Positions 1 to 39,518 of a stretch of 39,518 bases of DNA are shown one piece after another. Each line of letters opens with the position of its first letter. Position 1 is the first letter of the stretch. The DNA comes from a virus: UHGV virus genome UHGV-0040088; one strand, written 5' to 3'. The notes under the pieces were generated by a model. It was given only the letters and a program-made list of their open reading frames with translations. It had not been told where the DNA came from and did not search any database. Both the position numbers and the translations under genes were made by a program.

Positions 1-7677: not shown

Positions 7678-8563
7678 CACCGAAGACCCGACCATGACAG
7701 GGAAGTTAAGGTCTGGTGCTATCAAGCGTTTTAAAGCCTGCCTGAAGAAAGTAGCCGATCCATATATCGCCATACTGGACAGAATACAATATAGCCTGGC
7801 TGTTAATAAAAAATACACCTTCCAGATTTACATGGATGAATTGCACGACATGCTGGAGGACGCCAGCGACATGATTGATGAGATATTCGAGCTAACCGAC
7901 CCGGAAAGTTTTTGGTTTTGGCAGGAATACGTGAAGGTGGCATATCAGCGCGGCACGGCACAGGAATACGCCAACCTTGCCAACCAGTCTGTTACTTACT
8001 CAAGCGCTTATCCTGATGTATCCGCCGTGCTATCAAGTACGACTTACCGCACGCGCCTTGCCCTTGTTCGTACCCGTGTATTTGAGGAAATGCGCGGGCT
8101 AACAGCACAGATCAAGAAGGATATGGCCCGACGATTAACCGAAGGGATGGCCCGTGGTTTAAATCCACTGGAAATAGCGCGTACATTGCAGCAGGAAACG
8201 CAATTGCCGCTATACAGGTGCAAACGTATTGCCCGTACTGAAATATGCACAGCGTTACGCACAGCGCGTATGGATGAGGCAGAAGCGGCGACAGAAGAGC
8301 TTAATCTGCGCACCATGCAAATGCACATTTCGGCATTGTCACCGACTACCAGGCTATCGCACGCGCAGCGGCACGGGAAAACATACACCATAGAAGAGCA
8401 GCGCGAATGGTGGAGTAGATCCCCTAATTCAATTAACTGCAAATGCAGCACTATTACCGTATTAGTTGACGAAGACGGTAATATATTAAACAAACGAATA
8501 TTAGAACGGGCGCAAGAAAACTATAAGGTTGCGCACGCTAAATATGGCGAAGATTGGGAGTAA
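7667..8563 (+). CDS. head morphogenesis protein (SPP1 gp7 / Mu F-like)
   Basis: Position after portal; about 300 aa with an Arg-rich region, typical of minor head morphogenesis proteins. Start ambiguous (7619, 7667 or 7694). Confidence 0.7.
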   Translation: MPSNTEDPTMTGKLRSGAIKRFKACLKKVADPYIAILDRIQYSLAVNKKYTFQIYMDELHDMLEDASDMIDEIFELTDPESFWFWQEYVKVAYQRGTAQEYANLANQSVTYSSAYPDVSAVLSSTTYRTRLALVRTRVFEEMRGLTAQIKKDMARRLTEGMARGLNPLEIARTLQQETQLPLYRCKRIARTEICTALRTARMDEAEAATEELNLRTMQMHISALSPTTRLSHAQRHGKTYTIEEQREWWSRSPNSINCKCSTITVLVDEDGNILNKRILERAQENYKVAHAKYGEDWE

Positions 8564-8568
8564 AAACC

Positions 8569-9837
8569 GTGAGTAAAGAATTGATTCAGGTTAATACCAA
8601 ATTAACCGCTAATACCATCCGCCGGGAAACGTATAACGGGCGCGAGCATATTGTAGTCCCGTCATATACATTGCCCTTCAATATCGTTATGAATCGTGAA
8701 TATTACCCGGAAGCTGAAATTATCGCTAATTATCAGTCACTGGAAGGCACGCTCGCACCGCTGGGCCATCCTACGGTTGACGGTGAATTTGTTTCCGCAT
8801 TTAGCCCTGAAGGTTTAAATATTGGGTTTTGTGGAGCGTGGAACAGAAATGTCGAATTACGCGGCAACCGTGTTTATGTGGAAAAATGGGTTGATGTTGA
8901 AACTGCCAGCCATTCAGAACAAGGCCGCGAATTATTAAGCAGACTGGAAGCGCTGGAAAAAGGCGAAAGCAAAGATCCGATCTGGTCATCTGTAGCCGTA
9001 TATCGTCAGCGTATGCCAGCCACCGAAGAGATGAAAGCCCAGGGTGCTGACAGCGTTGTCAAAATCATGTCTATCGACCATGACGCTATCTTACTGCATG
9101 AACCGCCAGCCGCATCGCCAGAACAGGGCGTTGGCCTGATGGTTAACACTGACCAGGCGAAGCCTTTAATGGCTGTGGCAATGAAAGAAAACAGCTATCG
9201 CACGCTTGAAAGACAACTGACGGAAGCGGCGCGTGAATTACTTCCTGATGCCGATTATGTCTATGTTGTGGACTTCACTGATAAAGAAGTGACAATTGCA
9301 ACCAACAAAAATTACGCGGAAAAATACAACTACCAAAAACAGGCTGATAAAATTATTCTCAATAATGGCGAGCTTGCAACCAATGAGGAAAGTAAATCAT
9401 GGTTCGCTCAGTTCGCTGAACACCTGTCTAATCTTTTCTCCCTGAATGAAAAAATTAAGGCCAATAAATCGGAGGACGATCCCATGCCTTTGACCAAAGA
9501 AGAACGCGCCGAACTGGTAAAAGAAATTAACGAAGGTTTATCCGCTAATATCGCCAGTGCAGTAGCTGAAGCACTTAAACCAGTACAGGCAAGCGTAGAA
9601 GAATTACAGACCAATCAGAAAGCGATTAAAGAAGAGATCGCAGCAAACGCAAATAAAGAAGTAGCAGAAAAACGCGCCGCAGTAGCAAAAGTACACGGCG
9701 AAATTGTTGCTAACGCATTAAGTGGTGAAGCGTTAGAAGCAATGTTTAAATCCCTGGGCAAAGCCGCGCCGATGGCAACCAATGCAGCAAGCGAAGGTAA
9801 AAAAGGCGAAGTACCAGACTTTAACACTTATTTCTAA
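8569..9837 (+). CDS. putative scaffolding protein (possibly with protease-like N-terminal domain)
   Basis: Ala/Glu/Lys-rich coiled-coil C-terminal half; sits between head morphogenesis and capsid genes. GTG 8569 with GGGAG SD, or ATG 8554. Confidence 0.5.
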   Translation: MSKELIQVNTKLTANTIRRETYNGREHIVVPSYTLPFNIVMNREYYPEAEIIANYQSLEGTLAPLGHPTVDGEFVSAFSPEGLNIGFCGAWNRNVELRGNRVYVEKWVDVETASHSEQGRELLSRLEALEKGESKDPIWSSVAVYRQRMPATEEMKAQGADSVVKIMSIDHDAILLHEPPAASPEQGVGLMVNTDQAKPLMAVAMKENSYRTLERQLTEAARELLPDADYVYVVDFTDKEVTIATNKNYAEKYNYQKQADKIILNNGELATNEESKSWFAQFAEHLSNLFSLNEKIKANKSEDDPMPLTKEERAELVKEINEGLSANIASAVAEALKPVQASVEELQTNQKAIKEEIAANANKEVAEKRAAVAKVHGEIVANALSGEALEAMFKSLGKAAPMATNAASEGKKGEVPDFNTYF

Positions 9838-9853
9838 TTAAAAGGGGATCACA

Positions 9854-10282
9854 ATGTTTCGTTTTCGTCGTGTAAATATTGATGGTAAGTCCATCACCGA
9901 AACCCGCCTTGCTGGTGCTGAATTAAAACCGGGTGAACTGGTTAAACTGGCTAGCGGTAAATTTGCTAAAGCCACCCCAACTGATGTGGGCGCAACTCAA
10001 CTGTTTGTCGTTAACCCGGCATTCCATGAAGGTAAAACCATTGCTGATGCAATTGCAGCTAATGCTACGGCTGTTGCTGATTATGTAGAACAGGGCCGTG
10101 AGTTTGCTCTTCGTGTTCCCGCTGCCACTTACACCAAAGGCGCGGCTATCGCTCTTTCTGCTACTGGCGTCAAGCTGTTTACCGCGCCGAGTGATGAGGG
10201 TACTGCGGACCCAATCATCGCATACTGCCAGGAAGACGTAACCCTGGGAGCGGAAGACTTCATTCGCGTTCGCGTAGCTTAA
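9854..10282 (+). CDS. head structural / decoration-like protein
   Basis: 142 aa directly upstream of the major capsid gene, same SD motif (AAAAGGGGA) as the capsid gene; Ala/Gly/Thr-rich. Confidence 0.4.
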   Translation: MFRFRRVNIDGKSITETRLAGAELKPGELVKLASGKFAKATPTDVGATQLFVVNPAFHEGKTIADAIAANATAVADYVEQGREFALRVPAATYTKGAAIALSATGVKLFTAPSDEGTADPIIAYCQEDVTLGAEDFIRVRVA

Positions 10283-10299
10283 TTTAAAAGGGGAAAAAC

Positions 10300-11349
10300 A
10301 TGTACTTTACTAAAGAAAACCTCGCTACCAACGCCCGTATGCAGGGCCATTGGAAAGAACTGTGGGCGCAACGCAACATCTTCAACGATCAGCATGACGC
10401 CATGATTGCAGCAAATAAAGCAAACATGACCGCTGAAATGATTGCCTGTAACGCCGTTGGTGGCTTTGCAAAAGAGTTCTGGAAAGAAATCGATAACCAG
10501 ATCATCGAACTGAACACCGAAGAAATCGGCATTGAAATCGTAAATGACCTGATGGGTGTACAAACCGTACTGCCTATCGGTAAAACACTGAAAATGTACA
10601 GCGTATCCGGCGACATCAACGATGAAGTCGTAATGTCTATGGATGGTCAGGCGCCGCACGGCTATGATCACACCGAATACGGCAGCGATGGCGACCCGAT
10701 CCCGATGTTCGCAGCGGGTTACGGTGTTAACTGGCGTTTAGCCCAGGGCTTAAATACTGTAGGCATCGACCTTGCCCTGGACAGTCAGCGCCTGAAACTG
10801 AAAAAATTCAACAAAGCACGCGTTAAATTCTACCTTGAAGGTAACGAAAACATCGTGGTTGATGGTCATAAAGCTATGGGTATTAAAAAACATAAAAACA
10901 CCCAGCAACTGACTCTGACCACTGACCTTACCACTGCAAAATTTGACGCACTGATCGACTTCTTCACCGTTGGTGAATTTGGTGTTCTGGCCCGCAATAA
11001 CTTCGTTGCAAAATATGATGTGATGTGGGTATCACCTGAAATCATGGCTAACCTGGCACGTCCGCATATCGTTAACAGTGCTGTCGTTGGCAGTGTACTT
11101 AATACGGTTATGCCGTTCGCCCCTGTTGGTGAAATCCGTCAGACCTTTGCACTGAAAGGCAACGAAATCATTGCTTATCAGCGCCGCCGTGATGTCATCA
11201 CCCCGCTGATCGGTATGACTACTGGTGTAGTTCCTGTTCCGCGCATGATGCCTACTGATAACTACAACTTCAAAATCATGTCTGCCGAAGGCTTACAAAT
11301 CACCTGCGACATGCTGGGCCGTTCCGGTGTAGTTTACGGTCACAAATAA
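10300..11349 (+). CDS. major capsid protein
   Basis: 349 aa, strong SD, followed by the strongest terminator in the window; position after scaffold/decoration genes. Confidence 0.8.
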   Translation: MYFTKENLATNARMQGHWKELWAQRNIFNDQHDAMIAANKANMTAEMIACNAVGGFAKEFWKEIDNQIIELNTEEIGIEIVNDLMGVQTVLPIGKTLKMYSVSGDINDEVVMSMDGQAPHGYDHTEYGSDGDPIPMFAAGYGVNWRLAQGLNTVGIDLALDSQRLKLKKFNKARVKFYLEGNENIVVDGHKAMGIKKHKNTQQLTLTTDLTTAKFDALIDFFTVGEFGVLARNNFVAKYDVMWVSPEIMANLARPHIVNSAVVGSVLNTVMPFAPVGEIRQTFALKGNEIIAYQRRRDVITPLIGMTTGVVPVPRMMPTDNYNFKIMSAEGLQITCDMLGRSGVVYGHK

Positions 11350-11366
11350 TTTCTTATTTCCTGTAA

Positions 11367-11397
11367 CTCCCCGGCGCGATGCCGGGGATTTTTTTTG
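11367..11397 (+). terminator. rho-independent terminator after major capsid gene
   Basis: Stem ccccggc/gccgggg, loop gcgat, then T8. Confidence 0.8.
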
Positions 11398-11414
11398 TAT
11401 GTGGAGAAAACAAA

Positions 11415-11801
11415 ATGGTCACTACAGAACAGGCGCGGGAATATCTTGAAAGCCAGGGTATTGACCTGCCAGACGTTATCTTATCTTTGCTGGTGGAGCA
11501 GGCAAACAGCGTTAACGAATGCCTTGATGCCAACTATCCGGCCTCCACTGCAACATTAATTCAACTTTACCTGATTGGCCTGTTAGGACTCACCCAGGCT
11601 AACAAGTACGTTTCCTCGCAAACTGGTCCGAACGGTGCAGGCCAGTCATACCGCTATGTCGATTTTAATAAAAAATGGAAGGCAGCCTGCTCGTTGCTTT
11701 ACTCCCTTGATAAACATCACTGTACAGCCGAACTGATTCCACCAGATCCAGAAAACACCGCACACGCTGGGCTTTGGATAGGTAAAAGCGGGAGGATGTA
11801 A
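11415..11801 (+). CDS. putative head-tail connector / DNA-packaging completion protein
   Basis: ATG 11415 lies after the terminator; the track start 11379 lies inside the hairpin. Position-based assignment. Confidence 0.45.
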   Translation: MVTTEQAREYLESQGIDLPDVILSLLVEQANSVNECLDANYPASTATLIQLYLIGLLGLTQANKYVSSQTGPNGAGQSYRYVDFNKKWKAACSLLYSLDKHHCTAELIPPDPENTAHAGLWIGKSGRM

Positions 11802-11803
11802 CA

Positions 11804-11989
11804 ATGTGGAACGACCTGACATTACCGGATCCGCTATTGCCGAAACTGTTTACCCGCGTGTGGGTGAAAACTGACACCGGGCGACAGGTGGCGGCCTATC
11901 TTAATGACGCTGGCGAATGGGTAATTCTTTGCCCGCGCGTGGCGAAAACCCATCCGAAAATTGTTAAATGGAGCTATGGCTATGAGTAA
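11804..11989 (+). CDS. hypothetical small structural-module protein (61 aa)
   Basis: GGGAGGA SD; tightly packed in the head-tail module. Confidence 0.4.
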   Translation: MWNDLTLPDPLLPKLFTRVWVKTDTGRQVAAYLNDAGEWVILCPRVAKTHPKIVKWSYGYE

Positions 11990-12350
11990 GATCGCGAGAT
12001 TCAGCTACAAGGCATTAGCCACCATTTACCCCGTAACGCGTGACGACTGGACAAACTCCGACGTATACGGAACGCCATACCTGATTGATTGTGCATGGGA
12101 ACGCACTGACGGAACCGCAACAGACGCAAACGGGAATGAGGTTAGCAACACGATAACCGTATATACAGAATTGCTTCACAAGATGCAGCCAGTGCAGCGC
12201 CCGGAAAAAGGATGGATGATTGCCACTGGCGACACCACTGTTATTACTGACCCGCTGGCGGCTGGGGCCAACTTTATAACCGGGATCGTTGAATGGGACA
12301 TGAGCATGTTTAACGACACGCCGGATTATAAGATCGTTACAGGGGGTTAA
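11982..12350 (+). CDS. putative head-tail joining protein
   Basis: Position; start uncertain (11961, 11976 or 11982). Confidence 0.4.
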   Translation: MSKIARFSYKALATIYPVTRDDWTNSDVYGTPYLIDCAWERTDGTATDANGNEVSNTITVYTELLHKMQPVQRPEKGWMIATGDTTVITDPLAAGANFITGIVEWDMSMFNDTPDYKIVTGG

Positions 12351-12352
12351 TT

Positions 12353-12793
12353 ATGCCTATTAAGGGCGTTAAACGTGTCAGGGAGCGATTAAAGCAGGAG
12401 CTAAAGGAAATCACAGATAAGAAAACTTATGAGGTGTTATGGCGAGTAGGGATGCTGGCTGGTGGCTTCGCGGCGAACATGACTCCCGTTGATACGGGTT
12501 TTTTAATTAACAGTCAATTTCAGTATATAGGTAACACGGCGGATGGTATGCAATTGCGCTTAGGGTATACGGCCCGCTACGCTGAATGGGTGCATAATAT
12601 GCCAGGTAAATTAAAAGGCCAGCCGCGCGAACATTTCGGTAAAACAAGAGAAGGCGTCGAATTTGGCGGCGGTACTGGTAAGGGTGATTACTGGGATCTA
12701 AACGCGGAACCGGAATTTTTGCGCAAGGCATTCGAAGAACCAGATAACGCCGACGATATTTATAAAACGATTGTAGAAGGTTACAAAACATGA
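12353..12793 (+). CDS. tail completion protein (HK97 gp10-like)
   Basis: Motif MTPVDTGFLINSQ resembles the HK97 gp10 family signature; AGGGGG SD. Confidence 0.55.
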   Translation: MPIKGVKRVRERLKQELKEITDKKTYEVLWRVGMLAGGFAANMTPVDTGFLINSQFQYIGNTADGMQLRLGYTARYAEWVHNMPGKLKGQPREHFGKTREGVEFGGGTGKGDYWDLNAEPEFLRKAFEEPDNADDIYKTIVEGYKT

Positions 12794-13176
12794 AACGCAG
12801 CGAAGTATACGACGAAATAAGGGATTGGATTAAATCCCACGGGTACGATGAAGGTTATATTTTGCAGGCCCGTTTCTGGAATGAGCGATTCAATTCTAAT
12901 AAAGACAGATACATTGTCATACAGCAAAACGGCGGCGCGGCGGGAGAAGAGGCGATAACCCGTGATTATTTCCGCATCCTGGTTATTTCGGCGCGTAATG
13001 ACGCAAATATCAGTGAAGTGGAAGATCTCGCCGATGCAATACGGCAAAGTATGATAACAGAGTATAAAACTGATAAAATTACATACATGAAGCCAGTAGG
13101 CGCTATTCCTGCAATGCAGACAAGAGAAGGGCGCTTTATTTTCACCGTAGCTTTCCAAACCATCATATCAAGATAA
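12790..13176 (+). CDS. putative tail terminator protein
   Basis: ATGA coupling with the upstream gene; immediately precedes the major tail protein. Confidence 0.45.
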   Translation: MKRSEVYDEIRDWIKSHGYDEGYILQARFWNERFNSNKDRYIVIQQNGGAAGEEAITRDYFRILVISARNDANISEVEDLADAIRQSMITEYKTDKITYMKPVGAIPAMQTREGRFIFTVAFQTIISR

Positions 13177-13189
13177 GAGGTAACTAAAC

Positions 13190-13666
13190 ATGTCTCAGAC
13201 TTGTGAAAAAGGTTCGTTTTTAGGCCGCGACGTTGCTGTATTCTACGCTATCGCTTGCCCTAATGCGAAACCGGAAACTGATGCGTACAAGGCGTTAGGA
13301 ATGATGCGCGGTAAATCTCTTTCCGTGGAATGGGAAACCGCAGACGCAACCGCTGATAAATCAGCAGACTATACCAAAGAATCACTGGTAACTTACAAGT
13401 CCGTTTCTTTCTCAGGTGACGGCGTATCCCGCACCGAAGAAATCCACAATCAGAAGGCACTTAAACGCCACGTTATTAACCCTGGAGAAACAACTGGATC
13501 GCAACCTTATGTGTGGCTAAAACTTGTTTCCCCGCTTGATGTGACAGAGGGTCCGTTCCTTTGCACCTCCTTTAAAGAAGAAGATCCGCATGACGATGTG
13601 TCCACCTGGTCCATTGAGTGCGAAAGCGCTGGCAAAGTCACAGTCGGCGATGTTCCGGCGGTGTAA
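13190..13666 (+). CDS. major tail (tube) protein
   Basis: 158 aa, strong SD (AAGAGGT), followed by a perfect palindromic terminator; position before chaperone and tape measure. Confidence 0.65.
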   Translation: MSQTCEKGSFLGRDVAVFYAIACPNAKPETDAYKALGMMRGKSLSVEWETADATADKSADYTKESLVTYKSVSFSGDGVSRTEEIHNQKALKRHVINPGETTGSQPYVWLKLVSPLDVTEGPFLCTSFKEEDPHDDVSTWSIECESAGKVTVGDVPAV

Positions 13667-13683
13667 TAATAAATATTAACATC

Positions 13684-13708
13684 GGGGCCATATGGCCCCT
13701 TTATTTTT
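13684..13708 (+). terminator. rho-independent terminator after major tail gene
   Basis: Perfect palindrome ggggccatatggcccc followed by TTTATTTTT. Confidence 0.75.
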
Positions 13709-13720
13709 AAGGTGACAGCT

Positions 13721-14401
13721 ATGATCCATGTTCGAACCGGACAATTTGCGGCTGTAGTCAATGGCAGGCGGTATGTGTTCAATCCCTGCTTTGCTGCAAT
13801 GGCTAAGATCGGCAGTGACAGGGAATTAGTCGAATACTTCGCAACTGTGCACGGTGGAAATTACCCACGTCGATTACCTACAGATCCAGACCTCAGCAAT
13901 CGCATTATGGCGCGGTGTTATGGTGAGTTAGTGCAAACATCCATCCACATACTGAAATGTTGCTCAGAGGAAGAAATAGGCCCGTTATTGGGTGAATGCA
14001 GGTTTACTACTTCGGGTAAGTTGAGACTAAAACCCGGATTGATGCCTACCAGTGACGTTATCACGCTGGCGCAACACTGTATGTATCACGGTTTAATTGG
14101 TGACGGTCCAGAGGAAGACACGGGCGAAAACCATGATGGCGAGTACAAGCCCGCATTCGACATCCTTGAATACGTTTACTCCGCCGTTGCTCACCTTGGA
14201 TTGTCTGAGTCTGAAGCGTGGGGCATGACAATGACCGGATACAGGGCCGCAGTACGCGCTAAAACGCCTCCAGACGAAAGAAACGAGAAACGTAAGCCAA
14301 ACGTTCAGATAAATAAACGTGATTATGATGAGCAAATGGAGGCCGCTAAGAGGGTGCTGGAATTTATGAAAAAACGCGAGCAAGAAAAAGCCCGGAATTA
14401 A
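13721..14401 (+). CDS. putative tail assembly chaperone
   Basis: Position between tail tube and tape measure; AAGGTGA SD before ATG 13721. No frameshift site confirmed. Confidence 0.4.
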   Translation: MIHVRTGQFAAVVNGRRYVFNPCFAAMAKIGSDRELVEYFATVHGGNYPRRLPTDPDLSNRIMARCYGELVQTSIHILKCCSEEEIGPLLGECRFTTSGKLRLKPGLMPTSDVITLAQHCMYHGLIGDGPEEDTGENHDGEYKPAFDILEYVYSAVAHLGLSESEAWGMTMTGYRAAVRAKTPPDERNEKRKPNVQINKRDYDEQMEAAKRVLEFMKKREQEKARN

Positions 14402-14421
14402 CCGGGCCTTTATCTTTATTT
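14390..14421. terminator. bidirectional terminator between tail chaperone gene and minus-strand cassette A
   Basis: Stem gcccgg/ccgggc, loop aattaa, A-run upstream and T-rich run downstream. Confidence 0.6.
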
Positions 14422-14718
14422 GTATGCCGCAAATCTGCATCTTGCTTCATCCAGGTCATGAATATCGTACACGTTATCGTAAATGTAAGTTGCGACCTGT
14501 GCTTTCTGTACGTCAGTTGCGTTCGGGAACTCCATGCTTACGAAAGTAACTGCATCAACGTAGTGTTTGAACATCTTTTTGTTAACGCACAGTGCGTAAA
14601 TCAATACAGCAGGCCAGCAAATCAGCGCACCAAAGAATGCCAGGAGCATATTAAGATGTTTTTTCTGAGCTACAACCATAGTTGCGATAAAGCCGATGAA
14701 GCAAATTACCAGTTCCAT
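14416..14718 (-). CDS. cassette A: small inner-membrane protein (100 aa, two predicted TM helices)
   Basis: AAGGGGTG SD; two hydrophobic segments (LVICFIGFIATMVV and LLAFFGALICWPAVLIYALCV) then a soluble tail. Confidence 0.55.
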   Translation of the reverse strand: MELVICFIGFIATMVVAQKKHLNMLLAFFGALICWPAVLIYALCVNKKMFKHYVDAVTFVSMEFPNATDVQKAQVATYIYDNVYDIHDLDEARCRFAAYK

Positions 14719-14728
14719 GATACACCCC

Positions 14729-14836
14729 TTAATTACGTTTGTCTTCGGTTGTCATTGCCAGCGCCAGTACAGCCATCACATTAAATGCTAACCATGCTGT
14801 AATATATACATCTATAACCGTTTTGATTGTTTCCAC
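14729..14836 (-). CDS. cassette A: possible 35-aa hydrophobic peptide (GTG start)
   Basis: Fills the gap between neighbouring genes; starts next to the upstream stop and its stop supplies the SD of the next gene. No ATG. Confidence 0.25.
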   Translation of the reverse strand: METIKTVIDVYITAWLAFNVMAVLALAMTTEDKRN

Positions 14837-15187
14837 TTATGCACCAGCCTTGATCCTGTTATGGATTGCGAACCCCTTAATTTCGCCGTCATGAATAACT
14901 TTGAGTACGTCAGGATCTTTTATTCCGTCAATCATATCTTTGTATTTTTCGTGGATCCTGTGTTTTTCTACAACCTCTTTATGTAGGAACGGTACTACCG
15001 CCTTATAATTGCACGCTGCGTTGTATATGACCTCCATGTACCCCATCCCTTCGCCGTATCTTATGTCGTATAGTTCTGCAGCAAATGCGCATTCACGTTC
15101 CGCTTTTTCAATCTTGTTATCTGCGTTCGCGTTGAATGCTAAACCAACCATTAACGCTACCATTGCCGCTTTGATTAACCGTTTCAT
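14837..15187 (-). CDS. cassette A: secreted (periplasmic) protein with cleavable signal peptide
   Basis: N-terminus MKRLIKAAMVALMVGLAFNANA-DN is a classic Sec signal with AxA site; mature part has two Cys; GAGCGGGGTGG SD. Confidence 0.6.
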   Translation of the reverse strand: MKRLIKAAMVALMVGLAFNANADNKIEKAERECAFAAELYDIRYGEGMGYMEVIYNAACNYKAVVPFLHKEVVEKHRIHEKYKDMIDGIKDPDVLKVIHDGEIKGFAIHNRIKAGA

Positions 15188-15199
15188 AATCCACCCCGC

Positions 15200-15286
15200 T
15201 CATTTCTTGTTTTTAAGTGCTTTCAGCATTTCTTCGATAAAGTCGGTATAGCGTTCATGCTCGTTGGGTCGGTAGTAGCCTTTCAT
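15200..15286 (-). CDS. cassette A: 28-aa leader ORF
   Basis: AAGAGGA SD then ATG; MKGYYRPNEHERYTDFIEEMLKALKNKK; its stop overlaps the SD of the secreted-protein gene. Confidence 0.35.
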   Translation of the reverse strand: MKGYYRPNEHERYTDFIEEMLKALKNKK

Positions 15287-15443
15287 TTTCTTATCCTCTT
15301 TTGCTTCCTCCGGTTAATCCGGCCTTTTAAGTCCCTTTACTCTATCCCTTTCCTTTAGCCTCTTTATACAAAATGGAGTCGTTATAGTAAAGACAATTTG
15401 TATAAAATAGAGATCTAGATCACACTTTTCATGAGGTTAAATC

Positions 15444-17792
15444 ATGGCAACTAGTTTAGGTACAATTTACTACGAAGTTGATGCAAAAACTGGTCAACTT
15501 CTCGTTGCTCAACGACAGGCAGACCAGGCTTTTGACAGCATCGAGCGTGGCGCAAAACGCGCTGACCGCCAGGTGAACACGCTTAAGACTTCAATCAAAG
15601 CGCTATCCAGGGTTATCCATTTGCTACTTGCTGCGGAGGCTGTACGCCAGTTTATTGACATGGCGGAGCAAGCGAAAATGCTTCGCGTAAAAATCAAAAT
15701 GCTTACTGGTGATACGGAGGCTGCCGGACGTGTTTTCGATGGCCTGAAAGAAATATCAAAAGAAACCGGGCAAAGCATGAAGGATACTGGCGAACTGTGG
15801 CAAGGCCTTGCTATATCGCTAAAAAACACATCCGCTACTGAAGGCCAATTGCTAAACCTGGTCGGTACGATTCAGAAAATGGGTGCATTAGGCGGAGCGT
15901 CAGCGGAACAGATGTCTAACTCTATGCGCCAGTTCCGCCAGTCTATAGACGGCGGCGTGCTGCGTGCTGAAGAGTTTAACAGTCTGCTTGAAAACACGCC
16001 AACCATCGTACAGACAATGGCTCGCCATATGGGGTTGTCAATGGGCCAGTTCCGCGCCGAAATGCTGGACGGCAAGATCACGGCTGAAAGGATGGTTAAC
16101 GCGATTCAGGCGGCTACACAGGAAACAAACGAGAAGTTCGCACAGTTGCCGCGCACATCCGGCATGGCCTTCAATGAGCTAAAAGTTGAGGTGATGGGAC
16201 TTGTCGAACAGCTTGACGATCTTTTCGGCATATCTGACGGCGTTGTGTCAGCAATAGACTTAATCACTGGCGGCGTTGAGGGATTAGGTAAGGGCGCAAA
16301 ATTCGCCGCAACATGTTTCAATACACTCAAAACCGCTGGTAGCGAGTTCATCGACATGTTTGACGATGTTGCTGTTAAGGCTGGCGAGGTTGCTGAAGAG
16401 ATTATCAGGATGGTAACGCCAATCAAGGCGCTAATGGATGGGTACAAATGGATGAAGGAGATCATTGACAAACGCAAGGAAGAGCTAAACAGCAACAACG
16501 AGAAGAAATTCGGCCCCACCATTGGCAAATTCATGACATTCAAGAATGACATAGAAAAAGCCACAGCCGCCTATGACGAGTTCATGCAGAAACAGGGTGA
16601 GGCTGACGATGGCAAGATCACCGGATTCGATCAGCCAGTTGGTAAGCCCAAAAAAGGCAAAAAGGGCAAAAATGACAAGAAATCTGAAGCTGATCGGCTT
16701 GGTGATGAAGGCATAAAAGTGTCCGACCAGTACAACAAGGACGCCGCCGCCATGCGTAAAGCGCTGGAGAACGGCAAGGCCATTGATGCTGCGTTCGCTC
16801 AGGGCAAAATAACCCTCCTTGAGTACAAGGCCGCGCAGAAAGGGATAGGCAAGGAGCTGAAGGACGAATTGGCGCAAATCCCTGTTGATGAGCTACGCGA
16901 CAAATGGGATCACATAGTCAGCCCGATGGATCAGCTTAAGGGAGAAATTGACCCAATCAAGCAGGCGCAAAATGAATGGGCCGTTCGAAAACAAATGCTG
17001 ATAGACCTTGGCGCTACAGAGGCGCAACAGAAACAGGCGCTATTGGAATACGAACAACAGATCAGAGATCTGAAATGGGAGCAATGGCAGGCGCAAAGCG
17101 AAACAAACGGCCTGATTGGTGCTTGCGTTAGTGGCCTGAAAGGTGGAATGGGCAACGCCCTTACCGGCCTACTAAACGGTACTCAATCGTTAAGCGAGGT
17201 TTTCGCCAACCTGGGAAGTAGCATACTTAACACTGTTGGCAACAAACTATCAGAAATTGCCGCCAACTGGATAGCAGATCAGTTGATGATGGAAACGCAA
17301 AGCAAGGCTACCCAGGCAAGTACAACGGCTGGCGCTGTTGCTGCCCAAGGCGAGATTGCGGCGGCGGCTATCCCGGCGGCGGCGGCAACGGCTGCGTCAA
17401 CTGGTGGTAGCTGGGCGGCGGCTGGTGCTGCGGCGCTTTCTGCGATCATGTCACTGGCAACGTCAATCTTTGGCGGCGGGCGTTATAATGGTGGCTCTGT
17501 TAATGGTGGTAGTCTGTATCGCGTAGGGGAACACGGGATTCCTGAGTTATTCCAGACTAGCAACGGGCGTCAGTATATGATTCCTGGCGAGAATGGTAGG
17601 GTAATTCCTGGTCGCGATCTCTTCAGTGGTGGCGGCATCAACATGCCTGTTAACATCACTGTCCAGACCACAAACGGATTTAGCGACGAAGACAGTCGCA
17701 GACTTGAACAGACGATGGAACGCGTCGCAATGAAAATGATGGCAAGGGAATCGCAACGGCCCGGAGGGATGTTACAACCTCGCAGGAAATAA
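15444..17792 (+). CDS. tail tape measure protein
   Basis: 782 aa, highly alpha-helical with a Gly/Ala-rich C-terminal region (GGGRYNGGSVNGGS); position upstream of M-L-K-I-J. Confidence 0.85.
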   Translation: MATSLGTIYYEVDAKTGQLLVAQRQADQAFDSIERGAKRADRQVNTLKTSIKALSRVIHLLLAAEAVRQFIDMAEQAKMLRVKIKMLTGDTEAAGRVFDGLKEISKETGQSMKDTGELWQGLAISLKNTSATEGQLLNLVGTIQKMGALGGASAEQMSNSMRQFRQSIDGGVLRAEEFNSLLENTPTIVQTMARHMGLSMGQFRAEMLDGKITAERMVNAIQAATQETNEKFAQLPRTSGMAFNELKVEVMGLVEQLDDLFGISDGVVSAIDLITGGVEGLGKGAKFAATCFNTLKTAGSEFIDMFDDVAVKAGEVAEEIIRMVTPIKALMDGYKWMKEIIDKRKEELNSNNEKKFGPTIGKFMTFKNDIEKATAAYDEFMQKQGEADDGKITGFDQPVGKPKKGKKGKNDKKSEADRLGDEGIKVSDQYNKDAAAMRKALENGKAIDAAFAQGKITLLEYKAAQKGIGKELKDELAQIPVDELRDKWDHIVSPMDQLKGEIDPIKQAQNEWAVRKQMLIDLGATEAQQKQALLEYEQQIRDLKWEQWQAQSETNGLIGACVSGLKGGMGNALTGLLNGTQSLSEVFANLGSSILNTVGNKLSEIAANWIADQLMMETQSKATQASTTAGAVAAQGEIAAAAIPAAAATAASTGGSWAAAGAAALSAIMSLATSIFGGGRYNGGSVNGGSLYRVGEHGIPELFQTSNGRQYMIPGENGRVIPGRDLFSGGGINMPVNITVQTTNGFSDEDSRRLEQTMERVAMKMMARESQRPGGMLQPRRK

Positions 17793-17796
17793 ACAA

Positions 17797-17826
17797 AACC
17801 CCGGTACAATGCCGGGGTTATCTTTC
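17797..17826. terminator. bidirectional terminator after tape measure gene
   Basis: Stem ccccgg/ccgggg flanked by an A-run and a T-rich run. Confidence 0.65.
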
Positions 17827-17936
17827 GTATTTATAACCGACCATTCCGCACGATATATCCTCTTCCGAAAATTACCTGTCAAATATTCCAGTTCCCCCCG
17901 CCTGGTGAATTTATCGTCATCCATATTTCACCTCAT

Positions 17937-18461
17937 TTATGTGCCATGATTAACACCATAATATTTTTCTTCTAAAAACATCCTGTAAGCTACTGCATCA
18001 CCGAAATCGTCAAAGTATTTATTGCTTTTTCTTTTTCCGTTCACAGCTATATACACCCTCCACTGCTCCCTAGACTTGCACCACGATACACCACGAAAAC
18101 CGCTAGTATTGTTTGACTTTATTTTCCCACTCCTTACGAAATCAGCACAGTTATCAACCTGATAACCTATGTTAAGGTTTTCTATTCTATCATCACCCCT
18201 TACGTCGTTAATGTGCCTTATTACATGCTCATCAGGTATCGGGCCGTGATGCATTACCCATATAACTTGATGTCTATAGTAATTTCTCTTTTTATACGTG
18301 AATATGTAGTAACCGTTTTTATTCCTGGCGCCCACCGGACCCGGTTTTCTTCTTCCTCCATTTTCACATATTAAAGTTTTCCAATATATGTTCCCTTCAC
18401 TGTATATAAACAAGTCATTCCAGTTTATGCTATTGACCATGTCGTGATTTATTTGTGACAT
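17937..18461 (-). CDS. HNH homing endonuclease (HNH plus AP2-like)
   Basis: Motifs HQVIWVMHHGPIP, RHINDVRGDDRIENL, FRGVSW..QWR; AT-rich relative to flanking tail genes. Confidence 0.85.
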   Translation of the reverse strand: MSQINHDMVNSINWNDLFIYSEGNIYWKTLICENGGRRKPGPVGARNKNGYYIFTYKKRNYYRHQVIWVMHHGPIPDEHVIRHINDVRGDDRIENLNIGYQVDNCADFVRSGKIKSNNTSGFRGVSWCKSREQWRVYIAVNGKRKSNKYFDDFGDAVAYRMFLEEKYYGVNHGT

Positions 18462-18703
18462 CCCTTAACCCCTGATAATTCATTAAATTTATGGTGCTCA
18501 ACTATTGCCCACACTTTTAGATCCTTGCTGTACACTCGCCAATCAAGGTTGGCACGGAATGCGTAGCCGTATCCGTCTTTCAGTTTTTTGGGTGCTACGT
18601 CTTTCCTCAAGAACGCGTCCAGAAGTTCTTTTGCTTTTTTGACTACATGATCAGGTGCGTTTTTCTGTGCTTTCAGATTTTTACCAATCGCTACCAATTT
18701 CAT
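18449..18703 (-). CDS. hypothetical protein (84 aa); faint RelE/ParE-like pattern
   Basis: GGGGTGGG SD; C-terminal pattern RANLDWRVYSKDLKVWAIVEHH loosely recalls RelE-family toxins; overlaps the HNH start by 13 nt. Confidence 0.45.
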   Translation of the reverse strand: MKLVAIGKNLKAQKNAPDHVVKKAKELLDAFLRKDVAPKKLKDGYGYAFRANLDWRVYSKDLKVWAIVEHHKFNELSGVKGCHK

Positions 18704-18721
18704 AACCCACCCCGCAATCCA

Positions 18722-18877
18722 TTAGTTGACCACTTTCAGGAAGAAATCACGGTACTCATTTTCCTTCGCGTTCATCATGAATTGACCGTATTTGAATGCG
18801 TCATCAAAGCCTTTGACTATCGCCACCTCCACCTGTTCGAATGCGTTGTTCAGCATTACCACTACATAACGCTTCAT
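18722..18877 (-). CDS. hypothetical small protein (51 aa)
   Basis: Perfect AAGGAGG SD; MKRYVVVMLNNAFEQVEVAIVKGFDDAFKYGQFMMNAKENEYRDFFLKVVN; its stop provides the SD of the 84-aa gene. Confidence 0.4.
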   Translation of the reverse strand: MKRYVVVMLNNAFEQVEVAIVKGFDDAFKYGQFMMNAKENEYRDFFLKVVN

Positions 18878-18918
18878 GTTGGCCTCCTTTGTCGGTACTG
18901 CTTTTTCTTCTTGCTTTC

Positions 18919-18947
18919 TATATACATCTTGTCACGCCATATGTGAA
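18919..18947 (-). promoter_or_regulatory. candidate sigma70 promoter for minus-strand cassette B
   Basis: On the minus strand: -35 TTCACA, 17-nt spacer, -10 TATATA, about 35 nt upstream of the 51-aa ORF. Confidence 0.4.
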
Positions 18948-19046
18948 GCCATTTTGTAAACTGGTTATAATTCTTGTGATGAATTTCTCATTTTTCGCGT
19001 AGGAGCGCGTAAAGATGTATGCAATATGTAACTTATAGGGGGAATC

Positions 19047-19400
19047 ATGCCGGAAGTTTTCAGATGGACGCCGCAAAGAAGCTACAGCGTGACCAGGGAA
19101 CCAAACGTATCTGTCATTAAACTTGGTGATGGGTATGAACAACGCCAGGCGAAAGGGATTAACACATTACTTGATAGTTACACCCTGGTTTTTAAAGGCA
19201 GTAGTGCAGGATGCGGCGATGGTGGGAATGTAGCAATCCAGGCGGAAGCATTCTTGAGGGCGCGCGGCGCGGTCGAGGCTTTTTACTGGTCGCCGTCGAT
19301 GGATAACGTGCAGAGGCTTTTTGTTTGTCGTAGCTGGAGTATGACCAAAGACGGGCCTGTGTATACGCTAAATGCAACATTTGAGCAAGTTATTAATTAG
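19047..19400 (+). CDS. M: minor tail protein M (lambda gpM-like)
   Basis: 117 aa; shares FRW, GDGYEQRQ and C-terminal FEQVIN with lambda gpM (recalled sequence FRWKV, GDGYSQR, FEQVVN). Confidence 0.85.
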   Translation: MPEVFRWTPQRSYSVTREPNVSVIKLGDGYEQRQAKGINTLLDSYTLVFKGSSAGCGDGGNVAIQAEAFLRARGAVEAFYWSPSMDNVQRLFVCRSWSMTKDGPVYTLNATFEQVIN

Positions 19401-19410
19401 GGGAGGGGAT

Positions 19411-19593
19411 ATGCCTTATTTTTGTGTAGTGGAGCGCACTGGCGCTTTTACATTATTCGCCGACTATGAAATTAATGATCTTACTGTCCGGGCTGATAAC
19501 GGTGAGACGTGGTATCTTCATGATATGGGTGATGGATATATCGGCTGTACGACTTGGGATGGCAAAGAAGTAGCATTTCTATCCTACGATTAA
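19411..19593 (+). CDS. hypothetical small protein (60 aa) inserted between M and L
   Basis: GGGGAGGGG SD before ATG 19411; followed by a terminator. Confidence 0.45.
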   Translation: MPYFCVVERTGAFTLFADYEINDLTVRADNGETWYLHDMGDGYIGCTTWDGKEVAFLSYD

Positions 19594-19623
19594 AAAAAAC
19601 ACCCCGCCACGGCGGGGTTTATA
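19593..19623. terminator. bidirectional terminator between 19411..19593 and minus-strand cassette C
   Basis: A7, stem ccccgc/gcgggg, then TTTAT. Confidence 0.65.
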
Positions 19624-19694
19624 GTGTCGATAGTAGAATGCATAACAATCCAATGATGATAATAATCATTTCTAGAACGTAATGTTCGCACATC

Positions 19695-19943
19695 TCATAA
19701 CGCACCCTTCAAATATGCCAATCCCTTATCGGTGACGAATGAATGGTTAACCTGGTTTTCATCCGTCATGATGATGAATAACTTTTCCTGTAGGTATTTC
19801 GCTTTCGGGTACAGCGTTAAACAGACCTGGTACAGTATCCCGCGCTCAATCAGCAAATCAATAAATTCGTGTTCATGATAACCGACGAGGCGGGCGGCCT
19901 GTTTCAACGTGTACACATAATCGCCGTGATTGCGCCGCCCCAT
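19695..19943 (-). CDS. cassette C: small putative HTH DNA-binding protein (82 aa)
   Basis: Segment YTLKQAARLVGYHEHEFIDLLIERGIL looks like a helix-turn-helix; AAGGCGG SD. Confidence 0.45.
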   Translation of the reverse strand: MGRRNHGDYVYTLKQAARLVGYHEHEFIDLLIERGILYQVCLTLYPKAKYLQEKLFIIMTDENQVNHSFVTDKGLAYLKGAL

Positions 19944-19952
19944 GTTGCCGCC

Positions 19953-20303
19953 TTATTTATCGAACGCAGACAAATTGTCGATACAGAAATCTTTTGCCGC
20001 TTTTTCGTATTCGCGTTTTGCTTGCGGATTGTCTGCCGGGAAACCTTTTGCGTGTATTTCACCAGGGCAAGCCTGATCCATAGAGTCGGCAAATTCAACA
20101 TTGACGTTAAAGTTAATATCTTTCGGGTTCATCTCTTCCACCTTATCCGGCACTTGCACCGGAATAACATAATAATCACGAGCACCAGACCAACAGCGGA
20201 GCAATTCACAACCTTCATTACGCGCTGATTCGAATGTGTCAAATAGTCCTATGCTTTCCCACTCACATTTATCAGTCCACACGTCTAATCTGTATTTTTG
20301 CAT
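19953..20303 (-). CDS. cassette C: hypothetical protein (about 117 aa)
   Basis: Start at MQKYR (20303) avoids overlap; alternative ATG at 20357 gives 134 aa. Several Cys; no recognised motif. Confidence 0.5.
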   Translation of the reverse strand: MQKYRLDVWTDKCEWESIGLFDTFESARNEGCELLRCWSGARDYYVIPVQVPDKVEEMNPKDINFNVNVEFADSMDQACPGEIHAKGFPADNPQAKREYEKAAKDFCIDNLSAFDK

Positions 20304-20316
20304 TTTTGTTAACCTT

Positions 20317-20472
20317 TCATTTGGCAGGTTCGATCCTGTATCCCAAAACGCGGTCATCTTCAGTAAGTAAAAGCGCGTCAGTCAGTGCCTCGCCTTCGTC
20401 TTTATACAGAGCCACAGTCATTTCCCTGCCGCCTGACAGGAATACCGTCAACCTCCACACCTTATCATCCAT
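20317..20472 (-). CDS. cassette C: hypothetical small acidic protein (51 aa)
   Basis: GGAGGTG SD before ATG 20472; MDDKVWRLTVFLSGGREMTVALYKDEGEALTDALLLTEDDRVLGYRIEPAK. Confidence 0.4.
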   Translation of the reverse strand: MDDKVWRLTVFLSGGREMTVALYKDEGEALTDALLLTEDDRVLGYRIEPAK

Positions 20473-20518
20473 ATCACACCTCCGCGCCATTTTGTTAACC
20501 ATGCTTACTTTTGAGTAC

Positions 20519-20547
20519 AATATACATATTGTAAAAATCGCTATCAA
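20519..20547 (-). promoter_or_regulatory. candidate sigma70 promoter for minus-strand cassette C
   Basis: On the minus strand: -35 TTGATA, 17-nt spacer, -10 TATATT, about 40 nt upstream of the 51-aa ORF. Confidence 0.45.
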
Positions 20548-20553
20548 CCGTTT

Positions 20554-20562
20554 TGGTATGAT
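20554..20562 (+). promoter_or_regulatory. candidate extended -10 promoter (TGgTATGAT) upstream of gene L
   Basis: TG-n-TATGAT 39 nt upstream of the L start; back-to-back with the cassette C promoter. Confidence 0.3.
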
Positions 20563-20600
20563 TTAGCGTGACGGCGATCACAAAATGACAAGGTGAAAAA

Positions 20601-21305
20601 ATGCGCAGCATACCTACAGAAATGATTATTGATTCCGTCGATGCCGGAGTCGGCGCGGTAATTGATTTGTTTGAATTAGACCTCACGCCCCTGGGTGGCG
20701 AGGTTATCCGCTTCCATTCCGGCGCGAATGGTTATTACGGCCCGGTTATCTGGAAGGGAGTGACTTACAACAGCTACCCAATCGAGGCTACTGGCTTCGA
20801 AATGAAAAACGAAGGTGTTTACTCGCGCCCGCAAATGGTAGTAGCCAACATTGGCGGGCTAATCACCGGGATGAACAACGATTTTAACGACCTGCGAGGA
20901 ATGAAGGTTACGCGCCGCCAGGTGGAAGTAAAATACCTGGACGCTGTTAACTTCCCCAACGGCAATCCAGATGCAGATCCATCTATTGAGGCTGTATCTT
21001 TTTACGTCGTTGAGACGATGAGCGAAGAAACAGCCGACCAGGTGCAATATGAACTGTCAACGCCAATTGATGCTGACAAGGCGGTTATCCCCGGGCGCAC
21101 AATTCTCGCTGACGTTTGCCAGTGGCAATATCGCGGCGACGGTTGCAGATACAGTGGCGGCCCCGTAGCTACTGACAAAGACGAGCTAACCAGTGATCCG
21201 AAGCTGGATAAATGCAGCCACCGCCTAAGCGGTTGCCGTTTGCGTTTTCCGCGCCCTAATCCGTTACCAATTTCCTGTTTCCCTGGATCCAGCAAGGTGG
21301 GTTGA
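20601..21305 (+). CDS. L: minor tail protein L (lambda gpL-like)
   Basis: 234 aa; C-terminal Cys cluster (CQWQYRGDGCRYSGG...CSHRLSGC) as in gpL; position M-L-K-I-J. Confidence 0.85.
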   Translation: MRSIPTEMIIDSVDAGVGAVIDLFELDLTPLGGEVIRFHSGANGYYGPVIWKGVTYNSYPIEATGFEMKNEGVYSRPQMVVANIGGLITGMNNDFNDLRGMKVTRRQVEVKYLDAVNFPNGNPDADPSIEAVSFYVVETMSEETADQVQYELSTPIDADKAVIPGRTILADVCQWQYRGDGCRYSGGPVATDKDELTSDPKLDKCSHRLSGCRLRFPRPNPLPISCFPGSSKVG

Positions 21306-21307
21306 TT

Positions 21308-22039
21308 ATGGCACTTGAAGATAAAATGATTCGCTATGCAGCGGCCCACCCTGACGAGGAAGTATGCGGGCTGGTGATAGATAACGATTATTTTTACCCG
21401 TGTTTAAACGTGTCTGAAACGCCGCACAACAGCTTTAAAATCTCGCCTGACGATTATATCAAAGCTGACGAATTAGGCGTTATAACAGCCGTTTTCCACT
21501 CACATACTAACGATTCATTGGTATTGTCAGCACGGGATCGACAACAGCAGGTTATTTCCGGCCTACCGTGGTTTTTATGTTCCGGTGGCAGGGTAAGAAA
21601 ATTCCGCCCGGTAGCGCACCTGTTAGGCCGTAAATTTGAGCACGGGAAAACAGACTGCTACTCGCTTTTTCGTGACGCCTATCACCTTTGCGGCGTGGAT
21701 CTGCCTGACTTTGAGCGCCGCGATGGGTGGTGGCTGCGTGGGGAAAACCTGTACATAAAAAACCTGCCATTGAACGGGTTTTTCATGGTTGACGCGCAAA
21801 ACATTCAGCCCGGTGATGTGATTATCCGCCAGCCGTTTAAAGGCGCTGACCCATGCCACGCGATGATTTACCTGGGCGATAACACTGTTTTGCATCATGA
21901 CAATGCCGGACTGTTAAGCCGCCGCGAGCAAATGCGGCCCGCGTATGTTCGACAGACCAATTCAATATGGAGATCTGACAAATGCTCAAATTTAGATTTA
22001 CGGGCAATCTTCGAAGATATTACGGCAAGGTGTGTTTAA
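21308..22039 (+). CDS. K: tail assembly protein K (lambda gpK-like, JAB/MPN plus NlpC/P60-like)
   Basis: N-terminal motif VFHSHTNDS (MPN/JAB-like); C-terminal Cys/His region; AAGGTGG SD before ATG 21308. Confidence 0.85.
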   Translation: MALEDKMIRYAAAHPDEEVCGLVIDNDYFYPCLNVSETPHNSFKISPDDYIKADELGVITAVFHSHTNDSLVLSARDRQQQVISGLPWFLCSGGRVRKFRPVAHLLGRKFEHGKTDCYSLFRDAYHLCGVDLPDFERRDGWWLRGENLYIKNLPLNGFFMVDAQNIQPGDVIIRQPFKGADPCHAMIYLGDNTVLHHDNAGLLSRREQMRPAYVRQTNSIWRSDKCSNLDLRAIFEDITARCV

Positions 22040-22512
22040 ACGTTGATACGCCAGCACAAGGACTTAGCCTATTGACCGCGCAGGATCAGGAGTTCAAGAA
22101 GGCTTTTTTAAATACACCTTTGCGCTTACGAATTGCCGGAAAAGATTATGACGAAAAGACCGCGCCCGCAGCGGTTAACAGTAAATACCCTGACGGAACA
22201 ACCATCATTATTGCCCCAGTGGTTGAAGGTGGTATTGCGGGGATTGGTGTTGTGGGTTGGATCTTGATTGGTGTTTCAGTGGTTAGCGTTGCGTTCTCGA
22301 TCTTTATGTCACGCAACATGAAGATAAAAACATCAGCAGAAAGCGCACAAGATAACACCATAACGAACAACACCTACACCAGCATTGAAAACAAGGTGGG
22401 ACAGGGCAGGCCAGTGCCAATCCTGTTGGGTGAAATGAAAATAGGTTCAAACGTCGGATCGTTAGGCATAGACACAAGCAACAACAAAGACGCCTTAGAC
22501 GTTGTAAGTTAA
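21982..22512 (+). CDS. I: tail assembly protein I (lambda gpI-like)
   Basis: 176 aa with central hydrophobic Gly-rich segment, between K and J. Start uncertain because of a 58-nt overlap with K. Confidence 0.7.
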   Translation: MLKFRFTGNLRRYYGKVCLNVDTPAQGLSLLTAQDQEFKKAFLNTPLRLRIAGKDYDEKTAPAAVNSKYPDGTTIIIAPVVEGGIAGIGVVGWILIGVSVVSVAFSIFMSRNMKIKTSAESAQDNTITNNTYTSIENKVGQGRPVPILLGEMKIGSNVGSLGIDTSNNKDALDVVS

Positions 22513-22526
22513 CAGGAGAAAAAGCC

Positions 22527-25500
22527 ATGAGTAGCGGCGGCGGCAAAGCCAAAACACCAACACTATTGAACGATAACCTGTATCACAAACAGTTTTATCG
22601 TGTTTTAGATATTCTCAGCGAAGGGCCGATATACGGTCCGGTAAACCAGAAAGCGCCACTGAATGACGTGATGCTTAATGACACACCTGTTACTGACGCA
22701 AACGGGAATACATCAATCCCCGGGATTAGTGTAGCCTGGCGCAACGGCACGGCTGACCAGTCGCCGATTAATGGTTTTAATGCCATTGAGTCAACCGTTA
22801 TTGTCAACGCAAAGGTAACTCACGACACGCCAATAATCAGGACTGTTTCAGATCCAAACGTTACCCGCGTCAGGTTAAATCTTGGTGTTGACGCTCTCGT
22901 CCAGTCAGATGAAAAGGGCAATCAATACAATACATCCGTCATGTTGATGGTTGATGTTAAACCGTCATCTTCTTCTACGTGGTCGCTGATTAAAGATATA
23001 CACATTGGTCCCGGCAAACAAAGCGGTGAGTATCTGGAAGCCCACATCATTAAAGCACCGGATGAAAAACCGTTTGATATTCGCGTTCGTCGCGTGACAG
23101 CAGACAGCCACGGCGATCTATTGCGGAACGATACGCGGTGGAGCAGTTACAGCGAAATAATTGACGATAACCTGTCTTATCCCCATACCGCTGTAGCTGG
23201 CGCGGTAATTGACCACGATCAATATACTGATACGCCTACACGTACCTATCACCTTCGCGGCCTGATTGTTGATGTTCCTGATAACTACAACACAGAAACG
23301 CGCGCGTATTCTGGTTTATGGCTTGGCGGATTCAAAAAAGCGTACACCAATAACCCTGCGTGGATTTTCCGGTATCTGGTTAAAAACGAGCGCTTCGGGC
23401 TTGCTAAACATGCTGGTTACATTGATGTTGATGATGGCGCTTTGTACGTGCTCTCCCAATACTGCGATCAGTTGGTTGATGATGGCTATGGTGGCCTTGA
23501 ACCTCGCATGACGCTTAACGCTTACATTACGGAGCAAATGAGCGCCCGCGACCTACTGGATAACATTGCAGGTATGTTCCGTGGTATCGCGTTATGGGAC
23601 GGGCAACGCCTTACCGTGATGATTGATGCACCACAGGATCCAATTGCCACCATCACAAACGCAAACGTCGTTGATGGCGCGTTTACTCGCTCAAGTCTTC
23701 CGCTTGCAGAGTGTTACAACGCCGTGATCGTATCATGGACTGACCCGGAAAACGGCTGGGAGCAATCAAAAGAATACGTGGCAGATGATGAACTAATCGC
23801 CCGCGATGGTTATAACGAAACCACGTTGGAGGCGTTCGGGTGCACGTCACGCGGGCAAGCGTACCGCGCTGGTAAATGGCTGATAGAAACAGCAAAACGC
23901 GAGCCGTCTAAATTCACGTTTAAAATGGCCCGTGACGCAATTCACTTCACCCCTGGTGATATTATCGAGATACTCGACAATAACCGCGCTGGCGCTCGTT
24001 TAGGCGGTCGCATCGTGGCAAACAACGGCAGGGTTATCACTGTCGATAAGGTTGATTCTGAATATATCGCCCCCGGCGACACCATTAGCCTGCTTGATAG
24101 TGACGGCAAATTTAAAAAACACCAGATCACCGGAGTTAGCGGAAACAAAATTACCCTTGCATCTGCCCCGGCATGGATTCGTAACGGTACTGTGTTTGCC
24201 GTGTCAACTAACGCAGCAAAACCCGTATTGTGTCGAATCGTCAGCGTGGCGGAAACTGAAAATAACAGCGTGTACACCATAGAGGCTGCACAGCATGATC
24301 CGCACAAACAGGCTGTAGTAGATAATGGCGCAATCTTTGAGGTCAACAACGATACGCTTAATCACTTCCGCGTGCCAAACATTGAAAACCTGAAGGTGTT
24401 AAACATTGGATCTGAAACAGTTCAATGCCGCGCAACATGGGAAACACTGACGACAACTCATCGCCTGACCTTTGAAATCCGCGTATACAATTCAGCGGGG
24501 GCCGTAGTTAAAAGCTACGAAACTACTAATTACAGTTATGATTTTTATGGCATTGATGCGGGAACCTACTCATTAGGCATCCGTGGCAGAAATGACACGG
24601 GCATGAAGGGTGCTGAAAGCATTGTGGATCTGGTTATTGGTGCACCAGCGGCCCCGGTAGGAGTTAACTGGGTTCCCGGTGTATTTCAGGCTACAGTTTA
24701 CCCGATCAGCAGAACAACGCTTACCACTGACACCAGTTATGAGTTTTATTACTCAGGTGAAAAACAGATCACCGATCCGGCATCAGTAACCACTAAGGCA
24801 CAATATACCGGGCGTGGTCATCAGTGGACTTTTGGCGGCATGAACACGGGGCACACCTATTACGTTTATGTGCGCACACGCAATGCTTTTGGCGTGTCTG
24901 ACTTTGTGGAGGCATCAGGTAAGCCGACAGAGAATTTTGATGAAATCAGCGATTACGTCACCAAAGACGTGATGAACTCAGAACAGTTCAAGGAAATGAT
25001 TGGTGACATCAAAGATCTTGGTGATCGCACGGATGTTATTGAAAATGCCACAAATGAACTAAAAGCAGCTACCGACAACCTCAAAACTGCAACTGATAAT
25101 CTGACCAACATAACTGACGATTTAAGAACTGAAACCGACAACCTGACTAACATAACCGAAGATTTAAGAAATGATACTGACAACCTGATTACAGAAACAG
25201 GATCAATAAAAGCTGATACAGATACGCTAAAAAAAGAAACAGAAGATCTTTATAAAAAAGTTAAGGAAAACGCCGATGATATTGGTCAGCATGAGTCAAG
25301 AATTGATTCATTAGAAGTGTCCAGCGAAAAAGTTGGCAGCGAACTGGCGCAAGCAAAAGCAAGCCTGCAAAACGCGTCATTGGCGCTTATCAACAACTCG
25401 CTTGCACAGACAAACACGCGCGTTACCCTTACCGCCCAGTACAAAAAAGGCAGAACGGAAACGAAAGCGGAAATTGACCGTATTGACAACGTTATCGCTG

Positions 25501-28076
25501 AAGAGAAAAAAGCAACGGCTGAATCACTGAAAACCATCACGGCAGAAATGAACACGATGGATTCCAACCTTAAAGGTCAGATCTCCAGTGTGGAACGCGC
25601 AGTGGCTGACGAGGCTAGTGCCCGCGCTGAAGCTATTAACGGTGTGAACGCCTCAATAAGCAATCTCGACAAGAAAACGGATGCCAGCGTCAATAGGCTT
25701 GATCAGGCTATTGCAGATGAAACGAACGCCCGCACACAGGCGGTCAGTGACGTTAACGCAAGTATCTCGGTACTTGATAAGAAAACTGACGCCAGCGTTA
25801 AACGCCTGGATCAGGCAATCGCTGACGAAACCAGCGCAAGAACCGAAGCTATCAGTGGCGTGAACGCATCAATTTCAACGCTTGATAGCAAAGTGGAAAG
25901 CAATATAACGCGCATAGATAAAGCTATTGCAGATGAAACGCAGGCGCGTACAGACGCAATAAGCGGCGTCAAAGCGAGCATTAACACACTTGAAGGCAAC
26001 ACCAATTCAGAAGTTAAACGTCTGGATCAGGCAATCGCTGACGAGGCCAGTGCCCGCACACAGGCGGTAAGTGATGTAAAAGCATCAGTAAGCAACCTTG
26101 AAAGCAAAACTGACGCCAGCGTTAAACGCCTGGATAAAGCTATTGCAGACGAAACAAGCGCACGCAGCGAAGCTATTAGTGGGGTAAATGCCTCAGTATC
26201 AGCGCTCGACAAGAAAACCGATTCAAGCATAAGCCGCCTTGATAAAGCCATTGCGGATGAAACAAGCGCGAGAACCGAAGCCATCAACGGTGTGAATGCG
26301 TCAATTTCCACACTCGACGGCAAGGTTACAAGTAACGTTAGCCGCCTTGATAAAGCAATATCAGACGAAACGAAGGCAAGAAGCGACGCAATAACAGAGG
26401 TTAAAGCAGACTTAACAACGCTTGAGAACAGCACAAACGCCAGCGTTAAGCGTCTTGATCAGGCAATTGCCGATGAATCAAGCGCCCGCGCACAAGCAAT
26501 ATCAGGACTCAGCGCAAATCTTGGCACTGTTGAAAATAATGTTGGCAAAAACAGCGACGAAATAAATCAGGCAAAAGCAAGCCTGCAAAACGCATCTATT
26601 GCACTTATCAATAACTCAATCGCTCAAACCAACACGCGTGTTACTCTTTCAGCCCAATACAAGAAAGGAATCAGAGAAACCAACGCGAAAATTGACCGCA
26701 TTGACAATGTTGTAGCAGAAGAGAAAAAAGCAACGGCAGAAGCCATTAGCGGGGTAAGCGCATCGATCACCGATCTTGATAAGAAAACTGAAGCAAGCGT
26801 TAACCGCCTTGACAGGGCGATTGCAGACGAAACAAGCGCCCGCAGCGAGGCTATCAGCGGCGTGAATGCGTCAATTTCCACGCTTGATAGTAATGTGAAA
26901 AGCGACATTACCAGGATGGACAAAGCCATCGCCGATGAAACAAAAGCACGCGCAGACGCAATAAGCGGCCTTAGCGCATCGCTTACCAGTACGATCAACT
27001 CAAAAGTGTCTGAAGTGTCAACGGCACTTTCTACGCATGAGGAATCAAGTGCAGAAAAATTTAGCCAGATCTCGGCGTCTTTCGAATCAGTAAACTCAAG
27101 CATTACAGAATGGTCGCAGGCAATGGCTACAGCAGATAAGGCGTTGTCAACGAAAATTGATCAGCTAACAGTGACTGTTAACGGGAATAAGACGGCAATA
27201 GAGACGACATCTAAAGCGTTAACCGACTTTAAGGGTAATGTTGATGCGTCATATTCAATTAAGCTCGCCACCGACAACAACGGCATGAAATACGCAACAG
27301 GTATGTCACTTGGCCTTACTGGTGATGGGACCAACTTTCAGTCGCAGTGTATTTTCCTTGTTGACCGCTTCGTGTTAATGACTGACGCTAACGGTTCGTA
27401 TCAAACGCCTTTCTATGTAACTAATGGCGCAATGTATGTAAGAGAAGCGTTTATTAAAGACGGCACTATCAACTCCGCCAAAATAGCTGATCTAATACAG
27501 TCAGTTAATTATAGCTGGGAAGGCGCGACAGGATGGGCGATAAATAAAAACGGTAACGCAGTATTTAACCAAGTAACCGTAAGGGGGACGGTATACGCTA
27601 ATGCTGGTGTGTTTAACGGTACTGTTTACGCAACTGGCGGTAAATTTACTGGAGCAGTTGAAGCCACAAGTTTTGTTGGTGACGTAGCAAGTATGTCAGT
27701 GATAAACGAGAAAGTATTTCCGTCAATGAGGGGGAGCGGCAGCAGGGAAACTTCAAAAACTTATCTTGATTCAAGTTCATCAAGTTTATCAAAAACCGTT
27801 TACGTTATGATTCCGTATGATTTGTCATACTATACACATAGTGAATCTTCTCGTATCAGCGTAACTATAAACATAAACGGACACGCAAAAACAATTAATA
27901 TAGAAAGGCCAGCATCAGGTCCATCAATGTCATCTGTCGCGGTGCACTGTGTACATGACCTAACATACCCAACAATTACAGTCAAGGTTACGGAAAACTT
28001 TACCAATACATCCGCTGCATCAATAAGAAAACCAGGCTTGATACTTATAACAAGAAGTTCAGGAACATGGGTATAA
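22527..28076 (+). CDS. J: tail tip / host specificity protein J (lambda gpJ-like) with greatly expanded central coiled-coil repeat region
   Basis: N-terminal about 800 aa align block by block with lambda J as recalled (SEGPIYGP, YHLRG..YSG, YCDQ..GYGG..EPR, FGCTSRGQAYRAGKWL). 1849 aa versus about 1130 for lambda J. Confidence 0.9.
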   Translation: MSSGGGKAKTPTLLNDNLYHKQFYRVLDILSEGPIYGPVNQKAPLNDVMLNDTPVTDANGNTSIPGISVAWRNGTADQSPINGFNAIESTVIVNAKVTHDTPIIRTVSDPNVTRVRLNLGVDALVQSDEKGNQYNTSVMLMVDVKPSSSSTWSLIKDIHIGPGKQSGEYLEAHIIKAPDEKPFDIRVRRVTADSHGDLLRNDTRWSSYSEIIDDNLSYPHTAVAGAVIDHDQYTDTPTRTYHLRGLIVDVPDNYNTETRAYSGLWLGGFKKAYTNNPAWIFRYLVKNERFGLAKHAGYIDVDDGALYVLSQYCDQLVDDGYGGLEPRMTLNAYITEQMSARDLLDNIAGMFRGIALWDGQRLTVMIDAPQDPIATITNANVVDGAFTRSSLPLAECYNAVIVSWTDPENGWEQSKEYVADDELIARDGYNETTLEAFGCTSRGQAYRAGKWLIETAKREPSKFTFKMARDAIHFTPGDIIEILDNNRAGARLGGRIVANNGRVITVDKVDSEYIAPGDTISLLDSDGKFKKHQITGVSGNKITLASAPAWIRNGTVFAVSTNAAKPVLCRIVSVAETENNSVYTIEAAQHDPHKQAVVDNGAIFEVNNDTLNHFRVPNIENLKVLNIGSETVQCRATWETLTTTHRLTFEIRVYNSAGAVVKSYETTNYSYDFYGIDAGTYSLGIRGRNDTGMKGAESIVDLVIGAPAAPVGVNWVPGVFQATVYPISRTTLTTDTSYEFYYSGEKQITDPASVTTKAQYTGRGHQWTFGGMNTGHTYYVYVRTRNAFGVSDFVEASGKPTENFDEISDYVTKDVMNSEQFKEMIGDIKDLGDRTDVIENATNELKAATDNLKTATDNLTNITDDLRTETDNLTNITEDLRNDTDNLITETGSIKADTDTLKKETEDLYKKVKENADDIGQHESRIDSLEVSSEKVGSELAQAKASLQNASLALINNSLAQTNTRVTLTAQYKKGRTETKAEIDRIDNVIAEEKKATAESLKTITAEMNTMDSNLKGQISSVERAVADEASARAEAINGVNASISNLDKKTDASVNRLDQAIADETNARTQAVSDVNASISVLDKKTDASVKRLDQAIADETSARTEAISGVNASISTLDSKVESNITRIDKAIADETQARTDAISGVKASINTLEGNTNSEVKRLDQAIADEASARTQAVSDVKASVSNLESKTDASVKRLDKAIADETSARSEAISGVNASVSALDKKTDSSISRLDKAIADETSARTEAINGVNASISTLDGKVTSNVSRLDKAISDETKARSDAITEVKADLTTLENSTNASVKRLDQAIADESSARAQAISGLSANLGTVENNVGKNSDEINQAKASLQNASIALINNSIAQTNTRVTLSAQYKKGIRETNAKIDRIDNVVAEEKKATAEAISGVSASITDLDKKTEASVNRLDRAIADETSARSEAISGVNASISTLDSNVKSDITRMDKAIADETKARADAISGLSASLTSTINSKVSEVSTALSTHEESSAEKFSQISASFESVNSSITEWSQAMATADKALSTKIDQLTVTVNGNKTAIETTSKALTDFKGNVDASYSIKLATDNNGMKYATGMSLGLTGDGTNFQSQCIFLVDRFVLMTDANGSYQTPFYVTNGAMYVREAFIKDGTINSAKIADLIQSVNYSWEGATGWAINKNGNAVFNQVTVRGTVYANAGVFNGTVYATGGKFTGAVEATSFVGDVASMSVINEKVFPSMRGSGSRETSKTYLDSSSSSLSKTVYVMIPYDLSYYTHSESSRISVTININGHAKTINIERPASGPSMSSVAVHCVHDLTYPTITVKVTENFTNTSAASIRKPGLILITRSSGTWV
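25581..27010 (+). repeat. in-frame tandem repeats (36 aa / 108 bp, about 12 copies) inside J
   Basis: Repeated unit approximately V(K/N)RLDxAIADETxARxxAIsGVNASISxLDxKTDAS; the array is split by a second copy of a block (AKASLQNAS..IDRIDNV..EEKKATAE) at about 25358 and 26570. Confidence 0.85.
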
Positions 28077-28079
28077 AAA

Positions 28080-28108
28080 TAACCCCGCTTCGCGCGGGGT
28101 TTTCTTTT
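28080..28108. terminator. bidirectional terminator between J and minus-strand lipoprotein gene
   Basis: A-rich run, stem ccccgc/gcgggg, then TTTTCTTTT. Confidence 0.65.
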
Positions 28109-28346
28109 AGTAGTTAGCTACACAGTTAGAAGGGCTACCGATGCGGCGCATGTTGTGATCGAGTTCATGACACCATTGACCAGTATAAGGCAGTTTTTCA
28201 GTGTCATAGACAAGATGACCTTCACCATCATAGACAACATCTTGTGGAATTACTCCGCTATTCGGCAGGTTATGCAATGCGGCCTCTTTGTCAACAGCGC
28301 AACCAGTAAGAGCTACGGCCGCAGAGAATAAAACCACTTTGAACAT
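28107..28346 (-). CDS. small lipoprotein (79 aa), possible receptor-blocking superinfection exclusion factor
   Basis: Signal peptide with lipobox LTGC (MFKVVLFSAAVALTGC); function inferred from position between the J and fiber genes. Confidence 0.6.
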   Translation of the reverse strand: MFKVVLFSAAVALTGCAVDKEAALHNLPNSGVIPQDVVYDGEGHLVYDTEKLPYTGQWCHELDHNMRRIGSPSNCVANY

Positions 28347-28491
28347 GTTTTTTCATTTTTTAATCCTCGTTCTTGTTAGCTCGTCCGGTTCATCCGGTGT
28401 CTTGAATATCCGACAAAACAACATTTCGTATATTGATATAAATCAACAAATACATTTTGTGTAAGCAGAAAATGCAACACAGATCACAAAA

Positions 28492-28500
28492 TGGTAGAAT
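28492..28500 (+). promoter_or_regulatory. candidate extended -10 promoter (TGgTAGAAT) upstream of tail fiber gene
   Basis: TG-n-TAGAAT 34 nt upstream of the fiber start codon. Confidence 0.3.
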
Positions 28501-28533
28501 TATTCCGTTAATTAACAAAATGGAGTCATCGAG

Positions 28534-31500
28534 ATGATTTACACAACTGGAACAGTTGCCATTAACGGCAATACTGTTAAAGGCACGGGAACAAACTTTT
28601 CCGCGCCGCTTTCTCTTATTCGTGTAGGTTGCACGCTCATTGCTGTTGGCAATCCTGTGCAGATCTTTACCATCACGGAAATTAAAAGCGGCACTGAACT
28701 GTTAGTGACGCCAGCAGCTAACCCCGCAATCCCTGCCGGGACAAAATTTAGCATCCTGCTATCTGATTCGATCTCAGTTGATGGGCTTGCTCAGGACGTA
28801 GCTGAAACCCTGCGTTACTACCAGAGCAAAGAAACAGAAATCGCCTCCGCCGTAGAGTGGTGGAATGAGATCGGCGGCGAAGGTCAGTTGGATCAGCTTC
28901 TTACCAACATTCGCGCAGAAACAGCCAAATCAACCGCTAACGCTCAAAAAACAGAAACTGACAAAAACGCAGCAGAAGCGTCAAAAACAGCGGCTGCAAA
29001 ATCCGCCACGGCAGCGAAAACATCAGAAACCAACGCTAAGGCAAGCGAGACGGCAGCGAAAACAAGCGAAACCAAAGCCAAAACATCAGAGGACAGGGCG
29101 CAAGAATATCTGAATCAAATGGGAAGGCTTACCAGCCCAATGGTCCAATGTGCTTGGCCTGTTGAAACTAGCGGTAATGGCGCTTACGTTAAGATTGCTA
29201 AACTTAGCGATCCAAAGTCATCAGACTGCCACTTAACGCTAATGGTTACAAATGGCGGTGGCTACGGTTTAAGTTACGGGAATATTGACTTTATAGAGAT
29301 CTCCGCTCGAGGTCTTAACGACACAGGCGAAGTAACCAGTGAAAATATATCTAAATTTTTAAGTATTCGCCGACTCGGTTCACCAAACCTTCCCAATAAT
29401 AGTCAAATGTGTTACGGCCTGGTTAAAGGTGACGGCTATATCGAGGTCTGGTGCTACCAGCGATCTTATATTAAAAACACAAAAGTAGCGGTGCTGGCGC
29501 AGACTGGCAACACGGAATTATACATTCCTGAAGGATTTGTTAAGCAAGCCGACGCACCCGCTGGATATATTGAAAGCCCAGCAGCAAGGATTTACGACCA
29601 GGTAAACAAACCCAGCAAGGCAGATCTGGGCCTTTCTAATGCTATGCTTACAGGCGCTTTCGGTCTTGGCGGTAGCGGGATATCAACAACCGGCAAGATG
29701 AGCGATGTAGAGATCTTAAAAGCTCTGCGTGACAAAGGTGGTCATTTCTGGCGCAGTGATAGGCCGACCGGAAGTACGGCGACCATTTATAGCCGCGGTT
29801 CTGGTATATTCTCGCGGTGCGGCGATACGTGGTCGGCGATCAATATCGACTACGGAACAGGTAAAGTCAAGGTTTACGCTGGTAACGATGGTGGACTTAA
29901 TAGTGGTAATTTTTCCGTCAATGAGCTATACGGAACCAAAAATAAACCGTCGAAATCGGACGTTGGACTTGACAACGTAACCAACGATGCACAGGTTAAA
30001 AAATCCGGCGACACCATGACTGGCGACCTGTCGATCACTAAAGCAACACCTTCGATATACATTCGTTCAAAAAGTGGAACCGCCCATGTATGGTTCCAGA
30101 ATGAGGATCAATCGGAACGCGGTGTTATCTGGGCGCCTACCAATTCCGAAGGACTTGGCGAAGTTCACATCAGGGCCAAAAATACAAAAGGTGAATCAAC
30201 TGGTGAACTCATTGTTCGTCACGACGGGGAAATTAGGGTTCCCAGTCTCACAGCGAGTAAAAAAATAAAAGGCGCAACCGCAGATTTTACAAACACATCA
30301 GAAACCACGACGGAGAACACGTTAAAAATCAGCGGTAAGCAGCATACACCGTTAGTTTTAACGCGTACCGGGTATTCTGAAAACCTGTCCATTGGCTTCA
30401 AGGTTGATAACGTTGTTCAAAAATACCTCGGTATTAATAGCGGTGGGGATCTGTGTTTTGGTGATTATGCCGATCACAAAACAAACAGCAAAGTTATCAC
30501 GCAAGCAGTGCTTGATAGCGGTGTGACGGTAGGCGGTCAGACAACCTTTTCTAAACTTGCCACATTTAGCAAAGGCATGACCGGGCCTATCGTACCGGAA
30601 GGGCTTGACTCACGTACCATTGATCTTAATGACCTAATCATCAATGGTTCAGATATAGGATCGGTCAAATACTATCAATGTACATCTTCCAGTGGTGGAG
30701 CGAACATTACCAACAAGCCTGACGGCGTAGGCGGTAACTTCTTGCTGCGTGTAGAGTCAGTCCGTAAAGTTAGTGATACTGACTATATAAGTATGCAAAC
30801 ACTGACTAGTGGCGACAAAGAACGCGTATTTGTTCGTTTTAATACTAATAGTAAGTGGACAGCATGGTGTGAACCTGTTGTATCGGGATGGAAGCAGGAT
30901 GTGTCTGTTAAGACGCTAACAGCAGCCGAAGACGTCATCCTTAAAAACAGTGATACTGGTCCGCGCCTTATTTTAAGGAACTCTAACACATCGGCGCAGT
31001 CGTGGAGTGTAAGGGTGTGGGGTGAAAGCGGAAGGGAAAGCGTTTTTGAGGTTGGTAACAGCAATAGTTACATGTTCTATGCTCAGGAAGATGCAGCAGG
31101 AAACAAGAAATTTGACTTTAACGGTGATATTTCATGTAAGACGCTATATCAAACTTCTGACCAGAGCCTTAAAGACAACATTAAGGTTATAGGTGACGCC
31201 ACCGAATCCATCCGCAAAATGAATGGGTACACCTACACGTTTAAGGACGATGGCCTGCCTTACGCTGGCGTTATTGCACAGGAAGTAATGGACGCGCTGC
31301 CTGAAGCGATAGCGTTTACCACTCTTTGCGGCAAGGAGCTACAAGGACCAACAACTGACGGCAACATCTTACGCGAGGAAATGAAGTGCCTCAGCGTTGA
31401 CTATGCGGCGGTGACTGGTTTACTTGTCCAGGTGGCACGCGAAACGGATAACCGCGTCACCGAACTGGAAGAGGAGAACGCAAGCCTGAAAGCTAACATT

Positions 31501-31569
31501 GCCGCAATGGATGAGCGGATAGCAAAACTTGAAGCGCTTATCAGTCAGTTGACCGGAAGCGAAGAATAA
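28534..31569 (+). CDS. side tail fiber protein (Stf-like N-terminus) with C-terminal intramolecular chaperone (peptidase S74-like) domain
   Basis: N-terminal KTSETNAK-type Ala/Lys/Thr/Ser repeats as in lambdoid Stf fibers; C-terminus SDQSLKDNIKVIG...NGYTYTF... then a coiled coil, as in self-cleaving chaperone domains. Confidence 0.85.
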   Translation: MIYTTGTVAINGNTVKGTGTNFSAPLSLIRVGCTLIAVGNPVQIFTITEIKSGTELLVTPAANPAIPAGTKFSILLSDSISVDGLAQDVAETLRYYQSKETEIASAVEWWNEIGGEGQLDQLLTNIRAETAKSTANAQKTETDKNAAEASKTAAAKSATAAKTSETNAKASETAAKTSETKAKTSEDRAQEYLNQMGRLTSPMVQCAWPVETSGNGAYVKIAKLSDPKSSDCHLTLMVTNGGGYGLSYGNIDFIEISARGLNDTGEVTSENISKFLSIRRLGSPNLPNNSQMCYGLVKGDGYIEVWCYQRSYIKNTKVAVLAQTGNTELYIPEGFVKQADAPAGYIESPAARIYDQVNKPSKADLGLSNAMLTGAFGLGGSGISTTGKMSDVEILKALRDKGGHFWRSDRPTGSTATIYSRGSGIFSRCGDTWSAINIDYGTGKVKVYAGNDGGLNSGNFSVNELYGTKNKPSKSDVGLDNVTNDAQVKKSGDTMTGDLSITKATPSIYIRSKSGTAHVWFQNEDQSERGVIWAPTNSEGLGEVHIRAKNTKGESTGELIVRHDGEIRVPSLTASKKIKGATADFTNTSETTTENTLKISGKQHTPLVLTRTGYSENLSIGFKVDNVVQKYLGINSGGDLCFGDYADHKTNSKVITQAVLDSGVTVGGQTTFSKLATFSKGMTGPIVPEGLDSRTIDLNDLIINGSDIGSVKYYQCTSSSGGANITNKPDGVGGNFLLRVESVRKVSDTDYISMQTLTSGDKERVFVRFNTNSKWTAWCEPVVSGWKQDVSVKTLTAAEDVILKNSDTGPRLILRNSNTSAQSWSVRVWGESGRESVFEVGNSNSYMFYAQEDAAGNKKFDFNGDISCKTLYQTSDQSLKDNIKVIGDATESIRKMNGYTYTFKDDGLPYAGVIAQEVMDALPEAIAFTTLCGKELQGPTTDGNILREEMKCLSVDYAAVTGLLVQVARETDNRVTELEEENASLKANIAAMDERIAKLEALISQLTGSEE

Positions 31570-31598
31570 GAGGTGATGTGCGAAGAACATCGCCGCGC

Positions 31599-31628
31599 GA
31601 AACGAGGCTAACGCCTCGTTTCTTTTTA
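31599..31628. terminator. terminator between tail fiber gene and convergent minus-strand early operon
   Basis: 10-bp stem gaaacgaggc/gcctcgtttc, loop taac, then TTTTTAT. Confidence 0.65.
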
Positions 31629-31773
31629 TGTACCAAATAGTGACCAAATACCCAAAACCAAAAACAAAAGCACTGTAACATACTGTTTTATAAATTATTA
31701 TTCACAAAGCTAACCATTCCAAGCATACGGCAGATGGCAGGGCGACCAAGAAGAATTGTTGTCGTTTTATCCA

Positions 31774-32436
31774 TTATCTTTTCCCCGTGTATTCAACGTG
31801 TCCGATACATCCATCAATAATAGCTTGCGCCATATTGCGATAATCGCACGAAAAATCATTGTCACGGCTAAAGTCAATCTCGCTTGCCGCATCTTCACCC
31901 ATTACCTTAGTGGCAAGTGCGAACGCTATTTCAGCGAGCGCCTTTTCTTTCGGGTCAATGTGAATGCGGTAAGAGTATTTCTTCCATGCTACAGTTGTTT
32001 CCGTTTCTGATACTAATTTACTGTGAGCGATAGCCCAATTATCACCGAGATATAAAAACTTAACGACATCGATAACCGTTCCGCTCGTAAGTCCTACACA
32101 ATCAAGCCACACACCAACCGGAGGCTTTTCACATGCCAGCCATTCCGTTTTTTCAGGTTGTGTTTCGCAATCATGGTGCTCATCTTCGATTAATTCATCA
32201 ATAATTTCACTTTCTTTATTCATACCGTCATCATCCTTATTCGATAAATTGGCGTATTTATCAAATTTCCAGCTTGCAGCCATAACCGAATAAGTGCCGC
32301 CAGTGTCAGCGCGAACACCCAATAAATAGTATGATCCAAAATTATATTCCGTGTGGCATGTTGTTACCTCAAACGATGGGTAACACTCAGGGTTGGCGCG
32401 ATGGCTAATCACGCCAATTGCTTTAAGTTTATTCAT
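31774..32436 (-). CDS. hypothetical protein (220 aa), last gene of the minus-strand operon
   Basis: ORF in track; acidic central region; no recognisable motif. Confidence 0.55.
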   Translation of the reverse strand: MNKLKAIGVISHRANPECYPSFEVTTCHTEYNFGSYYLLGVRADTGGTYSVMAASWKFDKYANLSNKDDDGMNKESEIIDELIEDEHHDCETQPEKTEWLACEKPPVGVWLDCVGLTSGTVIDVVKFLYLGDNWAIAHSKLVSETETTVAWKKYSYRIHIDPKEKALAEIAFALATKVMGEDAASEIDFSRDNDFSCDYRNMAQAIIDGCIGHVEYTGKR

Positions 32437-32450
32437 TTGCTTATCCTCAA

Positions 32451-32627
32451 TTACGCCACAGTTACATTGTCAACTTTGATAAAATATTCAGGATGGTTTT
32501 CTATTTCGTGCTGAAAGTGCGCGTGGCACAATCGCCAATCACGCGCCTGGTTGTGAAAATAGTAAACATATTCGCCATCAATCTTATATAAAATTCCTGT
32601 AGGTTTAGCCATGTAGTAACGAACCAT
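32451..32627 (-). CDS. hypothetical small protein (58 aa)
   Basis: TAATG stop/start overlap with NinB; the track start at 32681 would overlap NinB by 55 nt. Confidence 0.4.
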   Translation of the reverse strand: MVRYYMAKPTGILYKIDGEYVYYFHNQARDWRLCHAHFQHEIENHPEYFIKVDNVTVA

Positions 32628-33058
32628 TATCGCCCCCAGCGTTTTATAAATTCCTCGTTTAACTTCGTATCGCCAGACCACTGAACACCATGTTCCGCGC
32701 CGAACGAGTAGATCAGTTCGATTAATTCGCTAAATTCTGCTTTACTCATCCGGCTGGTTGACGTACCCAGCACAACAAAACCTGATTTATCCAGGTTAGG
32801 GACAACGCCATATTTCTTAAGCCCGGCAGTAAATACCGCTTTCCAGTCTTCCGACGACAGCTTTTTGCCGTACCAATTAACCTGATCGCTAACGTCTGTC
32901 AGCAGCGCCCAAAGCAACGCGTTTTGACTCAGCGAGCGGGTTTTCTCCTTGATGGTAATTACCAGCGGGCTTTTGCTATCAGGCTGGATCTCCTTTATCT
33001 GTCTGATAGCGTTTTCTTTTACGGCGTCGTTAACTATTTCAAACCTTATTTGCCGCAT
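32627..33058 (-). CDS. ninB: recombination protein NinB (lambda Orf family)
   Basis: Block similarity to lambda NinB as recalled: RSLSQNALLWALLTDVSDQVNWYGKKL / RSLDQNRKLWACLGDVSRQVEWHGRWL; VVPNLDKSGFVVLGTSTSRM / VVPNLAGNGFVVIGQSTSRM. Confidence 0.85.
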   Translation of the reverse strand: MRQIRFEIVNDAVKENAIRQIKEIQPDSKSPLVITIKEKTRSLSQNALLWALLTDVSDQVNWYGKKLSSEDWKAVFTAGLKKYGVVPNLDKSGFVVLGTSTSRMSKAEFSELIELIYSFGAEHGVQWSGDTKLNEEFIKRWGR

Positions 33059-33067
33059 AATATCAAC

Positions 33068-33628
33068 TCAAAACAATTGCAATTGAAAACGTTCGCTGAC
33101 TTCTTTCATTAACTGCTTAACATGTTTCTTATCACGCTTTCGCTGAGTTAACAGGCGGCTTCCAACCTTGCCGACCGTTTCGCTATCAGTAGCAAAACTG
33201 CTTACTGCATTCATTACCTGTTCACAGCTTGCGCCGCAACAAATAAGACCCTTAACGTGTTCAGCCATGTCATCATGTGTTTTAGGTTTTTCTCCGTAAT
33301 AGCCATTATGACGAATAGATGGCAATACTTCCTCAAACACCCAATCCTGGAAGCGTTCGGCTGATTCAAGTTTTGAATGCATAATCAAGCGGAAAACATC
33401 CGGTTCGTAAATCAGGCCAACTCCTTTCGGCTTGAATCCGAATCCTAATTCTCGCGTTTTGCGAGAATCAAGTTTAATCAATGATTTACAGTGTTTTTTA
33501 ATAGCATCATGCTCGTTCTTATAACCTAACGCGCGAGCAACATTAACAGCAACAAAAGCTGGCTTATCTGCATAAATAACCGTTTGCACTTGTTTATCAT
33601 CAAACGAGAATTTAACAACCTTATTCAT
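33068..33628 (-). CDS. Bro-N domain protein (antirepressor-like), paralog 1
   Basis: N-terminal roughly 105 aa are about 75 percent identical to 37744..38481; typical Bro-N pattern (KPAFVAVNVARALGY); unrelated C-terminus. Confidence 0.8.
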   Translation of the reverse strand: MNKVVKFSFDDKQVQTVIYADKPAFVAVNVARALGYKNEHDAIKKHCKSLIKLDSRKTRELGFGFKPKGVGLIYEPDVFRLIMHSKLESAERFQDWVFEEVLPSIRHNGYYGEKPKTHDDMAEHVKGLICCGASCEQVMNAVSSFATDSETVGKVGSRLLTQRKRDKKHVKQLMKEVSERFQLQLF

Positions 33629-33818
33629 GTTTTACCCCTTTATAACTTTCGTTTCGCGCCTTCATAATCATTTGAAGGCTGATTAATTTAGAAGAAGTCA
33701 TAAAAGCGCTTTTTAAGTACCTCATATCAACAACAACAGGATTATCAGGATCGCCGCCGCGCATGTATTCCGCAATTGTGCTTAAGTCTTCAACTGTCAA
33801 TTCCAATTCACTGTTCAT
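33621..33818 (-). CDS. hypothetical small protein (65 aa)
   Basis: AAGGGGG SD before the internal ATG; the longer track ORF lacks an RBS. Confidence 0.35.
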   Translation of the reverse strand: MNSELELTVEDLSTIAEYMRGGDPDNPVVVDMRYLKSAFMTSSKLISLQMIMKARNESYKGVKHE

Positions 33819-33828
33819 GATCGCCCCC

Positions 33829-34035
33829 TTACACAATCCGCATTGTGTTTCGTAATTCTCCGCGCAACGCCCGTAATGCATCGCGCATCGGCACGAAAAC
33901 CCGGTTAAATTTTACGTGTTTATATTTCCGCATTAGTGGCGGCGTATACACCATTGCGTCGTATACTTCCCACGGATAATAAACACGCGTATCGTCAACA
34001 AACGTTTCAACTGAATAAAAAATTACACGCCTCAT
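33829..34035 (-). CDS. hypothetical small protein (68 aa)
   Basis: ORF in track within the tightly packed operon; weak SD. Confidence 0.3.
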   Translation of the reverse strand: MRRVIFYSVETFVDDTRVYYPWEVYDAMVYTPPLMRKYKHVKFNRVFVPMRDALRALRGELRNTMRIV

Positions 34036-34049
34036 AGTTCCAACCCCGT

Positions 34050-34559
34050 TTAACCGTTAAGTTTTTCAATCTCAAATACTGGTTTATCAGGCAGTAGGCC
34101 GTTATCTTTACGGTATTCGTTTAATAAGTTACTAAAATTAAATGCGACAACATTTGAATAACCATAAAAACGCGCGTTTCTGAAAAAATATTTACCGTCA
34201 AACTTATTAACAGTTAGTAGGTTCTCACTTCCTAACATCCGCAATATTCTGCCGACCTTTCCTTTGTTTATATTAATATTCAATTCATTCTTAACATCTT
34301 CCGCTGAAAAATACCCGCTACTATTTGAAAACAAAGGGATTATATCCCTTATCGCCATTTCCCTTACTGACTTCAAGCAATATGATAATCTTTTACTATT
34401 TAGATCTACTTTTATAATAACGCCATCAGAAACCAAAGCATCCAAAGCGCAAATTATTTCACCTTCCGGTCCAGGAATAGATTTAACTATCGTTCCCTCA
34501 CCTGAAATAACAGCGTCATTTAAAAAATCAATTATTTGTTGCTGGTATGAAGTTTTCAT
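34050..34559 (-). CDS. hypothetical protein (169 aa), AT-rich, possibly two winged-helix-like segments
   Basis: GAGG SD before ATG 34559; visibly AT-richer than flanking genes; segment KGKVGRILRMLGSENLLTV resembles a recognition helix. Confidence 0.5.
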   Translation of the reverse strand: MKTSYQQQIIDFLNDAVISGEGTIVKSIPGPEGEIICALDALVSDGVIIKVDLNSKRLSYCLKSVREMAIRDIIPLFSNSSGYFSAEDVKNELNININKGKVGRILRMLGSENLLTVNKFDGKYFFRNARFYGYSNVVAFNFSNLLNEYRKDNGLLPDKPVFEIEKLNG

Positions 34560-34635
34560 TTTTAGCCTCGTTTTAAACGCGAAAACAGCCACCAGAAAGC
34601 GGTAAACTTTCCGGCAAGCTGTTTGCTAATATTGA

Positions 34636-36051
34636 TTAAAAAGATGCGTTATTCTGATTGTTTCGTTGGTTAAATCGGCTTGCGCGATGATTCATAGACT
34701 GAATACATGCAGACGCTGCGCGGGCCTGGTCACAAGGGAGGATATTGCCGTTGTCATCAAACCGCTGGTAAACAGTACCAGTTTTCCCGTGACGGTTTTT
34801 AGATACAATTATTTCCATGTATTCGCGTGCTACAGACTGCTCATCGTAATAACCATCGCGGTAAACCATGATGATCCTGTCAGCGTCTTGCTCAAGGTTC
34901 CCTGAATCTCGAAGATCTGAATTATTAGGGCGCTTGTTAGGTCGTTCCTCAACGCGGCGGGATAACTGGGCCAGCGCCAACACTGGTACGCGCAATTCTT
35001 TCGCCATCATCTTCAACGACCATGACAATTGCCCTACAGCGAGATCGTGACGTTCGGCTTTAGCCAGCTTCATTAAACCGATGTAGTCAATCATTACCAT
35101 GCCCAGGTTTGGGTGATCCTGCTTCATGCGTTCCGTTGTTGCGCGTATTTCCTCAACCGTTAACTGCGACGCGTCAACGATCCACACCTCAAGATTAGCA
35201 AGTGCGCTCATACCCTGGCCGACATGCGCCCAACCCTCATCATCAAGTTTTACCGGATTGCGCAGGCAGTCAGTTGATAAATTACCAGCGCCAGCAATGG
35301 CCCGTTCAGTCATCTGATCGAGTGACATTTCAAGCGTAAACAGCAAAACGCCTACCCGCTGACCTTCGCCACCAGGGTAAGGGCGCTCGGCAGCCTCGCG
35401 AGCAATTGCAAGCGCCAACGCAGATTTACCAGACCCAGGACGTCCGGCGAGAAGTACCAAATCAGTAGCGTTAATTCCGCCTAACATTTCGTCGAGTGGT
35501 TCTATACCTGTTTTGATGTTGTCAGAATTGACACCGCATTCCATGCGCTTGCTTAAAACGTCCGTATACTCCTGTACCGCATCACGCAACAGAACCGGAA
35601 TGATCTTGTCTTTCGTTACCTTTAATTTTGAATACCGGGAATCAAAATCTTTCATCGTCTCTTTGACGACTTCAAGCGTCCCCGTTTCCAGCTTGTAGCG
35701 CATATCGTCGATGAGTTCCAACATCTGCCGCCGCTGGTGCTCTTCACGTAGTAGCTGTGCGTATCCCTTCAGGTTGGCAGCAGAAGGACACGATCGCGCC
35801 GTTTGCATTAGCGGTACAAAGTTTTCATTGCCAATCTCATCGCCAACTAATAACGCGTCGATAAGATTCCTGTTTCTGGCTTGCGCCCGGATAACTTCAA
35901 ACGCACGTTTATAAAGCGGGATCGTGAACACTTCAGGATCAAGTGTGGCGAGAACATCTTGCGCGTTAGGAGTAAGGCCACCTAACAGTAGCCCGCCGAT
36001 AACTGACGCTTCACGTTCCTGCCGTAGTGAGTTTATTTGCTCAGTTACCAT
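34636..36051 (-). CDS. replicative DNA helicase (DnaB family)
   Basis: 471 aa; Walker A GRPGSGKSALAL; DnaB-like N-terminal domain and RecA-like core. Confidence 0.9.
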   Translation of the reverse strand: MVTEQINSLRQEREASVIGGLLLGGLTPNAQDVLATLDPEVFTIPLYKRAFEVIRAQARNRNLIDALLVGDEIGNENFVPLMQTARSCPSAANLKGYAQLLREEHQRRQMLELIDDMRYKLETGTLEVVKETMKDFDSRYSKLKVTKDKIIPVLLRDAVQEYTDVLSKRMECGVNSDNIKTGIEPLDEMLGGINATDLVLLAGRPGSGKSALALAIAREAAERPYPGGEGQRVGVLLFTLEMSLDQMTERAIAGAGNLSTDCLRNPVKLDDEGWAHVGQGMSALANLEVWIVDASQLTVEEIRATTERMKQDHPNLGMVMIDYIGLMKLAKAERHDLAVGQLSWSLKMMAKELRVPVLALAQLSRRVEERPNKRPNNSDLRDSGNLEQDADRIIMVYRDGYYDEQSVAREYMEIIVSKNRHGKTGTVYQRFDDNGNILPCDQARAASACIQSMNHRASRFNQRNNQNNASF

Positions 36052-36085
36052 TATGTTATTGCCTCCGGTTTACAAAATGGAAAAT

Positions 36086-36592
36086 TCAGGGTAAAGAAAT
36101 ACCGTGATTGCTATGAAAGTTATACATTCTTTCAGCTTCTTTTCTTGCTTTTACGGCATCATCAAATGAGTCACCGTAATAAACGTATATTGTTTTCTTT
36201 TTCCCATCAGACCCCCTTATACCTATTTGCGCGCGCCATTTATTAGTTTTCTTGTTCCATGTAACGCCAACGCATCCGCTGGTGTTACTTGATGGTATTG
36301 TTTTATTTCTGTTGTTCTCCCTCCTTGTAACCATCCTTAAGTTTTCGATTCTATCATCGCCAGGCACATGATTTATGTGATCTATTTCCATTCCATCAGG
36401 GATAGGGCCGTTAAACATTTCCCAAATAATGCGGTGACGCCATGTACAACACACACCATTAACGCGGATAGTCCAATATCCGCTATGATGCCTACTTCCA
36501 GCAACGTCACCGGCTTTTGTTTTGTTATTTGCGCGGTTACAAGACCAATATAGAACACCGTCCCTATAGGTAAATAAATCATCCCACATCAT
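36086..36592 (-). CDS. HNH homing endonuclease (HNH plus AP2-like)
   Basis: Motifs HRIIWEMFNGPIP, DHINHVPGDDRIENL, CVGVTW..KWR; start at internal ATG 36592/36589; third paralog in the window. Confidence 0.8.
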   Translation of the reverse strand: MMWDDLFTYRDGVLYWSCNRANNKTKAGDVAGSRHHSGYWTIRVNGVCCTWRHRIIWEMFNGPIPDGMEIDHINHVPGDDRIENLRMVTRRENNRNKTIPSSNTSGCVGVTWNKKTNKWRAQIGIRGSDGKKKTIYVYYGDSFDDAVKARKEAERMYNFHSNHGISLP

Positions 36593-37709
36593 GACACACC
36601 ACCATTTCAGGCCTATATACAAAGCGACCAATTTCGCCATAATCAGGACTGTAAATGATAACCGCCGCGCAACGTTGCGATCTCCATCCTCCATTAGTTG
36701 AATAAGCGTCTTTGCCCGCTAACGTGCCGTGGTGTTCAACTATGCCTATAGATGATTCTGTTACTGATTTATGGTGCAAATGTCCGACATGGACGTAAAC
36801 ATATTTCGACTTGCCGAAATCCTCGCGCCAGTCAGCTACGCAAGCAGCCAATAAATTTTCCGGCTTTTTAATAGTGTGCCCGTGGTGGTAAGCAAGAAAT
36901 GTTTTACCGTACTGCGTGTGGTGGACGATAGCAGGTGACACATCAACCGTCACGCGCGGTTCATCTTCGTAAAAAGCCGCCAGCGCCGCACGTAGCCAAA
37001 TCATGCCTGACTGATCGTGATTGCCTGACAACACCTGGATTTCAACATCCTTATGATTTAACAACATTTTACCTACCGCCCGCCGGACAGACCGGATCGC
37101 CACATAAACAAGTTTTGCGTAGCGACTATCTTGATCAAGAATGTGCCCGCTTATTGGCGTCACCGGGACCATACCGTCAGAATGAAGCAGATCGCCACCG
37201 AGGAGCAGTACGGCTTTTTCAGACATCGGAGCAGCGCCAACAGCGTAGTCAAAGAAGTCATTCAACACGCGCTCAGCGATCCCAGTGTCGTAGCTCTCGC
37301 CGCATTCAGCTTTATGAGCAAGCGCCCCGATATGCAGATCAAACACCGGATAAAGGGCCAGGCTTTTTTGAAAATCAATTTCAGGCACTGGCACAGCCTC
37401 CGCGCGTGGTATTTCATCCGTGAAAGCGTCGCGGGCCGCTTCCATTAACTGTTCCATTTCGTCGCGGTCACGGGCTGTTTTAATCCAGCGCATGATCACA
37501 TTGCCATCCTTATCGACGAGCAATGACTCAGCATTGACGCCAAAACCCGGTGCGCGACGCGTGGATATTAAACCGCGTTTCGCCAGTTTTGCGCCTAGCC
37601 GCTCGACGTTGCGTTTTGACATGCCATATTTTTCAGCGATCTGCTTGTACGTTAAACCGTTGTTATATTCAGCGATCAATTGCTCATCGCTGATTTTTCT
37701 TTGTGACAT
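36579..37709 (-). CDS. HTH domain fused to calcineurin-like metallophosphoesterase
   Basis: N-terminal HTH (LTYKQIAEKYGMSKRNVERL); phosphoesterase motifs DLH, GGDLLH, GNHD, GHLHH in canonical order. Confidence 0.75.
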   Translation of the reverse strand: MSQRKISDEQLIAEYNNGLTYKQIAEKYGMSKRNVERLGAKLAKRGLISTRRAPGFGVNAESLLVDKDGNVIMRWIKTARDRDEMEQLMEAARDAFTDEIPRAEAVPVPEIDFQKSLALYPVFDLHIGALAHKAECGESYDTGIAERVLNDFFDYAVGAAPMSEKAVLLLGGDLLHSDGMVPVTPISGHILDQDSRYAKLVYVAIRSVRRAVGKMLLNHKDVEIQVLSGNHDQSGMIWLRAALAAFYEDEPRVTVDVSPAIVHHTQYGKTFLAYHHGHTIKKPENLLAACVADWREDFGKSKYVYVHVGHLHHKSVTESSIGIVEHHGTLAGKDAYSTNGGWRSQRCAAVIIYSPDYGEIGRFVYRPEMVVCHDVG

Positions 37710-37743
37710 AGTGTCATTTCCTCACGAATAACAAATTGTATAC

Positions 37744-38481
37744 TTAGTTGCAAGTTAAAAGCTCAGTGATCCATACTTGTCCTTTAGCAGTGAATACAGC
37801 CTGCTCATATCCATCGTGAGTTACCCTCATTTCACCGTAGCCCTCATCAATAAACCACTGACTGAATACACGGCGGCGACAGCGAAGATCATAAACACCA
37901 ACCGCCGAAAGTTTTCTGTTTAATTTTACGGCTGACATTCCCAGCGGTTTAGCTACCTCTGAAGCCGTTCGGTGCATATCGTTTTTGACTATCGCGTCAC
38001 ATACAGCCGCTTTCGGAGCCAGCACTTTATTTTCAAGCGCAAGACGTTCATTTTCTTGCTTAACTAACAATTTTTGCTCGTATTCATTAGCCCACGCCCG
38101 CGCCGCTTCCGCAGGGTTAGAGAAGTCAGGCAAAGCAGGTTTGCAACCGTAACACCCATTTTCACGCAAAGCCGGAAGAACCTCCTCGCACACCCAATCC
38201 TGGAAGCGCTCGGCTGATTCTAATTTTGATCTCATAACAAGACGGTATATATCTGCCTCTCGAATTATAATTATGCCTTTTGGTCTGAACCCAAAACCTA
38301 ATTCCGTTGTTTTAACGGAATCAAGTTTAATCAATGACTTACAATGTTTTTTAATGGCCTGATGCTCGTCGTTGTACCCCAGCGCACGGGCCACATCAAC
38401 CGCAACAAAAGCAGGTTTACCGTCATAAATTACAGCAGTGATTTTATTGTCATCAAAATTAAAACACATCAACTCAGACAT
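37744..38481 (-). CDS. Bro-N / KilA-C antirepressor-like protein, paralog 2
   Basis: Bro-N N-terminus (KPAFVAVDVARALGY) and ANT/KilAC-like C-terminus; GGAGA SD before ATG 38481. Confidence 0.8.
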   Translation of the reverse strand: MSELMCFNFDDNKITAVIYDGKPAFVAVDVARALGYNDEHQAIKKHCKSLIKLDSVKTTELGFGFRPKGIIIIREADIYRLVMRSKLESAERFQDWVCEEVLPALRENGCYGCKPALPDFSNPAEAARAWANEYEQKLLVKQENERLALENKVLAPKAAVCDAIVKNDMHRTASEVAKPLGMSAVKLNRKLSAVGVYDLRCRRRVFSQWFIDEGYGEMRVTHDGYEQAVFTAKGQVWITELLTCN

Positions 38482-38729
38482 TGTAATTTCTCCGTAAAAC
38501 GCTCTACAACGCAAAAATCCCACCGCGTAACCCGTTTGCACAGGTTGCAGTGTCTTATTGCGCCAGAGGCGCTATCAGGTGGCTAATTTTCGATTTACAG
38601 ACTGGTATGTAGGTTATGGATTGATTAGCAGGTACAAACCGCCGAACAAAGCGACGTTAACAGCGATTGCAGCAGCGATGGCAAAGGCCAGGGCGAAAAC
38701 GTGTTTACCGTCCATTTTTTAAATCCTCT

Positions 38730-39368
38730 CTAAAACGAATTATTAGAAACGAATTTTCTGTATGGCTTAGGTAACGAAGGAGTGTTGCCGCCAAATAACA
38801 ACCTTATCGCATTAACAGAAAACTCAACATACATAAACGGTTCACCATCAGCATGATAGCCAACCTGTTGGCGAGCAAGCCCGCGAAGCGCCATAGACGG
38901 CGTAACAATCCAGCCATTATCAACCTTTTGAACCATGCCCAGCTTTGCAGCAGCCTTATAAACTTCACCAGACTTTCCAGGCAAGATTTTCCCTGGAGTA
39001 AGGAATACACCCTCAAGCATGTTGATCAGGCAATCATTTTCCTTGCGTAACTGCGCTGCCTCTTTCTCTCTTTCGATGAAGTAGTCACGAACCGCGCGCC
39101 CCTTAGGTGTGTGCTGGATCATCGCAATGTGTTTTGCTGCCTCAACAGTCAGAAAATATTCAGATGCTGGGCGGCCTCCATCCAGGTTATGAACATTTTT
39201 GTTCAAAACCTCAAAATCCAAAGACTTACGCAACCCGCACGCCTTTATCTGACGCTTTATCCACATGTGATAAGGAGTTTTAACACCCATTGCCTCATGT
39301 AACTGGCGACCGTCAACAGCCTCGCGCGTAACGCCGTCCATATCCTTAACAACAATATCGAACTTCAT
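38730..39368 (-). CDS. phage regulatory protein Rha-like (putative antirepressor)
   Basis: N-terminal segment VDGRQLHEAMGVKTPYHMWIKRQI matches the Rha-family pattern; GAGAGGA SD. Confidence 0.65.
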   Translation of the reverse strand: MKFDIVVKDMDGVTREAVDGRQLHEAMGVKTPYHMWIKRQIKACGLRKSLDFEVLNKNVHNLDGGRPASEYFLTVEAAKHIAMIQHTPKGRAVRDYFIEREKEAAQLRKENDCLINMLEGVFLTPGKILPGKSGEVYKAAAKLGMVQKVDNGWIVTPSMALRGLARQQVGYHADGEPFMYVEFSVNAIRLLFGGNTPSLPKPYRKFVSNNSF

Positions 39369-39518
39369 TTCAAAATCCTCTCTAAAACGCTCTCTAACGA
39401 GCTAAACCGCTAAAGATATGCAATCGTAGCACCATGCGTGTTTTAGCTCGCTGGTGAGCTTGTTTTGTGGGTAATTTTTGATTTTTGCTGATCGTGGTTG
39501 GTCAAAGAGCGCCACATC

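Follow-up and report, generated by a model that had tools for sequence, protein, structure and literature searches.

The locus raises the question of what a phage protein combining an HTH domain with a metallophosphoesterase (MPE) domain might do when its gene lies ahead of that of a DnaB-family helicase. The gene was found in a 39,518-nt viral sequence, UHGV-0040088, the whole of which we call the window, and the phage is a temperate coliphage of the mEpimmI group. According to the initial annotation, the gene occupies the place where lambdoid phages usually encode a replication initiator or helicase loader, and the protein might be a DNA-binding nuclease or phosphatase acting in replication initiation or as an effector of defense or anti-defense.

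Gene Organization

The features relevant to this question are given below in window coordinates, except where contig L004, a 33,970-bp gut metagenome contig encoding the exact MPE protein, is named.

34636..36051, minus strand: DnaB-family replicative helicase (DnaB_C, 1.1e-75; DnaB N-terminal, 5e-12; phrog_19, 1e-109)
36086..36592, minus strand: HNH_3 homing endonuclease gene between the MPE gene and DnaB (HNH_3, E 1.4e-21, plus an AP2-like domain)
36579..37709, minus strand: HTH-MPE gene, 376 aa, ATG start; PHROG 704 member and homolog of T1 ST16
36612..37361, minus strand: MPE catalytic core, aa ~117–366, with motifs I–V and a family-specific loop
37410..37547, minus strand: family-specific beta-hairpin and helix, aa ~55–100, with near-invariant G69 and W75
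37569..37697, minus strand: N-terminal tri-helical HTH domain, aa ~5–47, from the model and Pfam hits
37744..38541, minus strand: Bro-N/KilAC antirepressor-like gene in a variable slot upstream of the MPE gene (Bro-N, 1e-21; ANT, 1e-10)
38730..39368, minus strand: antirepressor-like gene of the AntA type, a further insertion in this slot (AntA, 1.3e-19; phrog_5817, 2.9e-31)
39502..39518, minus strand: last 17 nt of an O-like replication initiator gene cut by the window edge (full gene at L004:7177-8208)

The open reading frame, its N-terminal HTH, and the DLH, GGDLLH, GNHD, and GHLHH motifs described in the initial annotation were all confirmed in the 376-aa protein, and the motif residues are conserved across homologs. 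A Shine–Dalgarno-like GAGGAAA can be read about 8 nt 5' of the ATG, and a scan for promoters and terminators gave no signal distinguishing the MPE gene from the rest of its operon. The gene is upstream of the helicase gene, as had been noted, but the HNH gene intervenes, its start overlapping the MPE stop by 14 nt; in related prophages without the HNH gene, the MPE stop is separated from the DnaB start by 18 nt. Both antirepressor-like genes and the HNH gene are insertions. On L004, the HNH gene is called at 11118-11624 and the gene call for Bro-N/KilAC begins at window position 38481. The MPE gene also sits upstream of ninB in the window.

Catalytic Core and Predicted Structure

Conservation was assessed in an alignment of 93 sequences, comprising the query and 92 representatives 30–56% identical to it. 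All five motifs of the MPE superfamily (DxH, GDxx[DH], GNH[DE], H, and GHxH) are present with every metal ligand, namely motif I, D124xH126 (DLH, aa 124); motif II, GGD173LLH176 (GGDLLH, aa 171); motif III, GN230H231D (GNHD, aa 229); motif IV, H276 (HHGH, aa 275); and motif V, GH310LH312 (GHLHH, aa 309). The core additionally has a conserved loop specific to the family, T184...L191-D192-x-D194-x-R196. Residues D124, H126, G172, D173, T184, N230, H231, H276, and H312 are invariant in the 93 sequences, and H176, D178, D232, and H310 are kept in at least 90% of them. The metal ligand set as a whole (D124/H126/D173/N230/H231/H276/H310/H312) is invariant or at least 96% conserved. As judged from sequence, the conserved residues are the canonical MPE ligand set and the motif III catalytic histidine, and a chance origin of the motifs was dismissed because they are invariant or nearly so across the homolog alignment.

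Neither Pfam Metallophos nor Metallophos_2 matched the query even at E≤10. Its classification as an MPE is accordingly based on the motifs, on conservation within the family, and on the predicted fold. Among the 93 relatives, a Pfam census found matches at E≤0.01 to Metallophos in 21 and to Metallophos_2 in 17. In the domain HMM search that the initial annotation had proposed as a check, the query matched PHROG 704 over its full length, whereas Pfam and NCBIfam yielded HTH hits below threshold and nothing for Metallophos, so that sequence profiles by themselves did not classify the catalytic domain.

An AlphaFold2 model built on the same 93-sequence alignment (mean pLDDT 93.6, pTM 0.76) has the beta-sandwich MPE fold, and a fold search returned nucleases as its top neighbors. 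The HTH is predicted as three helices (residues 8–16, 21–28, and 32–44; pLDDT 82–94) followed by a linker of lower model confidence. In Pfam, the query HTH gives only sub-threshold hits over aa ~10–55 at E ~1e-3 (Rrf2, Sigma70_r4_2, Crp, MarR, and similar). Matches are stronger among its relatives (Sigma70_r4_2, 1.5e-9; GerE, 2.4e-8), and other family members match HTH_1, HTH_8, HTH_23, and HTH_28. The family profile likewise hits GerE/LuxR-type HTH structures among PDB sequences at E 0.016. The HTH is the most divergent module, with a mean identity of 21% versus 40% for the core; it is common in the family and missing in some members (for example, P0127, P0196, and P0222), which keep the hairpin segment. 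The latter is modeled as two strands (residues 56–65 and 71–80) and a helix (82–97), and at least 94% of aligned members retain its G69 and W75. The protein is predicted to have no Mre11-type capping domain, because the modeled chain stops about 10 residues past the MPE core.

A Widespread Phage Family

The initial annotation could not assign this domain combination to a characterized family. Although no experimentally characterized family was found, the protein matches phrog_704 ("DNA repair exonuclease") end to end (E 3.2e-143, aa 4–370 of the query against profile positions 2–389 of 390), and homologs were detected by tblastn in 2,039 of 50,697 phage records. The query shares the PHROG 704 architecture of HTH, G/W beta-hairpin, and MPE core with the T184/LDxDxR loop, together with the residues that are invariant in the family. 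On sequence grounds, this copy is another member of an already catalogued and very widespread phage family, with no difference in kind from other PHROG 704 members; what is unusual is its presence in a temperate mEpimmI phage, as opposed to a virulent T1-like one, and its adjacency to DnaB. The closest record is mEp515_12 ("hypothetical") of the temperate Escherichia phage mEp515, which is 98.7% identical, and the exact protein is encoded on four public contigs. T1 ST16, which matches phrog_704 at 7e-155, is 57% identical to the query over its full length.

Most carriers belong to the T1-like Drexlerviridae, the Klebsiella Webervirus phages, or the Salmonella Jersey-like phages; others are phages of Vibrio, Campylobacter, Flavobacterium, and Rhodobacter. 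When 1.84 billion representatives of clusters at 50% identity were searched with HMMER, 4,598 related clusters reached E≤1e-3, and 1,008 of these reached E≤1e-30. Of 522 Drexlerviridae genomes, 508 (~97%) carry an exonuclease–holin–endolysin–spanin module (PMC13164509), a persistence more in keeping with a core than with an accessory role.

Homologs are annotated variously as "hypothetical," "DNA repair exonuclease," "phosphoesterase," "phosphatase," and "oxidoreductase," and PHROG 704 corresponds to pVOG VOG9929 ("putative phosphoesterase"). The name "DNA repair exonuclease" was given to the family by computational annotation, and a literature search found no biochemical or genetic characterization of a PHROG 704/T1 ST16 family protein. 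Two preprints mentioning a metallophosphatase were set aside, the Metis preprint being about a host defense protein and the "Conserved folds" preprint about Mre11–Rad50 fusions, neither of them the PHROG 704 family; the coverage of a phage Tn-seq preprint includes neither T1-like phages nor the MPE gene. The BFVD viral structure library returned only family members and more remote uncharacterized phage MPEs, and single-protein and profile searches of PDB sequences gave only marginal matches (E 0.016–1) to GerE-type HTHs, Mre11/SbcD, and a P. putida nuclease MPE.

A Separate Replication Initiator and Origin

The suggestion that the MPE protein takes the place of an initiator or helicase loader drew on the lack of an O- or P-like gene in the window. 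That statement is literally true, but the window takes in no more than the last 17 nt of an initiator gene, so the apparent lack of an initiator is a consequence of where the window ends. Positions 26579-39518 of the window are 100% identical over 12.9 kb to L004 21131-8192, and L004 therefore shows the sequence past the window end. A LexA-like repressor gene (HTH_3 plus Peptidase_S24) is divergent there from the early genes, which follow in the order 81-aa gene, 343-aa HTH_36 gene, AntA, Ant, HTH-MPE, HNH, and DnaB.

The 343-aa protein matches initiator PHROGs (phrog_428 at 7e-37, phrog_8540 "O-like" at 5e-33, and phrog_345, 391, and 270). Inside its gene, at L004 7453-7588, is an iteron array of about six 22–23-nt repeats (GGGGGTAGTGACACAGAGTCACC) that show dyad symmetry within each copy, followed by an A-rich segment. 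Iterons inside the O gene are the arrangement of the lambda origin. A search for iterons and repeats found no iterons or origin-like repeats in or around the MPE gene, and the MPE protein matched no initiator PHROG or Pfam family, giving generic HTH matches only. In mEp515 and related E. coli prophages, an alternative initiator occupies the same place, consisting of an HTH_36/DnaD_N protein and a Lin1244_N protein. The role of substitute initiator or loader is thus contradicted by a separate O-like initiator with about six iterons on L004 and by an MPE gene without any, and this window holds no initiator-less replication module.

Gene Context across Phages

The MPE gene is present in 35 of 5,426 complete E. 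coli genomes, in all cases on the chromosome. All three E. coli prophages inspected share the order divergent repressor, HTH protein, Lin1244 initiator, variable slot, and MPE gene, followed by an 18-nt gap, DnaB, a conserved hypothetical protein of ~175–185 aa, NinB, and, further on, an integrase. The variable slot of these relatives holds a BRO protein or a zinc-ribbon protein, or is empty. Given the same order in three prophages, we regard the juxtaposition of MPE gene and DnaB as a stable feature of this lineage.

Elsewhere the neighbors differ. In T1, the gene closes a helicase–Dam (methylase) cluster ahead of HNH, SH3, and lysis genes; in phage aalborv, it precedes the holin gene; and in a Jersey-like Salmonella phage, it belongs to a small unit among the tail genes. 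It follows the lysis genes in RcJoli (Casjensviridae), lies between endolysin genes in a Vibrio siphophage, and stands ahead of the primase gene in Vibrio phage BX-1 (Ackermannviridae). A context of DNA metabolism is seen beside DnaB in all three prophages, next to the primase in BX-1, and at the end of the helicase–methylase cluster in T1. The T1 helicases are of the DUF3987 and SF2 types and not DnaB, and a family-wide functional coupling to DnaB was rejected for this reason. The supposed placement in a lambdoid initiator or loader slot likewise fails to generalize, the neighbors elsewhere being lysis, tail, or primase genes. The mEpimmI group is, moreover, termed non-lambdoid by its describers (PMC11893012).

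Comparison with Known Metallophosphoesterases

Mre11/SbcD has a C-terminal capping domain that the MPE protein is predicted to lack, and a Rad50/SbcC partner; no Rad50/SbcC-like gene was found beside the MPE gene here, in the T1 genome annotation, or in the other contexts inspected. The N-terminal HTH and beta-hairpin of the MPE protein are, conversely, absent from Mre11, and sequence similarity between the two is marginal (E 0.18–0.5). Archaeal PolD DP1, a 3'–5' proofreading exonuclease, and the eukaryotic B-subunits differ in that the MPE protein has neither an OB-fold nor a polymerase partner. The DP1 alignment covers the MPE core only (204 of 440 residues) and there is no adjacent polymerase gene. 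The name "DNA polymerase II small subunit" carried by metagenomic relatives reflects fold similarity and is not functional evidence.

Among phage proteins, T5 A1 (host DNA degradation, second-step transfer) is also a putative MPE and a core gene of its virus family. It is distinguished by its length of 556 aa, an extra middle region of ~250 aa, membership of PHROG 1745, and its status as a pre-early gene of a virulent phage. Homology to A1 was set aside as undemonstrable: the two belong to different PHROGs, and the hhalign probability was 17% for the single sequence and 20% when the family profile was used; lacking significant profile homology to the A1 family, they are analogs and not relatives. 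Mycobacteriophage Gp48, a Cluster A MPE, has the five motifs together with demonstrated phosphodiesterase and DNase activity and breaks down DNA both in vitro and in vivo (PMC12287305). Its chain is short, motif I lying at residue 10, so that it has no HTH/hairpin module, and it serves as a functional precedent. The lambda NinI-type PPP phosphatase belongs to the same superfamily as the MPE protein and is likewise encoded in a phage early region.

Proposed Function and Alternatives

The explanation that we favor, with a probability of about 40%, is a stand-alone, DNA-tethered, two-module nuclease that would process phage replication or recombination intermediates; the protein is not the phage's initiator. 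The N-terminal HTH would tether to DNA a binuclear-metal (Mn/Fe-type) phosphodiesterase resembling Mre11, SbcD, and PolD DP1, which may hydrolyze DNA phosphodiester bonds without an ATPase partner of the Rad50/SbcC type. Expressed from the early-right operon and cotranscribed with the DnaB-type helicase, the protein would most probably act on DNA ends or on phage replication and recombination intermediates during lytic growth. Phage MPEs that act on DNA have precedents in Gp48 and T5 A1. A lone, DNA-tethered nuclease is suggested by the intact catalytic center, nucleases as nearest folds, Mre11-like motifs II and III, the HTH, and core-gene status, and the processing of intermediates is favored by cotranscription with the helicase in the early-right operon. 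It is from this evidence that we infer DNA as the substrate, nuclease activity, and the biological role. Of the role first suggested, a DNA-binding nuclease or phosphatase in replication initiation, the nuclease is still the best reading, and initiation is dropped since a separate initiator exists.

An initiator or helicase loader would bind the origin through its HTH and recruit or load the DnaB-type helicase. We consider this very unlikely, as the O-like initiator with its internal iterons and A-rich region is encoded just upstream, past the window edge, the MPE gene and its surroundings have no iterons, and a purely scaffolding role would not need invariant catalytic residues. Moreover, the 57%-identical protein is a core component of T1-like phages, which have no DnaB-family helicase and carry the gene beside their lysis genes. 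Lambda has a PPP-type phosphatase gene in its nin region, and a Ser/Thr/Tyr protein phosphatase of the NinI (PPP) type, without a role on DNA, would accord with the common superfamily and with the location of the MPE gene upstream of ninB. This conflicts with the motifs and with the fold ranking, neither the PPP signatures (GDxHG/GDxVDRG/GNHE) nor a PPP-type fold being found in the MPE protein, and is in our view extremely improbable. A small-molecule phosphodiesterase or regulator would instead act on a nucleotide-type substrate (cyclic or linear signaling nucleotides, Ap4A, or NAD-derived molecules), possibly in counter-defense, with the HTH making it a substrate-responsive transcription factor or autoregulator. 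Counter-defense genes are usually variable accessory genes, whereas the MPE persists in ~97% of Drexlerviridae; in addition, a PADLOC scan matched no defense model, its sole signals being noise-level HTH matches (E > 0.02), and the nearest folds are nucleases, so that we hold such a function to be unlikely.

The main alternative, possible if doubtful, is that the HTH-MPE is a host-takeover nuclease that would attack the bacterial chromosome early in lytic growth, bringing about host shut-off and a supply of nucleotides. Virulent T1-like phages have the family among their core genes, and its gene is often solitary and outside replication modules. In T1, host DNA is broken down by a function that has been defined genetically, gene 2.5; a literature search on T1 gene 2.5 and host DNA degradation found nothing, and we do not claim a link between it and ST16. 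A precedent is T5 A1, a putative metallophosphatase reported to be necessary and sufficient for host DNA degradation (bioRxiv 10.64898/2026.04.02.716235), for which the same structural neighbors (nucleases of double-strand break repair and proofreading subunits of polymerases) are reported as for the MPE protein and of which some relatives have an N-terminal HTH; another is Gp48 of mycobacteriophage A10ZJ24, an MPE DNase that degrades host DNA (PMC12287305). However, the MPE protein has no detectable sequence homology to the A1 family beyond the superfamily, and A1 is absent among the best 50 viral fold matches. The gene studied here belongs to a temperate phage and is directly coupled to DnaB, and nothing points to a means of protecting the phage genome from such an attack. 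Wholesale degradation of host DNA is not known to be typical of temperate phages.

Implications

The DNA-tethered nuclease that we favor may represent a new class of self-sufficient, HTH-guided, Mre11/DP1-like nucleases that need no Rad50-type ATPase, acting either as a helicase-coupled replisome nuclease or as the factor by which T1-like phages degrade the host chromosome, a broader proposal that we regard as speculative and rather unlikely. If it is true, the study of one protein would give a function to a Drexlerviridae core gene and to several thousand related phage clusters. Among phage genes whose function has yet to be defined by experiment, this family is one of the more widespread. 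Defining its substrate and role would show how an Mre11-type core can operate with an HTH where Mre11 has the Rad50 clamp, and would confirm or correct thousands of "DNA repair exonuclease" annotations, in a group of phages whose Drexlerviridae members include many therapy candidates against Klebsiella, E. coli, and Salmonella.

Replication module around the metallophosphoesterase gene

The helix-turn-helix (HTH)-metallophosphoesterase (MPE) gene and dnaB form part of a conserved MPE-DnaB-X block, in which X is a 169-180-aa protein retained in all relatives examined. The features of this region, in window coordinates except where the locus is L004, a gut-metagenome contig that is identical to the window end and continues past it, are as follows.

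L004 7177-8208, O-like replication initiator gene, just outside the window
L004 7453-7588, array of about six tandem 22-23-nt repeats (iterons), inside the initiator gene
38730-39368 (-), AntA antirepressor-like gene
37744-38541 (-), Bro-N/KilAC antirepressor-like gene
36086-36592 (-), homing endonuclease gene of the HNH_3 (+AP2-like) type, separating the MPE gene from dnaB
34050-34592 (-), gene for the 169-180-aa protein, immediately 3' of dnaB
33068-33628 (-), second Bro-N antirepressor-like gene
31774-32436, 220-aa ORF, counterpart of an integrase-flanking ORF

Protein X, possibly an accessory factor of the helicase, had no significant match in Pfam or PHROG, giving weak sub-threshold Dimerisation/HTH matches only.

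Only the final 17 nt of the O-like initiator gene (39502-39518) lie inside the window. The iteron unit, GGGGGTAGTGACACAGAGTCACC, carries a GTGAC/GTCAC dyad internal to each repeat, and the array is followed within the gene by an A-rich stretch; together these elements likely constitute a lambda-style origin. At the same position, mEp515 (the temperate Escherichia phage with the closest MPE homologue on record) and the E. coli prophages encode a different initiator, composed of an HTH_36/DnaD_N protein and a Lin1244_N protein. The initiator module has therefore undergone replacement, while the MPE-DnaB pair has remained constant.

Variable flanks of the conserved block

Of the genes in the early-right operon of the window, three are antirepressor-like: one Bro-N/KilAC, one AntA, and one further Bro-N. 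The slot between the initiator and MPE genes behaves like a moron insertion site, because its contents differ between relatives, comprising a BRO gene, a zinc-ribbon protein gene, or nothing.

Both mEp515 and the E. coli prophages have a tyrosine integrase gene after the 220-aa ORF. The corresponding interval in the window (31569-31774) consists of about 200 bp alone, separating this ORF from a convergent gene for a 1011-aa Peptidase_S74 tail spike. A tblastn search of the window with the mEp515 integrase returned no match, and the integrase of this genome would be either located elsewhere or absent.

In the window, the HNH_3 gene and the 3' end of the MPE gene, stop codon included, share 14 nt, and the MPE C-terminus reads RPEMVVCHDVG. 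In related prophages (L013, L014, and L015, 6119-6138) the HNH_3 gene is missing, the MPE-DnaB gap is 18 nt, and the protein ends in YPEYSIL; the T1 protein ends in RPEMF. HNH_3 genes also lie directly 3' of the MPE gene in phage T1 (ST15, L007 42028-42510, 43% identical) and Vibrio phage 98E28-6b (L009 5208-5717, 35% identical). Their presence beside the MPE 3' end in these three phages and absence from the related prophages suggests that this flank is a recurrent homing site.

Comparisons with other phage proteins

One comparison is with phage T5 A1.

L012 1709-3376, T5 A1 gene

The invariant residues of the A1 family (GD304xH306, HD340, SN396H397, H476, and H501xH503) look like a full MPE motif set. 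Since several distant A1 relatives (among P0343-P0385) also bear N-terminal HTH domains in precomputed annotations (HTH_23, HTH_38, HTH_7, and CENP-B N), the HTH-MPE combination may be a recurrent, possibly convergent architecture in phage nuclease-like MPEs.

The T1 homologue (L007 40822-41955) shares 57% identity over its full length with the product of window 36579-37709, despite unlike gene neighbors, namely dnaB in the temperate gut coliphage and HNH, SH3, and lysis genes in virulent T1. This similarity suggests that the MPE gene has moved horizontally between temperate and virulent siphophages.
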